Virus record (IMG/VR): IMGVR_UViG_3300017780_003084
Span: 1-64,000 of that record
Reading direction: 5' to 3' (one strand)
Origin: a virus
Lineage: Duplodnaviria > Caudoviricetes
Length of the DNA stretch: 64,000 nucleotides
Within the stretch, counting starts at the first letter, position 1; each line of letters starts with the position of its first letter. A program made the position numbers and the translations under genes. Below the pieces are notes generated by a model. It saw only the letters and a program-made list of their open reading frames with translations, did not search any database and had not been told where the DNA came from. Positions 1 to 64,000 of the stretch are shown in pieces.

Positions 1-1722
1 ACGCAAATAGACTCTACATTTACGGGTACTGGATTACTTGATGGGTGGACGCTCTCTGCCACGGCGGTAAATAACAATGGTGTGAATCAGGTAGACGTTA
101 CATCTGGAGCTAGCTCCGACAGACTTATTGAGTTTACAAGCAGCACAGTAGCAGGTAAGACATATACAGTGACGCTAACAACCGTCACTTACAGTAATGT
201 GTATGTCTACCAAGTAAATCCAATTGTACCAATAGGAATTACAGGAGCAGCAGGCACCTACTCGTTTAGTTTCGTTGCATCGGCTAATAATGTACCGATT
301 ATTTTGTGTGCGAGTGGGGCATCAGAACGAAAGATTATCGACAGCATTTCAGTCAAACTCGCAGAACCAGATCGCTCAGTTAAAAACAACAGCTTGGTCG
401 TCAATGGCACACTGACAAAAACAGAGGCTGCAGTAGGTGCGCAACTGGTCTGGTACTCTGGATTCTCAGGCGCAAACTATTTAGAGCAGCCTTACAATTC
501 TAATCTGGATTTTGGTACAGGCGAATTTCATTACATGCTGAGGGCAACGCTGCCGACTGCTGGAGGTGCTGCTGGTGTACTGATATCGAGAGGTGATGGT
601 ACTGCGCTTGGTAATCTCGTGTTGCAGGTAGAGGGAGATAATAAGATTTCTCTTTATATGCATAATGGTGTGGTTGATGCCTTGATTGCACAAGCTGTCG
701 CGCAACCGTCTAATGTACCGCTTTGTATTTTAGTCATGCGATCTGCTACAACAGCATACATTTATATAAACGATGTATTAGCTGCATCTGGCGCTCTATC
801 TACAACGATGACTAATACTACTGGCGTACTACGTGTTGGATTGTCCCGAACTGGTACATCTCCGCATCGGGGGGCTATTGCTTTGCTTCGTGCAGGAGCT
901 ACAGCCCCAAGCGCAGATCAAATAGCCCACATCTACCACACGGAACTGGCTCTATTTCAACCAAATGCTAAATGCACTTTAGACGGAGCAATCAGCACAG
1001 TAGCGAGTCTTGCGTATGACGAAGATACAGACTTACTTCATGCTGCTACACCTTGGGGACGTTCCAGCTTTAACAATCTTGTTCGAGTCGAATCGGAAGC
1101 TACAACAGTAGGTGCAAGTGTAAAAGTAGCTGCGAAAAGTGGATCTCTTTTGAGCTATGGCACAGGTGCGAAAGTGTATCTGCCTGCTGTAAATCTGCGA
1201 GTAGGGGAAAGTACAAGCAAGGTTAAAATCGGGCTAGGTAACGTTGATAACACATCGGATGCAAATAAACCGATCAGCACTACGACTCAAGCTGCGTTGG
1301 ATGCAAAGCAAGCTACTTTGGTTTCCGGTACTAATGCTAGGACGGTCAATGGTAATTCATTACTCGGAGCGGGTGATGTTGAAGTCGGGTATCGAAATAT
1401 CCCACCAAATCCGCAAATAGTGAACTACACGGTAACTAAGACTAGTGCTGGGAAGAATGTTCGACACCCAGCGGCTGACACTACCGCTAGAACTTTCACG
1501 ATAGATAGCAATGCAAATCAAGCTTGGGTAGACGGTACTACGATATCTATTCAAAACAAACACGGCGCTGGTGTGATTACCATTTCCGTGACTACTGATC
1601 CGATGCGCCTTCTGGGGGTTGGTACTACAGGCAGTCGGACTTTGGCAGCTGATGGTTTTGCTACGCTTGTCTGGGATGCTGTGGAACTAGATTGGTCTAT
1701 TACGGGTGTGGGGGTGAGCTAA
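1..1722 (+). CDS. Tail fibre / receptor-binding protein, 5'-truncated by the window edge
   Basis: Frame 1 is open from base 1 (TQIDSTFTGTG...), so the GTG at 82 is not the true start. Contains a LamG/concanavalin-like beta-rich region, the tail repeat GLGNVDNTSDANKPIS, and a C-terminal GSRTLAADG..W.ITGVG module typical of fibres. Confidence 0.8.
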   Translation, partial: TQIDSTFTGTGLLDGWTLSATAVNNNGVNQVDVTSGASSDRLIEFTSSTVAGKTYTVTLTTVTYSNVYVYQVNPIVPIGITGAAGTYSFSFVASANNVPIILCASGASERKIIDSISVKLAEPDRSVKNNSLVVNGTLTKTEAAVGAQLVWYSGFSGANYLEQPYNSNLDFGTGEFHYMLRATLPTAGGAAGVLISRGDGTALGNLVLQVEGDNKISLYMHNGVVDALIAQAVAQPSNVPLCILVMRSATTAYIYINDVLAASGALSTTMTNTTGVLRVGLSRTGTSPHRGAIALLRAGATAPSADQIAHIYHTELALFQPNAKCTLDGAISTVASLAYDEDTDLLHAATPWGRSSFNNLVRVESEATTVGASVKVAAKSGSLLSYGTGAKVYLPAVNLRVGESTSKVKIGLGNVDNTSDANKPISTTTQAALDAKQATLVSGTNARTVNGNSLLGAGDVEVGYRNIPPNPQIVNYTVTKTSAGKNVRHPAADTTARTFTIDSNANQAWVDGTTISIQNKHGAGVITISVTTDPMRLLGVGTTGSRTLAADGFATLVWDAVELDWSITGVGVS

Positions 1723-2309
1723 TGAGTGCGATACAGCAAATGTTGGCTGCATACGGCTCAGTTGCAGTTGCACTTCCTCCGACAACTTGGAATCCATCTG
1801 ATAAACAAGCTGGTATATCGCTTAGTGGTAGCAATCTTATAGCGACAAGTACCAGTGGTTCTGACGGTGTACGTGGAACAAATTCAAAGTCTTCTGGTAA
1901 ACATTATTTTGAAGTGACACTAACAGGAGGAGCCACTAATGCATTTATAGGTATTGCTTCGAGTGCTTGGGATTCGAGCCATCAATTAGCAAGTGACGCT
2001 AATAGTGCTTGTTATGTAAATAATATTTTGTATACAAATGGATTTGGTACTTCTGGCGCGGCTACCACAATGGTAATCGGGGATGTTATTGGTGTTGCAG
2101 TTGATGTGTCAAATCATAGAATATATTGGTCTAGAAATAACACTTGGCAAAACTCCGCATCACCAACGACAGGTACAGGAGGCTTGGATTACATAACAAC
2201 AATTCCAGTGTTCCCTGCATTTTTCACAAACACTGCTGGAAGAACTGCAACAATAGCTGTCAGCACATTAACATATTCACCTCCATCTGGCTTCACTGCT
2301 TGGGGTTAA
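1722..2309 (+). CDS. SPRY/B30.2-like domain virion protein
   Basis: TWNPSDK...LSGSNL...SGKHYFEV...GDVIGVAVD motifs; the ATG overlaps the upstream TAA. Confidence 0.75.
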   Translation: MSAIQQMLAAYGSVAVALPPTTWNPSDKQAGISLSGSNLIATSTSGSDGVRGTNSKSSGKHYFEVTLTGGATNAFIGIASSAWDSSHQLASDANSACYVNNILYTNGFGTSGAATTMVIGDVIGVAVDVSNHRIYWSRNNTWQNSASPTTGTGGLDYITTIPVFPAFFTNTAGRTATIAVSTLTYSPPSGFTAWG

Positions 2310-2324
2310 TAAATAGGGGATTTT

Positions 2325-2357
2325 ATGCAATACTTTCAAATAAACGACAAAGGATAG
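2325..2357 (+). pseudogene. Relic N-terminus (MQYFQINDKG*) paralogous to the start of the next gene
   Basis: Own RBS (TAGGGGA); MQYFQIN aligns with MEYLQIK at 2361. Confidence 0.6.
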
Positions 2358-2360
2358 AAC

Positions 2361-3014
2361 ATGGAATACCTACAAATCAAAAACGGTGAAGCACTACAAA
2401 TTAACACACAAGGGAATGTTGAGTGGGATGCTACGCATTACTGCCCTGCATCAGCACTCACACTAGAAGAGGCCATGTTGTTTGATGTCCACTGTTTGAT
2501 GGCTACAGAGCATCCAGTGTTTGACCCTAGCACGCATAAATGTTACCGCGATGGTGCTGAGTTTGTGGAAAACAAATGGCGATACAAGTGGGTGATAGTT
2601 ACCTTAACAGCAGAAGAGATCACTGCTAAATTACAGTCACGTAAAGTGCAGACACTTGCGCAGATTAATAACGATGACAACCGTATTTATGCTGATGTAG
2701 TTGGTAATAAGACCACTGAGTATCTAAAAGCTGCTGAAGATGCTAGAGCATATAAAGCTGCAGGATACCCAAAAGATGAAGTACCTGATTATGTTCAGTC
2801 ATGGGCTGATGCAAAGAGATGGACTGCTCGACAAGCTTGTGATGATATTTTATTACAGGAAATGATGTGGCAAGGTGCAGCAAAGCTTATTCGTGATTAC
2901 CGTTTGAAAGCCAAAGAAGCTGTTAAACGTGCTACAACTATTACAGAAGTGGAAACTGCTATGTTGATTTGGAATGGTTTTGTGAACAACATCAGAACTC
3001 AATTGGGAGTGTAA
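2361..3014 (+). CDS. Tail fibre assembly/chaperone-like protein
   Basis: 217 aa directly after the fibre genes; PVFDPSTHK and VPDYVQSWADAK...W..A...IRDYRL..K patterns resemble Tfa-like proteins. Confidence 0.6.
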   Translation: MEYLQIKNGEALQINTQGNVEWDATHYCPASALTLEEAMLFDVHCLMATEHPVFDPSTHKCYRDGAEFVENKWRYKWVIVTLTAEEITAKLQSRKVQTLAQINNDDNRIYADVVGNKTTEYLKAAEDARAYKAAGYPKDEVPDYVQSWADAKRWTARQACDDILLQEMMWQGAAKLIRDYRLKAKEAVKRATTITEVETAMLIWNGFVNNIRTQLGV

Positions 3015-3015
3015 T

Positions 3016-3564
3016 ATGAAGGTGGGTTTTTATAAGGGTACTCGCAAAGGAATCAACGGACTTTATAGTAGAGTTGTGAGGTTCATCGAAAAAGGTAAAT
3101 ACTCTCATTGCGAACTTGTTTTCACAAAAGGTGACTCTGCAAGTAGCTCTTTCATAGACGATGGTGTAAGATTCAAAGATATTAAATATACCTCCTGTGA
3201 TTGGGATTTTGTTGATGTGTCATGGGCTGATGAGGAGTATGCTAGAAACTACTTTGAAGAACATGAAGATGAGAAGTATGATTTGAAAGGTAATCTACAT
3301 TTCTTAATAGGAATATTTGGAGATAGTAGAGATAGAAAGTTTTGCAGTGAAGCTGTTGCAGAAGCACTTGGTATTAGACAAGCTTGGTTATTAGCTCCTA
3401 ATGCCTTGTATAACGTGTTAGTTTTTATTAATGAGCAAATTGAAAGGCAACAAATGAATCAAATCAATAATATTAATCCAGAAGACCCTCCTTTGGATGA
3501 TACTCCACCTGATGATGATACAGGCGGGGATACTTTACCTCCCCCTAAGAAACCAAAAGGTTAG
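3016..3564 (+). CDS. Permuted papain-like (NlpC/P60-type) peptidase with a Pro/Asp-rich tail
   Basis: YSHCELVF (His) ... KYDL ... FCSEAVAEALG (Cys) in permuted order. Confidence 0.7.
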   Translation: MKVGFYKGTRKGINGLYSRVVRFIEKGKYSHCELVFTKGDSASSSFIDDGVRFKDIKYTSCDWDFVDVSWADEEYARNYFEEHEDEKYDLKGNLHFLIGIFGDSRDRKFCSEAVAEALGIRQAWLLAPNALYNVLVFINEQIERQQMNQINNINPEDPPLDDTPPDDDTGGDTLPPPKKPKG

Positions 3565-3566
3565 TC

Positions 3567-3953
3567 ATGCTATATGTAGCTTTGTTAATTATTGCTATTG
3601 CATTAAACTGGAGCTACAAAAAGAACCTACTACTAGTTTTGGTAGTAGGTTTTAGTGGCTTATTGCCAATGCAAATGGTAACTGATTATTACGCTTGGTG
3701 GACTATCTGCATTGGTTTTGAATTATTTAAGATAGGGTTGGCAGTCTATTTAATGACGAGGATTAGCTACCCTGTAGCATTCCTTTGTAGCTTAATGCTA
3801 GCGTGTCATTTGATAATAATGTTTGCTATTAATCAAGCACCACATACAATTATAGTTCCAGCCTTGGAACATTTAGAAATACTTTCGTGTATTCTATTCT
3901 CACACCCCGCACTACTCTACTTAAAAAGGAAAATTAAATGTCGATGGAAATAG
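3567..3953 (+). CDS. Multi-pass membrane protein
   Basis: About four hydrophobic segments; tight operon packing. Confidence 0.7.
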   Translation: MLYVALLIIAIALNWSYKKNLLLVLVVGFSGLLPMQMVTDYYAWWTICIGFELFKIGLAVYLMTRISYPVAFLCSLMLACHLIIMFAINQAPHTIIVPALEHLEILSCILFSHPALLYLKRKIKCRWK

Positions 3954-4252
3954 CAATTTGGGTGTTGGGCGGGGCTGTTAGTATTATCGGTATGCTCGTA
4001 GCAACACTATGGCAAATGACAAGGGCTGAACAAAAAGCTCAAGATGAAGCTATCAGAGATAAGGCTGATAAGACAACTGTATCAGACTCTCAATTAAGAC
4101 ATGACAAAGAGTTCGACAGAATCCGCGAAGAGCAGACGCGACTGATGGATAAAGCCGATGAACGTCATCAAAGAGAGTTGTCTGCAATGGAGAGTAGGTT
4201 AAGCTCTAAGATTGATCTGATATTAGAGTTGCTGAAGAAGGACAGACAATGA
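3938..4252 (+). CDS. Holin-like / TM plus coiled-coil lysis-cassette protein
   Basis: N-terminal TM helix followed by a charged coiled coil; immediately precedes the endolysin. Confidence 0.5.
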   Translation: MSMEIAIWVLGGAVSIIGMLVATLWQMTRAEQKAQDEAIRDKADKTTVSDSQLRHDKEFDRIREEQTRLMDKADERHQRELSAMESRLSSKIDLILELLKKDRQ

Positions 4253-4686
4253 AATTAACAGAACACTTCACATTAGAAGAGTTGACAACAACTATCACAG
4301 GATATGACAACACACCTTCAGCTTCTGTGATAGAGAACCTAAAGCTTCTGGCAAGCACTCTAGAACGCATCAGATCGCTCTTAGGGAAGCCTATTACAGT
4401 TTCTAGTGCCTATCGTAGTCTGAAGGTAAATAACGCTGTAAAAGGCGCTGGAAGCTCTCTCCATCTTGTAGGACTTGCTGCAGACCTTAAAGTTAAAAGT
4501 ATGACAGCTTGTGAGGTTTGTGTTGCTATTCAGAATAGTGATATTAAGTATGATAAGTTGATTTTAGAGTTCGATAGCTGGACTCATATACAGGTTCAAA
4601 AAGACCCTAAAGAGAATAGAATGGAAGAATACACTATTCGTGCAGGAACGGGATATTTAAAAGGCATTGTGCCAAAAGGAAAATAA
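4249..4686 (+). CDS. Endolysin, peptidase M15A family
   Basis: MKLTEHFTLEEL...SSAYRS..VN..V.GA.SS.HLVGLAADL...WTHI zinc-peptidase motifs. Confidence 0.9.
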   Translation: MKLTEHFTLEELTTTITGYDNTPSASVIENLKLLASTLERIRSLLGKPITVSSAYRSLKVNNAVKGAGSSLHLVGLAADLKVKSMTACEVCVAIQNSDIKYDKLILEFDSWTHIQVQKDPKENRMEEYTIRAGTGYLKGIVPKGK

Positions 4687-4687
4687 T

Positions 4688-5035
4688 ATGTTTAGTAAAG
4701 TAACAAGTATATTTAATTTGTTTCGCAAGGGACAAGAAGTAGCTAATGTAGAAGCGTGGAAGAGTGGACAGGTCACAGCAAATATTTTAGCTGGTGTTAT
4801 GTTGGCAGGAGTTCAAGTTGCAAAGGCTTTTGATTATGAAATTCCTCTTACCGAAGAAGTGGCTAACAATATTGCTATTGGCATTTTGGCTTCCGTCAAT
4901 TTCGTCATCACAATTATTACATCCAAACGAGCAGGTGTATTACCAGCCAAACCAACAGAAGCTGAACCATTCCCAGAGTTGGCAAAGGCAGACACAATCC
5001 CCTTACCAATTGAGGATCATTCGTTTAACAAATAA
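4688..5035 (+). CDS. Holin-like membrane protein
   Basis: Two hydrophobic helices; follows the endolysin. Confidence 0.5.
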   Translation: MFSKVTSIFNLFRKGQEVANVEAWKSGQVTANILAGVMLAGVQVAKAFDYEIPLTEEVANNIAIGILASVNFVITIITSKRAGVLPAKPTEAEPFPELAKADTIPLPIEDHSFNK

Positions 5036-5188
5036 ATGTCAGTATAAAATAATACCCTCTATTACTTTAAAGCCTTTGTTAGAAGCTTATGAGCAAGAGA
5101 GGGTAGAAGATGTTACAGTAGTGTTAAGCGAGTCTGTTGAGGGGATACGCTTTACCATGCAATGTAGGTTTTAGTCTGAGAGACTATT

Positions 5189-5221
5189 GAGAGATATCCT
5201 TTACAGGACTCTCTCTTTTTT
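5189..5221. terminator. Intrinsic terminator between convergent operons
   Basis: GAGAGA...TCTCTC stem followed by a T-run. Confidence 0.75.
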
Positions 5222-5226
5222 ACGTT

Positions 5227-5481
5227 TTAAGTTTTTGTGAACACTCCTGATTTATTCAACAGAGTGACAACCAAGCTTATAGCTTTGTCTAAAGCACTAC
5301 CAAGATTCTTGTTATCTACATCTTGTGTAATATCCAATACAGACATTACCAAGTTCTTTACAGTTTCAAGTTTAGTAGAACCTTGACCTGCACTTGGTAC
5401 AGCAGCTTCTACAGCTTTTACAGCATCAATTAGTAATGGAAGTAACTGGATTACTAACTTCAAAATAGACAAAAAATTCAT
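5227..5481 (-). CDS. Small amphipathic hypothetical protein
   Basis: RBS GAAAGGGAA; last gene of the minus-strand arm. Confidence 0.7.
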   Translation of the reverse strand: MNFLSILKLVIQLLPLLIDAVKAVEAAVPSAGQGSTKLETVKNLVMSVLDITQDVDNKNLGSALDKAISLVVTLLNKSGVFTKT

Positions 5482-5492
5482 TTTATTCCCTT

Positions 5493-6068
5493 TCAGTGAT
5501 TTAAGTGCTTGTTGGAATAACCTGCACCATTGTTGTTAAGTCCTAGCATTTGTGTTTGCCTGAATATCACTGCATCTCTAAATGCTACCATTAACCCTAA
5601 TTTTCTTGCAGAGAATGTTTTACTGATATCAACCTTATTATCATAATCTCTGCAAGTTGCTACGACATAAGTGTTGTTACGTATTACTCGGAATCTGACT
5701 CCTGTTTTAATTACAGGATTTACTGAGTTCTTTACTCTGTTTCTTGCGTTTATTTGCGGTAATACACACCTTAAATTATCTATTAAATTATTACCTCCAT
5801 TTCCATCTAAGTGATCTATAACATACCCTTCTGGTAATTGGTTGTTGTGCAACTCCCAAACAACTCTGTGCACTAATAACTGCCTACCTCTAACTTGTAC
5901 TTTCCAATAGTTCCTACCACCATCAAAACTTCCAGCTGAAGAGTCTTTATGTTTTGAAATATAACTTAAAGTACAACCACTATACATATCTACCCTCCAT
6001 CTTAATAAACTGGGGCTGGTCTTATCATAATAGAGGTATTCACTAATGTGCTTTCCTTTGACTATCAT
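5493..6068 (-). CDS. HNH homing endonuclease with an AP2-like C-terminus
   Basis: VHRVVWELHN...VIDHLDGNGGNNLIDNLRCV HNH motif. Confidence 0.9.
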   Translation of the reverse strand: MIVKGKHISEYLYYDKTSPSLLRWRVDMYSGCTLSYISKHKDSSAGSFDGGRNYWKVQVRGRQLLVHRVVWELHNNQLPEGYVIDHLDGNGGNNLIDNLRCVLPQINARNRVKNSVNPVIKTGVRFRVIRNNTYVVATCRDYDNKVDISKTFSARKLGLMVAFRDAVIFRQTQMLGLNNNGAGYSNKHLNH

Positions 6069-6070
6069 AA

Positions 6071-6244
6071 TTAGTTAATTAAACCTAAGAGTGCTCCAAG
6101 TGGGAACACTAACACACCGACAATTTTGAATGCAAACTTGGCTGTCAGACCTCCATCATACATCTGAGTGATTTGGTAGATGTTCATACACCAACCTACA
6201 ATCACTGTAATCCATAAAGCAATTAAGAATAACGCTGTCTTCAT
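6071..6244 (-). CDS. 57-aa membrane protein (not in the ORF track)
   Basis: RBS AAGGAGA; MKTALFLIALWITVIVGWCMNIYQITQMYDGGLTAKFAFKIVGVLVFPLGALLGLIN. Confidence 0.75.
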   Translation of the reverse strand: MKTALFLIALWITVIVGWCMNIYQITQMYDGGLTAKFAFKIVGVLVFPLGALLGLIN

Positions 6245-6253
6245 AATTTCTCC

Positions 6254-6816
6254 TTAATTACAGTGCTTATCAAGGAAAGCAAAAGCATTCCCCTTCTCTT
6301 TTACTGCTTGCACAGCTTCATCATTTTTGATAGCTGCTTTAACATATTGCTTTGTAACAGCAGGTTTAAAGCTGAATCCCTTAGACACAGTTTTAGCAGC
6401 CTTACCAAACTCTTTAGACAACTCTTTAATCTCGTTTGTCAAAGCAAAGATTTCTGTATCAGCAGCAATGACAGCTTTACGCTTTTCTTGCAATTCTTTA
6501 ATCTCTACATCAATTGCTTGTACAGCTTCTAATTGTGCAATGTAATCTTTGACTAACTCCTGTTTCTTGTTAATCTCTAATGCTCGTTGTTTCAAATCAT
6601 CAAATACGTTACTCATTATTTCTTCTCCTCAAATATTTCATAACTACGTTTCAAATAGACATCATAAGCTTTAGTCAAATCCTTCATAACATCTTTCCAG
6701 ACCCATTTCCAACCTATATACAAACAATAACCCACTGTACTTACAATAAGTAATCCACCAACCATTACTGCGAACACTAATTCAATAAAACTCATATTAC
6801 TCCTCCTTCTTAACAT
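6254..6816 (-). CDS. Two hypothetical proteins (6254-6616 coiled coil; 6616-6816 single TM)
   Basis: RBS present; overlapping stop/start codons. Confidence 0.7.
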
Positions 6817-7399
6817 ATTTACTACAGCTCACTTTAAAATTTTGAAGGTTCGAAATTACTCTTGGGTCAACATAACTAGAGTATTTACTGGCTAATTCTA
6901 GGGCGTAAGCCTCCTTTGATTTCTTGTAAGCAGTAAACGCTGACAACTCATTTTCAAAACGCCCTAGAAATTTTTTAGAATTGTTAGAACGTACAGCAGC
7001 TTCGTATTTTAAAGTTTCCTTGCTCAAGTGTACTCCTACTACACAATTTCCCCTAGATGCCCTACAATCTAACAAAAACATGTTCAATTCCCACGGCACA
7101 AATACGCAGGTGTCTTCTGAGTAAGACTTCCCACTGCCAAGATAGTCTTTATCGAGATGATAACCTTTAAGACCAAACCCTATTTGAGTCTGACACCATT
7201 CAGCAAACCACTGAAAGTTCTTAAAGTTCTTTGAAACTTCACAACCTGTATATGTAGGATACCTTACATGGTATTTCTTAGAATAACACCTCTGTAACAT
7301 ATTTGTCCAAAGCTGATACTCCTTAGTTCGCTTTCCATCTACAGACGCAACAAACTTACCTTCCACATACCTCCCGACTCCAAATACTAATTTACCCAT
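6797..7399 (-). CDS. HNH homing endonuclease
   Basis: MGKLVFGVG...YQLWTNMLQRCY...YHLDKD...YSEDTCVFVPWELN; RBS GAGGTGG favours the start at 7399. Confidence 0.85.
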   Translation of the reverse strand: MGKLVFGVGRYVEGKFVASVDGKRTKEYQLWTNMLQRCYSKKYHVRYPTYTGCEVSKNFKNFQWFAEWCQTQIGFGLKGYHLDKDYLGSGKSYSEDTCVFVPWELNMFLLDCRASRGNCVVGVHLSKETLKYEAAVRSNNSKKFLGRFENELSAFTAYKKSKEAYALELASKYSSYVDPRVISNLQNFKVSCSKYVKKEE

Positions 7400-8213
7400 T
7401 TTCCACCTCGTCTTTCTTAAATTTACGATATTTATTATCCTTGCATACGACAATTCTCTTTACAACTTGAAGACGTTTTAACTCACCAATTGGCAGAATA
7501 ATTTTTGCTGCATCACTCGACTCTGGAGATATTAAAAAATACCTACCACAATGAGATATTTCTACTGCAAACTTAGTAAAATATTTTCCACTGCTAGTTT
7601 TATTGTTTTTGCTCTGATTACGTTTCTCATTCAACACTTTTATATAAAACTTCATCGGGTAGTGAGCTGTATCCTTCGTCTCAAGAATAATAGCTTCAAG
7701 AGCATCATACTCCGTATCAAACACTTTTGCAATACGTTCTCTTGCAAGTTTGTTAGTCTCTTTCCACTTCTCTTTATTCTCAGGATTTTTCCACCACTCA
7801 ACGCTGCTCATTGTCAAACTCTCCAAGCAATGCAATCACACCTAGTTGTAGCCCCTCTTCAATTGTGGAAGCTTCATAGTAACGAGACTCTTCATTCATA
7901 AGCCCTTTACAACGTGTTACTAACACTACTGGAATGCCTTCTAGAATTGTATGTCGATAGTGACATATCTCTCCGGTGCTTTTGAATACAAATTTCATGT
8001 GTTCTCCTTTCATGAAAGCCTCTTGAATGTCCCATTGCTAAGACGTGCGTTCACAGCATAAGTGTCCATGATATAAGCCCTCTTACTAGAGTCAATCACA
8101 ATGTATCCTTCTTTGTTGTGGTCTTGGAAAGCTGTGAATATTTCGTCACAATCATTTGCAGCAGTAGATGTGAATTTGAAACTGTTTTCTGTTGCTATTG
8201 TAAATTCTTTCAT
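7392..8213 (-). CDS. Three hypothetical proteins (7392-7811, 7798-7998, 8010-8213)
   Basis: RBS motifs and translational coupling. Confidence 0.65.
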
Positions 8214-8242
8214 GTTATTCTCCTATTTGTTTAGAAGGCTCT

Positions 8243-8271
8243 ATTATTATTCATAGAACCTGTCCTGTCAA
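8243..8271 (-). promoter_or_regulatory. sigma70-type promoter
   Basis: TTGACA-17-AATAAT on the minus strand. Confidence 0.65.
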
Positions 8272-8274
8272 GCT

Positions 8275-8499
8275 TTATTTCAACATTTCTTGCAGCCCTC
8301 TGAAACCATTCTGTACATATAGATTACCTTGGCTGTCAAAGATTTGAGGGAAGCTGCGGAGATTCTGGGAGACAATAAATTCAAATGCCTCCCAATCATC
8401 ATCACAGTTCTTTACAACAAATTCGATACCTTTTGACTTCAACAAAGCTTTAGCACTTTCACATGCTTGACAATTATTCTTACTATACACTGTCAACAT
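8275..8499 (-). CDS. Glutaredoxin / NrdH-like redoxin
   Basis: VYSKNNCQAC (CxxC) ... RSFPQIF; adjacent to RNR. Confidence 0.9.
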   Translation of the reverse strand: MLTVYSKNNCQACESAKALLKSKGIEFVVKNCDDDWEAFEFIVSQNLRSFPQIFDSQGNLYVQNGFRGLQEMLK

Positions 8500-8750
8500 T
8501 TATATTTCTCCATGTCATCTGCTAAAAATCCTAAGTGGTGGGTATGAGCTGACACTACGGCTTCCATTACATATTCTTTGAATCCACTTAAATCTGCAGT
8601 AATTGAAGGTTGGTCGTGGTATTGTGCAGTCAAGTAACAAGTCAGAATTTCAGCGTTTATGTTTATTAAGTCTATAACGGACATACCACTAACATTCACA
8701 ACTTTCCCACTGTTCTTTACTACCTCTTTGTATTTTTCTATACTTAACAT
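8493..8750 (-). CDS. Hypothetical protein
   Basis: In operon between nrdA and the glutaredoxin. Confidence 0.65.
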   Translation of the reverse strand: MLSIEKYKEVVKNSGKVVNVSGMSVIDLININAEILTCYLTAQYHDQPSITADLSGFKEYVMEAVVSAHTHHLGFLADDMEKYKC

Positions 8751-8765
8751 TTAATCCCTTTCAAG

Positions 8766-10535
8766 TTACATACACGATTCACAAGACTCTGGTACTTCAA
8801 CTATTTCATCCAAACCTTCACGCTTCCCGATCAAGTAATACAAACTCTTAATGTATGGGTCTTTAAAAGCCATTTGATGAATCTTAGAAATATACTCCTC
8901 ATTATGTCGCTTGTCAACAAATAGATTCAAACTAATACCTTGATCTATGTGACGCTGAATCATCGACACTAAACGAAGAATGCTCTCTTGAGGAAGTTCA
9001 AAGCCAGTTTTAAATACAGACTTCTCTTTATCCGTCAACCAACTTACACGTTGAACACTTCCCTTGTCTTTCTCGACATCTGAGATACACTTCTCAACAT
9101 CTAATCCCTTACTCTTGATAAGAGCTAACAATACAGGGGACACACGAGCAACTTCACCACCTGCTGTAGATTGAGTGTAACTGAAAGCTACGTCTGCTGC
9201 AATACCCTCACCAATGCCCCCATAAATAGCTGCTGTGCTTTTGGTCGGAGCTATACAGCGTAAGTGAGTATTACGGATACCAAGCCCTTCGCACCACTCT
9301 GGCTCACCCTCATGCACAGCAAGCATCTTAGAAGCCTTCAGAGTTTCATCTTCAATTATCGTGAACATCTCTTTTGCTAACTGATAAGCTTCGATAGACT
9401 CATAAGGCAACATCTCTTGCTGGAACAATGTAGACAGTCCACCGCAACCTAACCCAATTGGACGACCTTTAATAGCTCCACGAACAGCTTTCTCTAACCC
9501 ACTAATCTTACTCGCTTCTTCAATGAAATAAGAGTTCACACAGTCTAGTAAGACCGTAGCTACAAATACAGCATCAGTGTGTTTCCACCACTTATACTTA
9601 CTTGCATTCATCCAACCAAGAGTGCAAATGTATGTGCAATCTTCATCTGAGTATAACATCACTTCCGTACAAAGTTGCGTAGAAGCAACATTTAAATTAT
9701 TCTTCTCGTATGCAGATCCTTTTAGTCGATTAGCTTTGTCAGGGAAGTAGTAATACCCTTTCCCAACTGTACTCTTAACCTGCATAGATTTTGCAAATCG
9801 TTTATGAGCTTCCTTATTACCATTGTCAAGCTTCTCGATAAACTTGTCATTGACCTTCCAACCAACATTCAACTTGTCTGGGTTATAATAGAGATAGTCA
9901 GCAACTTCGTGGAAGTCTTTGTGATGAATATCCATGTATGATGCACAAGCCCCTCGTCTTGAACTTCCCTGAGACACATCTGAAGTTACACTGTCCATCA
10001 ACTTCATTACAGGAAGAACTCCTGTCGCTACGCCACCACCTTTGAAGTGACTGCCGCGATGACGGATATTACTCACATCTACAGAAGTGCCAAATCCTGC
10101 CTTGGTTAGTAATGCAACTTCTCGTGCAGCAGTGTAGAACCCATCAACACTGTCTTCAATCATAATACCACCAGAACAACTCACAGGGAGTCCACGATCT
10201 GTTCCTGTATTTGCCAATAGCGGCGTGGAGCAAGCAAAGTAACCCTTCCACATGATGTCAAAGAACTTCTCTTCCCAATACTCTGCGAACCCTTGTTTAC
10301 TGATACATCCACCACGTACAGAATCATTCGGTGTTAGCATGATTGGGGCATAAGCTGCTAGAGTTTTGGCAATACGCTGAAACTGTTCTTTAGGGTTGGC
10401 AGCTTGGTACAAATACTTTTTGTAAAACAATTGTACACCTGCTGTAGCCATCCACTCAGGGATTGTCCCATCAATATGCCCTTGCTTACGAATGTTTGAA
10501 TAGTCTTCGTAATTTAATTCTTTCTTTTTACTCAT
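8766..10535 (-). CDS. nrdA: Class I ribonucleotide reductase alpha subunit (no ATP cone)
   Basis: STPLLAN, PVSC, SRRGA, TQLCTE, CTLG, IAPT, IDQGISLNL, KSLYY, C-terminal CESC. Confidence 0.95.
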   Translation of the reverse strand: MSKKKELNYEDYSNIRKQGHIDGTIPEWMATAGVQLFYKKYLYQAANPKEQFQRIAKTLAAYAPIMLTPNDSVRGGCISKQGFAEYWEEKFFDIMWKGYFACSTPLLANTGTDRGLPVSCSGGIMIEDSVDGFYTAAREVALLTKAGFGTSVDVSNIRHRGSHFKGGGVATGVLPVMKLMDSVTSDVSQGSSRRGACASYMDIHHKDFHEVADYLYYNPDKLNVGWKVNDKFIEKLDNGNKEAHKRFAKSMQVKSTVGKGYYYFPDKANRLKGSAYEKNNLNVASTQLCTEVMLYSDEDCTYICTLGWMNASKYKWWKHTDAVFVATVLLDCVNSYFIEEASKISGLEKAVRGAIKGRPIGLGCGGLSTLFQQEMLPYESIEAYQLAKEMFTIIEDETLKASKMLAVHEGEPEWCEGLGIRNTHLRCIAPTKSTAAIYGGIGEGIAADVAFSYTQSTAGGEVARVSPVLLALIKSKGLDVEKCISDVEKDKGSVQRVSWLTDKEKSVFKTGFELPQESILRLVSMIQRHIDQGISLNLFVDKRHNEEYISKIHQMAFKDPYIKSLYYLIGKREGLDEIVEVPESCESCM

Positions 10536-11527
10536 TCTGCTTTCTCCTCAATCTTCCAACCAAACTTATTCTCTGTAAAGCGTGAACTGTATTCCCGACC
10601 AAGTGTATTAAAAAAATCATTAGCTACATACCCTTTAATCTTATCTCCAAACCATTTCTCAACAGGGTTATCAATTCCTGTAATATCAAACACTGCTTCA
10701 ATTCCAAAGTTATCCAGACAGTAGTTAATACGTGATTTAACAAATGTTTTAAACTGTTCTTTTGTGATTCCTCGTAAATCACCTACTTCATGGAACTTTT
10801 CAATGATAGCTTCTTCGTGTAAGTACAATTGTAAAGCAGCATCTTGAATTTGTTTGAATAACACCTCTTTATCTTCTCTGCTTATCTTTGACTCTTTCAA
10901 GTCTTGGCGAAATAAATAAGCACCTGCTTCATGGTGTAAATTCTCATCTAACGCGCTTTGGTTCGTACCAGCTCCAAAATTGACGATTAAGTTATGCCCG
11001 TTGCTATTAAATGATTTGAACAAAGCAAAGTTACTAAAAAGGATACTGCCCTCCATCATACTAAATACAGCTAATGCTAAACGATCATTGTCACTGTCTA
11101 CGAAACTCTCCAGATATTCTACTCGTGCGTTCAATTCTGGGTCATCGATATAACTCTCCCAAAATTCATCTGTATCTAGTCCTAGTTGTTTGTTTAACTC
11201 AGCATAGAATGGTAAATGGATTGCCAGTTCAACCATGCCAAATGTGGCACACAGACGTTCTACTTCAGGTCGTGGGAACATTTTCATCACACGATTCATC
11301 CAGAACTCTGTCCCAATAAAACTCTCGTATTTGACAAATAACTTAGCTGCTGTCAAAATCGCATGTTTTTCGGGAGCTGTCAATTCTGTCATAAATTGGT
11401 GTTTATCTTTAGCTACCTGAATTTCACCATGCTTCCAATAAAATTCATTCAATTGTAAGTCAGCATATTCTACAAGCTTTGGGTATTTTATTGTGAAGCT
11501 GTTTGTAGGTTCTCGTAATTTTGTCAT
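10532..11527 (-). CDS. nrdB: Class I ribonucleotide reductase beta subunit
   Basis: Di-metal ligand motifs ELAIH..FY, EG..LFSNF, DENLH. Confidence 0.93.
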   Translation of the reverse strand: MTKLREPTNSFTIKYPKLVEYADLQLNEFYWKHGEIQVAKDKHQFMTELTAPEKHAILTAAKLFVKYESFIGTEFWMNRVMKMFPRPEVERLCATFGMVELAIHLPFYAELNKQLGLDTDEFWESYIDDPELNARVEYLESFVDSDNDRLALAVFSMMEGSILFSNFALFKSFNSNGHNLIVNFGAGTNQSALDENLHHEAGAYLFRQDLKESKISREDKEVLFKQIQDAALQLYLHEEAIIEKFHEVGDLRGITKEQFKTFVKSRINYCLDNFGIEAVFDITGIDNPVEKWFGDKIKGYVANDFFNTLGREYSSRFTENKFGWKIEEKAE

Positions 11528-11562
11528 ATTCCCTTTCTAATTATTTTCGGAGTTGAACAGAT

Positions 11563-11591
11563 ATTCTACCACCCAACCCTGAAATTTGCAA
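11563..11591 (-). promoter_or_regulatory. sigma70-type promoter for nrdBA
   Basis: TTGCAA-17-TAGAAT. Confidence 0.65.
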
Positions 11592-11615
11592 CTGTGGTTT
11601 GTTAAAGCACAAACT

Positions 11616-12285
11616 CTATTCACATACAACAATATATCCATCTTGTGTAACATGCAACGTAGCTTCGGGGTGTTCTTCCAATACATTGACAAGTGTCTTT
11701 ATAATATCAATAACCTTTACGCCTGAGTTACAATAATATATCTGTTTGTGGTTATTGTTTTCCATTAACACCCTCCTGCCATTCATACCAAGTTTTCAAT
11801 CCTCCATTAGCACCCATTGAACCCCCTCGTATGTCTTTAGCAATCTTGTTTAGTAGGTTGATTTGCTGCTCTAAAGCTTGCCAATTTGGTTCGTACATTG
11901 ATTCACACTCCCGTTCACTTTCAGCATCCTCTTCAGTATTCTTACCATAAGAGAAACAACCTCCAGACAACTTTACCATCTCTTGTGTCAAGCTTACATC
12001 ACGTCGAAGATGACTCAGTGTCCGTATTTCCGAGGTGCAGAAAGGGCTTGTTCTGAACGATGGAGCATTTGTCAGCTCTCCAATCAATCTATACCCCACT
12101 ACAACCTTGTCTGTCATGTTCTTGTGCTGAGATGCTGAATACTCATACCCTCCACAAATATCCATACCTGCTGTGCGAGCATGATTAAGAACTTTCTCAT
12201 CGTTATCAGGGTGAATTAATTGTACCTCGTTTAAATGTTTGAAATCGTCTAACTTTAATAAATCTGAAACAGAAATATTATACAT
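11616..12285 (-). CDS. Two hypothetical proteins (11616-11765, 49 aa, not in the track; 11752-12285)
   Basis: RBS GGAGGG / GGAGGTGG; coupled reading frames. Confidence 0.65.
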
Positions 12286-12877
12286 TACCACCTCCTGATA
12301 AAAATCCTACCACTTCAAATCCTTTGAGATTAACTGGGACAAAGTTGGTTGGCTTTTTGATTTTGCCTGTCTCAATATCCTTAAATACATATACGCTGTA
12401 TTGTGAATTGTATTCTTTGACTGTATTAGGGGGTTGTACAGTCAATTCAAACACATCTTCATATTTTCTAGGAACTTCGGTTATTTCAGGAATATTTTTA
12501 ATTACTGCCAAATCCCCTTGAGGGAACTTACTTAAGTTATTCTCATTCACTTTCTTTAAAGCTCCACTTACATCAAACCCTGCAGCTTCCAGCTTCTGCA
12601 TAAGTCCTGCCACTGTTACGAAGAGGTCACATACTCCGTCAATCACTTCAACTTCAGGATTGTAGTCAGGGTCTTCATTGTCATCGTCATATCTGCCTTC
12701 AGGATAAATGCCACGTTCAACAGCTTCTATAGTCTCTGATAGTTCTTCAAAGATGAAACTCAATTGATTGTTAACACTATCTGGTGTCACGTTATCTAAG
12801 TTTCCTGCTATCGAGTTAAACAGCTCTACATTCTTGTAAGCTTCTTGGATTGTTTCTGTCATTGTGTTATTGCTCAT
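12278..12877 (-). CDS. MazG-like / PRA-PH nucleotide pyrophosphohydrolase
   Basis: FIFEELSETIEA...EVIDGVCDLFVTVAG...ALKKVNENNLSKF...GKIKKP..F.P..L. Confidence 0.8.
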   Translation of the reverse strand: MSNNTMTETIQEAYKNVELFNSIAGNLDNVTPDSVNNQLSFIFEELSETIEAVERGIYPEGRYDDDNEDPDYNPEVEVIDGVCDLFVTVAGLMQKLEAAGFDVSGALKKVNENNLSKFPQGDLAVIKNIPEITEVPRKYEDVFELTVQPPNTVKEYNSQYSVYVFKDIETGKIKKPTNFVPVNLKGFEVVGFLSGGGNV

Positions 12878-13930
12878 TAAATCTCCTGTTCAAATAACTC
12901 TACTACTTTTAAAACTTGCACATTATCTACAGCCCAATTATCACCATCTTCCATAATAAGATGTGTAAGAGTCTCTACTGCAGTTAGTGCTGTGTATTCT
13001 CCATCTACGTCTATTGTACAATGTACTCTGAATTTCTTGCTCATGTTGTATCATCCTCATATAAAATCTTACCTTCTGGATAAAGCCTAGCGTTAATTGC
13101 TTCAAAGGCTTCTTTTTCTGTATCAAACAACCTACTACCTCTCAATCGAATATCCTCCCAACCTGACCAAGTTTTATATTGAGGTCTGTAATATCCGTGG
13201 TCAGTAATAACTCTTACTTTCATAAGTTTTCCTTATGTCCTGTTATCATGTAAATTGGAAACTCTCTAGCAACAAGTTGATGTTCAACAAATGTGTAGCC
13301 AAGGTCTTTTAGTATTTCCATAGCTTTCATATCCTCTGCACTGTCTCCGTAGAAAGTTCTGCTCCAATTAACTCCTTCGTTTATGTTTGTGTTCATCTAC
13401 TTCTCCCAACGAATGTCTATTCCAAACTTATTTGAAAAACTAACAGCATCGTGTTCATTGTAAAACTCGCAGATTCTGTTTGCATTGTCGTCATACAAGC
13501 AACCATTAAATTTGATCTCATTATTGTTTGGTAATAGTACAACAGCAGCTCTTGCATAAATATTTATGACCATATTCCCTCCTTGTACACTAATAGTGGA
13601 CGTTATGTTTTGTTGGACAGATTAAAAACTAAAGTTAAAATTTTCCATGTGCTGTCTCATTTGAGCCTCCATGTTAAAGGCATTATATACTGTATTTATA
13701 TCTAATGCAAGGCTTTGCAAGTACTTCAACAATTCTGGTTCTTGCTTGTAAGAAATAGCAACTCCATAATCGTATTGCACATCTTCTACAGAGAATCCTT
13801 TGGAGTCGTATATTGCAGCTCCGTCTACAAGAGTTCCGAAGTTGTCTCTTGGCACTATTGCAATTTGTCCGTTCTCAATGAAGATTATGTTAAGAGGAAG
13901 AGTGCTTAATTGTGTGCTAATTTGGTTCAT
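12877..13930 (-). CDS. Run of small hypothetical ORFs (12877-13044, 13041-13223, 13220-13396, 13397-13573, 13622-13930)
   Basis: Back-to-back ATGA/TAATG couplings with RBS; several were read manually. Confidence 0.65.
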
Positions 13931-14859
13931 AACGGCATAGCTTCCAAAACTGGCACACCTTCAATAATCAAACTTGTTCCAATAATAGGGCGGTGCAAAT
14001 TAACATTATTGTATGCAAACGCATAACTCGCATCATCAATCAAACAGCCAGAGTTCATTGCAAAGTACAACCCATTAGGATTAGCCCAATACTTAATGCA
14101 GAAGTCCTCATGGAAGTGTCCACATACAAAACTCATACCCATTGACTGAGATACTTTTAAAGCGTCTTTAGTCTTACCGTGATGAATATACACTTGTTGT
14201 CCGTCTGGTAAATCAATTACTAAGTCATTGTACCATTTCCAACCAGCTCCAACACCTAACACTTCATTGTAGCTCCGAATGTAATGTCGTGGGATACCAA
14301 AATGCTTAGCTTTTCGCCACACCATGCTACCATGATTCGAGTCTACTAAATCCATTACAGGGAACATCTCATGAAGCTTTGCAATAACGGACAACGCAGC
14401 TTTAAGTTCGTCTCCTGCACTCATCAAATCTGGGTCAGAGTCGTGGAATGAGAGTGCATGTTTGTCCGTCTCATCACCTAAACAAATCACTCGTGTTGGA
14501 TTATAACGCTCTTTCAACATCTGCAAGAAGTTTAGTAAATTAGGGTGATGATAAGGAATGTGCATGTCACTCAAAAACAAAATGCGAGAGTTAATATGCT
14601 CTTCTTCACCACCTCCATCAACAGCCTCTTGTACATAAAAATCAACTAAAGGGCTTTGTTGGTACATCTCATCAACACGCTTAACAGCATCCACATCATC
14701 ATCCACCTTCTCACGCTCTTTGTAATACTCTCGCAAGAAATCTGACACTGTAGACTTAGCTACATCCAGCTCACGAGCAATACTACGCCAAGACATAGCA
14801 CCTGATTCTGCCGACTTGATAGCGTCTAATTTCCAATCTGTATTAGTGTTTAAGCTCAT
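13927..14859 (-). CDS. Calcineurin-like metallophosphoesterase with N-terminal HTH
   Basis: SDMHIPY, CLGDETD, SNHG, HHG, GHFH motifs; N-terminal SWRSIARELDVAKSTVSDFL. Confidence 0.88.
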   Translation of the reverse strand: MSLNTNTDWKLDAIKSAESGAMSWRSIARELDVAKSTVSDFLREYYKEREKVDDDVDAVKRVDEMYQQSPLVDFYVQEAVDGGGEEEHINSRILFLSDMHIPYHHPNLLNFLQMLKERYNPTRVICLGDETDKHALSFHDSDPDLMSAGDELKAALSVIAKLHEMFPVMDLVDSNHGSMVWRKAKHFGIPRHYIRSYNEVLGVGAGWKWYNDLVIDLPDGQQVYIHHGKTKDALKVSQSMGMSFVCGHFHEDFCIKYWANPNGLYFAMNSGCLIDDASYAFAYNNVNLHRPIIGTSLIIEGVPVLEAMPL

Positions 14860-15903
14860 GTATTCTCCTCGTTGTTAATGTGGCTGTCAATTCCATTTGA
14901 GTCTTCATATAGAGCGATTATCATATTACGGTAGAGACACAGCACCTCTCCACAGTTCAATTGTTTATGAATATCTACAGGGTATTCTACCATAGTAGTT
15001 TTTTCGATGTCACCTACTCTAGATGTTTTAGTCATCTTAAACACTCGTACATGTTCACTCATACACTCTCCTCAATATAATTTAACTTCAATTCCACCTG
15101 ACGTTCTCCTGTAGGTATCTTCTCATAACCATCGTATGTGCTAGGAATAGTTGTATACATCCTCTTATCCTCACTAGCAAGCACAGCACAATAACTACTA
15201 CGTTCCACCTTGTCAGCAAGCTCTCTAAGGTATGTTGCCATTTCTTGTTGTAGGGTCATTGTACCTCCACAAACCAATCTTTATCAATCCAAACTTCACA
15301 ATCATAATCACTTAGAATTAGATATGCGTACATAGACTCTGCTAATATAGCATACATTTTATCAAGGGTTAAGAAATCTTTTTCGCCAGTAATAATACAT
15401 CTTACAAGCATATCACATTCCTTTCAATTCTTGTAATTGCTTCTGAGCTTCCCCTATAGTTTTCTCCAACTCTTCAATCTTCAGTTCTTGTGGAGACTTT
15501 GTAGGATAATTATCAAAATTAATACTCCTGCCATTTAATAATTCATACTCAACAAACTGTTTCATACTACGAGTACCGAGTATTTCACACATCTTATTGA
15601 AGATTGCAGTAGTATGCTTACGTGGACTTAGTTTATCGTCGCCACACACAGCGCCAGCTAAAACTCGCATTGTAATAAACTCGTCTCGACTAAGTGTAAT
15701 ATTGTAACTTTTCATATTTTCTCCTCTAAATTAATCGTCAAAACCATCGTCTTAGTCTTTACACCAAACAACAATGGATGCGTATCAACACAAACTATCA
15801 AACCCTTAATATTGTAATCCTTCAAAGCAATATCTAACGTCTTGTCAATCACTTCCCTATCAACGGGTTCAAAAAGTCCATTGTAGCAGGTTATATTTTT
15901 CAT
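14856..15903 (-). CDS. Run of small hypothetical ORFs
   Basis: Track ORFs 14856-15062, ~15059-15259, 15413-15715, 15712-15903, all coupled. Confidence 0.6.
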
Positions 15904-15905
15904 TG

Positions 15906-16430
15906 CTATTCCTTATAAATAAACTTATAAATCTCCAACAAACTTATTCTACGCGAAGCTTCATTATTAGTCAAGTAATGTCCTTCAAAATCCCACATAC
16001 TAATGAAGTTAATAACATCCTCCTTAGATTCAGTTTTAAGAATATTGATGACACATTTCTGTACCTCAGCTTCCTCCTTACTGCACTTGTTCTTTGCCAT
16101 GTATGTCTTAATATCGTGACAATCGTGGCATAGCACTTGCAGTCCTTCTTTGTTGCAAAACAATTTACGTGCAAACTCTCCTAAGTCTTCCCAACAAGTA
16201 AGTTGTCCTGCTTCTTCAATATGATCTACAGCACATTCAGAATTAGACACAAGAGCCTTACATTCAGCACATTCAAAGCATACACGTTGTCTTGGATTAT
16301 CTCCTACATATGGTCGCTTTGCTGTAGCCTTAGCCTCATAGATAGGTGCGTGACGTTGTGAGAGCTTCCTCATTCCACTGCGAAGCCATGTAAATATATC
16401 AGGCTTCTTAGCTTTCTTCATACACACCAA
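15906..16430 (-). CDS. HNH endonuclease (replication-module type)
   Basis: FECAECK...CAVDHI...LQVLCHDCHDIKT. Confidence 0.85.
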   Translation of the reverse strand: MVCMKKAKKPDIFTWLRSGMRKLSQRHAPIYEAKATAKRPYVGDNPRQRVCFECAECKALVSNSECAVDHIEEAGQLTCWEDLGEFARKLFCNKEGLQVLCHDCHDIKTYMAKNKCSKEEAEVQKCVINILKTESKEDVINFISMWDFEGHYLTNNEASRRISLLEIYKFIYKE

Positions 16431-16934
16431 TCACTTCATAAGATACTTCAACTTCCTCATTAACACGCTCTGTCCACTGCTGAATAAAATCTTCAATACA
16501 AGTGATTTCTTGAGCTATTTCATTACCAAGTTCTTCGTATGTAGCAAACACTGCGTCTTCACCTTCTGATAGGCATAATACACCCTTCATTTGTGGAATG
16601 TCAATAGCATATCCGAATAAATCTTCTCCGACAATCTTAGTTTTATACTTCTTAATTTCCATTTTACTCTTCCTTTCAGTGTTGTTAAATATCATCCATG
16701 CAGGTATTACGTTGTTCCAGCTCACACATCCTCCTTAAACAATACAATCAAAGCACTGAAAACTTCCTGCAATCGTTCCTCTGTAGCGCAATCAAACTCC
16801 GTGTCGTAAGCACTCACAGTTTGCCCTTCAGCTCCTATCATAACACAAGCTCTTGCAGAGGCTGGCATAGATGATAGGAAGTCTTTGTAGGTGATTTCTG
16901 TTACTTGTGATTTCTGTTTCTTGTGGTTTCCCAT
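16408..16934 (-). CDS. Two hypothetical proteins (16408-16725, 16722-16934)
   Basis: Coupled ORFs with RBS. Confidence 0.6.
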
Positions 16935-16946
16935 GTTATTCTCTCC

Positions 16947-17792
16947 CTAATCTGTGCAGTTGCACTCAGTAAGTTCATCATCATTATCTAGATTTAAATC
17001 TAGATTAGCTTGTTCTTTAAGCATAAAATAACTTTTCCTATCTGTACGAAACTTAGCAAATCCATCTTGGTATTTATCTGATTTAATGCATTGCTCTTGC
17101 TTAATCCACCAATCTACTGATTGAGGATTAGCTTGTATGAGACCTTTGATTTTAGCAGCTCCCTTCAAAAAGCACATATCACAATTACCCCCAACAGTTT
17201 TACCGTCAACACTTGGTAGCATTAAATCAAACGAATTATTTTTCCAAAAGTCTAAAATAACTTCAGTTGTAATTCCAGCTTTAGCCAAAGGAGCTATCCT
17301 ATCAAATGGTTCTTTGCTAGGGTTAGATAGTTTTGCAACGCGTCTTGGCTCATCAGCACGAAAACCTATCACCATATCCCATTCTTCAAATCCTAGCACT
17401 TGTTGGGCATATCTTTTAATTGGAATAACTTTAAGTTCTGACGTACAAAACCTTGCTAATGAATTTGGAAGATAATTTTTTCTTGTGATAATCTGCTCAA
17501 AAGGCTCTCCATTTCGACTTGCAGATTCGTAATCGACTATTTTCCATCTTTGTTTTGCAACATCCGTATCACTATATTCAATCCATGTAATAGGAACATT
17601 CCAATTAGTTGCACAATCATTTACAAATTTTAATGTTTCTTCCATTTCTTTACCTGTATTAGCGAATATGCAATAAACTCCTTCAGGAAGCTCACCCCCA
17701 TTACTCTGCAAAATTCTCCATAACATATACCCACTTGTCCGTCCTCCAGAAAATGAGATTATTGCTGGTGACTTAATTTTAAAATTATCCAT
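16947..17792 (-). CDS. PAPS-reductase / PP-loop family protein
   Basis: ISFSGGRTSGYM, FANTGKE, RFCTSELK, IGFRADE, NCDMCFLK and a terminal CNC. Confidence 0.85.
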   Translation of the reverse strand: MDNFKIKSPAIISFSGGRTSGYMLWRILQSNGGELPEGVYCIFANTGKEMEETLKFVNDCATNWNVPITWIEYSDTDVAKQRWKIVDYESASRNGEPFEQIITRKNYLPNSLARFCTSELKVIPIKRYAQQVLGFEEWDMVIGFRADEPRRVAKLSNPSKEPFDRIAPLAKAGITTEVILDFWKNNSFDLMLPSVDGKTVGGNCDMCFLKGAAKIKGLIQANPQSVDWWIKQEQCIKSDKYQDGFAKFRTDRKSYFMLKEQANLDLNLDNDDELTECNCTD

Positions 17793-17793
17793 G

Positions 17794-18762
17794 TTATTCC
17801 TTCCAATTAATTCCTAAGTTATTTAAAAGCTTCTCTGTACTAAACACGTCGTCTTCTGAGCGTTTCATGTGAGCACAGGCTGCATACATGTCCATAATTT
17901 CTATCAAACTCTTAGACTGTTCAATTCCTTGCCAATCTGTGTACACAATAGGCTCTTTAGGATACCAAGTTTTGTATTGTTTGTAAACAGCTTCTACAGC
18001 TTCTTTATCTGTTTTACAGTCTTTCAATAGATTGTACATGGACACAACTCCAAACTTCTTACCAGCTATCTCGCAAGGTTTAAATGCGTCTGTTGAGTCT
18101 CCCAAAACCCACTGTGCATAATAAAAAACTCTGCCATACCCATCAAAGTCTTTGTTATCTTTAACCAGTTTAATCTCTCCAAAACCTTTTACAAGAAACG
18201 GCTCAGATTGTTTAGTCCAATTATACATATAACCAGCTACACCGTTTTGATCCCCATCAATTGTGCAAGCAATTGTCTTAATACCTTGAGCCAGCCCTTC
18301 CGCGCATCTTTGAGCCAGCTTATCATCAACTTCACGTCCATTAACTACTCCAGCTTTCTTTTTGAGTTCCAAATAATCCCTACACTCTTTCAACTGCACA
18401 GGCTTTGTACTACTCCGACCACTCTTGTACTTTGTCGGGAGGGGAAGCTTATCACGAAAGTTATCGACACCACTCAAGTATATCTCAATTTCATCAGCTT
18501 TACAAGATTTCTTTAAAGCTTCAATAGTAGTATTCATAGCATGAAAAGCATGAGAAATATCTTCCGGTGTTTGGACATCTACAATATCAAACTCTCCAAT
18601 ACTAAAAGAATCTTTAATTTGCTCTTTCAAGCTTGTTCTGTGAGGGCAGGTAATTTCTTGCCCTGTCGTTTTATGTGTTGCCTTGATACTGCGAGTTTCG
18701 TTTGCAGCAGCACATCTGAATGCCACAATATCGCCATCAATTACTGCTATTGTTTTAGTCAC
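17794..18762 (-). CDS. 5'-3' exonuclease (RNase H/flap type)
   Basis: AVIDGDIVAF, YLSGVDNFR, YKSGR, EVDD, IDGD, LGDSTD; GTG start after GGAGGTG. Confidence 0.88.
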   Translation of the reverse strand: MTKTIAVIDGDIVAFRCAAANETRSIKATHKTTGQEITCPHRTSLKEQIKDSFSIGEFDIVDVQTPEDISHAFHAMNTTIEALKKSCKADEIEIYLSGVDNFRDKLPLPTKYKSGRSSTKPVQLKECRDYLELKKKAGVVNGREVDDKLAQRCAEGLAQGIKTIACTIDGDQNGVAGYMYNWTKQSEPFLVKGFGEIKLVKDNKDFDGYGRVFYYAQWVLGDSTDAFKPCEIAGKKFGVVSMYNLLKDCKTDKEAVEAVYKQYKTWYPKEPIVYTDWQGIEQSKSLIEIMDMYAACAHMKRSEDDVFSTEKLLNNLGINWKE

Positions 18763-19922
18763 GTCACCTCCTCCCATTTACCTTCACAAGCTTCTTCAAG
18801 ATGCTCTAACATATCTTCCACAGTTGAGAAACTTTCGTAGCAACATGTGTACTCATCGTCATTACAACCACATTGATATGTGAAGCATCCCCAACTCCAA
18901 GCTTCCCAATTAAGGTATTTTCTACTTTCTAAAATTGCTCTTGCTTCATCTTTAGTCATGATCGCTCCCATCCTCATGCCTCTTATCAAACTGCTCTACA
19001 AGATCATCTAGGCAAGGAACCATATCCTCTAAGTAATCTAATAGCTCTTCGTAATACCCTACCAAATCTCGCAATCCTTCTAACTCCAAATTTCCTTGTT
19101 CAGTCATAACACCTCCAATGTCTTAATCAACTGGTGAGCTTCTGCAACCTTACGCTTCAATACTTCTTGCTGCAATGTCAGCTTCTTGAATTCCCACTTA
19201 TTCTGTCTTACTGAAGCTTTTGCATTGTCTAAGTCTTCCTGCAAAAGAGCTTTCAACTCTTGTCGAGCTATTTGTTTAGCTGTTGCCATTTGTTCTCCTA
19301 TCCAAACCAACTGTGAGATTCATGGCTCACTTCACTCTTAGCTCCACAAACTTCGCACTCATTCCAATGGTCTGTATAAGCTTTGTCATAATAACTACCC
19401 GCAAAGTAACTCTCCTTCTTAGCAATCTTTGGATGATTACAATTATCATCTCGGAGCTTCTTTGCTGCAATGTACACAGCATTTGCTTCCCTGAGTTTTT
19501 GTTGTGCATATTCAAAGTTTGCTTGGAAGCTATCGAATAAGTCTAGTTGTTGCATAATTCCTCCTGTGCATATAAGTTATAATAATCTCCGCCTAATTTC
19601 TCAGTTATTTTCTCTGCTGCAGCTTCAGCCTCAGATAATCCTTGATGACCGAATGTTTCAATAGAAAGTTTAACGTCTACTCCATCTATGACAACTACTA
19701 ATGAATATTCCATCAATTCCTCCCAAAACATTTATAGTTAATACTCCAGAAGTATTCTTGTGCAACTTTCTCTTGAGCTTCCTCTAAACTGTCTGCCACG
19801 ACCCAATCAACCCGTTTTGTCTCACAAGAATTGAAGTAAGCTTCAGCATAATAGTATCTAGGGTCATCCACACTTTGAGATACAATCAGTCCCATCATCT
19901 TTGCTAGTTCCCATTTTGTCAT
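18759..19922 (-). CDS. Run of small hypothetical ORFs
   Basis: 18759-18959, 19104-19289, 19298-19555, 19543-~19713, 19713-19922, with RBS. Confidence 0.6.
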
Positions 19923-19941
19923 AATCCCTCCTTATAAAACT

Positions 19942-19978
19942 AAAAGCCCTCATACCTCACAAGGAAGCAGAGGGCTTT
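19942..19978. terminator. Intrinsic terminator after ssb
   Basis: AAAAGCCCTC...GAGGGCTTT. Confidence 0.8.
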
Positions 19979-19989
19979 GTTAAGCTACA

Positions 19990-20643
19990 TCAAAATGGAC
20001 TATCGCTGAGTTCTTCTGAGTCATCTACAGGAGCTGCTTTAGCTTTTGACTTAGGAGCTGCCTTCTCAGGCCGCGCTTCAAGAACTTCCTTACGAGGAGC
20101 TTCTGTCTTCACTGGCTTAGAGCCGAACTCGTCGCCAGCTTTACCACCACCTGAAGATTCATACTCTTTAAAGTTATCTCCTTCCATTAACACGTTCTGT
20201 AAACGAGCAAATGTACCAAAATCATTTGTAGAGATGTAGTAAGACACTTTACCAAACGAGCCATTAGCGATGAGTCGGGACTGTCCGATTTCTGTACGAG
20301 TACCTTCAGAGTCATCTACAAATACTTTTGGACGGAATTGATCATCTATTGCAACACCGTCATTTGTAGCTTGACGTTTCAGCTTAATACCAAAAACATT
20401 CTTCTCGCCTTTTAATGACTCAGGTACTGGAATCTTATATTTAGCTTCAAATTCAGAAGCTTTAATCTTCTTAGCTGGTTGCTTTTTAAACTGCTCATCC
20501 CATGCATCTGCTGTATCTTCATCTACAATAACTTCAATAGACCATTCCTTTTCAGTGCTTTGATACTTGGTGTCAGGCTGGCCTACTTTAGCGTAGACAA
20601 AAGTACCTTCGACACTACCATATTGTGATTGTTTAGTTGCCAT
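19990..20643 (-). CDS. Single-stranded DNA-binding protein, T7 gp2.5-like
   Basis: OB-fold-like core, IANGSFGKV motif, acidic tail ending DSPF. Confidence 0.75.
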   Translation of the reverse strand: MATKQSQYGSVEGTFVYAKVGQPDTKYQSTEKEWSIEVIVDEDTADAWDEQFKKQPAKKIKASEFEAKYKIPVPESLKGEKNVFGIKLKRQATNDGVAIDDQFRPKVFVDDSEGTRTEIGQSRLIANGSFGKVSYYISTNDFGTFARLQNVLMEGDNFKEYESSGGGKAGDEFGSKPVKTEAPRKEVLEARPEKAAPKSKAKAAPVDDSEELSDSPF

Positions 20644-20742
20644 TATTTAGTTTCCTTTATAGAATTGCTACTTAGATTTGTGTAGAGCACTTGCCTAAAG
20701 ACACTACACTGCCTTGTTTTCATTACTGCCTTACCAAAACCA

Positions 20743-20974
20743 CTAAGCAGACCAATCAGCAGTAATATCAGTCCACTCTAAATCTGATGGAACATTTTCA
20801 CACAAATAACATTCTCCACCATAATACCCATTACTACTGTTCCTGTAAATCATCTCTATGCTAACAGTATGTCCCTTGGTAGTTGTACTTTTGCGCTATT
20901 GTTGGTAACAAGTCTTCTGGGGTAATTGTGTCAGAATAATTAACACCGATTTTAAAATCCATTACTGAGGTCAT
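20743..20974 (-). pseudogene. Split/frameshifted gene with an RNSSNGYYGG-type C-terminal half
   Basis: 37-aa ORF 20861-20974 followed by an out-of-frame 44-aa stretch (KGHTVSIEMIYRNSSNGYYGG...DWSA*) at 20743-20877. Confidence 0.5.
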
Positions 20975-21690
20975 GGTTTCTCCTTTGGCTTCATAAGAAC
21001 TTCTACTGTATGCTTTTGCACACCTTCAGAATCTCTAATATCTTTCTTACTAGCATATTCCCAGACAACTTCCCATCCAATCGGAACATTCTCTTTGTAC
21101 TCCGAAACTAAGACTGTAAAGCCTTCTTGACACTTATCTTCAGCCCACTTGTAAAACTCTTGGTGGTTAAAGCTACCAACTGAATACTGTGTAGAGTCTT
21201 TGTAAGGTATGTCGCAGTATAACATGGAACCTTCGGGGATTACAACATCTTTGTAGCTTTGGTTGAGAAATACAACATCTGTCAGGTTTTCAGACTTCTT
21301 CCTGATAGAATTCACACCGTTACTGAAATAGTCATCTCCGCGACTATTTCTTGCGAATCCCCTAAACCAATCACCACCAAATGCCAAACTAAATCCAACA
21401 AAACCTCTAAACCAAGCTGGATACTTTTCATTATGATCTTTCTTAATTTCTTTGTACTCTTCCTCAGAAATTCTCACAGGATTAAAGTATCCTTTCTGCA
21501 CAGACTTCCACATCTCAATCAATTCATAGTGCAAGTCATTAGCAATACGAGTTCTGTTAGATTCAATCTTGCTGATAACATTACAACTTCCACAAAATAA
21601 GTCTACAAAAGGTTGATCCTCTTTCAGTTGTGAGTTTAAGTATTGTGCTAGTGGTTTAGCTATCCTAGCTTTTCCTCCGAAATACTGCAT
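20971..21690 (-). CDS. DNA adenine methyltransferase, D12/Dam-like (alpha class)
   Basis: YFGGK, FVDLFCGSC, IANDL, catalytic YCDIPY (DPPY variant), VLVSEY. Confidence 0.85.
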   Translation of the reverse strand: MQYFGGKARIAKPLAQYLNSQLKEDQPFVDLFCGSCNVISKIESNRTRIANDLHYELIEMWKSVQKGYFNPVRISEEEYKEIKKDHNEKYPAWFRGFVGFSLAFGGDWFRGFARNSRGDDYFSNGVNSIRKKSENLTDVVFLNQSYKDVVIPEGSMLYCDIPYKDSTQYSVGSFNHQEFYKWAEDKCQEGFTVLVSEYKENVPIGWEVVWEYASKKDIRDSEGVQKHTVEVLMKPKEKP

Positions 21691-21962
21691 TATGTTTTCT
21701 CCTTTGTAATAAACCTACTATGAATCCACATGCCCAACATGGCTCCAAGTCCACTACCAGCCCCTATCCAAAATACTAACCAACCCCATCCATGCTTGCT
21801 AATAACTGTGATAGTCCAAACTTCAAGTGCTCCCATCATTAGAGATACTGGAAGTATTAACATGTAGTGTTTGCCAGCGACTGATAATTGTTGAAATGCT
21901 TTGAGTGCAACAAAACAGAAGCTTGCAAAGAATGCTAGGAAGTACATTGCAGGTGGGTTCAT
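21690..21962 (-). CDS. Small multi-pass membrane protein
   Basis: Three hydrophobic helices ending GSGLGAMLGMWIH. Confidence 0.7.
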   Translation of the reverse strand: MNPPAMYFLAFFASFCFVALKAFQQLSVAGKHYMLILPVSLMMGALEVWTITVISKHGWGWLVFWIGAGSGLGAMLGMWIHSRFITKEKT

Positions 21963-22612
21963 TTAAAATCCTTTGCATAATAGTGCTTAGGGTTCTTCTC
22001 CTTGTGCAACTCTTTCAACTGCTTTACCATTGGAGTAAGAGCTTTGTAAGCCTCCAATTGCCCTGTACACAATGGACGATCATCAATCAATGTACCTGCT
22101 GCTTGAGCTGATAAAATGATGTCACAGTTAGCTCCAATAGCTCCAAAGTGATTTACACCATCAACTTCATCTACTACTTCACCCATTTTAATTTTATCAA
22201 GGTGACGTTGAATAGCATCTAAGTATATTGACATAACAACTTCTGTTCCAATATAATTGCTTAAACCATACTTCTCAGCTCCGTTCAATTTACCAAGAGC
22301 TACATGAGCTGCAAACAAAGGGCTAATCATTCCCATTGGTAGCGCGTAAGAACCTATTTGTGCTTTTGGGTTTACATCTGAGGAGATTACATATTCACTA
22401 TTACTCTTCAAATAATCCTCCAGACTAATAATCTTATACCCTGCATTTTCATACCAGAGTCTATCACAATGCAGCCAGAGAGTATTCTCTTTATTTATGC
22501 AATCTGAGCTTGGATATTGTTCTGCAATAATAGCGAAAGGTTTGATCGTCTCAAGCATCTTTAACCAGTCTTGTTTTGTTGGGCAGTAAATTGCTACTTT
22601 TTCATTATTCAT
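21959..22612 (-). CDS. dATP/dGTP diphosphohydrolase (DUF5664-like) with an N-terminal extension
   Basis: NPKAQIG, GAEKYGLSNY, YLDAIQRHL, GEVVD..DGVNH.GAI.AN, DDRP. Confidence 0.8.
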   Translation of the reverse strand: MNNEKVAIYCPTKQDWLKMLETIKPFAIIAEQYPSSDCINKENTLWLHCDRLWYENAGYKIISLEDYLKSNSEYVISSDVNPKAQIGSYALPMGMISPLFAAHVALGKLNGAEKYGLSNYIGTEVVMSIYLDAIQRHLDKIKMGEVVDEVDGVNHFGAIGANCDIILSAQAAGTLIDDRPLCTGQLEAYKALTPMVKQLKELHKEKNPKHYYAKDFK

Positions 22613-22642
22613 AATATCTCCTTCTGTTTGTTAATAAATGCT

Positions 22643-22671
22643 ATTGTAGAGCGTTTTGGTTTGTGTGTCAA
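22643..22671 (-). promoter_or_regulatory. sigma70-type promoter
   Basis: TTGACA-17-TACAAT. Confidence 0.7.
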
Positions 22672-24824
22672 GTAATAATTAACTTCTCAGCTTCTGCCAC
22701 AAAATAATCATAGTCGATATCTCCAGCAAAGTCATCAATATTATTACATGTTGTCACATTCCATTCCTTATCAATTGACAATCTACGTTCCTCTCCACCT
22801 TCTTCTAACGGTGGCATAATCTTCACAAGCTTACCACCAGATTTACAAGGGTAGTAACGACAAATATTCTGCTGTAACTCTTCTGTCCCATCTTCTTTCA
22901 CAAGCACTAATCTACTGTTACGAGGTACTTTCGTTCGCAACATGAAGTCGAAAATGTTGTTATGATTCTGAATAAACTCTTGAATGTCAATACCATGTAA
23001 CATGTGAGCTTCGGCTGCCATCGGAATTACTAACGATGAAGCATTCTTATTCCATGCTAAATCTTTGTATTCGTAAGCACCTTTGTTCTTCAATTTACCA
23101 TTGTCGTACACACATAAGTAATTGTTGACATCGCGAATAAACATCTTAGTGTAGATGGCATATTCAAGTTGTAACTTTACTTGGTTTTCCCACAATTTAC
23201 AAGCTTCATAATATTCTTTCTCGTATTGCTTTTTAAGAGCCACTGTCACACCATCTGTGTTAGCACCAACCATTAGAGTACCTTCAATTTCCAGTAATCT
23301 CTCAATCAACAAACACAACGATAACTGCCCGTTCAAAGTAATCTTCATGGTGTACATAGGGTCATAAAACACACTGTACTGATTATTACTGTTACCGTAA
23401 GTAGCATTCAGTGCCAACTTCAACATTGCATTCTCTGGAGCTGTTTTAGGATAGCTCTTACGTTGCTCATAAACATCCTTATAAATATCACAGAACTTAG
23501 CTGTCAAATGCAAAGGATACACATTATTACTAATACCAATGTTAGGATACATTGAACTAACGTCAGCATCAACAATTTTGTACAGAGAAGTTTCCTTAAC
23601 TACCTTGTTCTGCAAGCTACCGTGAAGCCCTCCTGTGCCAAAGTCCAAACGAAAACCGTTGACAACTACATTCAGAGTTTCGGCTTCTTTCCAGCAACCA
23701 TAGAATGATTTCTTATTCACTCTTACTTTACGTGTTTTCTCTTTACCTTTAGCATCATAATACTTCTCAAACACATGTTGACCGTTTTCATCAAGAAGAT
23801 ATTCTGTTGCAGCAAGTTCTACCTTCTCAACCCAACCTTTAGGATGTTCTCGCAAGAAAGTATTGTATTCAGTACGAGTTGGCTCTTGTTTGAATTTCTT
23901 TTTCTTAACAACCATTTCAGCATACTTAGCAACCTCTCCTAAATTGTGTTCATCAATATCTGAGAATACTCCCTTGGTTTCTGTAATAGTCTGCTTCTCA
24001 AACCACTCTTTAATGGCAATGAACTCAGGACGTTTGAAGTCATAATAGTCAAACAAGCATTCTTTAATCTTGATACTGCTACGTTTGGTTTGTCGTACTT
24101 TACTCTTACCTTCAGTATCTTTTGTGTATAGAGGAATACCAGCTTTCTCCAATTCCATCACAAAGTAATCACCACCAATTTTAGCATCTGAATGATTGAT
24201 AAAATCTCTACCATACATATGAGTAAGCTTCTCACGGAACTCAATCTGAGGAATACTGTGTTTGTAAAAATCAAGAGTCATCTTCACGTCATGTTCGTTG
24301 TACTTAATCAGAGTATCAATTTCTTCATCAGTAAGAATTTTACCAACAGGAAATGGCAGGTCTTCAATGTTCTTTGATCGCATATTAAACTCAAGCATTT
24401 TCAAACTTGTTGCTTTAGCTTTGTTGTCGAAGTGATGAATCTTGTACAAATCCATTTGCTTCACATGTCGCTCGTCAACTTTCACAGTGTTTGGAAATTG
24501 ACCCTTGAAGCTCTCAATTTGTTTCTGTGCAAACTCATACATCTTCTTTGCAATAGTGATTCCATTCTTAGGAACCTTGTCTTTTTCTCGCAAGTTTAAT
24601 AGTGAATGTAACACAGGATAGTCAAAACCTGTATTGTTAAACCCTACTAAGTAATGATCTTGTTCATTTAAGTAGTCCAGACATTTGAACACTCGATCAA
24701 TTTCATTCTTACGACTACTCACCTCAAATGTTTGTTTGAATTTACCATCAGAACGAACAATACTAAAACTGAAGCAGTTCGGGTATGTTTCCAGATCGTA
24801 AATCCACTTGTCTAAACCACTCAT
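22668..24824 (-). CDS. DNA polymerase family B with 3'-5' exonuclease
   Basis: Exonuclease YDLETY, VGFNNTGFDYP, YNEHDV; motif A DADVSSMYP; motif B KLALNATYG; motif C ANTDG. Confidence 0.92.
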   Translation of the reverse strand: MSGLDKWIYDLETYPNCFSFSIVRSDGKFKQTFEVSSRKNEIDRVFKCLDYLNEQDHYLVGFNNTGFDYPVLHSLLNLREKDKVPKNGITIAKKMYEFAQKQIESFKGQFPNTVKVDERHVKQMDLYKIHHFDNKAKATSLKMLEFNMRSKNIEDLPFPVGKILTDEEIDTLIKYNEHDVKMTLDFYKHSIPQIEFREKLTHMYGRDFINHSDAKIGGDYFVMELEKAGIPLYTKDTEGKSKVRQTKRSSIKIKECLFDYYDFKRPEFIAIKEWFEKQTITETKGVFSDIDEHNLGEVAKYAEMVVKKKKFKQEPTRTEYNTFLREHPKGWVEKVELAATEYLLDENGQHVFEKYYDAKGKEKTRKVRVNKKSFYGCWKEAETLNVVVNGFRLDFGTGGLHGSLQNKVVKETSLYKIVDADVSSMYPNIGISNNVYPLHLTAKFCDIYKDVYEQRKSYPKTAPENAMLKLALNATYGNSNNQYSVFYDPMYTMKITLNGQLSLCLLIERLLEIEGTLMVGANTDGVTVALKKQYEKEYYEACKLWENQVKLQLEYAIYTKMFIRDVNNYLCVYDNGKLKNKGAYEYKDLAWNKNASSLVIPMAAEAHMLHGIDIQEFIQNHNNIFDFMLRTKVPRNSRLVLVKEDGTEELQQNICRYYPCKSGGKLVKIMPPLEEGGEERRLSIDKEWNVTTCNNIDDFAGDIDYDYFVAEAEKLIIT

Positions 24825-24827
24825 TTA

Positions 24828-26142
24828 TCACTCCTCCAAATCGTAAACAAAGGCAATACTATACTCCTTCTTAGCAGCCTCTGCAATAGCTATAGCAATC
24901 TTTGTACATCTCACACATTGATTATATCCAGCATTCTCTCGCCAATTACTATCATCTCGACAGCTATGGTAGGAATGTTCTTTACCAGATAATATATCTT
25001 CCCATTCATCTACAATATCTGACAAATCTACTTTCAATGTTTTCTTACTCATCTTTGAATTCCTCTTCAACATACTTGTCAATCTTATCTGCCAATTCCC
25101 TCAAGTCACTAGCAAAACTAACTGCAAAAATACGACTCATGAAGTCACAAGCACCAACATCATAAGTGATTCTTGCAAACTCTTGGTATAACTCATTTCT
25201 AGATTTACGCTTATCAAAATAATCACTCATCCTCCAAATTCCCAAGCAAAAGCTCCACCAAAGGCTCTAACAACTTCTCGGCAGCTTCTTCCCAAGCTTG
25301 TTCCACAGTATTATAAGCTCTAATTTTAACCTGCTTGCTACCAAACTGAAACATATAGAAATAACCTTCATCTTCAACGTACTCTTCACCAGTATAAATC
25401 ATTCCCAAACCTTCTGCCACATCAACTTTAGCTAGTTTCATTTCTCCTCCTTAGACGCAATAATTTCCATGTACAAAGCTCCTACAAGAAAATAGGTAGC
25501 TTTGCTGTAGTCATCTGTGAATGCGTAGTATGTTGCCATTAATAAGCAGATGATGTTTAAGATTCTGTGAAAGTGGTATGTCATTGTTGTTCGTCCTCAA
25601 TATCCATGAAAGTTTTACGAGTGTTTCCAAATCGTGTCTCTCTGTCTTCATATACACGTAAACGCTCCAACACAACTTTCATTACAGCATCTTCAAACTC
25701 TTGTTGTGATGAGAATGTGATGGATTCTGGTAGATCGTATGGTTCTTCAAAGCGGTATTTATTCCACCACTCTAAACTACCACTATCATCTTCTATAAGA
25801 TATCCTGTTTTATCGTCTCCCATCACTTTATAACAATTCCTCTCTGTTAAAGGAACTCCTAAATCACTTTGAATACACTTCACATATTTAGCCATCTTGT
25901 CTAGCCTCCTTAATTAACATTTCCAAGTGAGCTGCCATCATCTCGTAGGCATGATAATTTCCTACAATAAAACTATCATAATACTCCCGAGAGTTCTCTT
26001 TCATACCCTGATAAGCATACTCCAAAGCCTTCTTCAACATTTCCTCTGCTGTTGGTTTAGTAGGCTTACATTGTGGCATAGGAGGGTAGCGCGTAGGTGT
26101 TGGTAATCTTGCGTCTGGTGGATAATGCCCGTTAGTTGTCAT
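24828..26142 (-). CDS. Run of small hypothetical ORFs
   Basis: 24828-~25052, 25045-~25230, 25223-25441, 25581-25895, 25888-26142 and a small membrane ORF near 25440-25584. Confidence 0.6.
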
Positions 26143-26209
26143 ATCAATCTCCTTTGTGTTGTTAACAGCTCACATAGTATAGAAGGTTTTATGAGCTGTC
26201 AACTATATT

Positions 26210-27991
26210 TTAAAACATTATCGGATTCTTTTCCATCCAATCCTGCTTATCATGCATTGTGTGAGTGTTGTTGTCGTAGTAATACTGTCCTGCAATACCT
26301 GTTCTACCTGTCCAACGACACTTACTCATCTTCATATAAGTGGTGTTACGCTCCATAACATCTTCAGCTTCTTTATTACGAGTGAATAGTAAATTACAAG
26401 CTGCAGACTTAATCAAACTTCCAGAGCCAAAGATATCTTCTTCATGCATATCTGCACCTGTACTATTTGCTTTTTGCCCACTACCACTTTTACGAACATG
26501 CGTTACATTAATAAAAGTAACTTTGTGGCTCTTTACAACACCCTTCATCCACTTACAGAATGAAGCTTGCTTCTCATTATCAAGCCCTTCTAATAAATCT
26601 GACACAGGGTCTAGGATGATAACTTTACATTCACAAGCAATGATTAGCTCCATAATCAAAGCTTTCATAGACTCCAAACCACCGTCACGATCTTCAATCA
26701 AGTGCCAACGATCTGTCCCATCAGGATTAGTAAATAACTCCTGAGAAGCTGCCACAATATCAGGCCGATCTAAGAAAGCCAACTTATCTTCGATAGATTC
26801 GATAAGATCAATTTTTACACCTACATGCCTACTGAGCATCTTAGTGCCGTATTGGTCTTTGTCACTCTCTAATGTCACTGTACCAATTCGATGAGGGCTA
26901 TGGAAAACCCAGAAGTAATTACACTCATCAACAATTGTACTTTTGCCTGTACCAGATGCACTCGCAAGATTCAAGATGACCCCAAGAGGAATACCACCTG
27001 CCATCTCCTTCTCCACCTCATGCATAAATGGAGGTAATGGAATCTTTGGAACCATCGCAGCTTCTCGAATACTAGCCAACAATCCACTTGTACCTACAAT
27101 ACCATCAGGACTATAAGGCTTTGCATCATAGAAAGAGCTTATGAATTGTTTCTGTTTCCCTTTTGTAAGCATTTCATTAACGTCCTTCATTGGAAGATTC
27201 ATTACAAACATCTTACCTTTAGGAAGAACTTCTACAAGCTTTTGTACGGCTTTCTTTCCAGCTTCATCTTGATCGTAGCAAATGATAATACGCTCGAAAG
27301 TTGCAAGCCACTCATAATGTTTCTGAATTTGCTTGTAACTACCAGCTTCACCAATACCTGAGCTTACACAAGGGATAGCTGCAAAATCACTGTTACGACT
27401 CTTCCGATAATCTTCTAACATCTGGAATGCTGACATACAGTCTACTTCACCTGCTGTGATGACAACATATTTACCACCACCATTCTTCCACTTCCATTGT
27501 CCGAACAATTCACTATCTTTACCGATCTTCCCAACACTTCGGAAGTCTTTAGGAATCATTCTAATCTTATACCCTGCAGGTTTGTAATCTTCAGTGTACG
27601 GGTAGAATGTATCTGTTACTTCACCTGTTGTTTCGTCATACTTAAATCGGACAGCATACGCCTTGTAAGTTTCATCTGTAATGTCTCGACTGCCCTTACC
27701 ACTTGTACCAGTTTGTTCCTTAATCTGGTCTGCTTGTTCCTGCGTCAATAGTTCCTTTGTACTCACTTCACTCTCCTCATAGTAATCCTCTTCGTCATCC
27801 CATCCCATTGCCTCACGATGCTCTTGACTAGCAATAGTCCAACCACAACTCCAACAGTGGGCAGACTCTGTACTAGCATAGACATGGAGGTTATTTCTGG
27901 AATTATCTCTTCCTTCTCGTATACAACGAGGACAGCCTGTCTTCTGCTCTCGTGTTAAATCAATTCCATGCTTCTCTGCTATTGCTGACAT
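26210..27991 (-). CDS. Primase-helicase, T7 gp4/Twinkle type
   Basis: Zn finger CPRC...HCWSC; TOPRIM VITAGEVD..S, ICYDQDEAG, KDVNEML; Walker A ASASGTGKST; IILDP; HVRK. Confidence 0.95.
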   Translation of the reverse strand: MSAIAEKHGIDLTREQKTGCPRCIREGRDNSRNNLHVYASTESAHCWSCGWTIASQEHREAMGWDDEEDYYEESEVSTKELLTQEQADQIKEQTGTSGKGSRDITDETYKAYAVRFKYDETTGEVTDTFYPYTEDYKPAGYKIRMIPKDFRSVGKIGKDSELFGQWKWKNGGGKYVVITAGEVDCMSAFQMLEDYRKSRNSDFAAIPCVSSGIGEAGSYKQIQKHYEWLATFERIIICYDQDEAGKKAVQKLVEVLPKGKMFVMNLPMKDVNEMLTKGKQKQFISSFYDAKPYSPDGIVGTSGLLASIREAAMVPKIPLPPFMHEVEKEMAGGIPLGVILNLASASGTGKSTIVDECNYFWVFHSPHRIGTVTLESDKDQYGTKMLSRHVGVKIDLIESIEDKLAFLDRPDIVAASQELFTNPDGTDRWHLIEDRDGGLESMKALIMELIIACECKVIILDPVSDLLEGLDNEKQASFCKWMKGVVKSHKVTFINVTHVRKSGSGQKANSTGADMHEEDIFGSGSLIKSAACNLLFTRNKEAEDVMERNTTYMKMSKCRWTGRTGIAGQYYYDNNTHTMHDKQDWMEKNPIMF

Positions 27992-28000
27992 TATCTCTCC

Positions 28001-28711
28001 TCAACAAACGTACCAATATCCAATTCCAACATCCTCAAGAACATGTTCATCACTGAATAAGAAATCTTCAACTTCATCTCCTAGTTCATTTACAGACCTC
28101 ACTTCAATGAAACTCCCTCCGTAAGTGTCTCGCGGAGATTTTGTTGACAACACTTCATAAACATAGTATTTCTTAAAGCCCATCAGTCCCCCTAATACTC
28201 ATTATAATCAAATCCACAATTATTCGCAGCTCTTTTAACTCCCTCTCATCAACTATCAACTGCTTGAGAATCTGCTTATCTAGCTTCTGTATCACAGCCA
28301 GTTTTATAGCATCTTCCTTAGCTCCTAACATACTCCAAATGTCATACCCAAGTAATCCTTTGCTATGGAATATTTCCCACTCGTGTTTTATCCTTTGCTT
28401 TCTTTTAGCAATACGACTCTGCAGTGCGCTAATTAGTGTTAGTTTGTTCATGATTCCTCCACTTTATTAAACTTATGCTCCCACCATTCTTCATAAGTAT
28501 AAATTTCTAATTGAGAACGTTTTTCATCACCATGCAGATTTTGTGGGAATATATCAAAACCTAAAAATCCCTGGTTAGAAAATTCTCCCTTTTGCTTACA
28601 CCAATCTTCAAAGTCACACAAAAGCTTTTCTGCAGAGGAATACTCTATGTAGTAATCATTGTCCCAAGAGTTGCAATAGTCATAGTAATTTACTGATAGT
28701 ACGAGTTTCAT
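28001..28711 (-). CDS. Three hypothetical proteins (28001-28183, 28173-28451, 28448-28711)
   Basis: Coupled ORFs with RBS. Confidence 0.6.
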
Positions 28712-30084
28712 TCCACACCTCCATTCTTAACACAATGTAATTGGTAAACACAGCGAGCATAACTGTCAGCTTCTTTCTTGTCAAGACGCTCTTCAATAAA
28801 CACTGGCAGAAACAGAGAAGCAATCCTACTATCACGCTTAGAAATAACGTCATTGGCTTTCACTGTAACAATAATACCGTAGTTTTGTATAGTCTCTGGA
28901 GAATACATTTCCCACCAAGCTTTACGTTGCTCATTTGAGAATCCTGTACCTAAATCTGACACAAGCAATCTATCACTAGAAGCCACTGTAAAGCTTCCCA
29001 TCATACCTTTAGCCTTACCTGTACCTTCTGTCATACCAATCACTTGCAAATCTACTTCAAACTCGATTTTAAGTTTTACACAGTTTTTTGATGTACCGTC
29101 TTTCCACAAAAAGTCTGTTACCTTAATAACAGCTCCCTCCATGCCCTCAGATGTGAACTTAGAATAAATCTTGTAAGCTTCTTCTAACGAATTAACGAGA
29201 TGACGTTCTACAACCTCAACATTTGACATACTCTTAGTGATGTGTTCAAGTAAGTCTATTCGCTGGTAGTATTTACGAGCACTCACACCTGCTTTGAAAT
29301 CTTCCACTGTCAAGCAGTCCCAAGCTGTCATTTTAACAGTTTGATTTTCTGCTAACTCTCCACCTTTCAACACGCTATTAAGTATGCCATTACCTGTTTT
29401 ACGATCTAGTAATACACCGTCTTCGTACACAAGCATTTCTCCTACAGCTACAAAGCCATCAGGAAGCCCTGTAGCAACTTCTCTTGAGAAATCGGTAGGG
29501 TAGCAACTACCTGCTCTTGTAATCGCTTGTGGAGGCTCTCCTGCATTCTTTACGAGGTACGCAAAGCTGCCGTCACATTTTAGCTCTACATAGAACTCTG
29601 GGAGCTGTGAAAATTTCTTCTTAGCTTTCTCATCCAGTAAGCTGCAACGTTGATATCCTACTGAAAACCATAAATCAGGAAACACTTTCAAAATCATTGT
29701 ATCTCCTACGCCAGCTCCGATAGACCGTTTCAGAATAAGTTCAATCAACTCTTTTGACTCTGGAGATACAGAAGCGTATAAATCGTTCAAGTAGTTCTTA
29801 GCTTTGTCTCCTGTGATTTCTCGTGTTGAAAGCACTTCCATCTCACTTAAAATATAGCGATAGTTTGGGTAATAACTTCCATTGTCTTCAAAATAATCTG
29901 ACCAATCTAAATTCCAACCCCTCTTCTCAGAAACTTTGGATTGATAGTAACTAATAGCAGGACTATACACTGACTTCAAGTAAGCCTTCAACAGCTCATT
30001 GTCCTTATTAGCTTCCAAAATAGCTGTCTTAGCATTTGAGCCAGAAGCATTCTGTAGCTCTTTAATAATTGTGTATAAACTCAT
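28708..30084 (-). CDS. ATP-dependent DNA ligase
   Basis: ELKCDG (KxDG), VGEML, EGAVIK, WKDG.S...VKLK, SLFLPVF...RLDK. Confidence 0.92.
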   Translation of the reverse strand: MSLYTIIKELQNASGSNAKTAILEANKDNELLKAYLKSVYSPAISYYQSKVSEKRGWNLDWSDYFEDNGSYYPNYRYILSEMEVLSTREITGDKAKNYLNDLYASVSPESKELIELILKRSIGAGVGDTMILKVFPDLWFSVGYQRCSLLDEKAKKKFSQLPEFYVELKCDGSFAYLVKNAGEPPQAITRAGSCYPTDFSREVATGLPDGFVAVGEMLVYEDGVLLDRKTGNGILNSVLKGGELAENQTVKMTAWDCLTVEDFKAGVSARKYYQRIDLLEHITKSMSNVEVVERHLVNSLEEAYKIYSKFTSEGMEGAVIKVTDFLWKDGTSKNCVKLKIEFEVDLQVIGMTEGTGKAKGMMGSFTVASSDRLLVSDLGTGFSNEQRKAWWEMYSPETIQNYGIIVTVKANDVISKRDSRIASLFLPVFIEERLDKKEADSYARCVYQLHCVKNGGVE

Positions 30085-30107
30085 ATACTCTCCTTATCTG
30101 TAAATAA

Positions 30108-30148
30108 ATTCCCCGACACAACCTAGATAGTAGAGTATGTCAGGGAAT
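30108..30148. terminator. Hairpin / terminator
   Basis: ATTCCC.GACA...TGTC.GGGAAT. Confidence 0.6.
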
Positions 30149-30175
30149 GTGTTAAGCTATTTTATAGAAGAACCT

Positions 30176-30578
30176 TCAAAGAAGAACTACTTTCTGTGTA
30201 TATCCAAACTCTTCCGCATCACCATCATCTGTTGTGTAGTTATCCCATAAGCAAAACTCATTAGCTTTCTCTGCGGCTGTGAATGCGATTGAAGGTGTGG
30301 AAGTTCTCTCTGGAGATTGCCCATGATCGCAACAAGAATACACTTCCAAATCCTGCGGCATATCTTTCAGTAATTCAATTAGTTCAAATACTTTCATAAT
30401 GTTCTCCTTAATCAGAGCTACTGCAACTAGAAGAACTGTCGCCAGAGCATCCACAGTCTTTGTAATATGATTCACGTTTCTTACGGGATTGCTCCTCTTT
30501 CAATTTAGTTAGGCGTTCTGCTTCACGTTCTTGTTTCGATTTGAATATGTTAAACATTGTTTTCTCCTTGTTATACAA
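30176..30578 (-). CDS. Two hypothetical proteins (30176-30397; ~30408-30557)
   Basis: RBS AAGGAGAA upstream of each. Confidence 0.55.
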
Positions 30579-31548
30579 CAATATATTGCTTATCTTCACC
30601 ACCATTGTAGCATTCACCTAGAAGAGTTTTACGATGTTGAATCCAGCCGCAATAGTTGCCACTCCAGAAATTGTAGTCTCGGTCTAGATGAGATATACCG
30701 ACTTGCCATGTGCAATGTTCGTCTGGATTGTTGCACATGTAAGTTTTTTCATTCATAGGAGTTGCTTGATGTTCCAAGGCACTACTATGCTTCCGTTCAT
30801 CACCTACAAGACGCTCATACAATTGCAAACACTTTTCTAGGTCATAGTCTTCATTGCGATATGATACAGCAGCACAACGAGCAGCAGACACTTTGATTGC
30901 TTGGTCTAAAGTAAGAACTCTACAATCTACTAATCGCTCCTCAATGTAATAAATAAATTTACCATCGTTGTCAAACGAAATGTCAACATAAGGCAAGTGC
31001 CACTCTCCAGCCTTCAACAACTGTGGAGTGCTACTATCATAAGCCTCTTTCATCTTACGAGCAAGCTCTGCAATTGTAGGGTCTGCCATCACGTCATCAC
31101 GCAGCCAGAAGAAATTGTTATACTCTGTTGCAGATACAATAGCTTTAATCATCTGGAATGGCTCAGTTAAGCGATTGTAGATTTGTTTGTGATATCCAGC
31201 TTCTTTGAATGCCTTTGAATACTCTATGGTTAATTTTTTAGCCTCATTCCAACCCTCTTCAGGTGAAAGATGACGAAATGATACGTCTCCGTCAATTTGA
31301 ATTTTCTTGGTGTGATTTTCTCCATTGTCCTGCATACCTTTCTGTGCAGCTCCGAATCGACTAGGAACTCCATCAAGCTGCTCTAGCATCTTGTCGAATG
31401 GAATAGCTCGTGAGCTTGCAGCATTGCGTGAGAACTGCCTGTGTGTCATAAATTCAGCCCAGACCAGACGAGGCACTTCAATCTCAAATGTCGTAAGTCG
31501 ATTTCCATTTTCGTTAATACTGTCACATAATACTTTTGCTTTAATCAT
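30571..31548 (-). CDS. thyX: Flavin-dependent thymidylate synthase
   Basis: EFMTHRQFSRNAASSRAIP signature; HKQIYNRL.EPF; HSSALEHQATP. Confidence 0.9.
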   Translation of the reverse strand: MIKAKVLCDSINENGNRLTTFEIEVPRLVWAEFMTHRQFSRNAASSRAIPFDKMLEQLDGVPSRFGAAQKGMQDNGENHTKKIQIDGDVSFRHLSPEEGWNEAKKLTIEYSKAFKEAGYHKQIYNRLTEPFQMIKAIVSATEYNNFFWLRDDVMADPTIAELARKMKEAYDSSTPQLLKAGEWHLPYVDISFDNDGKFIYYIEERLVDCRVLTLDQAIKVSAARCAAVSYRNEDYDLEKCLQLYERLVGDERKHSSALEHQATPMNEKTYMCNNPDEHCTWQVGISHLDRDYNFWSGNYCGWIQHRKTLLGECYNGGEDKQYIVV

Positions 31549-31556
31549 ACACTCTC

Positions 31557-32315
31557 CTATTCAACCACATAATATTTATCAAACACAAACTCTGCCACAC
31601 AATAACGATACTTAGCTCTATACGCCTCAGACACTCCATGATAGCTAGTAGCCTTAGCAATCCATCTGTCAGCATCTCCCTTACGCCTATAAAACTGAGA
31701 CACTTGCTGCATTGTCACTTCATTAATGACGCAATATGCTCTTACTTTGTCAATTTCTTTCATACGTCCTCCTTAAAGTCTTTCAAAATAATAGCTTTCT
31801 CTCCAGCACATTGAATTTTCTTTGTGCTGCCAACAGAGTTATTCCACCCAAAAGTTTTCACCACAACTGTGTGCAAGCTCTTATCAATAGCTGTCACTTT
31901 ACGAATATTCTGCACAGCAGTTTTACCATTCAACTCAGCATAAGCTAAATAGTCTCCCACTTTTATTTCTTCTCCAAACATGTCTTTGAACATATCACCC
32001 TCCAGCATTACGATTATTCATCTGCGTAGCTACTTCATCATAAACCATATCTGCAATATAGTCTTTCAGTAACACACCAAGCTGACTCTCAAATGTTGGT
32101 ATTTGTTCTGGAATTTCATCCTTTGAACGAGGATTTAAAATACCAAGCTTAACTGCTACATCATAGTGCACAAGCTTCCTAATTTCAGTTGTATGGGCAT
32201 AAGCTGAATACCCCGTTGTATTTTCTGGAACAGATTTTAATGAAACATTCACAAAATCCTTCTTATCACCTTGTTTACCACTAATATCACAAATATATGT
32301 TGTTACAATTGCCAT
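31557..32315 (-). CDS. Three hypothetical proteins
   Basis: 31557-31763, 31760-~31993, 31995-32315. Confidence 0.6.
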
Positions 32316-32327
32316 GTTATTTCTCCT

Positions 32328-32639
32328 TTAATCATAATTAATTCTCTCGCCCCAAGTATCTAACATCTGTCTCGGTACAATTGCTTCTGGACAGTCATCA
32401 ATCCAAACTTGTACGCAAATACCTTTATCAAACATAAATTTCTGCTTAGGCTTTCCACATGTGAAATAGATGTCAATAAGATGCCCTAAGTCATCTAACA
32501 CTTCCCTTCCATCATATTCTTCGCACCTTGCCGTAACACAAACTACAGTGTGACCTCGTGCAATTGCAGACTTGATAAACTCTGTCCAAAGTATTTTATC
32601 ACGAGTGAAAGTATCATCATAGTCTATAGATATAATCAT
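32328..32639 (-). CDS. HAD-like small phosphatase-fold protein
   Basis: IISIDYDDTF, CVTAR, WIDD.P. Confidence 0.75.
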   Translation of the reverse strand: MIISIDYDDTFTRDKILWTEFIKSAIARGHTVVCVTARCEEYDGREVLDDLGHLIDIYFTCGKPKQKFMFDKGICVQVWIDDCPEAIVPRQMLDTWGERINYD

Positions 32640-33058
32640 TTCTTCTCCTTTTCTCTAGAAAATATTAAGTTTCCAACTCTTTTATGCTTATCAGCCCACT
32701 TGTGCTTACTCTTATAGTGGTTGAAGTACAATGCTTGACTGGACAAGATGGGAGCCATATTATATGCTTTCCAGAACTTCGTCAAGAACATTTTATCTTT
32801 TACTATACGAATACTTGTACGAGCCACATACGGGAACTGGTTAGCCTTAAATATCGTTACATAAATCGTTTCACGATTCTTCCTAGACCTATTAAGCACA
32901 ACGTCTAAGACAGAACGAATCGTTACAACAGATTCTCCACGAGCTTCACGATAAGTGACGTACTGTAAGATTTGAATATCTGTAGGATGCTCCACAATAG
33001 CTGCCACAGAGCTTGCAGAAACAACAGAAAGCATTATAGAAGCTATTGTTTGTCTCAT
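32636..33058 (-). CDS. Cell-wall hydrolase (SleB / Hydrolase_2)
   Basis: Signal peptide; TYREARGES, VVLNR, NQFPY, ALYFN, VGNLIFS. Confidence 0.85.
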   Translation of the reverse strand: MRQTIASIMLSVVSASSVAAIVEHPTDIQILQYVTYREARGESVVTIRSVLDVVLNRSRKNRETIYVTIFKANQFPYVARTSIRIVKDKMFLTKFWKAYNMAPILSSQALYFNHYKSKHKWADKHKRVGNLIFSREKEKK

Positions 33059-33524
33059 GAGTTTTCCATATTCAAATAATCTACATAATTGTCAAGAACA
33101 TGTTTAGCTTCTTCAATTGTTTCAAACTCCTCTTCATCGAATTGGCTAGTTTCATATTCAAATTTGTAGTAGCACCTGTCATCAATAGTGACAAATCTGA
33201 ATACGTGCTTCACTTCTGTCTCTTTGAAGGAGTCAATTTCATTGTTGTTCATAGCTTTCCCACCAACTCAACAAACTCATCTGTATAGAATCCTTCTCCG
33301 TGATTCACTTCGAATATTTTATCATTCCAGTACATCTCATTAACTTTCATGTAGTAGTCTCCTAATTGTTTGTTAGTAGCTTCTAGCTCCATAATCTTTA
33401 AGTTAAGTTGTAAGTTGGTTTCATTGTCAGAAGCGCTCTGAGCTTCTAGTTTAGCATTCTCAATTTGCAATTGTCTACAAAATTCTAAAGCACAATCAAG
33501 CTCATCTTGTAATTCTTTAGTCAT
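33055..33524 (-). CDS. Two hypothetical proteins (acidic; coiled coil)
   Basis: 33055-33252 and 33249-33524, coupled. Confidence 0.6.
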
Positions 33525-33555
33525 AATTTCTCCTTATTTGTTAATCAATGGAAGA

Positions 33556-33584
33556 ATTCTACACAAGCAACCGATATGTGTCAA
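33556..33584 (-). promoter_or_regulatory. sigma70-type promoter
   Basis: TTGACA-17-TAGAAT. Confidence 0.75.
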
Positions 33585-33587
33585 GCT

Positions 33588-36071
33588 TTAATTGTAGGGT
33601 GCTGTAAAAGCATACGAACTCCATTTCTTATATAGCCAATGTTTATTTGCTTTAATAAACATATCAGCATTCCCAACAGAATCATAGAATGAGAAGTCTA
33701 TTTTATCATCATCTTTCATAGGATAAGGACAACCTGATAAAAGGATGTCATCTATGAACTTAATCTGACTTGGTGTGGCGCTCATTTGTAAGCCCTTTCT
33801 TAAACTCCACAGGAGCATAATAATTCCATAATGTGAAGTCTTCATCATAGAGCTTTTGCATTCTCATTAGCTGTACTTTCTCTTCACGTCCTTTGCGAGT
33901 GATTCTGTACTCATCTGAGAAATCATGTGTCCAATCATGCAGTAAAAGACACTTCTCATATAGGGCTATTGACATAATCTTCCCACTCCTCTAATTTAGT
34001 TAACACATTCTTCCAAGACGTTCTATCACACCACTGTCCCATTGTGTACAAACCAAAAACAGGGTTATCTCTACGTTGTTCGTCATCTTCCTTGAAAGCA
34101 TATTGAAGCTCTCGTAACATGAGCTTCTTAGTTTTATCTGGAACTGTGTCAAAGTTAGCTAGGAAGGCTTCTTCGAAGTCTGAGACAATATAGGATATAC
34201 GCCCAAATGCATAGCGAAAGCTACAAAACCATAATGTATCTAAATGTGGTTGTTTCATACACTCTCCATGACATGTAATAGACTTAATGAGTGTACAGAT
34301 AACTTACCCGCATGCTCACGCGAAATCAACTCTTTCAAATCTGCGTAATATTCCATGCCAAGTATCATTTCATCAGAATGATATATTCCATCAATAAGAA
34401 CTTGTTGTGAGTCATCCCAATACCCTGCACAATAATGGTAAACATATGTTGTCTTTTTCAAGTGATTGTTGTTAATTATCTCTTTCATACATTCTCCTTA
34501 CGCTTAACAGAATGCACAGGATGTAAAATATACTTAACACCAAGCAGCTCCTTAGCCTTCTCAAGCTTCTCAGCATTAGCTTGCTGCAGAGTTGCTATAG
34601 GTGACAAATCCTGCATACGTCCTGTTATGTTGTGCTTCATATCTGAATGGCTTGGACACTTCCCTAGGAAGAAATTCATTATATCCATTTATAATCCTTT
34701 CGATGTGAGTTAATTTCTTTAAATGGGTTGTAAATGTTCATATTAGTCCTGTGGTTGGTTGTCAAAATAAATTTGTTTAGCTGCGTTGAATGCGCTATGT
34801 AAGACTCCCCATTCCACACAACATGAATGATAGATGTGTGCCTTATCAGTTCCAATGTAGCTAAAACGTCTACGTACACTGTGTCTAGCCTTATGAACTC
34901 TCCAAGCTAAGTTGGCTAGGATTTTACGTTCTGTGCTCATACGTTCTCCTCAATAATTCTGAATGATAGTTCTGGGTCATGTCTGAGCGTTAACCCTGCT
35001 TCCCAAATTAGTTCTTCAAATACTTCACCATCTCTGTCAACAAGATAACAGTGTTGCCAGTAACTTCGCTCTCCTGTAGCTTTAATGTAAAATTCTATTT
35101 TCATACACTCTCCTGATTATTGACTAAAAAGCAATTGCAAAGTTATTTCTGCAAACTCACGAGCTTCTTCTAGGGAAACAACACCATCAGTGTTACTGTT
35201 TTTAGGGCTGTACAAATGAACTCCATCTTTCTCAAATCTCACAGCAATACGTTTGAAGCTAACGTCACGTTTATCTTGTATTGCAATAGCAATTTCAACC
35301 AACTCATCTCCACTCCCTTCAATACAAGCATCTGGTACAAGACGTTCAGACTTCATCCATTGTGTGTATTTACCTCCATACGGACTATCACACTCTTGCC
35401 ACCATTCTTTACCATCATGTTCTGTTCTTATTACAGTGTACCAATTATCTCCGCAATCATTAAGTTCAAGTCTCATTAAATCCTCCCAATTAATTTCATA
35501 AGCAAATTGCTAGGCTCAATTCTAGGTGTATTATCAGAGTATGTCAAGAAGTTTGTGGAAGGTTGTTCCATTTCATCTATCCAAAATACATCACGAGTTT
35601 TCTCTATTGTGTATATTGTTTGAGTATACCCTTGCGCTATCATAACTCTCTTCATCATTTCTACAGCAAGAGATTTACCACTGTAACTGCCTCCACCGAC
35701 GATTAACACTCTCTTATCATCTTTTGTATACAGTTCTTCGTTCATGTGTCCTCTTTCGTAGATAAATTAGCAGCAGCTCTAACAATAGCACGCCTTACTG
35801 CCGCGCATTTATCGTCACAATGGTGATACACATCTTCACGAAACAACTCACTACTACCATACACAGAAGCTCTCTGATAACCTCTTGAGCACTCTACTTG
35901 CATATTCAGCCTTGCCATCAATCCAAAAGCATCTCCATTATTCAAAAGAGGGTTGAACATCCCAATACTAGATTCATAGGTGGCGTACATTTGACTCCAC
36001 CTGTAGAGTTCAATTCCTGCAGCTTTTGCTGCTAACCCTATTAATGCTTTATCTGAGTCTGTAGTAGTCAT
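33588..36071 (-). CDS. Run of about ten small hypothetical ORFs
   Basis: Tightly coupled ORFs with RBS, e.g. 33760-33975, 33956-34258, 34255-34488, 34485-34688, 34743-34940, 35117-35476, 35476-35745, 35742-36071. Confidence 0.6.
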
Positions 36072-36727
36072 TATGAGTTTCCTTTCATAGATATTTGCTT
36101 CTGCAATTGGTTCCACTTACTCTCAAGTTCCTTGAAAGCCTCAGCACAAGAATATTGCTTCTTGTATGTGCTGACAGTTTTCTCTGAGATTTGATGACGA
36201 TGTGCTACATTCATACGAGAAACACCAGCTTGCAAGTCTGCTAGGATAGCTTTGATTTTGTTTGGGGAGTTTGTTTGTTGACGACCACAGATCACGCCCT
36301 GCGACTTCGCCCTAGCAATACCCTCCTTTACTTCTTTACGGAGATTATCAATATAAACTTCTGCCAAACCTGCTAACACACCTACAATCATCTTACCTGC
36401 AGGGCTGTCAATGTCAACACCACCAATTTCCATGACACGTACAGTGACCCCTATTTTCTTGCAGTCACGTATAGTTGAGAGAATGTCGATAGTATCCCTG
36501 CCAAGGCGAGAAATACTTTTTATGATAAGTACATCCCCTATAACAAAATTCTTATACATATTACCAAACATTTTACGCTGTAGGGCTGGTATTGTACCAG
36601 ATGTGCCTTCATCTTCTGGAACCCATACATCTACTTTGAAGCCAGCTCTCTCAATGGCATCTTTCTGTGTCTCCATAGTCTGCTCTTTATCATCCGTACT
36701 TATACGACAGTATGCGTAAATTGTCAT
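36071..36727 (-). CDS. Serine recombinase, resolvase/invertase type with C-terminal HTH
   Basis: IYAYCRISTD..Q (catalytic Ser), DEGTSG..R, GDVLIIKSISRLGR, GKMIVGVLAGLAE, GIARAKSQG..GR, HTH SRMNVAHRHQISEKTV; RBS GGAGA. Confidence 0.93.
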   Translation of the reverse strand: MTIYAYCRISTDDKEQTMETQKDAIERAGFKVDVWVPEDEGTSGTIPALQRKMFGNMYKNFVIGDVLIIKSISRLGRDTIDILSTIRDCKKIGVTVRVMEIGGVDIDSPAGKMIVGVLAGLAEVYIDNLRKEVKEGIARAKSQGVICGRQQTNSPNKIKAILADLQAGVSRMNVAHRHQISEKTVSTYKKQYSCAEAFKELESKWNQLQKQISMKGNS

Positions 36728-36762
36728 TCGAATTTCTCCAAGAATTGTTGAATGGACGTATA

Positions 36763-39030
36763 TTATTCCCAAACGTCTAAGCTGTCAACCATTTTCTGTA
36801 ACTTCTCTTTGCATCGTTTATCAATCTCATAATCCAGAGCTTCTTTATCTTTCATTAAAACAACCCATTCATCTGTCTCTTTCAACTTTTTCTCTTGTTG
36901 CTCCATTTTTTGATTCATCATACGAGTAGCCCAATTCTCAAGAATAGGCTCTAACAATTCATGTCGAATTTCTACACCATTCAAGCTAATCTGAATATCC
37001 ACTTTACGGACATCATAATCTGCAGCACTGGTAATTTTTGATAAATCTTTAAGTTCAGCTTGAAGAATCAAGTGAGATAAATATGTTGGTTTTTTAAATT
37101 CATTGTGTAAGTCGATTGTTGTCATGGCACTCCTCATTTAGTTCTGATTGCACTTAGCTTCAGGGTCTTTCCTACCACACCCATATTTACATTCTTCACA
37201 AGACAGAGATGAGTTGTAGTGACAACCGTAGTCTCCATTCCATTCATCGTAATATCCTGTACACTTTGGATGTTTAGTAAGCAATTCTTCTGCCTCGATT
37301 AAAGTAGCTCCAAATCCAGAGTCCTCTACAGAATCTAAAGCTGCTCGTAACTCATCTGGAGTCATCTCTCTGAGTTCTTGTAATACTTTATCTAGTGCTT
37401 CGTCTTCAGTCATTATTCCTCCCAATATCGTCTAGGTTCTGGTAGTGTATCCCACTGAAAATCTTTCATCAATTGTGTTATGAAACAAATTGCAGGATAG
37501 TTGTCAAGTTGAAACAACACTTGTGAGTCCTCGTCACAACCCTTCCAATAGCTGCAAACAAAATGTTGTCCTAACCTCATTTCTGAAGGGCATAAGGATA
37601 AGAATTCTTGTAAAATCATAACTTCGCTCCAACTGTAAGAAATGCCAAGTAGTTCTCATATTCCTCTTTAGAAATAATCTCCACTTCTTCTCCTGCGAAG
37701 AAATGTACTACATTACCTCCTAGTTTACAGAAGGAGTACATGCCATCTACGTGATCGAAGAAGAGGCATTCTCCATCAGGCTGCCTGCGTATATAGCTTT
37801 GTCTTGGTACGTTGTATAGTTTCATCTCATTTCTCCTTTAAAATCTAATCGCGTAGCTGTGAAACAGTGTGAATTCTTCCAATCTTGTGTAGTAGATGGC
37901 ATTGTTGCAGAGTTTGTATCTATGAATATCTTCTGCTAAAACTTCTTTAATTCCAAACTTTGTTACAACAGGGTATGTTTTACCTTCTACAATCCTCACA
38001 GGGATCTTCACACTTGTCATCTCATTTCTCCTTCAATTTACCAACAAACCACACAGCTCCAACCATAGCTAAAGCTCCTCGGAAGAACCCGTTGAAGTGT
38101 TCTGATACTCCTTGTACCAAGACTGTCATAATGGAAGCCAGCACAATAGCTACACACAGCTCAATAATAAACCACATGAATTCTTTCATTTGTTATCCTT
38201 TAGTTAATCAAATCAGCAAGACTCTCAGCTTCCACAATCACTTGGTAGAGTCCTTCGCTGCGAGAATTCTCCCAAGCCTTCTCAAACAACTTCTCGCGCT
38301 TAGGATGGTGTGTAATACCAAGTTCCTCAAATAAATCTTGCTTGAATTCTTTAAGCAAATTTGCTTTCTCTTCACTATATTGCTTTAGATGCTCTTTATA
38401 AGATTTTTCATCTAGCACAGTTTCTTTTACAGAGAAGTCTGAGGGTTTTACCTCTGTGGCACAATTTCCAACACATACTCCAGCTTTGTAATAGTATGTT
38501 GTTTGGTAGTCTTGCTTGTTAGGATAGGTTGTTGTCATTGTTGTGTAGTAGGTCATGTTTTTCATTGTGTTCTCCTTAGTCTTCGTATTTATTAAAACTC
38601 ATTTCAAGTTTAGCTCTTGCAAAAGCTTGAGTGTAACATTCATTAATCTTTTCTGCAAGCTCAAAATCTGAAGGGAAACATGTAGACATACCTACACTGA
38701 GCTTTCTAGAATTGACATAATTACTTATTCGGAGGTATTCCAATTTTCTACCTTCTTTATCCCATATAGAGTTGTATACAATAACGCCTGCACTAATCAT
38801 AAACTTCTCAGAATTCTTTCTGTCACCTTCTACGTATATTTCCATACATTGTTTCACGATAATTCTCCTTAGTTAACAATGTTGAATGCATTTAAAATCA
38901 ACAAGGTAGCTAATACTAGAGGGCAAAACTTGAACAACATTTTATTTAGAAATCCTCTACCAACTGAGCAACTTATCCATAGTAGGTATACTGCTACGAT
39001 AATTTGAACGATGAATGTGAAAGTTGTGTA
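36763..39030 (-). CDS. Run of small hypothetical and membrane ORFs
   Basis: 36763-37125, 37138-~37413, 37413-37619, 37616-37825, 37838-38020, 38200-38565, 38576-~38855 and two small TM ORFs. Confidence 0.6.
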
Positions 39031-39064
39031 CATTTAATTCTCCTGTGTTGTTGAATGTGTAGCC

Positions 39065-39093
39065 ATTATTACGTATTTAAAATAGGTTGTCAA
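39065..39093 (-). promoter_or_regulatory. Leftward sigma70 promoter of the divergent pair
   Basis: TTGACA-17-AATAAT. Confidence 0.7.
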
Positions 39094-39113
39094 GGGATTT
39101 GTTGAAATAATTT

Positions 39114-39193
39114 TGTCAGGAAAACGTAACACAAATTTGCACGGTAACACAAACTCTGTTACTGAGCAAAATAATGTTACAATCAGCTTGACA
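39114..39193. repeat. Symmetric GTAACA/TGTTAC array
   Basis: GTAACACAAA at 39126 and 39144; TGTTAC at 39157 and 39175; flanked by TGTCAG (39114) and TTGACA (39188). Confidence 0.8.
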
Positions 39194-39216
39194 TACGAAA
39201 TTAGATGAGATATTAT
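39188..39216 (+). promoter_or_regulatory. Rightward sigma70 promoter
   Basis: TTGACA-17-TATTAT; RBS AAGGAGAA downstream. Confidence 0.75.
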
Positions 39217-39250
39217 TCTCACATTCGCTAACAAACACAAGGAGAAAATC

Positions 39251-39481
39251 ATGGAATTAATTATTGGTGGAAAATACAATTGGAAGCATCAACCTGAACG
39301 TTTAGTTTACTTAGGTCGTAACTGGAGCGGCAATGGTTATTGGCATCAGTTTGCTTTGGTAGATAAACCAGAGATAATATGGTGTGAAGTAGTGACAGAT
39401 GATTTACGTATGTTCGAAGAAACTATTAAGCCTAATCTTACACGTAACCAAGCTAAAAAACTGAGAAGGAAATCAAAATGA
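39251..39481 (+). CDS. Hypothetical protein
   Basis: Strong RBS; first gene after the promoter. Confidence 0.75.
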   Translation: MELIIGGKYNWKHQPERLVYLGRNWSGNGYWHQFALVDKPEIIWCEVVTDDLRMFEETIKPNLTRNQAKKLRRKSK

Positions 39482-40146
39482 AACTATTATACACAATACT
39501 CTTAACACTTTCCCTCTCAGCTTGTGGAGGAGGGAATTACGAAGAAGAATGCCCTGAGAAATTGCAATACACAACAGCTGTGTCAGCTCCTCCAGCAGCT
39601 CCATTGAAAATTGTCACAATAGGTGACTCTGAGACAGCAGGAGCTGTAAGCACTCCAACAGGATTTGTAAACATTCCAGAGGCTTCCTATCCTGCTCGTT
39701 TACAAGGATTGTTAGGCAGCAAAGCTGTTGTAACCAACTTAGGAGCTAACAGTGAGAACCTAGTTGAAGTTTGGGGAAATCAGTTCTTTGAGGCTGTTAA
39801 ATTGCAGCCTGATATCCTAATTGTCTCTACAACATTAAATGATGCTGGTGATAGTTTGGACATGGAACTGATACGTGTTATTTACAGCCTAATGCACATA
39901 TACTACCTACCTAATACTCGTATCATTGTATTGACACCGCTGAAGGCACATGTTAGTATCTCACCTACTGTGCTTCAAGGTTATACAAACAATCTCTACA
40001 GCATAAATGTGCCTAATGTAGAATTGTTCGATGTAGGTGCTTATGACACACCAGATTGGTATTGTGGACACGAGGACTTCCATCCTTGTGAATATGGGTA
40101 TAGAGAGATGGCACGTTATGTAGCACAATATTTAAACATTAATTAA
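39478..40146 (+). CDS. SGNH/GDSL hydrolase lipoprotein
   Basis: Lipobox LSAC at residue 16; blocks IGDSET, NLGANSE, TLND, DFHP. Confidence 0.85.
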   Translation: MKLLYTILLTLSLSACGGGNYEEECPEKLQYTTAVSAPPAAPLKIVTIGDSETAGAVSTPTGFVNIPEASYPARLQGLLGSKAVVTNLGANSENLVEVWGNQFFEAVKLQPDILIVSTTLNDAGDSLDMELIRVIYSLMHIYYLPNTRIIVLTPLKAHVSISPTVLQGYTNNLYSINVPNVELFDVGAYDTPDWYCGHEDFHPCEYGYREMARYVAQYLNIN

Positions 40147-40157
40147 AGGAGAATAGA

Positions 40158-40694
40158 ATGACAAAAGTATTTAAAGCAGGTGATAAAGTGATTCGTACAG
40201 AATCATTTAATGTAGGAGGTGATTTTGGATTTATGCAAAAAGGTAGAGAGTATGTTGTGAAATCAATGCCCTCACAATTGTTATTAGAAGTAGAAGGTTG
40301 TGGAATGCGCTATGACATTAGATGTTTTGAACTTGTACAGCCAGCATTCAAAGCCATGAAGTTTAGAGTGTATTCTCCAGAGCAGTCTAAAGAGATTCAG
40401 GAAGCTTTGTTTTCTATGGGATATGCTTGGGCTGCTAAAAACCAGCAAGTGATATATCTAGGTTCAAAGTGGTTAACTTCTTGGGATGATGGAAGTTTAG
40501 GTGTAGATGAACATGCATTCAATCTTAACACAGGTGAAGAACATACACTCAAGACTACAAAATCTTACGAGTTCACTCCTGTTACTCATGCAGTTATTGA
40601 AGAAACCACTGAAGAAACCATTGAGCTAATGGGGCAGAAGTATTCTAAGAAAGAATTGGAAAATGCTTTGAGAGGGTTGAAGCCAATTGAATAG
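40158..40694 (+). CDS. Hypothetical protein
   Basis: RBS AAAGGAGAA; 178 aa. Confidence 0.7.
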   Translation: MTKVFKAGDKVIRTESFNVGGDFGFMQKGREYVVKSMPSQLLLEVEGCGMRYDIRCFELVQPAFKAMKFRVYSPEQSKEIQEALFSMGYAWAAKNQQVIYLGSKWLTSWDDGSLGVDEHAFNLNTGEEHTLKTTKSYEFTPVTHAVIEETTEETIELMGQKYSKKELENALRGLKPIE

Positions 40695-40840
40695 GAATTT
40701 TCAATTATTTTGAGATTCGTTGAACTTTTTCAAAGTCATTTGACCTAGGAAAATACGAATTGTCTTGGAAAATGTAATTTGAATAACACAAATGTGTAGG
40801 ATATTGCGCTTTATAGCATAAATGCATCATAATGTGCTAA

Positions 40841-41537
40841 ATGTTACACATTTGCATCCAATGTATAGGAGGAAATATGGAGAAGATGTATTACAAAGAT
40901 AGGGAGATTTTGCTAGTGGAGTGTGAAGAAGGTGTTTCACTGTGTAATGGCTGCGTGCTGGAGGATGAAAATCACTACACTAAAGCTATTAGCCCACAAC
41001 AAAGTGTTAATGTATGCTGTCCTAAGTATACAGGGAAGTTTTATATATTTAAATTTAAAGGAGAAGAATTATGAAAGTTGTACGTAAAAAAGTTGAACCA
41101 GTGTTTATCCCAATCACCATCACATTAGAAACTAAGGCAGAGTATTACAGCTTGTTAGCTACTCTCGGCAGCAGTCATTTCAAGGGAGAGTTGCAAGAGC
41201 TTGATAACATGGGTATTACTGTTACTCCTGAGTATGAAAGCCCTTCTGATAATTTGCATGTAATGCTGCAAAACTTATTCAACGAAATACGAGGGGAAAT
41301 AATATGACTATTAAAGTGACACAAGAAGAAGCTAAGTTTTGTCCAGTGACAATCGTTATCGATGATGGGCGTACAGCTAATTTATTGAAGCACTGTATTG
41401 GTATTTGTCTAAATACCTTTGATGCCTCAGATGTTAAAGGTATTGTATGCACAATCGAGACTCAACAAGATTATGATGAAAGCAGAAATGAATTGAAGTC
41501 ATTAAAACTTGGGTTAGAAGACATCTGTAAACTATAA
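40841..41537 (+). CDS. Three small hypothetical proteins (~40878-41074, 41071-41307, 41304-41537)
   Basis: Preceded by a TTGCGC-18-CATAAT promoter (40804-40833); the last two share an F.P.TI motif. Confidence 0.65.
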
Positions 41538-41542
41538 ACAAC

Positions 41543-41580
41543 AAGCCCTGTCATTCCTTTCGGAAGCAGGGCTTTCTCTT
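41543..41580 (+). terminator. Intrinsic terminator
   Basis: AAGCCCTG..TTCC.TTTC.GGAA..CAGGGCTTT followed by TCTCTT. Confidence 0.8.
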
Positions 41581-41599
41581 GTGTGCTATATGACTTTCT

Positions 41600-42060
41600 A
41601 AAATAATTTCAAATAAAAATATTTATAAAAAATTTTAAGGCCAACCTTCGCAGTATAATAATCATTCTCCCTCCCCATGAATTCCTCGTTTTCAACCAGC
41701 TTTGTCAAGGATGCTTTACATCAACATATAGCTATATAACTATTTACGCATAGATGCAAATACGTATATAAGCATGTAAAGCACGTTTGACTTTTCTTGT
41801 AATTGCGCTGGCAAGCTTAGAACGATCACAGAATGCCGTGTATGCTTGCGAGGACGTGCTAGAATCGTTTTAAAACACTAGGTAGGATACTTACTAACCT
41901 AACGCATTTAAACAGCTCAAAGAGGCTTAAAACACGTATTAGACCATAACGCGCAATATCGGATTAATAGCGCAATTCCAAGGAAGGCGAAACGAGGCAT
42001 AAGCTAGCTTCTGAATAAGATAATAAGCTTATGAGTGCAATCAAGAAACCGATTGCGAAG
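41600..42060. other. Non-coding region with an A/T tract, a C-rich patch and TTTAAAAC/AATCGTTTT motifs; candidate genome-end boundary
   Basis: No plausible ORF; motifs are echoed at 47450-47790. Confidence 0.5.
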
Positions 42061-42075
42061 GGAAATACTTTGATG

Positions 42076-42115
42076 CTGTAACAGGCTAAAGCTTTCTAGT
42101 TTTAGTCCGTTACAG
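42076..42115. terminator. Long hairpin closing the leftward early transcript
   Basis: CTGTAAC.GGCTAAA...TTTAGTC.GTTACAG. Confidence 0.65.
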
Positions 42116-42121
42116 AATTAT

Positions 42122-42277
42122 TTATTCAATTGCTGAAAAGATAGATTGGACTGTATCAACTCGCACCAATTCACCAAATCCGTCATCAACAAAGAAAATT
42201 GCAGCTTTAGATGTAGAGTAAATTCCACATTTAAGTCTCGTGTATCTTGTTGTTTTATTCCAAGAATGTAAAAACAT
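42122..42277 (-). CDS. 51-aa leftward early protein (not in the ORF track)
   Basis: RBS AAGGA, own promoter and downstream hairpin; MFLHSWNKTTRYTRLKCGIYSTSKAAIFFVDDGFGELVRVDTVQSIFSAIE. Confidence 0.75.
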   Translation of the reverse strand: MFLHSWNKTTRYTRLKCGIYSTSKAAIFFVDDGFGELVRVDTVQSIFSAIE

Positions 42278-42315
42278 AATGTTTCCTTAAAGTAATTAAG
42301 ATAATACCGCAAACA

Positions 42316-42346
42316 AATCATCTCATGTTTTCTTAAATACTGTCAA
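42316..42346 (-). promoter_or_regulatory. Early-class promoter
   Basis: TTGACA-18-GATGAT within CATGAGATGATT. Confidence 0.7.
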
Positions 42347-42410
42347 TCGAATTTTAAGCAACGCATAAAACAACAGTATAAAACTATTTTCATTTATTAT
42401 TAAAAATCGC

Positions 42411-42441
42411 TTGCACAAAATAATAATTTCATGAGATGATT
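42411..42441 (+). promoter_or_regulatory. Early-class promoter
   Basis: TTGCAC-18-GATGAT within CATGAGATGATT. Confidence 0.7.
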
Positions 42442-42444
42442 CTT

Positions 42445-42710
42445 CCACTGCAGCGAATAACTAAGGGCATAACGCAAGTTTGTAAGTCCACACAATAGTT
42501 GTTGTGATTTGCGAGAGGTTGAAAACCTCGGGGAAAACTTCGAGGGTGCCATTAATCCCTTACATAATGGACAGAGAATTGGCGGGGATTCTCAAGTAGT
42601 TTTAAATAGCACTAAACAAGGTTTTACGAAACTTTGGACAGAGTGATAAAATAGATGCAGCATGTGGGGAACTGGTAAAATCACGTTAAAATCCTATCTA
42701 TTTTATTATG
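42445..42710 (+). ncRNA. Candidate structured RNA / long leader, family unknown
   Basis: No ORF between the promoter and the RBS at 42741; several stems including a perfect 11-bp helix (42646-42656 with 42696-42706) and a possible pseudoknot at 42542-42570. Confidence 0.5.
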
Positions 42711-42751
42711 ATGTTGTGTGCTAGAATGTTTAAATCAATTAAGGAAATATT

Positions 42752-42805
42752 ATGTTCGAGACTGATATGCTGGAAAATATGCAAGCTATGAAAGGCACAA
42801 AATGA
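42752..42805 (+). CDS. 17-aa micropeptide MFETDMLENMQAMKGTK
   Basis: RBS AAGGA; paralogue at 46311. Confidence 0.7.
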   Translation: MFETDMLENMQAMKGTK

Positions 42806-43533
42806 GTGATTTTTCAACACACCAAGCTAGTTATATTTTGTTTGTTGTATTTTTTGTTTTGGTTCCTCTCTTAAATTTTATTGAAAGTTATTTATGAATA
42901 TTAGGCATAAAACAATGCGGTTATGGAATTCTGGATTTTCTGAGTTAGAAATTATCAATCGTGGTGGATGTCAAACTATTTATAATGAATTATTTGCTAC
43001 TTATGGATGTAAATCTATCCCGTTACATGTATTACATGGGCTAAAAAGGACTGAAAGTTATAGTTGCAATTTTCACAATCCACCAGAAGCTTTGCAATTA
43101 CGTGAAATTATTTCAAAACATAATGAAAGTATTTAATATGAAAAATCGTAGATTATCAGGTAGGGAATTTTGCAGTCAATTGGATAGTTTATTCAGTGTA
43201 GCTAAATCGTGCAAATACGATGCGCAAGTAGTGCATGAAAGATTTGCAAGCATGTTGCAAGAATTAAAAACAAGAACTCCTAGCGGGAAACCACGATATG
43301 CATATTACTTAAGGCAATATGTCATTGGGTATCATGATGCTTTACACTCTCACATGTGGCAGAATGAGCTAGAATTCTGTTATGTTTATAACGGTGAATT
43401 GTATTCGACACATAAAGTCAGTAATCATAAAAATGCAGAATTGTTATTTTTGAATAGAGAAAATTCTAGTGCATTCATGGATAGTTTAGAACGTGGACAC
43501 TACTGGAAAAATTCAAACAAACTATTTGCTTAA
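42802..43533 (+). CDS. Early ORFs (42802-42897 TM peptide, 42894-43136, 43123-43533)
   Basis: ATGA-type coupling. Confidence 0.6.
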
Positions 43534-43541
43534 AAATTAAA

Positions 43542-43571
43542 TTGACAGAGTAGAATAAACTCTGAGATAAT
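43542..43571 (+). promoter_or_regulatory. Early-class promoter
   Basis: TTGACA-18-GATAAT within CTGAGATAATT. Confidence 0.7.
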
Positions 43572-43617
43572 TCGTTCTGTCTTAAACGACACAATTTTAA
43601 ACACATTGAAAGAAATT

Positions 43618-44079
43618 ATGAAAAATATCACTTACATGCAAACAGAATCAGGACGCATTTTCACAACTTCTAGCCCACAGTATCACAAGCAAGATAAAAA
43701 GCTTACTAAAAAAGAAGGTGAACAGCTTTACAAAGAACAATGCAGAAATGAATTATTATCACTGGTAAAACCTAATGATAAAGTATATGTTAATGTGGTT
43801 TCTGTGTCATCATCTGGCATGTCTAGAAAAATGAGTTTTCACATTATCAAAGACAATGAACTGCGTAGTATTAGTTATCTTGTTTCTGTTGTAGCTGGGT
43901 ATAATACCGATAATAATTACAATCTTAAGGTGTCTGGGTGTGGTATGGACATGGGATTTAGTGTCGTTTATAATCTTGGGCGTTGCTTATGGCGTGATGG
44001 CACACCTGAATCACATGGCACTAGAAACGGTGTCGCTGACTTTGATGGCGGGTATGCTTTGAAATATTCTTACATTTAA
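43618..44079 (+). CDS. Conserved phage early hypothetical protein
   Basis: VS.SGMSR...GCGMDMGFSVVYNL...GGYAL motif set, which recurs in phage early regions. Confidence 0.75.
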   Translation: MKNITYMQTESGRIFTTSSPQYHKQDKKLTKKEGEQLYKEQCRNELLSLVKPNDKVYVNVVSVSSSGMSRKMSFHIIKDNELRSISYLVSVVAGYNTDNNYNLKVSGCGMDMGFSVVYNLGRCLWRDGTPESHGTRNGVADFDGGYALKYSYI

Positions 44080-44087
44080 GGTTATTT

Positions 44088-45384
44088 ATGTCTTACACTA
44101 AATTAAAATCGCTTAATATAAATTGGGTAGATAAAATTGATGGCTTAACAGTTGCTAATGCTGTCGAATATCTTAAAACCCTAGATCAAGGCATGCGCTT
44201 GTACTGTTATCTTGATGGCGATACACATGGCTGCGATTTAGTATCTAGACTTATCTATGATGTGCCTATGACTAATAAAGAAATTCTGGTGCAATTGCGA
44301 GAAAAGCACGATAGGAATATAAAGCTTTATCAAGATGCAATTGCCAGATATAAGGCTAGAAACGAACAACCGGAACGAATCTTGCAATGTGAAAAGCTTA
44401 TTGCTGAACATCAAAACAAGCTTGATGAATTGATTTTAAAATACTTGAAAGACTAACAACATGATACAATTTACAATCAATTACAATCCCAGTGCCCTAG
44501 CAAAGTGGAAAGCTGTAGACAGCTCCGGCACAGTCTGGAAAAGCCACATTTACAAGCGTGGTATTATTGACTGGATTAGTGCGCAATGTGGCACGGCTCC
44601 GACGAAGCAATTTTAATTTAAGAGAGAATAAAATGTTATTAGCAAAATTACAAATAGTTTTTAGTGAATTAGATCATTATGAAAATGGCTGTACAGGTCA
44701 ACATTTCACAGGTCATTGGGATTTATCTTTTAATGCAGAGAATGAGCAAGTATTGATTGAAAAGATGACAGCCTATTTTCTATGCACTAGTGATTATTTC
44801 CAGTTCAATGCTTGTGATGAAGTAGGACGTACAGATATTCAACTGCAGACGGTAAATAAGTTTGACGAATTTCCGATGAATAAAGGAAATTTAGAACGCT
44901 TTAAAGATGGCAAGATAGAAGCATACCTGACTACTTTTAGTTTTCAAGTTTACGAACAAAAACCATTTAATCTAATAACTAAGGACAGCTAACATGCAAA
45001 CAAATTACAACACAATCAAAACAATGCGCAAGCCAAGCAAGCTGGAAACAAACGAGAAGCAAGTACAACAGGCTTACAAGGGGAAAACGTGGAAGCGTGA
45101 CACAAGCAAGCGCAATTATGAGTTTAACGGGTTACAAGGGGTTTAAAATGAGTTTATTAAACAAGGTATACTGCAAGCGGTTTGCGCATTACTACAATCT
45201 AAAGCTAGATGTCTGTAAAGTATCTAAGACAGTTACAATATCAAACAATGATTTCGTAGACGTGTTTAATAACTTCGACGAATTGCGGGATTTTTTCGAT
45301 AAGCAACGCAATTTAATCACGCTTGGTAAAATTCCAAAGTGGTCTAAATACTGCGAAAATGAATTTAAAAGTATTTTTAAATAA
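44088..45384 (+). CDS. Early ORFs (44088-44456, 44461-44616, 44633-44992, 44994-45146, 45148-45384)
   Basis: Manual translation gives back-to-back ORFs; two are missing from the track. Confidence 0.65.
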
Positions 45385-45386
45385 GC

Positions 45387-45417
45387 TTGACACAATCTTT
45401 TAATTCATGAGATGATT
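45387..45417 (+). promoter_or_regulatory. Early-class promoter
   Basis: TTGACA-18-GATGAT within CATGAGATGATT. Confidence 0.75.
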
Positions 45418-45458
45418 CTTTTAACGCAAATTTGCGCATAATTAAATAGGGGTTAAAA

Positions 45459-46309
45459 ATGGAATTATTCTTTGCTGTCTTTCTTGTCACAACATTTTCT
45501 TGTATCATCATCTCTGCGTTATTTGGAATCGTTCTTAAAAGTAGTAATAAACGGAGTAATTACGCATTAGACGATGCAGTAGAAATGTTACAATTGTTTA
45601 GCCCATTTATTGGCTTGTTAGTTGGATTAATTGCAGCTATTTGTAAATAATTTGCACAGAATCGAAAGCCTAGATTTTACACTAGGCTTCTTTCAAACAT
45701 TACTAGGTATATTATGTCCTACGCTATTCCATATAAAGGTTTGACACGTTTTTTCAACTCCGAGCAAGATGCTGTCACATTTTGTAAGCTTGCTATGATT
45801 AAAACGGATGTTATCATTAAGGCGCAGTTATCATGAAATTCTGTCCAATATTGAAACAGCAGTTTGATTATGCTTTTAACTCAATTGCTAACTTAGATTA
45901 CTCTAGGTGTCTGGGAACAATACGTATTCGAGACCTCGAAAAGAGTGAAATATTCCTACATGGACAAGATGCTCATGATTTGTTAGATTTAGCTTATGAT
46001 ATGTCAGAAAATCGTTTCATAGAGGAAACATTCGAAGACTGTCTCATTCTTTGCTTATATTCACACGTTGACTTGTTAGGGAATTAAATTATGTTTGCTT
46101 TTTATAACTCATCACTAGGTATGATTAAAATTTACAATCATGGCACAGACTGGCAACTAGTTTTCAAAGATGGTGGAGAACGTTGGTTTTCTATTTGGGA
46201 ACGTTGGTTTTCTATTTGGAAACATTCAATAATGGACAGCTTAGAACGTGCAATTTATTCTGTTGATGATAGTTTTGTCCCTGATTTACTAGTTATTTGC
46301 GAGGTTTAA
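45459..46309 (+). CDS. Early ORFs (45459-45650 membrane; ~45714-45836; 45833-46087; 46091-46309)
   Basis: RBS present; a hairpin at 45664-45694 separates the first ORF from the rest. Confidence 0.6.
46178..46219 (+). repeat. Perfect 21-bp tandem duplication (ERWFSIW x2)
   Basis: GAACGTTGGTTTTCTATTTGG occurs twice, in frame. Confidence 0.95.
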
Positions 46310-46310
46310 A

Positions 46311-46361
46311 ATGTTTGAATTTGATATGCTGGCAAACATGGAAGAAATGAAGGGAAAATGA
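46311..46361 (+). CDS. 16-aa micropeptide MFEFDMLANMEEMKGK
   Basis: RBS GAGG; paralogue of 42752-42805. Confidence 0.7.
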   Translation: MFEFDMLANMEEMKGK

Positions 46362-46734
46362 TGAAAACACCTATAATTAACCATAAAGAATTATGCAGAT
46401 TACTCGCACCCATCGACTGGGCTTATACAGGCTTTGATGACGGATTCTATTGTTTCCAAACTGGGAACTATTCGACAGGCTTCAAAGAAATGAAGTGTAA
46501 GCAGGAAGACTTAAATAAAGCTAACTTAACTTTGATGGTTAAGCTTAATATGACGAGGGTGTGATTATGACAAACGAACGACTTTACACAATCCACTACA
46601 AGACAAAGGATAGAGTAGTAGATGCAGGATTTGAGCCTATGACATTCAAGGAGGCTTTAATTGTGCGTCTTAAGTGCATTAGCTGGGGAATGCATCGAAA
46701 GCATAGGAGTGTAGAGATAAGGCGAATAAGCTAA
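46358..46734 (+). CDS. Last two early ORFs (46358-46564, 46567-46734)
   Basis: Coupled; followed by a terminator. Confidence 0.65.
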
Positions 46735-46759
46735 GACAGATCAATTACAAGCAGCATGC

Positions 46760-46789
46760 AAAGCCTATCGAGTGATAGGCTTTTGTTTT
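46760..46789 (+). terminator. Intrinsic terminator ending the early operon
   Basis: AAAGCCTATC-GAGT-GATAGGCTTTTGTTTT. Confidence 0.9.
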
Positions 46790-46922
46790 ATGTGCTGTCA
46801 CTTGGTAAGCGTTGATTGTTATATCATGGACAAGGTAGATAACATGTGTGTGTGGTAGTGTCTTACACAGTGTCTTACATGGGCGTTATCGGTGTCATGC
46901 TGATACCATGTAGAGGTAAGGG

Positions 46923-46981
46923 TTATCCGATAGCTTATAGTTATCCACATAGTTTGTATGTTATCCACAGGGTTATCCACA
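46923..46981 (+). promoter_or_regulatory. DnaA-box cluster
   Basis: TTATCCACA at 46941, 46961 and 46973; degenerate TTATCCGAT at 46923. Confidence 0.8.
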
Positions 46982-47020
46982 GGTTAGGGTCAATCGCAAC
47001 CTTTGCAGCTAGTAAGGGGG

Positions 47021-47057
47021 AAAGTGGTCTGACCAATTCAAAGTGGTACTACCAATT
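47021..47057. promoter_or_regulatory. Tandem GntR/FadR(PdhR)-type operator-like palindromes
   Basis: AAAGTGGTCTGACCAATT and AAAGTGGTACTACCAATT (TGGT-N3-ACCA core). Confidence 0.55.
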
Positions 47058-47378
47058 GATAAACTTCAAAACAATAACATTTACACAACACATACACTTA
47101 TCATCTTGATAAGCTTGCCAAATACATCACATCTACACTCGATTAGATCATATCATCGCAGTACCTTAGCCAGTCAATCTATCATAGCATCACTCTAACA
47201 TCGCTCACAATACCGATTGTAAGCCATTGGAGGTATGCACAAGGCACGTTCTTGGGCTGTCCTATACGTCACTATATCCAATGATTTAAACGTCTGTAAT
47301 CGCTTGCATTGCGACACCTAAACAGGTGGTTAGTTCCTATCCATGCGGGTTTCGATGATGTGGTAGATATTTTACAAC

Positions 47379-47399
47379 TGTTCCACGGTATGTTCCACG
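47379..47399 (+). repeat. Two parS-half-site-like 9-mers
   Basis: TGTTCCACG at 47379 and 47391. Confidence 0.5.
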
Positions 47400-47732
47400 A
47401 GGCTAGCGCCCTGTTAAACAACACTTGTGCCTCTGACCATTTTCAGACATCACTCCCTCACAGATATATTCCCACACAGCTCAAATATCCCTGCCAATAA
47501 ATGTCACTTCCTGAAAAATTTTTATAGAAAATTTGACGTTTGAAACACTTCCAAGACACTCTTTACAGATATTTTCTGTACAGAATGCTAATAATTGTGT
47601 CTCGAACACAACAATAATTTACAATTTTTAATTTTCAGCGTATTGGGAAGAATTTCAGGAAGTATAGATAGCGATATCAATATGATTTAATATGCTTTAG
47701 GGAAGCGTCTTATAGTGGGAATTAGACGTAAT

Positions 47733-47790
47733 AAAACGATTTAAACGCTCATCCCATAGAAACATACTAGGACGACGTTTAAATCGTTTT
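47733..47790. repeat. Perfect 15-bp inverted repeat with a 28-bp spacer
   Basis: AAAACGATTTAAACG ... CGTTTAAATCGTTTT. Confidence 0.9.
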
Positions 47791-47821
47791 GAGGGTGCTT
47801 TTGCTAGGATAAGAAGACTGA

Positions 47822-50800
47822 TTACTTTACAAGCATAGCATCGTCAATAGCCTGACGTAGATTTGTTTTGTACTCATCACAATCATCAGAAACTTGTTGT
47901 GCATGGAACAAAGCTAGTGAGCCATGAAATAATGGTTGCCTTACTTCAACACACTTTGACTCCAGCCAATCCATACGAAGTTTGTCTTTCATAAGATTAT
48001 ATGAACGTGGTTTCGAAGGTAGTTTTATAAATCCACGTGGGGTATTCTCGATTTCGTTGCTAATGTACTGAATGTTAGAATGCATTTCATCTTGTACTGG
48101 AGTAGTTAATGAATCTTCAACAATTGAAATAATCTCCATAATTATAGCTACAGGGTCTGCATACTTAGTTTCTATGTAGTTACCATCATAGTCACACACA
48201 TCTATAACAAACCCGCTATCTGAGTCGTGCATTGGAATAGTTGCAAGTACATATCTCAAAGCATTCTCAAGTTTGTCAATCTTATCCGCAGCGGCTCTTT
48301 CTAGTTGACTTAAATACTGACTACCAGCATTTTCATCTTCATAGTCAGCATCATCCCGTAACTTATCTTGAATAGATTTATTCATACTCCCTCCTTCAAC
48401 TCAAGCACAATTCCTGCTGCAGCATACGCACTCCAAGTAGGATTATGTTCCACAAAATACTTCATTGACGTATAGTGCTCATTGAATGTCTCAACCTCCA
48501 CACCAGCCTTCTTCAAGTATTTCCTCAGAATCTTCACAGAAACACCCTCATCTCGTGAGGGCATTCTAATCTTCCACTTAGAAGCCAGTCCTTCCCAATA
48601 TCCCATATCAAGATAGCTTGTCTTGTACAGATGCTTATTGACTTGAATGTCTATCTGCTTCTGCTTACGAGCTTCTTGTGCTTTAGCCAGAGCTTCTATT
48701 CGTTGCTCTGCCGTCATGTTGGTTATAAATGTCATTCTATCCCCTCCCCTTCTGTATATGTGATTTTCTTAATTGCTACACACTGATAACCAAACTGCTG
48801 CTTTACAACTGCAGCTTCTAGCTCATCAAGAGAGTTATGAGCTTCTATCTGAATATTTCTATTATCTCCCCAATGCTTATAACGAAATATCTCCAACCAC
48901 ACAGTTTTCTCTTCTGGTTGTTCTATGAGGTCACGAGGACTGTCTCCAGATGCACTCATAGTTTCACTCCATTTACCATCTCTAGAGAAGTTACAGGCAT
49001 ACCCGTGAACTATTCCTATAACAGGGAAATGCTCGTTGTCAGCATCAACACACAACACCCTAACATCTCTACCATCACGAGTTTTATATTTCTTATCCAT
49101 TGATATTAAATTACTCATCTATTTCTCCTTAATCAAAACATAAACAACAATTCCCATAATAGGAATAAACATTAGCACAGGATATGCCAAGAATAAACAG
49201 AACACAATAGCCAGAATGACAAGATGCCAATTCAGTAAGCCTAGGCATAACAGTGCGAGCAGTAGCCAAAACATATCACTCTCCCTTCATTTCTTGTATT
49301 GTAATATTCAAGTATTCCACATGCTTTGCTAAAGCAAGAATAGCTCCTTGGATATGCTTGTCTTTTTGCTCGTCACAAGCTAACGTATTAATAATAGCTT
49401 CGTTAGCGTCATTCTGAGCCTGTACAAACTTATTCATACTGAACATGTATTCTGTGATTGTCTCTCGTAGGAGATTGATTTGAGCTTGCTGCTTGTCAAT
49501 TGACTTATTCTGCCAATGGTTTGTAAAAACTGTAATTAATACAATTATAACTACAGCTATTTGTATAATTTCTGTCATGTTATTTCTCTCCTTGTTTTAC
49601 ATTATTTAAAATACGATCTTTAGCTATGTTGAAGTTGTTTTCATTCATTATTTCTCTCCTACAAAGTTATTCAATTCCTTAATCTTAGTTTCCAATTCTT
49701 TTTGGTGATTCTCAATCTGAGCTTTCATATTACCAACCTGCACCTTACGAACAGCTTTAATAATACTATCATCAACAGTGGCTCCCCATTTTAAAGCTGT
49801 TTCAATATAATGATAGTGCATATATTGAGGAGTTTTCTCGTAAATAGCTTTCACTTTGTCTGTGTAGTATTTAGCAAGCTCTTCTTCTGTCTTAATAAAT
49901 ATCACATCTCGGTTGCTACCACTACCATCATAATACTGATTCATTTTATATGTCAAACTGCCATCACTCCTACCAAACAATGAAATGAGTTTGATTTCCA
50001 TACTATAGCTGTCAGGAGACTTTAATTGCTCCATGAATAACTTGGGCTCATAAATACCAAAGTCGCTAGCTTCAACAATGTACTTGATATTACCAGCCAT
50101 AACATCACACAACAACTCGAAAGCTCCTACATCTATTTGTGTAGATAATGTATCGTACAATCGCTTTGTAGATTTGAAAGCTTTCTCATAGGCTTCACGT
50201 TCATGTTTTAGTTTACCAATAGAGTTTTGAATTTCATCTTGTTTTTGTTTCAGAGATTTTAAGCTTTCTTCCAGTTTCTTCTCTTCTTTGCTCTTCCATG
50301 TTTCTACATGGAAGTCGTGCAAACTCTTTGTGACAAATCGTTCACCACTAGGAAGTTCATCTCCTGTAGAGCTAACAAATACTTCTTGCACAATCCATTC
50401 TGTATTATTGAGTTGTCCTACAACAACCACTTTTCGTCCATCTGATAAAAACTTTTGTTCCATATTATTCTCCTTTAAACTTCTTAATAAATTTATTAAT
50501 TTTATACATAAATGTCTCCTTATTACGCTCTGGAGTTATTGTCTCATATTGCCACTTTCCATTAACCTTCTTTGTAGCTACTTGTAAAACCATATTATCC
50601 GTCTTAGACGTATAGACAGCCTTACGAGCTGTTGTATGGAACATGAAGAGTCCTCCATCCTTCTTTAAATTCGTCATAAACGGAGGAGCACTGCTGAGTT
50701 CTTCTCCTGTGTCACGGTCTATGAAGCGGTAACGAATGTTATAGTTTGCCATGTTATTCCTCCTCCAATGCTAAAGCTAACGGAGCTAATACTTCTTTAG

Positions 50801-51065
50801 CCCACTGTTTTCGTGTCATTCTTTGTGAGTAAAATGTTGTGTTACCAAATGTGTTAATCTCTTCATCAAAGCAGTCTAAGTTGTCTTCAATGTTTTGTTG
50901 GATAACCTCTGTCAACACATTGTAGTCATTCTCATTGTACTTCGTGTTGTGCAAATCTCGCACAAGATACATCCCACAGATATAGCCAATGCGGTTGCAT
51001 AAATACTTGTCATCTGTATTTAAGGTTACAGCTTCCATCAATAAATCTACGTGTCGTTGTGACAT
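47822..51065 (-). CDS. Run of hypothetical ORFs (47822-48385, 48382-48735, 48732-49118, 49276-49578, 49648-50463, 50465-50752, 50754-51065)
   Basis: RBS GGAGA(A)AT and tight coupling; 49648-50463 begins with the common phage KFLSDGRKVVVVG motif. Confidence 0.7.
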
Positions 51066-51140
51066 TTATTTCTCCTTTATGTTTTAAGAAAGCTCATAAT
51101 ATTGGCTACCAGCCATCATTGAGCTGACATGAGGATAGTA

Positions 51141-52304
51141 TTAGAGATTGGGAGGGATGTCAAGAGAAATTTCTTTCAACCCTGCACATAATTCCAGCAC
51201 TTCCTCTTTCCTGTCAATGCTAATACTCTCTCGTCTGAAGCCTTCGCAGGAGATTAAGCCAGTTTTGTGTAGAGCTTTGATAGAATTCTCCACTGATATC
51301 ACTTTATTACCAGACCCTTCGAAGATTCTTGTTGAGAGGATTTTGTAGCCTAGCTCTTTTAAGTTCTTACGATGAGTTGTAAGTCTGTTGTCTAGTTTGT
51401 TTGTGATGCCATATCCTAGGATTGCTCCAAAGTCTGTTTGGATTTCTAGGAGGTATAGTGAGCCTAGTTTGGTTTTGTCATAGCCTGTTATTGGAGGGTT
51501 GCATTCTATACATTCGTAGCCTATCGCAGATGTACTATCATGTACGCGAGAGTATAACCCATGTATCTTACAAACAAAAGTAGGGAACCAGTAGTTACCT
51601 TTCTTTACTGCACCAATAACAGATACATTCTCATTATTACCATCTGAAACCCTTCTTTTAGCCATTTCCGATATATAATCCCCAGATAACTTCTTCTTGG
51701 CAGAACAATAGCAAGGTATCTTACCTTTATCAAGATTGTTCAAGGTACTTTCAAACAAACTCTCAAGTCCTTTGGATTCGCAAATCTTACAATGAAATCC
51801 GCACCAAACACTACTGCCGAATTTCTTGCCAGTATCCCATACTGCGTAAGATGGATTGTTCATGTTGTATTTAGATAGAGTTTCACTGGCAGAATGAGGA
51901 ATTCCTAAGTTCCCATCTCCAGCAAAGAAACTGTTGATCGAATTTATAGTGAATTTTATTCCCATCCTATTGCAGAAAAGATTTACTTCAGTATTACTTG
52001 GTTTTCCTGAAATTACTCCAAACCCTAAAAATTTAATTGGGAGGTTTTCGGAAACAATTTTACGATCAATCTTGATTTTATACTGCAACAAGGAAATTCT
52101 GGGATTTTTGGCACAACCACATGGAATACTTCCTTTTCTTAAAGCAGTATAAACTTGCTCAAATACTGCATCACCATATAACTCAGGGTCTTTTGCACAA
52201 ACCAGACATTTGACTTTTACATAACCGCCTTTAGCACGGCTAACAACTACAAGATTACCTTCATTAAATGTTTCTCCAACTCTACTTTTATTATATTCCC
52301 TCAT
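51141..52304 (-). CDS. Hef-like homing endonuclease with Zn-ribbon repeats and a C-terminal GIY-YIG-like domain
   Basis: Repeated C..C and IPC.C motifs; GYDKTKLGSLYLL...GYGITN....RL..H. Confidence 0.7.
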   Translation of the reverse strand: MREYNKSRVGETFNEGNLVVVSRAKGGYVKVKCLVCAKDPELYGDAVFEQVYTALRKGSIPCGCAKNPRISLLQYKIKIDRKIVSENLPIKFLGFGVISGKPSNTEVNLFCNRMGIKFTINSINSFFAGDGNLGIPHSASETLSKYNMNNPSYAVWDTGKKFGSSVWCGFHCKICESKGLESLFESTLNNLDKGKIPCYCSAKKKLSGDYISEMAKRRVSDGNNENVSVIGAVKKGNYWFPTFVCKIHGLYSRVHDSTSAIGYECIECNPPITGYDKTKLGSLYLLEIQTDFGAILGYGITNKLDNRLTTHRKNLKELGYKILSTRIFEGSGNKVISVENSIKALHKTGLISCEGFRRESISIDRKEEVLELCAGLKEISLDIPPNL

Positions 52305-53106
52305 CTCCATCCCATTTGTTATCTCTTTCACAATCTATATAGAAAGAAGCTTCATCAAAATAATTAAATAAATCCTCATCTACCTCTTTATCCACAGTAT
52401 TTGAAGCCCAAACAAGAATATCAGGCTCAACAACATATACTTTTTCCTCTATAGAAGAATTAGTATATATGCCTACTTTTTCATCACTATACTTTTCTAC
52501 GCAAGTATATATATGGGATATAATAGCGTTACGGTTCTCAAACTCACTAACTAAGTTCTCAACCATGTTGATTGTTGATTGTGCATCTGTACCATTACCT
52601 AACTTACTGCCTGCATACGTTAATGAAACAATAGCCCATCTCACACTGTTAGCGTAAGAAGAATCAAGATTAAATAAATCAATATAATTACTGACCTCAT
52701 CCTCAATCCTGTCACTAATTAACTTTGTTGACTGCATTAATTCAGTAAATGATTGTTGTGCTTTGTGTGGCTGTAGCCAGTATGGGCGTACAAGACAGTC
52801 TTTGTGTTCACGTAGTTTTGTTTTGATACGATTAAATATCTTATCTTCTTTTGTTTTGTCTTCCTTAGTGAATGTGTTTGTGTGCAAGGTTCTAATGATG
52901 TGTCGGACTTCAATATTTGTGATTCCTTCTTTGCTTCTTGCTTTATTCATTGTTTGTGCAAGAATTTCATCATCTGTTTTGTGTTTCTTCACTGTCTTGA
53001 GGTTTGTTTTGCACCATATTTCACTACACCCTAGTGTTTGTGCAATCTCTTTGTATGTGCAACCTTCTTCCCTTAATTTTTGTGCTTGTTTGGTATCAAC
53101 CTTCAT
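52291..53106 (-). CDS. HTH DNA-binding protein
   Basis: N-terminal LREEGCTYKEIAQTLGCSEIWCK; own promoter. Confidence 0.7.
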   Translation of the reverse strand: MKVDTKQAQKLREEGCTYKEIAQTLGCSEIWCKTNLKTVKKHKTDDEILAQTMNKARSKEGITNIEVRHIIRTLHTNTFTKEDKTKEDKIFNRIKTKLREHKDCLVRPYWLQPHKAQQSFTELMQSTKLISDRIEDEVSNYIDLFNLDSSYANSVRWAIVSLTYAGSKLGNGTDAQSTINMVENLVSEFENRNAIISHIYTCVEKYSDEKVGIYTNSSIEEKVYVVEPDILVWASNTVDKEVDEDLFNYFDEASFYIDCERDNKWDGDEGI

Positions 53107-53150
53107 TTATACTAATCCTTTCATATACTAAGTATATTTCTTAAAAGTAT

Positions 53151-53179
53151 ATTGTAGCACCCACTCTGCTTGAAGTCAA
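53151..53179 (-). promoter_or_regulatory. sigma70-type promoter
   Basis: TTGACT-17-TACAAT, preceded by a terminator at 53203-53233. Confidence 0.7.
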
Positions 53180-53238
53180 CAATTATTTGTGTACATAGAA
53201 TAAAACCCCATACCAATTAAGGCACAGGGTTTGTTAAT

Positions 53239-53334
53239 TTAAGCCTTCTCAACCCTCTCCCTAGCAACCTTAAAATACTTCTCATCAAGCTCAATTCCTA
53301 TGAAGCTTCTGTTAGTGTTTTTACAAGCTACTCC
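53239..53334 (-). pseudogene. Orphan C-terminus of a DNA methyltransferase
   Basis: Reads GVACKNTNRSFIGIELDEKYFKVARERVEKA*, in a frame overlapping the stop of the intact MTase. Confidence 0.85.
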
Positions 53335-54083
53335 TTTATAATCAACTCAACATCTAAGTTATTCGTTGTAATACACTCCTTAACTCTACTACAACCTATT
53401 TTGAAATATTCTTTATCTAGCTCAATACCAATTGCATTTCTTTTAGTATTCATGGCTGCTACAATAGTTGTTGAACTACCCATAGTAAAGTCCAACACTG
53501 TATCTCCTTCATTACTGTAAGTCTTGATTAAGTATTCCATTAGAGCAACAGGCTTTTGTGTTGGGTGCATTCCTCTCTCGCAATCAAAACGTTGTACTGT
53601 CCTTGGATACCGAGTTGTGTCTCCTCCAACGTAGTTTCTGACATTATCCCCGTTGTATATAGAACCTTGGGAAGCCCCTCTAGCAGAGTTTGTAGGAGAG
53701 TGCCCTTCTGTCTTCTGTGGATTGTACCAAATTCCAGAGGGCATAAACACAACTACATCTTCATGCGCTGTAAGAGGTCTTTTCTTAGCATTAGGAAAGT
53801 TTGTAGCTCGATTTTTCTCCCATACCCAACAATACTTAAACCAAGGAAGATTACTAGAAATTAATGTAGTTGTAAATGGTTGAGAAGCTGTCAGGACAAT
53901 AGCTCCATTAGACTTAATAATGCGCTTCAACTGCTCCCACATAGGTTCTAGTGGAATTATTGAATCCCATTTACAAGCTGTTGTCCCGTAAGGAGGGTCT
54001 GTAACAATCAAATCAATACTCCCATCAGGAATACCCTTCATAACTTCTAAACAATCTCCATTGTACAATTCTATTTTACTCAT
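53328..54083 (-). CDS. N4-C/N6-A DNA methyltransferase, beta class
   Basis: LYNGDCLEVM, VTDPPY, HPTQKPVALMEYLI, VLDFTMGS, IGIELD. Confidence 0.93.
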   Translation of the reverse strand: MSKIELYNGDCLEVMKGIPDGSIDLIVTDPPYGTTACKWDSIIPLEPMWEQLKRIIKSNGAIVLTASQPFTTTLISSNLPWFKYCWVWEKNRATNFPNAKKRPLTAHEDVVVFMPSGIWYNPQKTEGHSPTNSARGASQGSIYNGDNVRNYVGGDTTRYPRTVQRFDCERGMHPTQKPVALMEYLIKTYSNEGDTVLDFTMGSSTTIVAAMNTKRNAIGIELDKEYFKIGCSRVKECITTNNLDVELIIKE

Positions 54084-54494
54084 TGTTCACTCCACTCCAT
54101 CTTCAATATCCACTTACCATTTCCAGCTCGTTTATACTCAGTCCAGACATTTTCTGCAATTAGCAAACTAATGACATCATCTAATGTATAAGGTTGCTCA
54201 CAAGTAACAGTTCTGATAAGTGAGCTGTGGAATAAGTTACGTGCCATAGCAATTTCATGTAATAGGTTTGCTACAATAATTTCTGACTCTGGTTTCAATA
54301 TGCTCTCCTTAACGTAAAATATCAACAGATGTATAATTTAATTGGGTATTCACAACAACAGAGTATTTGATATTATCAGAAATATCTAAACGTACTCCGT
54401 ATTCGTTATCCAACCCAAGTACAGCATCTTCCAAACCTTCGGAAACTAATTTATCAACCAAACTCTTTAAATCACCAATTGTAGCAAACTTCAT
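54080..54494 (-). CDS. Two small hypothetical proteins (54080-54325, 54309-54494)
   Basis: Coupled ORFs. Confidence 0.6.
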
Positions 54495-54922
54495 TCCACC
54501 CCTCCTTTCAAAGATTTTCGTTTCTGCATAATAAGCACACCTAGAGTATTCTTACCTTTTCCTGTCTTCAAGCAAACTCCCCAAAACTTGTCATTCCACA
54601 TATTGCCTTCTTGAATAAGTATATCTCCAGTAGCTAATAATTTAGCTTTAAAGAATGGTTGGTTAAACTTTTGATCTATGCATTCTCTCATAATATCAAC
54701 TTTGATGTCTTCCCAGTTATCTACCAACGTGATGTTTCTACTAGCTTTCTTTACCTGCCCTGCAGAGAACGTATCTTCACAAAAGTTTTTCCATCCTTCA
54801 TCATCACTCTTAGCAGACATATACGCATGTTCTACGGAGTGAAACACTCTATCTTGTAACTTAATACTAACCTCTGTGAAGTTACTAAGCCAGCGGAATT
54901 CACCTTGAAATTCTTTAATCAT
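54491..54922 (-). CDS. NADAR (YbiA/DUF1768) family hydrolase
   Basis: FRWLSNF, SVEHAYM..K, KFNQ, LLATGD..IQEGNMWNDKFWG, GKN.LG..IM..R. Confidence 0.9.
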   Translation of the reverse strand: MIKEFQGEFRWLSNFTEVSIKLQDRVFHSVEHAYMSAKSDDEGWKNFCEDTFSAGQVKKASRNITLVDNWEDIKVDIMRECIDQKFNQPFFKAKLLATGDILIQEGNMWNDKFWGVCLKTGKGKNTLGVLIMQKRKSLKGGVE

Positions 54923-55224
54923 AAATTTTACCTCCTTCAATAACACCTAATACACAAGTCGATTTCCACTGTTCCTTAGCATACGCTAATGTGTCATCAA
55001 TATTCTTAATAGCCTCTGGAGATTCGTCTAGTAATTTACCTAGTGTTCCATCCGGCTTTCGATAGTAGTAATAAACCAATTCCATTTATTTCTCCTTAAG
55101 TTATTGTCACATCGACAGGCAACACTCTACACAACAAAATTATCCTTGTCAAGATAATTCTCCATAAAATAAAAGCCCTCGCACATTTCTGTGAAAGGGC
55201 TTCAACTTCGTTAGAAGTTATTTC

Positions 55225-55749
55225 TTATTGTTTACAAATAGTGGCAGACAAGCTATCTCTGGTATAACGAGTAATATCACATTCTTTATACCCTACAGTA
55301 TTCTTACTGTCATCCTTTAACACAACCCTCTGTGTATCAACCACTACTGTCTGTTTACTGTTGATAACATTTCTACCTACAGAGAATAAGTCAATTAGTT
55401 TATCTGTTGCTATAAAGCTACTTGACATAGCTTCATGGTCATACCAACCAAAGTCTCTAGGTGCTATGTTATTGATGACATATCCTTCAGCTTCTAAATA
55501 CTCTAGAGCTTTGATTATCCCCCTGTTTGTTATTCCTTTAGGATTATATTGCTTTGGTAACATAGCTTCTGCTGTATCTCTATTGTAGAATATATTCTTT
55601 CCTTTATGAGCTAGTACATTAACGACAATAACACCTATCTCTTGCTTATATCTACAATTCATATACCTTACTTTGCTACTAACTCCTCTAGGTACTTTAA
55701 CACTGAGAGAGATGAATACACCACTCATGTCTATTACATCTATATCCAT
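55225..55749 (-). CDS. Hypothetical protein with a winged-helix-like segment; own promoter and terminator
   Basis: RBS TAAGGAG; IIKALEYLEAEGYVIN; promoter TTGACA-18-TAGAAT at 55939-55968; terminator at 55171-55203. Confidence 0.6.
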   Translation of the reverse strand: MDIDVIDMSGVFISLSVKVPRGVSSKVRYMNCRYKQEIGVIVVNVLAHKGKNIFYNRDTAEAMLPKQYNPKGITNRGIIKALEYLEAEGYVINNIAPRDFGWYDHEAMSSSFIATDKLIDLFSVGRNVINSKQTVVVDTQRVVLKDDSKNTVGYKECDITRYTRDSLSATICKQ

Positions 55750-56016
55750 ATCTAATCTCCTTATCCTATTCAATGACACCCCTTATAGTTCCTTATTAGA
55801 TACTACCCCTATAATAAGCAGAAATTGCAGTGCAAATGCCTTGAAAGCCTTTACCAGTATAGCTTTCAGCGATATTCTACATAATTTATTTCCAGTGTTT
55901 AGGCCGAAACACACTCTCTTAAAACTCCCAATACACCCATTCTACAACACACTCCCAAGATTTGTCAAGTACAAATAACAAATCCCTCGTATTTCTACAA
56001 GGGCTTTTCCTACTAC

Positions 56017-56488
56017 TCAAGGTTGGATGTCAATATATGTAACACCATGTTCGCTATGAAAAACATCGTATTTAACCATTCCGTCCTCACTTAAGTAAAT
56101 TTGGTACTCATCGTTGCAGCCAATCAAAGCGTCACAGTACCCCTCCTCGACAAGTTTATCAACTAATTTCTTCAAATCCCTTAGAGTTGCTTCTTTACAC
56201 ATACTTTACTCCTTTATTTAACTTAAACAACTGTTTCAACTTATGCCACTAACTAAACGTCTCTTTCTTCTCAACCTTCCGAAACACCCACTCTCCATTG
56301 TGCTTGTGAGTTGCCAGTTCAACATGCAGTCCATTAAACTTAGTTCCAAATGTCATTTTACGACCTCTGACACTCCACACAACAATTTCACCCTTCTTAG
56401 AAACCAGTGTCATGTGATCGTCTGAGCTACTTACCACTTCCCCTGTGAGTGAGTTCACAACTCTGTATTTGAATCCTGCATTAGTCAT
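56017..56488 (-). CDS. Two small hypothetical proteins (56017-56202, 56249-56488)
   Basis: Promoter TTGACA-17-TAATAT at 56528-56556; terminator at 55981-56008. Confidence 0.65.
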
Positions 56489-56584
56489 ATACGCTCCATA
56501 AATGTGTTTGTCGAATCGACAGAACGAATATTAAAGGAATCGAAGATAAATGTCAACACAACCCTCTAAGATATTTGAAATCTA

Positions 56585-56613
56585 TTGACAAAACCTCAAT
56601 AATATGTTATAAT
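56585..56613 (+). promoter_or_regulatory. Perfect-consensus sigma70 promoter
   Basis: TTGACA-17-TATAAT. Confidence 0.9.
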
Positions 56614-56639
56614 AGACATCTTTAAAAAGGAAAAATAAA

Positions 56640-57305
56640 ATGGACTTGCAGACACAATCAGTTTGGGGCTTAAACAACCAAGAAGAAATTGTAGTAAAGT
56701 TGGGCACTGGTGGAGACTCTGTTGTTGGAGTCCTTCCTACTAATCAGATACCTGTTGATGCAGATGGTAAACTCGTGCTAAGAATACCAGAACTGGACTC
56801 AATAGGTTCTAGCCCTCTCAGTACAGGGTTCTTCGACTATAACGACAGTGCTACAGCCATAACACCTATTAGTGTGTTGGCGAATACATGGACTAAACTA
56901 ACTAACAATGGTTTGGGAGCATTTACTAACAAGACGTATAAACCCGCTGGTGTGGCTGAAGTATGGAATACTACAACGAATAGGTTCGAGTGGGGAGACT
57001 TGGTACTTGGTGACACGTTAGATATTAGGGCTGATATTGATATAATTACATCTGTTCCAAACCAAATAGTTAATTTGGCGGTATTCAATGCAGTGGGAAC
57101 TGCAGGAGAGTATGAAATTGACCTAATGCCTGAGACAACCTATAAAACTGTGGGTATTAAGAAGATCATTACATATATTGGTATCTATATGGGTGATACC
57201 AATACGTTGAACAACCCTTCAGAGATACGGATTAGGAGTGACGCAGCTTGCTCAGTTAAAGTCAATGGGTGGTATGTGAGGTTGTTATTAGTGGGACAGC
57301 ACTAA
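56640..57305 (+). CDS. Stand-alone beta-rich, virion-like protein
   Basis: Thr/Gly/Asn-rich, GFFDYND...NTWTKLTNNGLG...VNGWYV; RBS AAAGGA. Confidence 0.6.
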   Translation: MDLQTQSVWGLNNQEEIVVKLGTGGDSVVGVLPTNQIPVDADGKLVLRIPELDSIGSSPLSTGFFDYNDSATAITPISVLANTWTKLTNNGLGAFTNKTYKPAGVAEVWNTTTNRFEWGDLVLGDTLDIRADIDIITSVPNQIVNLAVFNAVGTAGEYEIDLMPETTYKTVGIKKIITYIGIYMGDTNTLNNPSEIRIRSDAACSVKVNGWYVRLLLVGQH

Positions 57306-57309
57306 AAGA

Positions 57310-57337
57310 AAAGCCCCTTCCTTGCGGTTGGGGCTTT
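57310..57337. terminator. Bidirectional terminator
   Basis: AAAGCCCC...GGGGCTTT between convergent genes. Confidence 0.8.
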
Positions 57338-57367
57338 GTTGTTTACACTTCAGGTGGTGATAAGTAA

Positions 57368-58117
57368 TCAATCATAAGCTGTTTCTAAGTCTTTAAAAGC
57401 CCTAGTAGCAGGGTCGTACTGCGGTGTAAGTACTTCCCCATCAACTTTCTTCTTACGTGGCTTAGATGGCTTTTTAAGCGCCTTCTGAGCGGCTTTCTCG
57501 AGCTTTTCTACTTGCTCCTTATACCAAGCATTGCGTTGCTCAGAACGTTCCATCCAGCCTTGAGCATCCAACCAGATATTCTTTCCTAGCATCATTTCAT
57601 CAAACTCTTGATCTGACAAGAATCCTGAATAGATTTCCTTGTAATATTCGTACAAGAACTTCTTGTCAAAATCACTCTTAGCATGGTACTCATTTAAGTT
57701 ACCAAAACTACCACTAGAACCGTTATGGATCAAGCTGTTAAAGTTACGAGACAGTTCAAAACTATCTGCTTGTAATAATATGTGTGTTCCTGCTGAATGC
57801 ACTCCTCCAGAGGCTACGATGTGTATTGGACAAGCACATTTCTCCATAGCGTGAATGAACCCACCTGACACATCAACGTTACCACCACAACTTTGCAAAC
57901 TAATAACTACTTGGTCTTCTTCTTCAGCAGCTTCAAGAGCTTCAATACCCATTGTCACTTGCTCCATACTAATAACAGGAGCGTGGAAGTTAATCTTGAA
58001 CACCCCTGTTTTATTTGGGGTGTAGGACACAGTGATACGGTTATTGTCTTGGTATTCTTCTGAAAAGTTATTACGAGCTTGTAGTTTGTTGATATTTTCT
58101 TTGTAATTTGGTTTCAT
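57368..58117 (-). CDS. ClpP-like protease subunit
   Basis: LQSCGG.V, GGVHSAGTHIL (Ser), SLIH (His), WLDA. Confidence 0.85.
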   Translation of the reverse strand: MKPNYKENINKLQARNNFSEEYQDNNRITVSYTPNKTGVFKINFHAPVISMEQVTMGIEALEAAEEEDQVVISLQSCGGNVDVSGGFIHAMEKCACPIHIVASGGVHSAGTHILLQADSFELSRNFNSLIHNGSSGSFGNLNEYHAKSDFDKKFLYEYYKEIYSGFLSDQEFDEMMLGKNIWLDAQGWMERSEQRNAWYKEQVEKLEKAAQKALKKPSKPRKKKVDGEVLTPQYDPATRAFKDLETAYD

Positions 58118-58126
58118 GTGTTCTCC

Positions 58127-58879
58127 TTAATCTTTTGAGTAAGCAGAGATGACGCTCTGCACTACAGGATGTCTCTTACATTCTTGGTCTGTGAAAGAAT
58201 GAAATCCTACGTGTGGGTATTTAGCACTTAAAAATCCTTCAGGGTCTTCTACAAAGAATCTGTTGATAGCATCTGCAAGACCATTGCGCTTACCATTACC
58301 TTGCAGAATCTGATTACTATCCCCTGCCACCACCACAGTTGTCCCATCACCGATACGTTCTAATAGCAGCTTCAGAACTTGAGGGGATAATTGTTGTGCT
58401 TCGTCAATCAGTACAAGTTTGTCAGTCCACGTAGCACCTAGTTGGAAGTTAGGGATTGTGAAATGAATTCGTGTGTCTCTGTCTGCATCTACAACACCCG
58501 CACCTAAGAATTTCTCAAGGATTTGTTTTGCAGGGAGGAAATGCACTTCAGTTTTTTGTGTCAAGTCCCCTTGCAAGAATCCAATGGTGTCTTCATTGAA
58601 TTCTACTGGAGTGCGAATCACCATAATCTCTTTGTACCGATCTGCAAGGTATTCTTTGCAGAAGTGCCACAACACAGATGAGCTTTTGCCTGTACCTGCT
58701 GCAGCGTCTACGAATGTTAGTGTATTGCCAATTATTGTATTAATACACTCTTTCTGAGATTTGGTTGGAACGAAGTCATTAATTCTACCCATCTTATCTT
58801 CTTGCAACTTTGCATTCATTACAAAAGATTGTCCACCAGTTCTGCTAATTTTTGTACTCTTGGTTATTGAACGAGCCAT
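58127..58879 (-). CDS. phoH: PhoH-family ATPase
   Basis: AAAGTGKS, IGFLQGD...K, GATW...LIDEAQ, LLERIG...VVAGD..Q, RHPVV. Confidence 0.92.
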   Translation of the reverse strand: MARSITKSTKISRTGGQSFVMNAKLQEDKMGRINDFVPTKSQKECINTIIGNTLTFVDAAAGTGKSSSVLWHFCKEYLADRYKEIMVIRTPVEFNEDTIGFLQGDLTQKTEVHFLPAKQILEKFLGAGVVDADRDTRIHFTIPNFQLGATWTDKLVLIDEAQQLSPQVLKLLLERIGDGTTVVVAGDSNQILQGNGKRNGLADAINRFFVEDPEGFLSAKYPHVGFHSFTDQECKRHPVVQSVISAYSKD

Positions 58880-58949
58880 CGAGATTATCTCCCAGATTAA
58901 AGTTAAACTACCAAGCACTTGATACATGCTTGGCTTATACTACAAAATA

Positions 58950-59228
58950 CTACTGATTAAAATTACTTAACACTTGCTTCTCTAACAACTTCTCAATTGT
59001 CGTGCCAGATTCAATCGCTAATTGTGTAAATGCCTTATACACATCCTTCGGAATTCGCACAGTAACAGGGAATAATGTTTCAGGTTGATTAACATGAACA
59101 CCACTGCCAATCAAGTTGAAGTTCTCTGCAAACACTGTGTAGTTATCTGCTTTTGTGCGGATTGTATCGCCTGTAATTGGATTGAAGTCTGTCCTACTCT
59201 TACCAAAATTTCCACTATTCGTTGTCAC
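58950..59228 (-). CDS. Small protein with a C-terminal ribbon-helix-helix-like motif
   Basis: VTVRIPKDVYKAFTQLAIESGTTIEKLL. Confidence 0.6.
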   Translation of the reverse strand: MTTNSGNFGKSRTDFNPITGDTIRTKADNYTVFAENFNLIGSGVHVNQPETLFPVTVRIPKDVYKAFTQLAIESGTTIEKLLEKQVLSNFNQ

Positions 59229-59693
59229 TAAACATCCCTCCTTCTGAATTTACTCTACCATTTTCAATCTTTAAGACAAGATTTCCATCTTCATCTGTCC
59301 ATTCTACTAACATGCCACCTTGTTTGCATGACTCTAACACATCATACAGGTCAGCTTCTAGTAATTGTTTATTTTTCTTGCCCATTTGGTTTACGTCCAC
59401 GAGGTTTTGGAGCTTCTGTTAGCTCTTCTTGTTGTTCTTGTATAGCACCACGAATTACTATAGCGTTATATTGCTGGTCAATCCAAGGATACTCTGAAGC
59501 TTCCTCTGAGATGATAAAGCCTTCTTTAAATTTAGCTTGTAGTTCTAATGCAAATTGTCCTACAGAGCTTTCACGGATTGTGATTTTTTCCAAGTTAATT
59601 CCTTTCATTTTATTATTCAAAATCTTCTGTAAACAGTAAATGCTCTACGAAGTCGTTTACATCGAGATATTCCAGTTCTACATATTCTTCCAT
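59215..59693 (-). CDS. Small ORFs, including a 26-aa acidic peptide at 59613-59693
   Basis: Promoter TTGCAT-17-TATAGT at 59740-59768; RBS AAGGAGAA. Confidence 0.55.
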
Positions 59694-59845
59694 TTAGTTC
59701 TCCTTGTTATGAAATTTAAAACATTCCTTCAGAAATTAAACTATAACACCTAAAGCCATGAAATGCAAGTATTTCTTTTCAACAACTTTAAATGGTTACT
59801 TGCCCTACTTATTGTTAGGTACTGTAATAACTTATGGTTGTTATA

Positions 59846-59874
59846 TTGACAAATGACTCTAGATGTGTTATAAT
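59846..59874 (+). promoter_or_regulatory. Perfect-consensus sigma70 promoter
   Basis: TTGACA-17-TATAAT. Confidence 0.9.
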
Positions 59875-59913
59875 GCAATGGTTTATAGAGTCATTAACTA
59901 ACAGAAAGAATAT

Positions 59914-60177
59914 ATGGCAAATTCGATACCAGATTTAAATCTCACCCTTACAGATTGGGTAAATGTGTACGCGACTACAGGGATAGCTGTAGGTACAAGC
60001 ATTGTCATTCAAAACAAGGCTTCAAACCCTGTGCTATTATACATTGCAGCTTCAAAACCTACAACGTCTTCTTATGATGGGTATGCCATTCGAAGTTTAG
60101 AAGCAGTTGTTGTTGATGCTGCCGAATCTGGCTGCTGGATACGTGGCAGCGGTGTAGTCAATGTTCAACAAGGATAA
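59914..60177 (+). CDS. Small virion-like beta protein
   Basis: W.NVY..TGIAVGT.I.IQNK motif. Confidence 0.6.
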   Translation: MANSIPDLNLTLTDWVNVYATTGIAVGTSIVIQNKASNPVLLYIAASKPTTSSYDGYAIRSLEAVVVDAAESGCWIRGSGVVNVQQG

Positions 60178-60179
60178 TC

Positions 60180-60881
60180 ATGGCAATTAGACCAATAAAT
60201 AATGGTGGAAGTGGTAGTGGAGGTGGTGGAGCTGTTGCATCTCCTTACATGTATAACTTCTACAGCGATTTGATCGAACTCAATAGTGCGATGACAAGTT
60301 ACGGTGTAATCACTACAGTGTCATTATCAGGTGGGACTTGTGCCACTTTAATTGAAACAGGATATGATGGACAGTTTACCTTTACATCCTCAACTACAGC
60401 TATTTCAGGTGGTTCCCTTAGAATTGCTAACGGTAATATAACTCCGAGAGCAGGGGATATAACGCGATTATGGTTTAAAACTCCAGCGACAATGGACGCA
60501 AGCTCTGTTGTTAATTTTGGTTTTGCTGACTCTTTCTTGACATCACCACAGAATTTTGTTGGAATGCAATTGAGTGGAACTTCTTGTAGAGGTCTAGTTA
60601 TTACAGCAGGTGCGAGTACCCAAGCCAACAATCCAATCACATTAAGTCCTTCTACTCGTTATTGTGCAGAAGTTAAGTATACTTCAGACACTCAAGCTAG
60701 TATTAAGATATATAGCAATACAGATGGTAGTGAATTAAACTCAAGTAGCTTCACTGTAACTGTTACTCGCAGAGTTCCTATTATGGTAGCAGTTAATAGT
60801 GGCACAGTTGCTAAAGACATTATTATAGCAGATGCAATTGATCTTCGATTAGTAAAACGTGGAACTAAATTACCAGAGTGA
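60180..60881 (+). CDS. Virion-like protein (Gly linker followed by a lectin-like beta domain)
   Basis: GGSGSGGGG linker; Ser/Thr-rich beta strands. Confidence 0.55.
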   Translation: MAIRPINNGGSGSGGGGAVASPYMYNFYSDLIELNSAMTSYGVITTVSLSGGTCATLIETGYDGQFTFTSSTTAISGGSLRIANGNITPRAGDITRLWFKTPATMDASSVVNFGFADSFLTSPQNFVGMQLSGTSCRGLVITAGASTQANNPITLSPSTRYCAEVKYTSDTQASIKIYSNTDGSELNSSSFTVTVTRRVPIMVAVNSGTVAKDIIIADAIDLRLVKRGTKLPE

Positions 60882-60946
60882 TTTCGAGGGAAACCTCACA
60901 ACAGCAAATTTATCATACACATGGTAAATAATTTATAAGGGAAATT

Positions 60947-61987
60947 ATGAGTAATAATGTAGTAGTTCGTAATTTAACAGCAGGGGCAACTTATGTTGAT
61001 CTTCCGCCTAATGTAACCAAAGATGCTAGGATTGAGGTTACATTTCAAGACAATAAAAACGGGAATATTAAAGCAAAGCAAGATGCCAACAATCCATCTC
61101 GGTTACTTTTGAACACACCTCTACCTGCAGCTTGCTCTGTTGTTGTTGAGATAGAGCAAGATGAGTCTTTTAGCCCTTCTTATACAACTAAGGTTGCAGA
61201 CTATGATGCTTCTCGTGGTTATGTGCGAGGGGCTTTAGTTTTCAACAAAGGTCGTGTCTATCGAGCATGTAACGACATTCCATTAGGTGTTGTTTTCAAA
61301 ACATCGAATGTACCAAACGCAACAGGTCAGGTTTGGTACAATACAGCAGGTGACACTGGGACTGTTATTGAGTCTATTCTCAATCTTACAGTAAATGACG
61401 GATATTGGCAACTAGACGGTACAACAATTAACGCTCCTTGGTCTGCATTGCATACTGTAGCCACTCCAGACACTCGCCAAAAAGTATTAGTTGGAGCACA
61501 CTCAGGTTTAGCTTCTAATGATTACAGAAGTCCACTTCAATACTCTGGTTCTTCATCAATTCAATTAGCAGTATCTAACCTTCCAACTGGTAATTTTGGT
61601 GTCTCTATTCCTTCAGATGGTGGACATTACCCAAGTGGTTCTGTCTCAGTAAGTCAACATAATGCTTATAGATTACAAAGTTATCGCCAATTGACAAGCA
61701 ATAATAATGTAACTCCTTGGTTTCAAAAATCGTCCGATACAACAGGTAATCCTGATGGTGCTGGTGACAATGACGGTGGTGTATGGTGGAGACAATACCA
61801 CAGAGGTCGTGAGGATTATTTTGTTTATGCCGATGTTCCAGCACAAGGTCATTCTGCATCATTTAGTGGTAATTATGTGAATAATCATAGTCATTCGGGT
61901 GCTACGGTGACATTGAATGCAAACTCGGTTGCTCCTATCTCAGTAATGCAACCTCAAATGTCAATCAATCGCTACGTTCGTTTATAA
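60947..61987 (+). CDS. Tail-collar / short-fibre-like protein
   Basis: PDTRQKVLVG, SIQL..SNLP, HSHS, PISVMQP..SINRYVRL collar-type C-terminus. Confidence 0.65.
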   Translation: MSNNVVVRNLTAGATYVDLPPNVTKDARIEVTFQDNKNGNIKAKQDANNPSRLLLNTPLPAACSVVVEIEQDESFSPSYTTKVADYDASRGYVRGALVFNKGRVYRACNDIPLGVVFKTSNVPNATGQVWYNTAGDTGTVIESILNLTVNDGYWQLDGTTINAPWSALHTVATPDTRQKVLVGAHSGLASNDYRSPLQYSGSSSIQLAVSNLPTGNFGVSIPSDGGHYPSGSVSVSQHNAYRLQSYRQLTSNNNVTPWFQKSSDTTGNPDGAGDNDGGVWWRQYHRGREDYFVYADVPAQGHSASFSGNYVNNHSHSGATVTLNANSVAPISVMQPQMSINRYVRL

Positions 61988-62002
61988 TAATAAGGAGAAA
62001 AT

Positions 62003-63523
62003 ATGACAATTTACATTAAAGAAGTATTGGTGCGTCTTGCAAGTATTCCTTCTGCTGGCTCATACATCACGTTAGAAGTACCAGAAGGTACTGAAATTGG
62101 GGCAACTATTACCGTAATTTTTTCAGATGGTAGTGGCGGAAATCCTTCTGTAACCTCTTATACCAGAGTTGGTCAGTACATTACTGTAGAAGTCCCATCA
62201 GGGGTTGGTGAGGCAGGGTTAGTGATGCGAATCGAGCAAACATCTGATTTCCAAGATGACTCTGTAGGTATTCAGGAAGTTACAGTTGTTGCAACAAACA
62301 CCCTTAATGCTGGTAATAACGCTTCTGTCTCAGCAGATAATTCTGAGAAAGGCAAGGCAAAACTCACGTTTAACATTCCTAAAGGTAATACTGGTAAATC
62401 CGCTTACGAGCTTGCTGTCACAGCAGGTTTTGTGGGAACAGAAGCTGACTATTTAGCATCTTTAAAAGGTAAAGACGGGGTTAATGGTATTAACGGAACC
62501 AATGGTGTTGATGGTAAAGACGGTGTTGTAGGCAAGTCTAACTACGAGTTGGCGGTAGATTTAGGTTTTTCTGGTACTCAAGCTGAATACTTAGCATCTT
62601 TAAAAGGTGTCAAAGGTGATAGAGGTTTTACTGGAGATACGGGTTTGTCTGCCTACCAATTAGCTGTTAGTAATGGTTTTGTTGGAAGCGAATTAGACTA
62701 CTTAGTATCTTTAAACGGTGCAAAAGGGGATAAGGGTGATCGTGGCGCAGCAGGTGTCGATGGTAAGGATGGAGTTAGTATAGGTGGTTCTCGTTACGAC
62801 GAGTTGGCTGGTGGAACATTTTGGTGGATTCGTCCTCGCTATGTAAACAAACCAAACAATATTTATATTCCAGCAGAACAGAAGTATGTAGATGGAGCAG
62901 AATACACAACTAAGTTTGTTGTTGAAGATACACTGCATACAGACAATGGTGTATATATCCCTCCAACTGAACGATTGACATTATCTCATCACGGACAAGC
63001 TATTAGAGTTGTTCCAACAAATACACAAGCTTTCTCTGTAGCGTCAGTGGGACGTATCAATCATGCAGCTTGGAAGACTACATCAATGCGTACTTGTAAT
63101 TTCAAAGGTGCATATTTCGTAGAGATTGACCCTTCTGTGGTTTCTGCGCAAGGTATTACAAGCGCAAATCTTGGAGACATCGAGGTAAGTGTCTCTCCAG
63201 TTAATGCTTCGGGTTATGATGTAAAGTATAACTCTACTACAAATATTAGTATCAGTACGGAACGAGCCAAAGGTGTTCTTACTCCTATTTATATAGGTGC
63301 AATGAAAGACCCTGACGATGGTAAGGTTTACTTGTTATTCCGTCCAGTGACTTATGCAAAACGTAGAAATACTGCTACTGTAGAAGACGGAGCCTCTTGG
63401 GACGGTATTTCTGAGGGCGACGGTGAAGATGGCGGTTGGTTGTTGTATGATGAAGATGTACGTTGGTGGTCTACTAATGTTGCACAAGGGTTTCATTTTG
63501 TAGCAAAATTACGTAAACGTTAA
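62003..63523 (+). CDS. Collagen-like fibre protein
   Basis: Gly-X-Y runs and three G.SAY.LAV..GF.G...YL.SL.G repeats. Confidence 0.8.
   Translation: MTIYIKEVLVRLASIPSAGSYITLEVPEGTEIGATITVIFSDGSGGNPSVTSYTRVGQYITVEVPSGVGEAGLVMRIEQTSDFQDDSVGIQEVTVVATNTLNAGNNASVSADNSEKGKAKLTFNIPKGNTGKSAYELAVTAGFVGTEADYLASLKGKDGVNGINGTNGVDGKDGVVGKSNYELAVDLGFSGTQAEYLASLKGVKGDRGFTGDTGLSAYQLAVSNGFVGSELDYLVSLNGAKGDKGDRGAAGVDGKDGVSIGGSRYDELAGGTFWWIRPRYVNKPNNIYIPAEQKYVDGAEYTTKFVVEDTLHTDNGVYIPPTERLTLSHHGQAIRVVPTNTQAFSVASVGRINHAAWKTTSMRTCNFKGAYFVEIDPSVVSAQGITSANLGDIEVSVSPVNASGYDVKYNSTTNISISTERAKGVLTPIYIGAMKDPDDGKVYLLFRPVTYAKRRNTATVEDGASWDGISEGDGEDGGWLLYDEDVRWWSTNVAQGFHFVAKLRKR
62393..62719 (+). repeat. Three degenerate SAYELAV repeats interleaved with collagen triplets
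   Basis: Units start near 62393, 62531 and 62642. Confidence 0.85.
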
Positions 63524-63580
63524 TAAGTAGGATTATGCCAAGGACTAAACCTCCTTGGTATTTTTATTTTCACAAGGGGC

Positions 63581-63609
63581 TTGACAATAGCGTAAGTGTG
63601 GTTTATACT
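63581..63609 (+). promoter_or_regulatory. sigma70-type promoter immediately after the terminator at 63547-63582
   Basis: TTGACA-17-TATACT. Confidence 0.75.
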
Positions 63610-63639
63610 TCATATTATAAGTAAATAAGCAGGAGATGT

Positions 63640-64000
63640 ATGAGCGACGTAGATAATTCAGTAGGAGAGATAGTACGGACAGGTGTTCAGAGTAAGAAGA
63701 ATCCTATTACTGTTTTCAAAAGGGCTTTGAACAAACATAGCAAAACGGCAATTGATTATTTAGCTTCTATTATGGATGACCCATCAGCTTCTAGGAAAGA
63801 TCGTATGGAAGCTTCTAAAGAGTTACTAAAATTACATGCAGATATGCTGAAAGCAGAATCAACTGAGAAAGCCCGTAATAAGGAATTTGCAGCAAAACAT
63901 CATGAGTTGCTTGTAGGGATACAGCGTAATGGTGGTGTTATTGTGGATGATAATGATGAAGACGATGAAAGTCAACCACTTTTAGATTTTGAAAATATCA
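63640..64000 (+). CDS. Probable terminase small subunit, 3'-truncated
   Basis: RBS AGGAG; helical, AIDYLASIMDD....DRMEASKELL motif and acidic tail; position at the head of the late arm. Confidence 0.55.
   Translation, partial: MSDVDNSVGEIVRTGVQSKKNPITVFKRALNKHSKTAIDYLASIMDDPSASRKDRMEASKELLKLHADMLKAESTEKARNKEFAAKHHELLVGIQRNGGVIVDDNDEDDESQPLLDFENI

Follow-up and report, generated by a model that had tools for sequence, protein, structure and literature searches.

Evidence for a conserved three-way-junction RNA module in the early-operon leader of four uncultured freshwater phages

The analysis supports a previously undescribed, structured non-coding RNA element of the plus strand, which heads the early operon in the window (the whole stretch of DNA analysed, that is, the first 64 kb of a 90,329-bp IMG/VR virus record). 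The element is a module of 117 nt that folds as a three-way junction. The preliminary description had proposed one structured RNA of about 270 nt, covering 42445-42710, as the first thing transcribed in the operon; the conserved fold occupies the 3' part of this stretch and overruns its end by 13 nt, reaching 42723. Taken jointly, two statements are quite probable: that the module is a conserved structured RNA of the plus strand in an early-operon leader transcribed from a sigma70 promoter, and that the 155 nt between the promoter and the module are an insertion with no demonstrable role.

The window carries genes for ribonucleotide reductase, ATP-dependent ligase, primase-helicase, and ThyX. 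Judged by the primase-helicase, the nearest cultured relatives are Pseudomonas syringae phages of about 99 kb, with 52% identity. The stretch 42445-42710 lies in a 1.3-kb ORF-poor region, bounded on the left by a rightward operon ending at 41537 and on the right by a rightward block of very small genes starting at 42753. Three relatives from IMG/VR entered the comparison, namely G001 (IMGVR_UViG_3300019776_000194), G002 (IMGVR_UViG_3300008267_000017), and the more divergent L013 (genome G008, IMGVR_UViG_3300008450_000013). The four phages that bear the module are related, uncultured, and from freshwater. The comparison set comprises four sequences of only two sequence types, and the loci of 12 further homologues of the neighbouring gene (P0003-P0014) were left out of the alignment. 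The tblastn search with the neighbouring gene against GenBank phages returned no match.

The module consists of an outer stem that closes two adjacent hairpins, H1 followed by H2 (Table 1), and a junction strand of 4 nt lies between the outer stem and H1. In the outer stem, one A-U pair is changed to G.U in G001 and one G-C pair to G.U in G002; L013 forms a different 6-bp helix there, AUCGCA/UGCGAU, for which the chance frequency in shuffled flanks is 6-16%. The most conserved core is H1 with its flanks (42614-42640), where both strands are invariant in the four phages except for one deleted G in G001. The perfect 11-bp stem reported earlier in the 3' part of the stretch is real and belongs to the longer A/U-rich helix of H2. 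In total, H2 has about 21 bp (4 bp, the tandem G.A, and 14-15 bp), which corresponds to about two helical turns, and its apex is almost invariant among the three close sequences, those of the window, G001, and G002.

Table 1. Positions of the module, its parts, and the neighbouring elements in the window
Feature	Position	Strand	Basis
Conserved three-way-junction RNA module, 117 nt	42607-42723	+	homology, covariance model, folding z
Outer stem UAGCAC/GUGCUA, 6 bp	42607-42612 with 42718-42723	+	folds
Hairpin H1, 8-bp stem and UACG tetraloop	42617-42636	+	kept in all four phages
Long hairpin H2, directly contiguous with H1	42637-42715	+	folds
H2 base GACA/UGUU	42637-40 with 42712-15	+	folds
H2 tandem GA/GA internal loop	42641-42 and 42710-11	+	folds
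H2 A/U-rich stem, 14-15 bp, including the 11-bp repeat	42643-57 with 42695-42709	+	folds
H2 apical part, 37 nt	42658-42694	+	folds
H2 apical sub-helix GGGG/UCCU	42666-69 with 42692-95	+	RNAalifold
H2 apical sub-helix AAC/GUU	42670-72 with 42685-87	+	RNAalifold
Predicted early promoter P1, TTGCAC-N18-TGaGATGAT (TG-extended -10)	42411-42440	+	sequence; predicted
Lineage-specific leader insertion, about 155 nt	42452-42606	+	absent from all three relatives (alignments)
Hairpins of the preliminary description within the insertion	42473-42513, 42515-42529, 42574-42593	+	sequence
Proposed pseudoknot within the insertion	42542-42570	+	sequence
Extended -10-like element TGCTAGAAT, overlapping the 3' strand of the outer stem	42719-42727	+	sequence
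Shine-Dalgarno AAGGAA and first micro-ORF, 17 codons, ATG at 42753	42741-42806	+	sequence

For the fold, four independent MFE predictions, one per phage, resulted in the same topology. Against shuffled sequences, the z-score of the module was -3.68 in the window (0/500 shuffles), -3.40 in G002, -2.17 in G001, and -1.68 in L013; the slightly shorter stretch 42609-42715 scored -3.24. Among 194 windows of 117 nt sampled along the 64 kb, that of the module ranked fourth by z, and 2.6% of the sampled windows were at z <= -3.4. Over 42607-42729, identity is 93% with G002 and 88-92% with G001; the neighbouring 143-residue protein shares only 49% identity with its G002 counterpart.

When the three close sequences were aligned with MAFFT, each of them could form all 33 pairs (100% of cells paired, with 6 extra pair types). 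The seven stem substitutions all preserve pairing; five are A-U/G.U or G-C/G.U transitions, and the remaining two are the sides of one double change in H2, from G-C to A-U at 42654/42698. H2 harbors five of the stem changes in these sequences, each of which keeps its pair. The covariance model R1, built on the three close sequences, detected a single copy per genome in the four phages, the divergent L013 among them with E 6e-8, and five more distant relatives (G003-G007, with primase-helicases 41-68% identical) yielded no module by blastn or R1. With L013 added, its row fitted to R1, 96.9% of the cells were paired and 8 pairs were changed on both sides, compared with 0-4 in slid controls (0/500 shuffles); the H2 helix is retained in L013 through 7 double changes. 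The stems contain 19 G.U cells and 0 A.C cells, and RNAalifold on the module alignment gave -30.1 kcal/mol for the plus strand versus -10.9 for the minus strand. Because of these counts and this asymmetry, the structure is assigned to the strand transcribed with the early operon. The junction also persists in the MFE and centroid folds of the whole 314-nt predicted leader (42447-42760). Both strands of H1 and the H2 apex are conserved in sequence, which suggests that sequence as well as shape is recognized; this pattern argues for recognition by some macromolecule rather than for a mere helix.

The flagged stretch as a whole behaves differently from its 3' part. On the plus strand, 42445-42710 had an MFE of -61.7 kcal/mol and a z of -1.21, with 23 of 200 dinucleotide shuffles as good, and the minus strand had a z of +0.12. 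The 5' 157 nt, which contain five of the helices noted earlier and the proposed pseudoknot, gave a z of -1.14 (24/200 shuffles as good). All eight motif pairs of the preliminary description are present, at or within two bases of where they had been placed, and GCATGTGG occurs as well, at 42660-42667 instead of 42658. Its first five helices and the pseudoknot all fall within the segment of about 155 nt that is absent from the relatives. Since this segment has no counterpart there while the promoter and the first transcribed bases align, it is an insertion into the leader. A single RNA unit of about 270 nt is thus not upheld, given the weak overall z and a 5' part that is lineage-specific, has no homologue, and shows no excess stability. 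The expected folding beyond shuffled controls was borne out for the 3' 117 nt and failed for the whole stretch and for the 5' part, and covariation among homologues was likewise found for the 3' 117 nt only. When the full leader was folded, the stems of the suggested H-type pseudoknot were missing from the MFE structure and from the centroid alike. As a lesson, a dense set of hairpins picked by eye, here in the 5' two-thirds, can be a statistically unsupported lineage-specific insertion.

The insertion is single-copy in its own genome and had no match in the relatives, GenBank phages, plasmids, IMG/VR k-mer scans, or GTDB genomes; its k-mers and the pseudoknot pattern were found in none of the IMG/VR or GTDB genomes. 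It was also considered as a diverged copy of the module and rejected, as the local alignment was no better than that of 20% of shuffles and the covariance model score was at chance level. The 9-mer TGGACAGAG occurs twice, at 42568-42576 in the insertion and at 42635-42643 at the H1/H2 junction, each time between two hairpins; despite this common 9-mer, the insertion and the module are otherwise alike only at chance level. In the full-leader fold, CGAAUA at the 5' end of the insertion (42454-42459) pairs with the first codons of the micro-ORF (42754-42759), a pairing seen in both the MFE and centroid structures and confined to this non-conserved leader. The flagged stretch was described as ORF-free, and no frame with a plausible start and a Shine-Dalgarno sequence was found in it. 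A 45-codon TTG frame (42509-42646) was rejected as a gene, having no Shine-Dalgarno sequence and not being kept in the relatives, and a 7-codon frame inside H2 (MQHVGNW) was rejected as coding, being absent from L013.

Transcription from P1 is predicted to start near A42447. The aligned counterparts of P1 are TTGACA-N17-TATAGT (G001, G002) and TTGACA-N18-TAAGAT (L013), and a predicted sigma70 promoter in the same orientation lies upstream of the module in 4/4 phages. In the relatives, this promoter is near consensus and 4-30 nt upstream of the conserved block, and the distance from the predicted early start site to the module is 1-30 nt. Judged by the -10 positions, the first base of the outer stem would be at about +1 of the transcript in L013 and +3 in G001. 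The extra leader 5' of the module amounts to 25 nt in G002, with a small hairpin of its own, and to about 160 nt in the window, whose first transcribed bases, CCACTGCAGC, match those of the relatives.

At the 3' edge of the module, all four phages keep an element of the form TGn + NANNNT. In L013 the sequence there is TGCGATAGT, with TGTAAGAAT also present, and the -10-like element is kept though the stem sequence differs. The element of the window, TGCTAGAAT, lacks a good -35; it could act as a second promoter (P2) or as a pause signal dependent on sigma70. The first gene downstream of the module is the 17-codon micro-ORF in the window and L013, a gene of about 50 codons in G001, and a hydrophobic 31-codon gene in G002. 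Because the first gene differs among the phages, the module goes with the promoter and not with a gene, and this linkage argues against gene-specific translational control. No internal intrinsic terminator was predicted in the early operon, the sole strong one being at 46760, where it closes the operon. Additionally, the R1 search found no module at the other early promoters (43542, 45387, and the leftward 42346).

We compared the region with the known RNA classes. The preliminary description had recognized no tRNA, tmRNA, riboswitch, or ribozyme, and the searches agree with it: Rfam at the gathering score gave 0 matches in the whole 64-kb window, Rfam at E<=10 on the region gave only chance-level rows at E 1-10, and ARAGORN reported 0 tRNA or tmRNA genes. 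The blastn search against GenBank phages and plasmids found no match, and the 20-mer of hairpin H1 had one unrelated G+C-rich match in metagenomes and none in GTDB genomes. A decoy of the pseudo-ToxI kind had been suggested; an antitoxin RNA or decoy of the ToxI type (tandem pseudoknot repeats of about 34-36 nt) was rejected, as there is no tandem repeat at a TRF score >=30, and the direct repeats present are only one 12-mer pair and one 9-mer pair. An intrinsic terminator or attenuator was discarded, with no terminator-like site in 42300-44000 and an A/U-rich H2 stem that carries a 37-nt apex. Similarly, a leader-encoded antisense RNA of the P4 CI or P1 c4 type was rejected after a search of the downstream operon in each of the four phages, which gave only 9-mer complementarities at chance level, none independently conserved. 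The module is a new RNA motif of no curated family, confined within the collections searched to four uncultured phages. It is one of a known general kind, the structured leaders or 5'UTR RNAs of phage early transcripts. Of the earlier proposal of a novel regulatory leader RNA, the narrower claim for the 3' module stands; a regulatory leader or antiterminator would be the best remaining class of explanation.

Among known systems, 29 candidate ncRNAs derived from 5'UTRs were described by ONT-cappable-seq in virulent Pseudomonas phages, with more than 90% conservation within genera, and were defined by a premature 5'UTR terminator together with transcript data (bioRxiv 10.1101/2023.10.13.562163). 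Like them, the module is short, structured, placed between the promoter and the first gene, and about 90% or more conserved among close relatives; unlike them, it has no predicted terminator and is predicted from sequence comparison.

The put elements of HK022 consist of two stem-loops in about 70 nt, with no closing helix; one follows PL immediately, the other comes about 270 nt after PR, and they suppress a pause 21 nt downstream of put (PMC9378689). Binding RNA polymerase at the beta' zinc-binding domain, put RNA suppresses pausing as well as downstream terminators. The module shares several of these traits: it has two adjacent stem-loops on the transcribed strand, downstream of a predicted sigma70 promoter; it sits behind a host-type early promoter at a variable distance (here about 0-165 nt), as putL and putR do; no dedicated gene is needed nearby, and the element is independent of the genes downstream; and a pause-type signal is close by, in our case the conserved -10-like element at the 3' edge. 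In contrast with put, as judged by its description, the module has 117 nt closed by a 6-bp outer stem, is present in one copy per genome instead of one per early promoter, and belongs to an operon without internal terminators that need read-through. It is therefore not a member of the put elements, and it may work in a similar way.

The leaders of the rrn and lambda boxA/nut type also resemble the module, which lies directly behind an early promoter and sets a hairpin beside a conserved single-stranded stretch; in contrast to these leaders, it has no boxA-like sequence nearby, and its junction strand, CUAAACAA, has only AACAA in common with boxA. No GCUCUUUAACAA-like match with <=2 mismatches was found within 2.9 kb of the module, boxA-like matches across the window are at chance level, and on these sequence grounds a Nus-dependent, boxA-type antitermination leader is excluded. 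Processing hairpins for RNase III are known from the early region of T7, where they are repeated between genes, and from the lambda N leader. Like them, H2 is a long, irregular hairpin that includes an internal loop, measures about two turns, and sits in the untranslated 5' part of an early transcript. In contrast to both, it is part of a junction, stands beside a second hairpin of invariant sequence, and has a conserved 37-nt apex; compared with the T7 sites, it is single and not repeated between genes.

From the linkage of the module to its promoter, we infer a cis-acting leader that would set the fate of the transcript. The reading that we rank first, tentatively, is a put-like cis action whose target would be the elongating RNA polymerase or termination factors. 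The outer stem would close just behind the polymerase, possibly held by the overlapping -10-like TGCTAGAAT, and the closed module would display the invariant H1 and the conserved H2 apex as a binding surface. It would thereby counter mainly pausing or Rho, in the mode of the HK022 put RNA without being its homologue, and allow processive transcription of a long, poorly translated early transcript rich in micro-ORFs. This put-like reading is consistent with the common topology, the pair-preserving changes, the strand asymmetry, and a fold kept in the whole 314-nt leader; with 93% identity of the module beside a 49%-identical protein; and with a promoter directly upstream in 4/4 phages followed by three different first genes after the same module. 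The resemblance to put in placement, variable distance, two stem-loops, and a pause-type element at the edge points the same way, as does the conservation of H1 and the H2 apex, which argues for a macromolecular partner. Against it stand the small base of four sequences and two sequence types, with an L013 alignment fitted to the model, the weak z of L013 (-1.68), and its outer stem that may be due to chance (6-16%). Moreover, the operon has no predicted internal intrinsic terminator to be read through, other early promoters are without the module, the closed junction of 117 nt is unlike the open put of about 70 nt, and TGCTAGAAT may be just a second promoter, whose P2 transcripts would lack the module. 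A bolder form seems to us distinctly unlikely. In it, the module would be an autonomous RNA of new architecture that loads on the polymerase of the host while sigma70 is held at the overlapping -10-like element, and elongation through the early operon would be reprogrammed with no need for a phage protein.

The other explanations share parts of this evidence. In the one we rank second, the junction would shield the 5' end of the early transcript from RppH and RNase E, or H2 would be an RNase III site that matures the early mRNA. The near-start position of the outer stem in G001 and L013 (predicted +1 to +3), the small 5' hairpin of G002, the independence of the downstream gene, and an H2 of about two helical turns contiguous with H1 agree with such a role. 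Sites for RNase III typically offer at least about 20 bp of near-continuous helix, in many cases interrupted by an internal loop, and the modelled H2 shows this helix geometry. However, helix geometry would suffice for processing and leaves the near-invariant loop and the H1 sequence unexplained; the 5' end in the window is itself not well paired and lies about 160 nt away from the module; and the operon has a single such hairpin, compared with the repeated T7 sites. We consider this stability or processing role doubtful. A feature of the DNA is unlikely: here the region would hold tandem early promoters, namely P2 (42719-42727) and perhaps TTTACG-N18-TAAAAT (42623-42652), together with operator and A/T-rich upstream sequences, and the RNA fold would be incidental. 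The TGn-extended -10-like element is indeed present in 4/4 phages, even where the outer-stem sequence differs, and a recombination boundary follows it immediately; 42623-42652 is among the sites of the consensus promoter scan, and a dimer could bind H1, an inverted repeat, though an imperfect one. The stem substitutions, though, preserve pairing only in the sense of the plus-strand RNA (19 G.U, 0 A.C, and the strand asymmetry), and they include a compensatory exchange of G-C for A-U. In L013, the helices persist in a different sequence and the internal promoter-like site is missing; P2, moreover, lacks a -35.

A small RNA acting in trans is very unlikely. The module or the whole 270-nt leader, insertion included, would be released and would serve as a decoy or sponge that captures an RNA-binding defence or regulator of the host, or as an antisense RNA of the P4 CI or P1 c4 type, which would suit the conserved loop sequences and the abundant short RNAs derived from 5'UTRs that are documented in virulent Pseudomonas phages (bioRxiv 10.1101/2023.10.13.562163). 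This trans role is opposed by the absence of a terminator or evident 3' end after the module, of ToxI-type tandem repeats, and of any complementary target above chance in the downstream operon of the four phages, and by an insertion that is unique to one phage. Finally, the fold might have no function and be a by-product of A/T-rich composition and recent common ancestry, since about 2.6% of the sampled windows reach z <= -3.4 and the three close sequences are near-identical, so that few independent events are represented. We give little credence to this, the least probable of the readings, as it conflicts with the 93% identity of the module beside a protein at 49%, with the pair-preserving pattern of changes, and with a position behind the promoter that is conserved across mosaic flanks.

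Other structured sites were noticed in the window. A second non-coding block at 41668-42063, within the ORF-free 41540-42120, is 73-80% identical in all four phages. RNAalifold on a plain MAFFT alignment gave long-range helices (41684-92 with 41989-97; 41801-10 with 41968-77) and hairpins rich in compensatory changes (41998-42005 with 42026-33; 42037-42 with 42051-56). In this block, 94% of the cells are paired and 20 pairs are changed on both sides, compared with 1-4 in slid controls (0/500 shuffles); the alifold values were -81.8 for the plus strand versus -84.4 for the minus strand, and Rfam gave no match. The block may be a structured RNA of about 400 nt or an origin-type DNA structure, and it is possibly more interesting than the flagged leader itself. 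The cassette between the two conserved non-coding blocks is variable (42122-42277, minus strand, in the window; L006 1800-1990; L002 2430-2605). It holds a leftward 51-codon gene in the window and no gene in L013; in G001 and G002, the gene is another one, also leftward, with about 65 codons and preceded by the inverted repeat GTGC-N5-GCAC. Genes between and after the non-coding blocks are swapped, and the blocks themselves are kept.

Farther away, a perfect 14-bp hairpin, GAACCUACUACUAG, with the loop UUUU and followed by U's, lies at 3622-3653 inside the listed ORF 3567-3953. The surrounding 141 nt had a z of -5.5, and the 117-nt window at 3601 had a z of -7.0, the lowest of the 194. The hairpin resembles an intrinsic terminator, which would make the call of ORF 3567-3953 questionable. 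A perfect 15-bp inverted repeat, AAAACGATTTAAACG/CGTTTAAATCGTTTT, with its arms 28 nt apart (47733-47747 with 47776-47790), is found in the gene-free stretch after the early operon, where the 117-nt window at 47701 scored z -4.1. In the same 117-nt scan, 21301-21417 had a z of -4.4, inside the overlap of ORFs 20971-21690 (minus strand) and 21259-21600 (plus strand).

Under the bolder put-like reading, the adjacent covarying block of about 395 nt (41668-42063) might belong with the module to one early control region based on RNA. To our knowledge, very few cis-acting RNAs that control early transcription have been described outside the lambdoid phages, and none from uncultured freshwater phages. 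The module is compact, linked to a promoter and not to a gene, and internally consistent in its covariation. If it were an autonomous RNA that loads on the polymerase, just one class of put-type RNA would precede it, and none in a virulent phage. Should it change the processivity of the polymerase or the stability of the transcript, the module would represent a new regulatory part, as well as a new case of a phage early programme controlled by RNA alone.

Follow-up and report, generated by a model that had tools for sequence, protein, structure and literature searches.

A family of mini-ORFs with a conserved 13-codon core in the small-gene operon of uncultured freshwater phages

Two very short ORFs in a phage genome (17 and 16 codons without the stop) belong to a family of coding units that share a 13-codon core, are conserved in the manner of a coding sequence, and are kept in every known relative of this genome. 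The ORFs, the family, the coding type of its conservation and its retention are established here. The explanation we prefer, and to which we give an even chance of being correct, is that each unit encodes a translated micro-protein with a helical core at its N-terminus, through which it would act on a protein of the host or of the phage, probably in trans. The main rival to this explanation is a cis-acting translational coupler.

The window (the whole analysed stretch of 64,000 bp, positions 1 to 64,000 of IMGVR_UViG_3300017780_003084) is a part of a complete IMG/VR virus record of 90,329 bp originating from a freshwater metagenome. Among the public sequencing runs listed as containing the sequence there is a freshwater metagenome run and no RNA run. 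The closest cultured phages are Pseudomonas syringae phages of ~98 kb, with 52% identity of the primase-helicase. The minus strand carries replication genes, namely those of primase-helicase, ligase, ribonucleotide reductase and ThyX. The mini-ORFs are located in a plus-strand block of small genes (positions 39251–46734), and for nearly all genes of this block no Pfam or PHROG family was found. The operon is closed by a terminator-like hairpin. All of its genes follow one layout, in which stop and start codons overlap and the SD site is embedded in the gene before. The features of the window and the positions of the copies in related records are listed in Table 1; the two mini-ORFs of the window are referred to as copy 1 and copy 2.

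Table 1. Mini-ORFs and associated features in the window and in the related records
Feature	Position	Strand	Comment
Promoter-like site TTGCAC-18-GATGAT	42411..42440	+	Consensus match only; would start the transcript carrying copy 1
SD site AAGGA of copy 1	42741..42745	+	6 nt before the ATG of copy 1; relatives carry a different, functional-looking SD site at this spacing
Mini-ORF, copy 1	42752..42805	+	17 codons and stop; 13-codon conserved core, K-G-T-K tail
AAGG in the tail of copy 1	42792..42795	+	6 nt before the ATG of the next gene, doubles as its SD site; read directly
31-aa micro-ORF, hydrophobic, single transmembrane-like	42802..42897	+	Its start codon shares ATGA with the stop of copy 1; conserved in five of five relatives
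SD site GAGG of copy 2	46301..46304	+	6 nt before the ATG of copy 2
Mini-ORF, copy 2	46311..46361	+	16 codons and stop
AAGGGA in the tail of copy 2	46350..46355	+	SD site for the downstream gene with ATG at 46358 or 46361; read directly
68/67-aa gene coupled to copy 2	46358..46564	+	Stop of copy 2 overlaps ATG 46358 and abuts ATG 46361
Terminator-like hairpin with T run	46760..46783	+	Closes the plus-strand small-gene operon
L003 copy	5391		Core heads a 60-aa ORF
L083 copy	2608		36-aa ORF with the core at its start; no gene between it and the terminator
L085 copy	13312		24 aa, free-standing
L092 copy	9719		17 aa, free-standing
L094 copy	4391		19 aa, free-standing
Site 1, window			Mini-ORF
Site 1, L088 and L092			49-aa gene
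Site 1, L003			Core fused in frame to the 49-aa gene of L088 and L092
Site 1, L085			Different 49-aa gene
Site 1, L083			Nothing

Sites equivalent to the promoter-like one are present in the relatives. The initial annotation had described copy 1 as the first ORF after a structured RNA. There is no ORF between the promoter-like site and copy 1, and the leader of ~300 nt preceding this copy folds only moderately better than shuffled sequences do (z = −1.9). Both mini-ORFs, each with its ribosome-binding site and with a stop codon overlapping the next start, were confirmed by direct reading. The ATG of copy 2 is found 1 nt after the stop of a 72-aa gene (positions 46091–46309). When the window and the complete record of 90,329 bp were scanned with a degenerate pattern built from the shared residues, copies 1 and 2 were the only matches; shuffled sequences give an expectation of 0. 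The two copies differ in 9 nucleotides and 4 residues, and the five synonymous codon differences reported for them earlier are all present. The claim of selection on the peptide that had been derived from these differences is not carried by the window pair alone, for which the excess of silent changes has P = 0.06 (permutation); the claim gains its support from the further copies described below, with their sharp boundary at the ATG, third-position variation, retention and absence of frameshifts in the core.

Five further copies were recovered by pattern scans and marker-gene searches, bringing the family to seven copies in six records. Each relative has one copy, and two are present only in the genome of the window. 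The L003 orthologue of copy 1 forms one fused ORF with a 49-aa gene. A copy at the same site as copy 2 is present in L092. The 68/67-aa gene that follows copy 2 has homologues in L003 and L092, and the mini-ORF is not directly before them. No further copies were found in IMG/VR, JGI metagenomes, GTDB genomes and GenBank phages. The only two matches beyond the family are due to chance: in L086 the motif is interrupted by a stop codon, and the match in L087 is situated within a long Ruminococcus ORF. Nucleotide searches of GenBank phages with the region, for both near and distant similarity, revealed no relatives, and short DNA and 24-aa protein queries against the same phages yielded chance-level matches or none. 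Sequence searches of Rfam, tRNA, Pfam, PHROGs and PDB gave no match for the mini-ORF or for the fused forms; in Rfam, nothing in the window reached the gathering score, and near copy 1 there was only a chance-level match (E = 0.39). The 60-aa fused form used as a protein query retrieved two relatives of its C-terminal part only, none of them with the core. As far as could be searched, the family is confined to a single clade of freshwater phages, uncultured and ~85–90 kb in size, and the reach of the finding is limited to the same degree.

The core common to the seven copies is MFExDM(L/M)xN(M/I)xxM. Six residues (M1, F2, E3, D5, M6 and N9) are invariant, three (L7, M10 and M13) change to M or I only, and positions 4, 8, 11 and 12 are variable. 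The ATG itself marks the point where the similarity sets in, and this holds for no fewer than four sequence contexts that are unrelated to one another. The 39-nt cores of the copies are 74–92% identical, whereas the 30 nt upstream are unrelated (27–53% identity) in all pairs except the orthologous copy 1 and L003 copy. Despite the unrelated upstream sequence, an SD-like site is present 4–7 nt before the ATG in six of the seven copies; the weakest SD is that of L092, where the start codon follows the stop of the upstream gene by 2 nt. Variation is concentrated at the third codon position, where 10 out of 12 columns are variable, versus 7 out of 24 at the first and second positions (Fisher P = 0.003). 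The pN/pS ratio ranges from 0.06 to 0.70 and is below 1 in all 21 pairs, and neither stops nor frameshifts occur within the core in any of the seven copies. The homologues with the same core, whose absence had been named in the initial annotation as a refutation, support its inference of selection on the peptide. The substitution counts taken alone are marginal: pairwise permutation yields P from 0.02 to 0.38 in this small and partly orthologous sample, and a conservative count of 7 silent and 15 replacement changes yields P from 0.03 to 0.17. The same periodicity is seen in one antisense frame; an antisense gene was rejected, as no start codon is present upstream of the core in four of the seven copies.

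Retention is the strongest independent argument for coding. At least one copy of the mini-ORF is kept in all six records carrying the operon. Out of the 20 neighboring genes of the window, only four (at 41071, 42802, 44461 and 44994) are detectable in all five relatives; the other 16 lack a counterpart in one or more of them, and 15 are found in no more than three. Given that the mini-ORF is kept by every known relative, it most likely encodes a working peptide.

At the same time, the place of the unit in the operon changes. Site 1 is situated between the conserved leader and the hydrophobic micro-ORF, and the unit is missing there from L083, L085, L088 and L092 (Table 1). At site 2, late in the operon, it is present in the window, L092, L094, L085 and, as a fusion, L083, and absent from L003. 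Copy 1 is 92% identical to the L085 copy and 77% identical to copy 2; therefore recombination is a likelier origin of the pair in the window than a local duplication of recent date. The junction of both fusions comes directly after codon 12–13 and the conserved residues are intact, which would place the function in the first 12–13 residues. The tail of the L083 form possibly derives from the end of the last gene of the operon, the alignment being suggestive but not clean. The genomes of L003 and L083 are complete and contain only the fused, tail-less forms, and thus the free peptide is not made in every case.

Residues F2, M6, L7, M10 and M13 had been assigned in the initial annotation to one face of an amphipathic helix. 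The hydrophobic moment of the copies is 0.03–0.37, no higher than that of shuffled peptides (P from 0.15 to 0.99), and therefore the term "amphipathic" was an overstatement. The variable residues 4, 8, 11 and 12 fall in a 100-degree arc of the helical wheel, as do 24 of 495 combinations (P about 0.05). A helix at residues 2–11 is seen only in a model of the 60-aa fusion, and the confidence of this model is low (pLDDT 52.6). The core is probably a short helix with one variable face, formed by the same four residues, and the remaining surface conserved.

The tail of the five free-standing copies is short and basic, K-G/A-x-K. In four of these copies the K-G codons are AAGG or AAGGG and are located 6–8 nt before the next ATG; the arrangement seen in copy 1 is the same in L092 and L094, and in L085 the next gene has a separate GGGAGG site. 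Since the K-G codons coincide with the SD site of the next gene, the tail is probably constrained at the RNA level as well. This double use of the K-G codons, as well as the core-only fusions in two relatives, were absent from the initial annotation. All five free-standing copies end on or beside the next start (ATGA, TAATG or 8-nt overlaps) and contain an SD site for the next gene in their last codons, 4–8 nt before its ATG. The genes downstream of the unit are five different and apparently unrelated ones, one per context, which fits an autonomous unit, and the same genes carry their own SD sites in relatives where the mini-ORF is not present before them. No conserved or stable RNA fold is shared by the regions around the copies (z = +1.06, +0.23, −2.85, +1.99 and −0.26).

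These observations can be combined as follows. Each unit consists of its own SD site, an ATG, the 13-codon core, a short basic tail and a stop codon overlapping or abutting the next start. The peptide would be made from the operon of small genes, and selection would act on the peptide itself, with the N-terminal 12–13 residues as the functional part. Its most likely role would be that of a trans-acting ligand of a host or phage protein, and the tail probably has a second job at the RNA level, its K-G codons supplying the SD site of the next gene. It should be noted that translation of the ORFs, the helical form of the core, the trans mode of action and the type of target are inferred.

Much of the same layout could be produced by a cis-acting translational coupler, that is, by a portable fore-cistron whose translation brings ribosomes to the next start and keeps this start open, or boosts a fused gene, with the released peptide having no role of its own; we consider this possible but rather unlikely. 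The free-standing copies all end at the next start and have an SD site in the last codons, their start regions are unstructured, and unrelated downstream genes are expected for a portable cassette. The length of 16–24 codons and the layout match the engineered bicistronic design, in which a fore-cistron of ~16 codons carries the SD site of the second gene in its last codons and the stop and start codons overlap (PMC8601185). The layout is likewise that of natural termination-reinitiation coupling, and the fused L003 and L083 forms fit an N-terminal translation aid. However, a coupler needs no set amino-acid sequence, and in one of the bicistronic type the peptide sequence should be irrelevant, whereas the eight conserved residues of the mini-ORF are kept through silent codon changes. 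Moreover, stop/start overlaps and embedded SD sites occur in all genes of the operon, and hence this layout does not set the mini-ORF apart; where the mini-ORF is absent, the downstream genes in question have SD sites of their own; and the fused ORF of L083, being the last before the terminator, has nothing to couple to. The copies could also be non-functional remnants, which we regard as improbable; a small gene would have decayed to its N-terminal stubs, and recombination would have spread these through a mosaic region. In line with this explanation, a deletion or fusion gave rise to two of the seven copies (clearly in L003, probably in L083), the turnover of sites is fast and the substitution statistics are weak. 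Still, IMG/VR, JGI metagenomes, GTDB genomes and GenBank phages yielded no longer gene that starts with this N-terminus and could be the parent, the five free-standing copies stop within 16–24 codons with a common tail, the unit is kept in all six records, where most neighbors are not shared, and the variation is concentrated at third codon positions.

The least probable of the alternatives considered, and a very doubtful one, is a regulatory leader peptide, with signal-dependent pausing or arrest of the ribosome on the nascent core or on its Met codons tuning the downstream gene; a ribosome-acting leader of this kind had been proposed in the initial annotation. Leader peptides such as ErmCL, TnaC and those of his and trp belong to attenuation or ribosome-arrest systems. 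The mini-ORF is similar to them in being a short ORF directly before another gene and in having a variable tail behind a conserved N-terminus, as is known for macrolide-type leaders; in addition, it contains 3–4 internal Met codons, and copy 1 is the first ORF past a long 5' leader. In contrast to these leaders, it lacks alternative RNA structures, a run of regulatory codons and a constant gene under its control. There is no shared or unusually stable RNA fold (z from +2.0 to −2.9), no terminator/anti-terminator pair and no Rfam match. The difference of the downstream genes, five in number, together with the lack of a conserved RNA fold argues against a gene-specific leader peptide, as do the SD sites that these genes have of their own in relatives. 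In the relatives Ile substitutes for Met, or Met for Leu, which suggests a hydrophobic role of these residues rather than a role of the codons, and sensing through Met codons was dropped on the same ground. A signalling precursor of the Arbitrium type was rejected as well: the N-terminus does not resemble a signal peptide, and a Pfam scan of operon genes revealed no receptor domain among those scanned.

A known example of micro-proteins acting on host proteins is Stp of phage T4, a phage-encoded peptide of 26 residues. Like Stp, the product of the mini-ORF would be very short and soluble, is encoded amid small phage genes of unassigned function, shows conservation at the peptide level and is too short for gene-calling cut-offs. 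Unlike Stp, it has only 16–24 residues and also serves as an N-terminal module in fusions; the two have no sequence similarity, and the early timing of the mini-ORF is an assumption. The family is an unusually short addition to conserved small ORFs, a type already known in phages and bacteria.

Genes of 16–24 codons are invisible to standard annotation, and the mini-ORF is one of the few elements that all relatives keep in a fast-shuffling phage operon. If it is translated, its Met-rich core of 13 residues may be among the smallest conserved phage effectors. Tentatively, we would picture it as a helical, trans-acting peptide with nearly the whole surface contacting a host protein, working both free and as an N-terminal tag, and the two copies of the window, which differ only on the variable face, as addressing two variants of the target; this more specific picture is possible, though rather unlikely. 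The mini-ORF also provides a natural example of a fore-cistron with a conserved peptide and is a well-defined and easily synthesised candidate for a new phage-host contact.

The leader of mini-ORF copy 1 (the first of the two window copies of a 16-24 residue micro-gene family) was compared with the equivalent regions of four records, L003, L083, L085 and L088. A 17-nt block at 42620-42636 is identical in the window and in all four, and the same sequences conserve TAGAATG, part of the region of an extended -10-like element. This element could be a second promoter, and a transcript started there would have only a short 5' UTR ahead of copy 1. About 150 nt of the leader (roughly 42470-42610) are extra in the window and missing from the relatives. 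The fold z-score of the leader is -1.9, and the Rfam search with it returned no match. The long gap preceding the upstream promoter-like site, which is a consensus match only, is found at the equivalent position in the relatives too.

Features of the mini-ORF region and of the related records
Feature	Position	Strand	Description
GDSL-type lipase/acylhydrolase	39478-40146	+	222 aa; Pfam PF13472
Gap	41538-42410		~0.9 kb without credible ORF, from gene end at 41537 to promoter-like site at 42411
Leader	42447-42751		~300 nt without ORF, 5' of copy 1
Extended -10-like element	42719-42727		TGcTAGAAT, ~25 nt 5' of copy 1 ATG
Hydrophobic micro-ORF	42802-42897	+	31 aa, single transmembrane-like; directly after copy 1
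Tandem duplication	46178-46219		perfect, 2 x 21 bp, inside 72-aa gene 46091-46309
49-aa small-protein family	L003 5391-5573; L088 1197-1346		L003, fused form

Homologues of the hydrophobic micro-ORF (27-32 aa) occur in all five relatives with mini-ORF copies, and it is among the few operon genes retained universally. Its length is under the usual gene-calling cut-offs. The lipase gene, encoded in the same plus-strand block as the mini-ORFs, has a counterpart only in the L083/L093 genome (73% identity); the N-terminus of its product is lipoprotein-like. The tandem duplication repeats seven residues in the 72-aa protein, the L092 homologue having one repeat unit only.

Both L088 and L092 encode a free-standing member of the 49-aa family. 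L089, an unrelated contig from JGI, encodes a relative of 46 aa. In L003 a family member has gained the mini-ORF core, the 13 conserved codons, as an in-frame N-terminal extension.

Follow-up and report, generated by a model that had tools for sequence, protein, structure and literature searches.

Why does a phage maintain its largest gene-free stretch directly behind an early-type operon, filled with sites that resemble those of host DNA-binding proteins? The window analysed here comprises the first 64 kb (64,000 nucleotides) of a 90,329-bp virus record of freshwater metagenome origin, and the stretch in question, from here on called the gap, extends from 46,735 to 47,821. The original prediction had described it as a protein-free array of binding sites for DnaA, ParB, a regulator of the GntR/PdhR type and CRP-like proteins, and had proposed an undescribed landing pad, comparable to the injection-stop region of phage T5, that could pause or pull the incoming DNA, titrate host factors, sense the state of the host or shield the DNA. 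The genome codes for a family-B DNA polymerase, a primase-helicase, a ligase and a ribonucleotide reductase. A comparison of the polymerase places it closest, among named phages, to Limnohabitans phage DC31, Curvibacter phage P26059A and Acinetobacter phages, e.g. TaPaz, all with less than 60% identity. Both ends of the record (1 and 90,329) are located within one long open frame and therefore represent an assembly break, not genome ends. This very long frame (window 1–2410 plus G000 87221–90329) is probably a tail-fibre-like variable gene and is the site where assemblies of this phage break: the ends of an 84.8-kb Logan contig are also found in or near it.

On the left the gap is bordered by a rightward early-type operon of small genes without known relatives and on the right by a leftward operon. 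Two convergent terminators enclose it, with about 950 bp (951 bp) between them. The longest open reading frame inside this stretch comprises at most 87 aa, and its frames are interrupted in relatives by indels that are not multiples of three. The original description of a cis region behind an early-type operon that codes for no protein of its own was supported, and all eight motifs listed in the original prediction are present at their positions. Comparison of the gap by blastn with 50,697 GenBank phages gave zero matches, Rfam gave nothing relevant on the window, and no tRNAs were detected in the window. For the 187-aa gene to the right of the gap no relatives were found in IMG/VR. Further along the leftward block an N6/N4 DNA methylase precedes a 271-aa protein in which a helix-turn-helix weakly resembles sigma-70 region 4 (53328–54083 and 52291–53106, both on the minus strand). 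To the left of the gap, the small ORF at 46091–46309 contains an exact 21-nt tandem duplication (GAACGTTGGTTTTCTATTTGG twice, 46178–46219); it is the longest close direct repeat of the genome, and the protein would gain a 7-residue repeat. The features of the gap and its borders are as follows.

46760–46783, plus strand: intrinsic terminator closing the rightward small-gene operon, a 10-bp stem followed by a T-run; its context TTTTATGTGCTG is kept in the homologous contigs G001, G002 and G004
46857–46879, plus strand: two 11-nt direct repeats AGTGTCTTACA (46857, 46869) with a 12-bp period, a variable, iteron-like repeat position
46923–46981, plus strand: DnaA-box cluster, a degenerate TTATCCGAT (46923) and three perfect TTATCCACA (46941, 46961, 46973)
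47021–47057, plus strand: two 18-nt units AAAGTGGT-N3-ACCAATT, 19 bp apart, each a TGGT-N3-ACCA dyad (TGGTCTGACCAATT at 47025, TGGTACTACCAATT at 47044)
47097–47113, no strand assigned: dyad CTTATCA-TCT-TGATAAG with 7-bp arms, identical in G004
47162–47700, no strand assigned: conserved non-coding core of about 540 bp, a candidate terminal-repeat/packaging and/or origin element
47365–47373, plus strand: AGATATWTT box 1 (GTAGATATTTTA); GTAGATATTT is invariant in four phages
47379–47399, plus strand: tandem half-parS TGTTCCACG-GTA-TGTTCCACG (47379, 47391); both 9-mers are invariant in four phages
47432–47447: palindrome TCTGA-6-TCAGA
47462–47470, plus strand: AGATATWTT box 2 (CAGATATATT); AGATATATT is invariant in four phages
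47505–47545, no strand assigned: A/T-rich tract GAAAAATTTTTATAGAAAATTTGACGTTTGAAAC, conserved in the four-way alignment
47564–47580, plus strand: AGATATWTT box 3 inside the dyad TACAGATATTTTCTGTA (TACAGA-5-TCTGTA); CAGATATTT..CTGTA is kept in all four phages
47595–47611: palindrome TTGTGT-5-ACACAA
47733–47790, minus strand: terminator of the leftward operon, a perfect hairpin with a 15-bp stem, then TTTTATTA on the minus strand

The close direct repeats of the gap are clearly non-random. Counting exact repeats of at least 9 nt that are at most 25 nt apart, we found four in 951 bp. Shuffled sequences had a mean of 0.05 and none of 500 reached four; windows of the same size throughout the genome averaged 0.18 and never exceeded 2. 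Short palindromes occur at about twice the expectation (P 0.02–0.11). The symmetry of TCTGA-6-TCAGA and TTGTGT-5-ACACAA is lost in relatives and both therefore look like chance. The CRP-like palindromes proposed originally are not conserved and occur near chance level, and we dropped this assignment.

As true homologues of the gap we could find only three IMG/VR contigs (G001, G002 and G004). Searching IMG/VR and metagenomes with the pattern GTAGATATTT-N0-9-TGTTCCACG returned mostly unrelated coding DNA and, as homologues, only the three known ones; the pattern TGTCACT-N-GAAAAATTTTTA merely added two unrelated coding loci. In the alignment the gap falls into two parts: a left part (approximately 46.8–47.16 kb) that evolves rapidly, and the core. 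At the DNA level the core is 71–72% identical to G001, G002 (query 428–943) and G004, which is the same level as in neighbouring genes, and the genes flanking it differ between relatives. Its conservation is block-wise, with indels of 1, 5 and 11 nt and no reading frame kept. Invariant blocks in the four-way alignment are GTAGATATTT, the tandem TGTTCCACG-N2-3-TGTTCCACG, AGATATATT, GTCACT..GAAAA.TTTTTA and CAGATATTT..CTGTA. The AGATATWTT boxes on the plus strand start at 47365, 47462 and 47567, i.e. 97 and 105 bp apart, and a further conserved A/T tract is located at 47600–47640. No conserved RNA fold was obtained on either strand (RNAalifold; −19 and −13 kcal/mol over about 500 columns), and the covariation terms were positive, i.e. 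unfavourable, in an alignment of four sequences, which are few for strong covariation tests. Since neither a reading frame nor an RNA fold is conserved, conservation appears to act on the DNA itself. No second copy of the core or of its blocks was found elsewhere in the genome. Taken as a whole, the pattern marks the core as a unique cis element that is conserved as DNA.

Within the rapidly evolving left part, the AGTGTCTTACA pair aligns opposite (G)TTATACAGT repeats of G002 and G004, which also have a 12-bp period. Adjoining these repeats, both G002 (L060:4560–4610) and G004 (L374:1375–1400) have the core of a LexA/SOS box in the form of a CTGT-N8-ACAG dyad (TACTGTATAAGTGTACAGTG, TGCTGTATGTTTGTACAGTA); the window and G001 are without this dyad. 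At about the same aligned place as the 47097–47113 dyad, G001 and G002 have other palindromes. The motif TGGT-N3-ACCA has three sites in the genome, two of them within 47021–47057. These two units had been taken as binding sites of a PdhR/GntR-type regulator, a reading that we could not uphold: they are not conserved in G001, G002 and G004, and a GntR match is absent among the proteins flanking the gap.

The DnaA-box cluster also belongs to the left part. Its three perfect boxes have the same orientation and lie within 41 bp, with start-to-start distances of 20 and 12 bp. Each reads GTTATCCACA, and two of the three share the longer form GTTATCCACAGG. We take their flanks to be similar to those of R1 and R4 in the oriC of E. 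coli. On both strands of the 90,329-bp genome TTATCCACA occurs six times, three copies being those within the 41 bp of the gap. The stretch thus contains a DnaA-box cluster in the sense of at least two consensus 9-mers TT(A/T)TNCACA within about 100 bp, and the three boxes are not noise. A DnaA-box cluster is absent anywhere in G001, G002 and G004, where the approximately 77–110 bp holding the boxes have no counterpart; the lineage-specific DNA around the boxes is limited to this length. A simple insertion of the cluster relative to G002 was considered and rejected, as in the alignment with G004 the adjacent 12-bp repeats are homologous but diverged. Because the boxes are missing from the three closest relatives, they would be dispensable for the role of the core and not the essential core of the region.

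In phage DC31 five perfect TTATCCACA (2 forward, 3 reverse) are found within 118 bp at the equivalent gap (PQ492658.1 19,820–20,750; L357:4820–5750), a gene-free stretch of 930 bp that starts after the terminator of the small-gene operon and is not convergent. A 15-mer, GTTATCCACAGGTTA, is common to the cluster of the window and that of DC31. The DC31 gap further contains three CCCAAAAACCTAC, several CAGTCAGAAA / CTAGACGGTTCAGTC and a duplicated TTATATAAGCGTTTACTTATATA; with these iteron-like and AT-rich repeats it looks like a classical replication origin. The paper on DC31 mentions neither genome ends, DnaA and an origin nor the boxes of this gap. The predicted DnaA sites therefore held as a perfect, clustered group with shared flanks that has a counterpart in DC31, but not as a feature common to the nearest relatives. 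With oriC, datA and the oriR of the plasmid prophage P1 the gap has in common that several consensus 9-mers are found within one short stretch; in contrast to these it has no adjacent unwinding element or initiator gene, and its boxes are not kept in close relatives. Tandem DnaA boxes were found in at least 119 IMG/VR contigs belonging to 60 flank groups. They are common in viral contigs, and the cluster is therefore an element of an ordinary kind. To call the locus undescribed was too strong also in view of T5, for which DnaA boxes after the pre-early genes have been published (bioRxiv 10.1101/866236).

Conservation in relatives, which failed for the TGGT-N3-ACCA units and the palindromes at 47432 and 47595, was found for the half-parS pair. 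The word TGTTCCACG is the left half of parS, and ParB of several species occupies the heptamers GTTCCAC/GTTTCAC in ChIP-seq (PMC7022226). Two copies of such a heptamer are present in the gap. In all three homologues the half-parS 9-mers are preserved letter for letter; the spacer (GTA, CT, GCA, GTA) and the flanks vary. The predicted ParB sites thus stood as an exactly kept pair, but not as a complete partition system: the full 16-bp parS palindrome TGTTNCACGTGNAACA is absent from the gap, which has only two half-sites in direct repeat, ParB_N gave zero matches at E ≤ 1 in the 90-kb genome while control genomes were matched, and DnaA domain IV was not found in the phage either. Compared with chromosomal parS and ParB (PMC7022226), the half-site is exact and shows the same tolerated variation (central C/T, outer bases). 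The phage sites differ in forming a direct repeat 11–13 bp apart without the 16-bp palindrome, in a lytic phage without parA/parB, and canonical loading sites of ParB do not consist of two direct-repeat half-sites. The simplest binder of the tandem would be a host protein whose specificity is ParB-like.

We surveyed IMG/VR for tandems with copies 11–13 bp apart and used the reversed word as control. The C form (tandem TGTTCCACG) was present in at least 65 distinct lineages, 43 of them outside long open frames, and the T form (tandem TGTTTCACG) in at least 77, of which 55 were outside long open frames. Non-coding tandem half-parS was thus found in at least 98 distinct phage lineages compared to 3 for the control word. 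The control itself occurred in 24 lineages, 21 times inside and 3 times outside open frames, and in 23 of the 24 with a spacer of 3 that is in coding phase. Around the tandems extra half-sites were 11-fold enriched, mostly in the same orientation. Nearby degenerate copies had their single mismatches at positions 1, 5 and 9 only, so that GTT.CAC was kept. Some of the surveyed loci (L012–L130, L502–L621) carry arrays of 5–9 copies with an 11-bp period, e.g. L127, L040 and L088. The contigs are unrelated and of very different G+C, their tandems are mostly non-coding, and several tandems are located beside terminase genes or near contig ends. Among the genes in the vicinity are those for both terminase subunits, small and large, as well as methylases and primase/helicases. 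A phage protein travelling with the tandem was not found, and neither was a ParB. Queries from two other half-parS families gave nothing useful in blastn against GenBank phages. A scan of bacterial genomes yielded at least 120 matches from many phyla, a number that is not comparable with the approximately 50 expected by chance. In the literature searched we found no description of a recurrent non-coding tandem half-parS in phages.

The position of the gap offers a further comparison. The large terminase subunit TerL of the phage (65790–66197 plus 66424–67590) is 41% identical to that of phage PaP1 over 376 aa, the portal protein 35% and the primase-helicase 50%, and the capsid and ribonucleotide reductase proteins also have homologues in PaP1. 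The ClpP-like gene (57368–58126, minus strand) matches PaP1 gp041 and is part of the same leftward block. For PaP1 a direct terminal repeat of 1,190 bp was established by run-off sequencing (PMC3652863), and it maps to the junction at which the rightward small-gene block stops and the leftward ClpP block has its 3' end, i.e. at the place of the gap. Phage C11 is reported to have a terminal repeat of 1,173 bp (PMC5175280). With the PaP1-like (Pakpunavirus) repeat the gap shares both neighbours, a related TerL and a similar size, the ends of the present phage being putative. In contrast, the end region of PaP1 has an HNH-like gene inside the repeat and neither DnaA box nor half-parS, and no similarity between the gap and this region was detected with an nhmmer profile of the core or with short-word blastn. 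Synteny with PaP1 is also imperfect: the replication module is inverted, and the polymerase of the phage has no match in PaP1. The 84.8-kb Logan contig runs through the gap; as an assembled contig it is uninformative on physical ends, as are the GenBank records of DC31, P26059A and TaPaz with their arbitrary or unexplained start points.

Two observations on the same genes may be added. The match to PaP1 TerL is split over two open frames (G000 65790–66197 and 66424–67590) with about 230 nt between them, which is consistent with an intervening sequence. A gene family that is repeated in the phage (window 6797–7459, minus strand; G000 64533–65552, plus strand; L060:5476–6111, minus strand) has its PaP1 homologue in gp157, which is located within the terminal repeat of that phage. 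The family probably represents mobile HNH-type endonucleases, and its copy in G002 is found directly beside the conserved core.

Because the gap sits where related phages have their genome ends, we tentatively favour the view that it is an end and packaging region of the phage genome at which host DnaA and probably also ParB would dock. It would then be a single cis-acting end region, the counterpart of the PaP1-type junction of direct terminal repeat and packaging after the early operon. The core of about 540 bp would be, or would contain, the terminal repeat together with terminase sites for cutting concatemers, and may double as a replication start. With a genome end beside the early genes, the DNA of the gap would be among the first or the last to enter the cell, and docking sites for host proteins may have accumulated there. 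The tandem half-parS (GTT[C/T]CAC), kept in all close relatives, would bind host ParB, and in the lineage of the window and in DC31 the clustered high-affinity DnaA boxes would be a target of host DnaA. Once bound, these proteins could keep the incoming end in place or organise it, a role like that suggested for the injection stop of T5, or could help to open the DNA.

The main rival, which is compatible with an end region, is a lytic replication origin, in which DnaA at the three boxes and/or a phage protein at the short repeats or AGATATWTT boxes would open the A/T tracts for loading of the primase-helicase. A unique, conserved, non-coding element with A/T tracts (47505–47545, 47600–47640) and phased boxes would suit such a role, particularly in a phage that has its own primase-helicase and PolB and no recognisable initiator, and some half-parS tandems of other phages adjoin primase/helicase genes. 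The gap of DC31 is even textbook-like: in addition to its five DnaA boxes it has AT-rich repeats and iteron-like repeats of three kinds. The arrangement in the window fits less well: about 550 bp separate the DnaA boxes from the conserved A/T tracts, the three closest relatives have no such boxes, the repeats form pairs and not arrays of three or more long iterons, and GC skew merely follows gene orientation. Boxes beside an A/T unwinding element with an initiator nearby, as in oriC or iteron origins, are thus not seen in the gap; there is no adjacent initiator gene, and the flanking proteins have no matches to initiator or DNA-binding families. We consider an origin rather unlikely on this balance.

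Still less probable in our view is a decoy or landing pad that pauses DNA injection in the manner of the T5 injection-stop region (iss) or titrates host DnaA, ParB and metabolic regulators. It is true that half-parS and perfect DnaA boxes are found together behind the early operon, and a model of this kind has been published for T5, whose untranslated region after the pre-early genes has approximately 8 DnaA boxes that are thought to be non-replicative (Davison, bioRxiv 10.1101/866236). The variable left part of the relatives moreover holds another host-type site, the CTGT-N8-ACAG dyad of G002 and G004, which at its homologous place suggests a turnover of host-factor sites. However, three boxes per genome are few for titration until a high copy number is reached, the relatives keep neither the PdhR- nor the CRP-like sites, and within the best-conserved part of the gap the half-parS pair is the sole match to a known host site. 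The architecture of T5 is also missing. Its boxes form pairs 3 bp apart inside the inverted repeats IRC/IRD with a fixed 52-bp spacer in all T5-like phages (bioRxiv 10.1101/866236). With the untranslated part of the left terminal repeat of T5 the gap has in common a large gene-free, repeat- and palindrome-rich stretch after (pre-)early genes with several DnaA boxes; its own boxes are direct with 12 and 20 bp spacing, are not embedded in large inverted repeats and have no equivalent in the nearest relatives, and a terminal repeat is here a candidate only. T5 is without half-parS, unlike the gap. E. coli, the host of T5, is not known to have a chromosomal ParB. The predicted likeness to T5 was thus strengthened with respect to position, since the gap is the positional equivalent of the PaP1 genome ends, and abandoned with respect to the layout of boxes and inverted repeats. 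Finally, we regard it as least likely that the gap is a locus for a non-coding RNA or a transcriptional buffer between the convergent operons, with the conserved blocks acting as promoter or processing signals. Such a role would agree with the two flanking terminators, with the −10-like TAAAAT and AATATC that AGATATWTT gives on the minus strand and with the exchange of the 47097–47113 dyad for other palindromes in G001 and G002; yet there was no Rfam match and no conserved fold or covariation, promoter-like sites number 9 compared to 9.7 in shuffles, and a class of promoters would be expected to show the boxes at other places of the genome too, where they are not found.

Read as an end region, the gap varies a known theme: like T5 it has DnaA boxes behind early genes, here combined with a PaP1-type end region. 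If this reading holds, the genome ends and packaging region would be located for a little-studied but abundant group of freshwater phages, the relatives of Limnohabitans and Curvibacter phages, and the observation of host DnaA boxes after early genes would be extended from T5 to an unrelated myovirus group. Of wider reach is the half-parS survey, in which the variation between copies is as expected for ParB. A bold extension, to which we assign a low probability, is that tandem TGTT[C/T]CACG-N2-4-TGTT[C/T]CACG represents a widespread undescribed cis-element by which phages without ParB would recruit host ParB to a unique non-coding site near the genome end or origin, e.g. to anchor, compact or position their DNA. 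In the present group it would be joined with a swappable module of host-factor sites, namely DnaA boxes in the lineage of the window and DC31 and a LexA-type dyad in G002 and G004. The recurrence in at least 98 lineages compared to 3 for the control therefore raises a testable question: do lytic phages make use of ParB, the segregation protein of their host?
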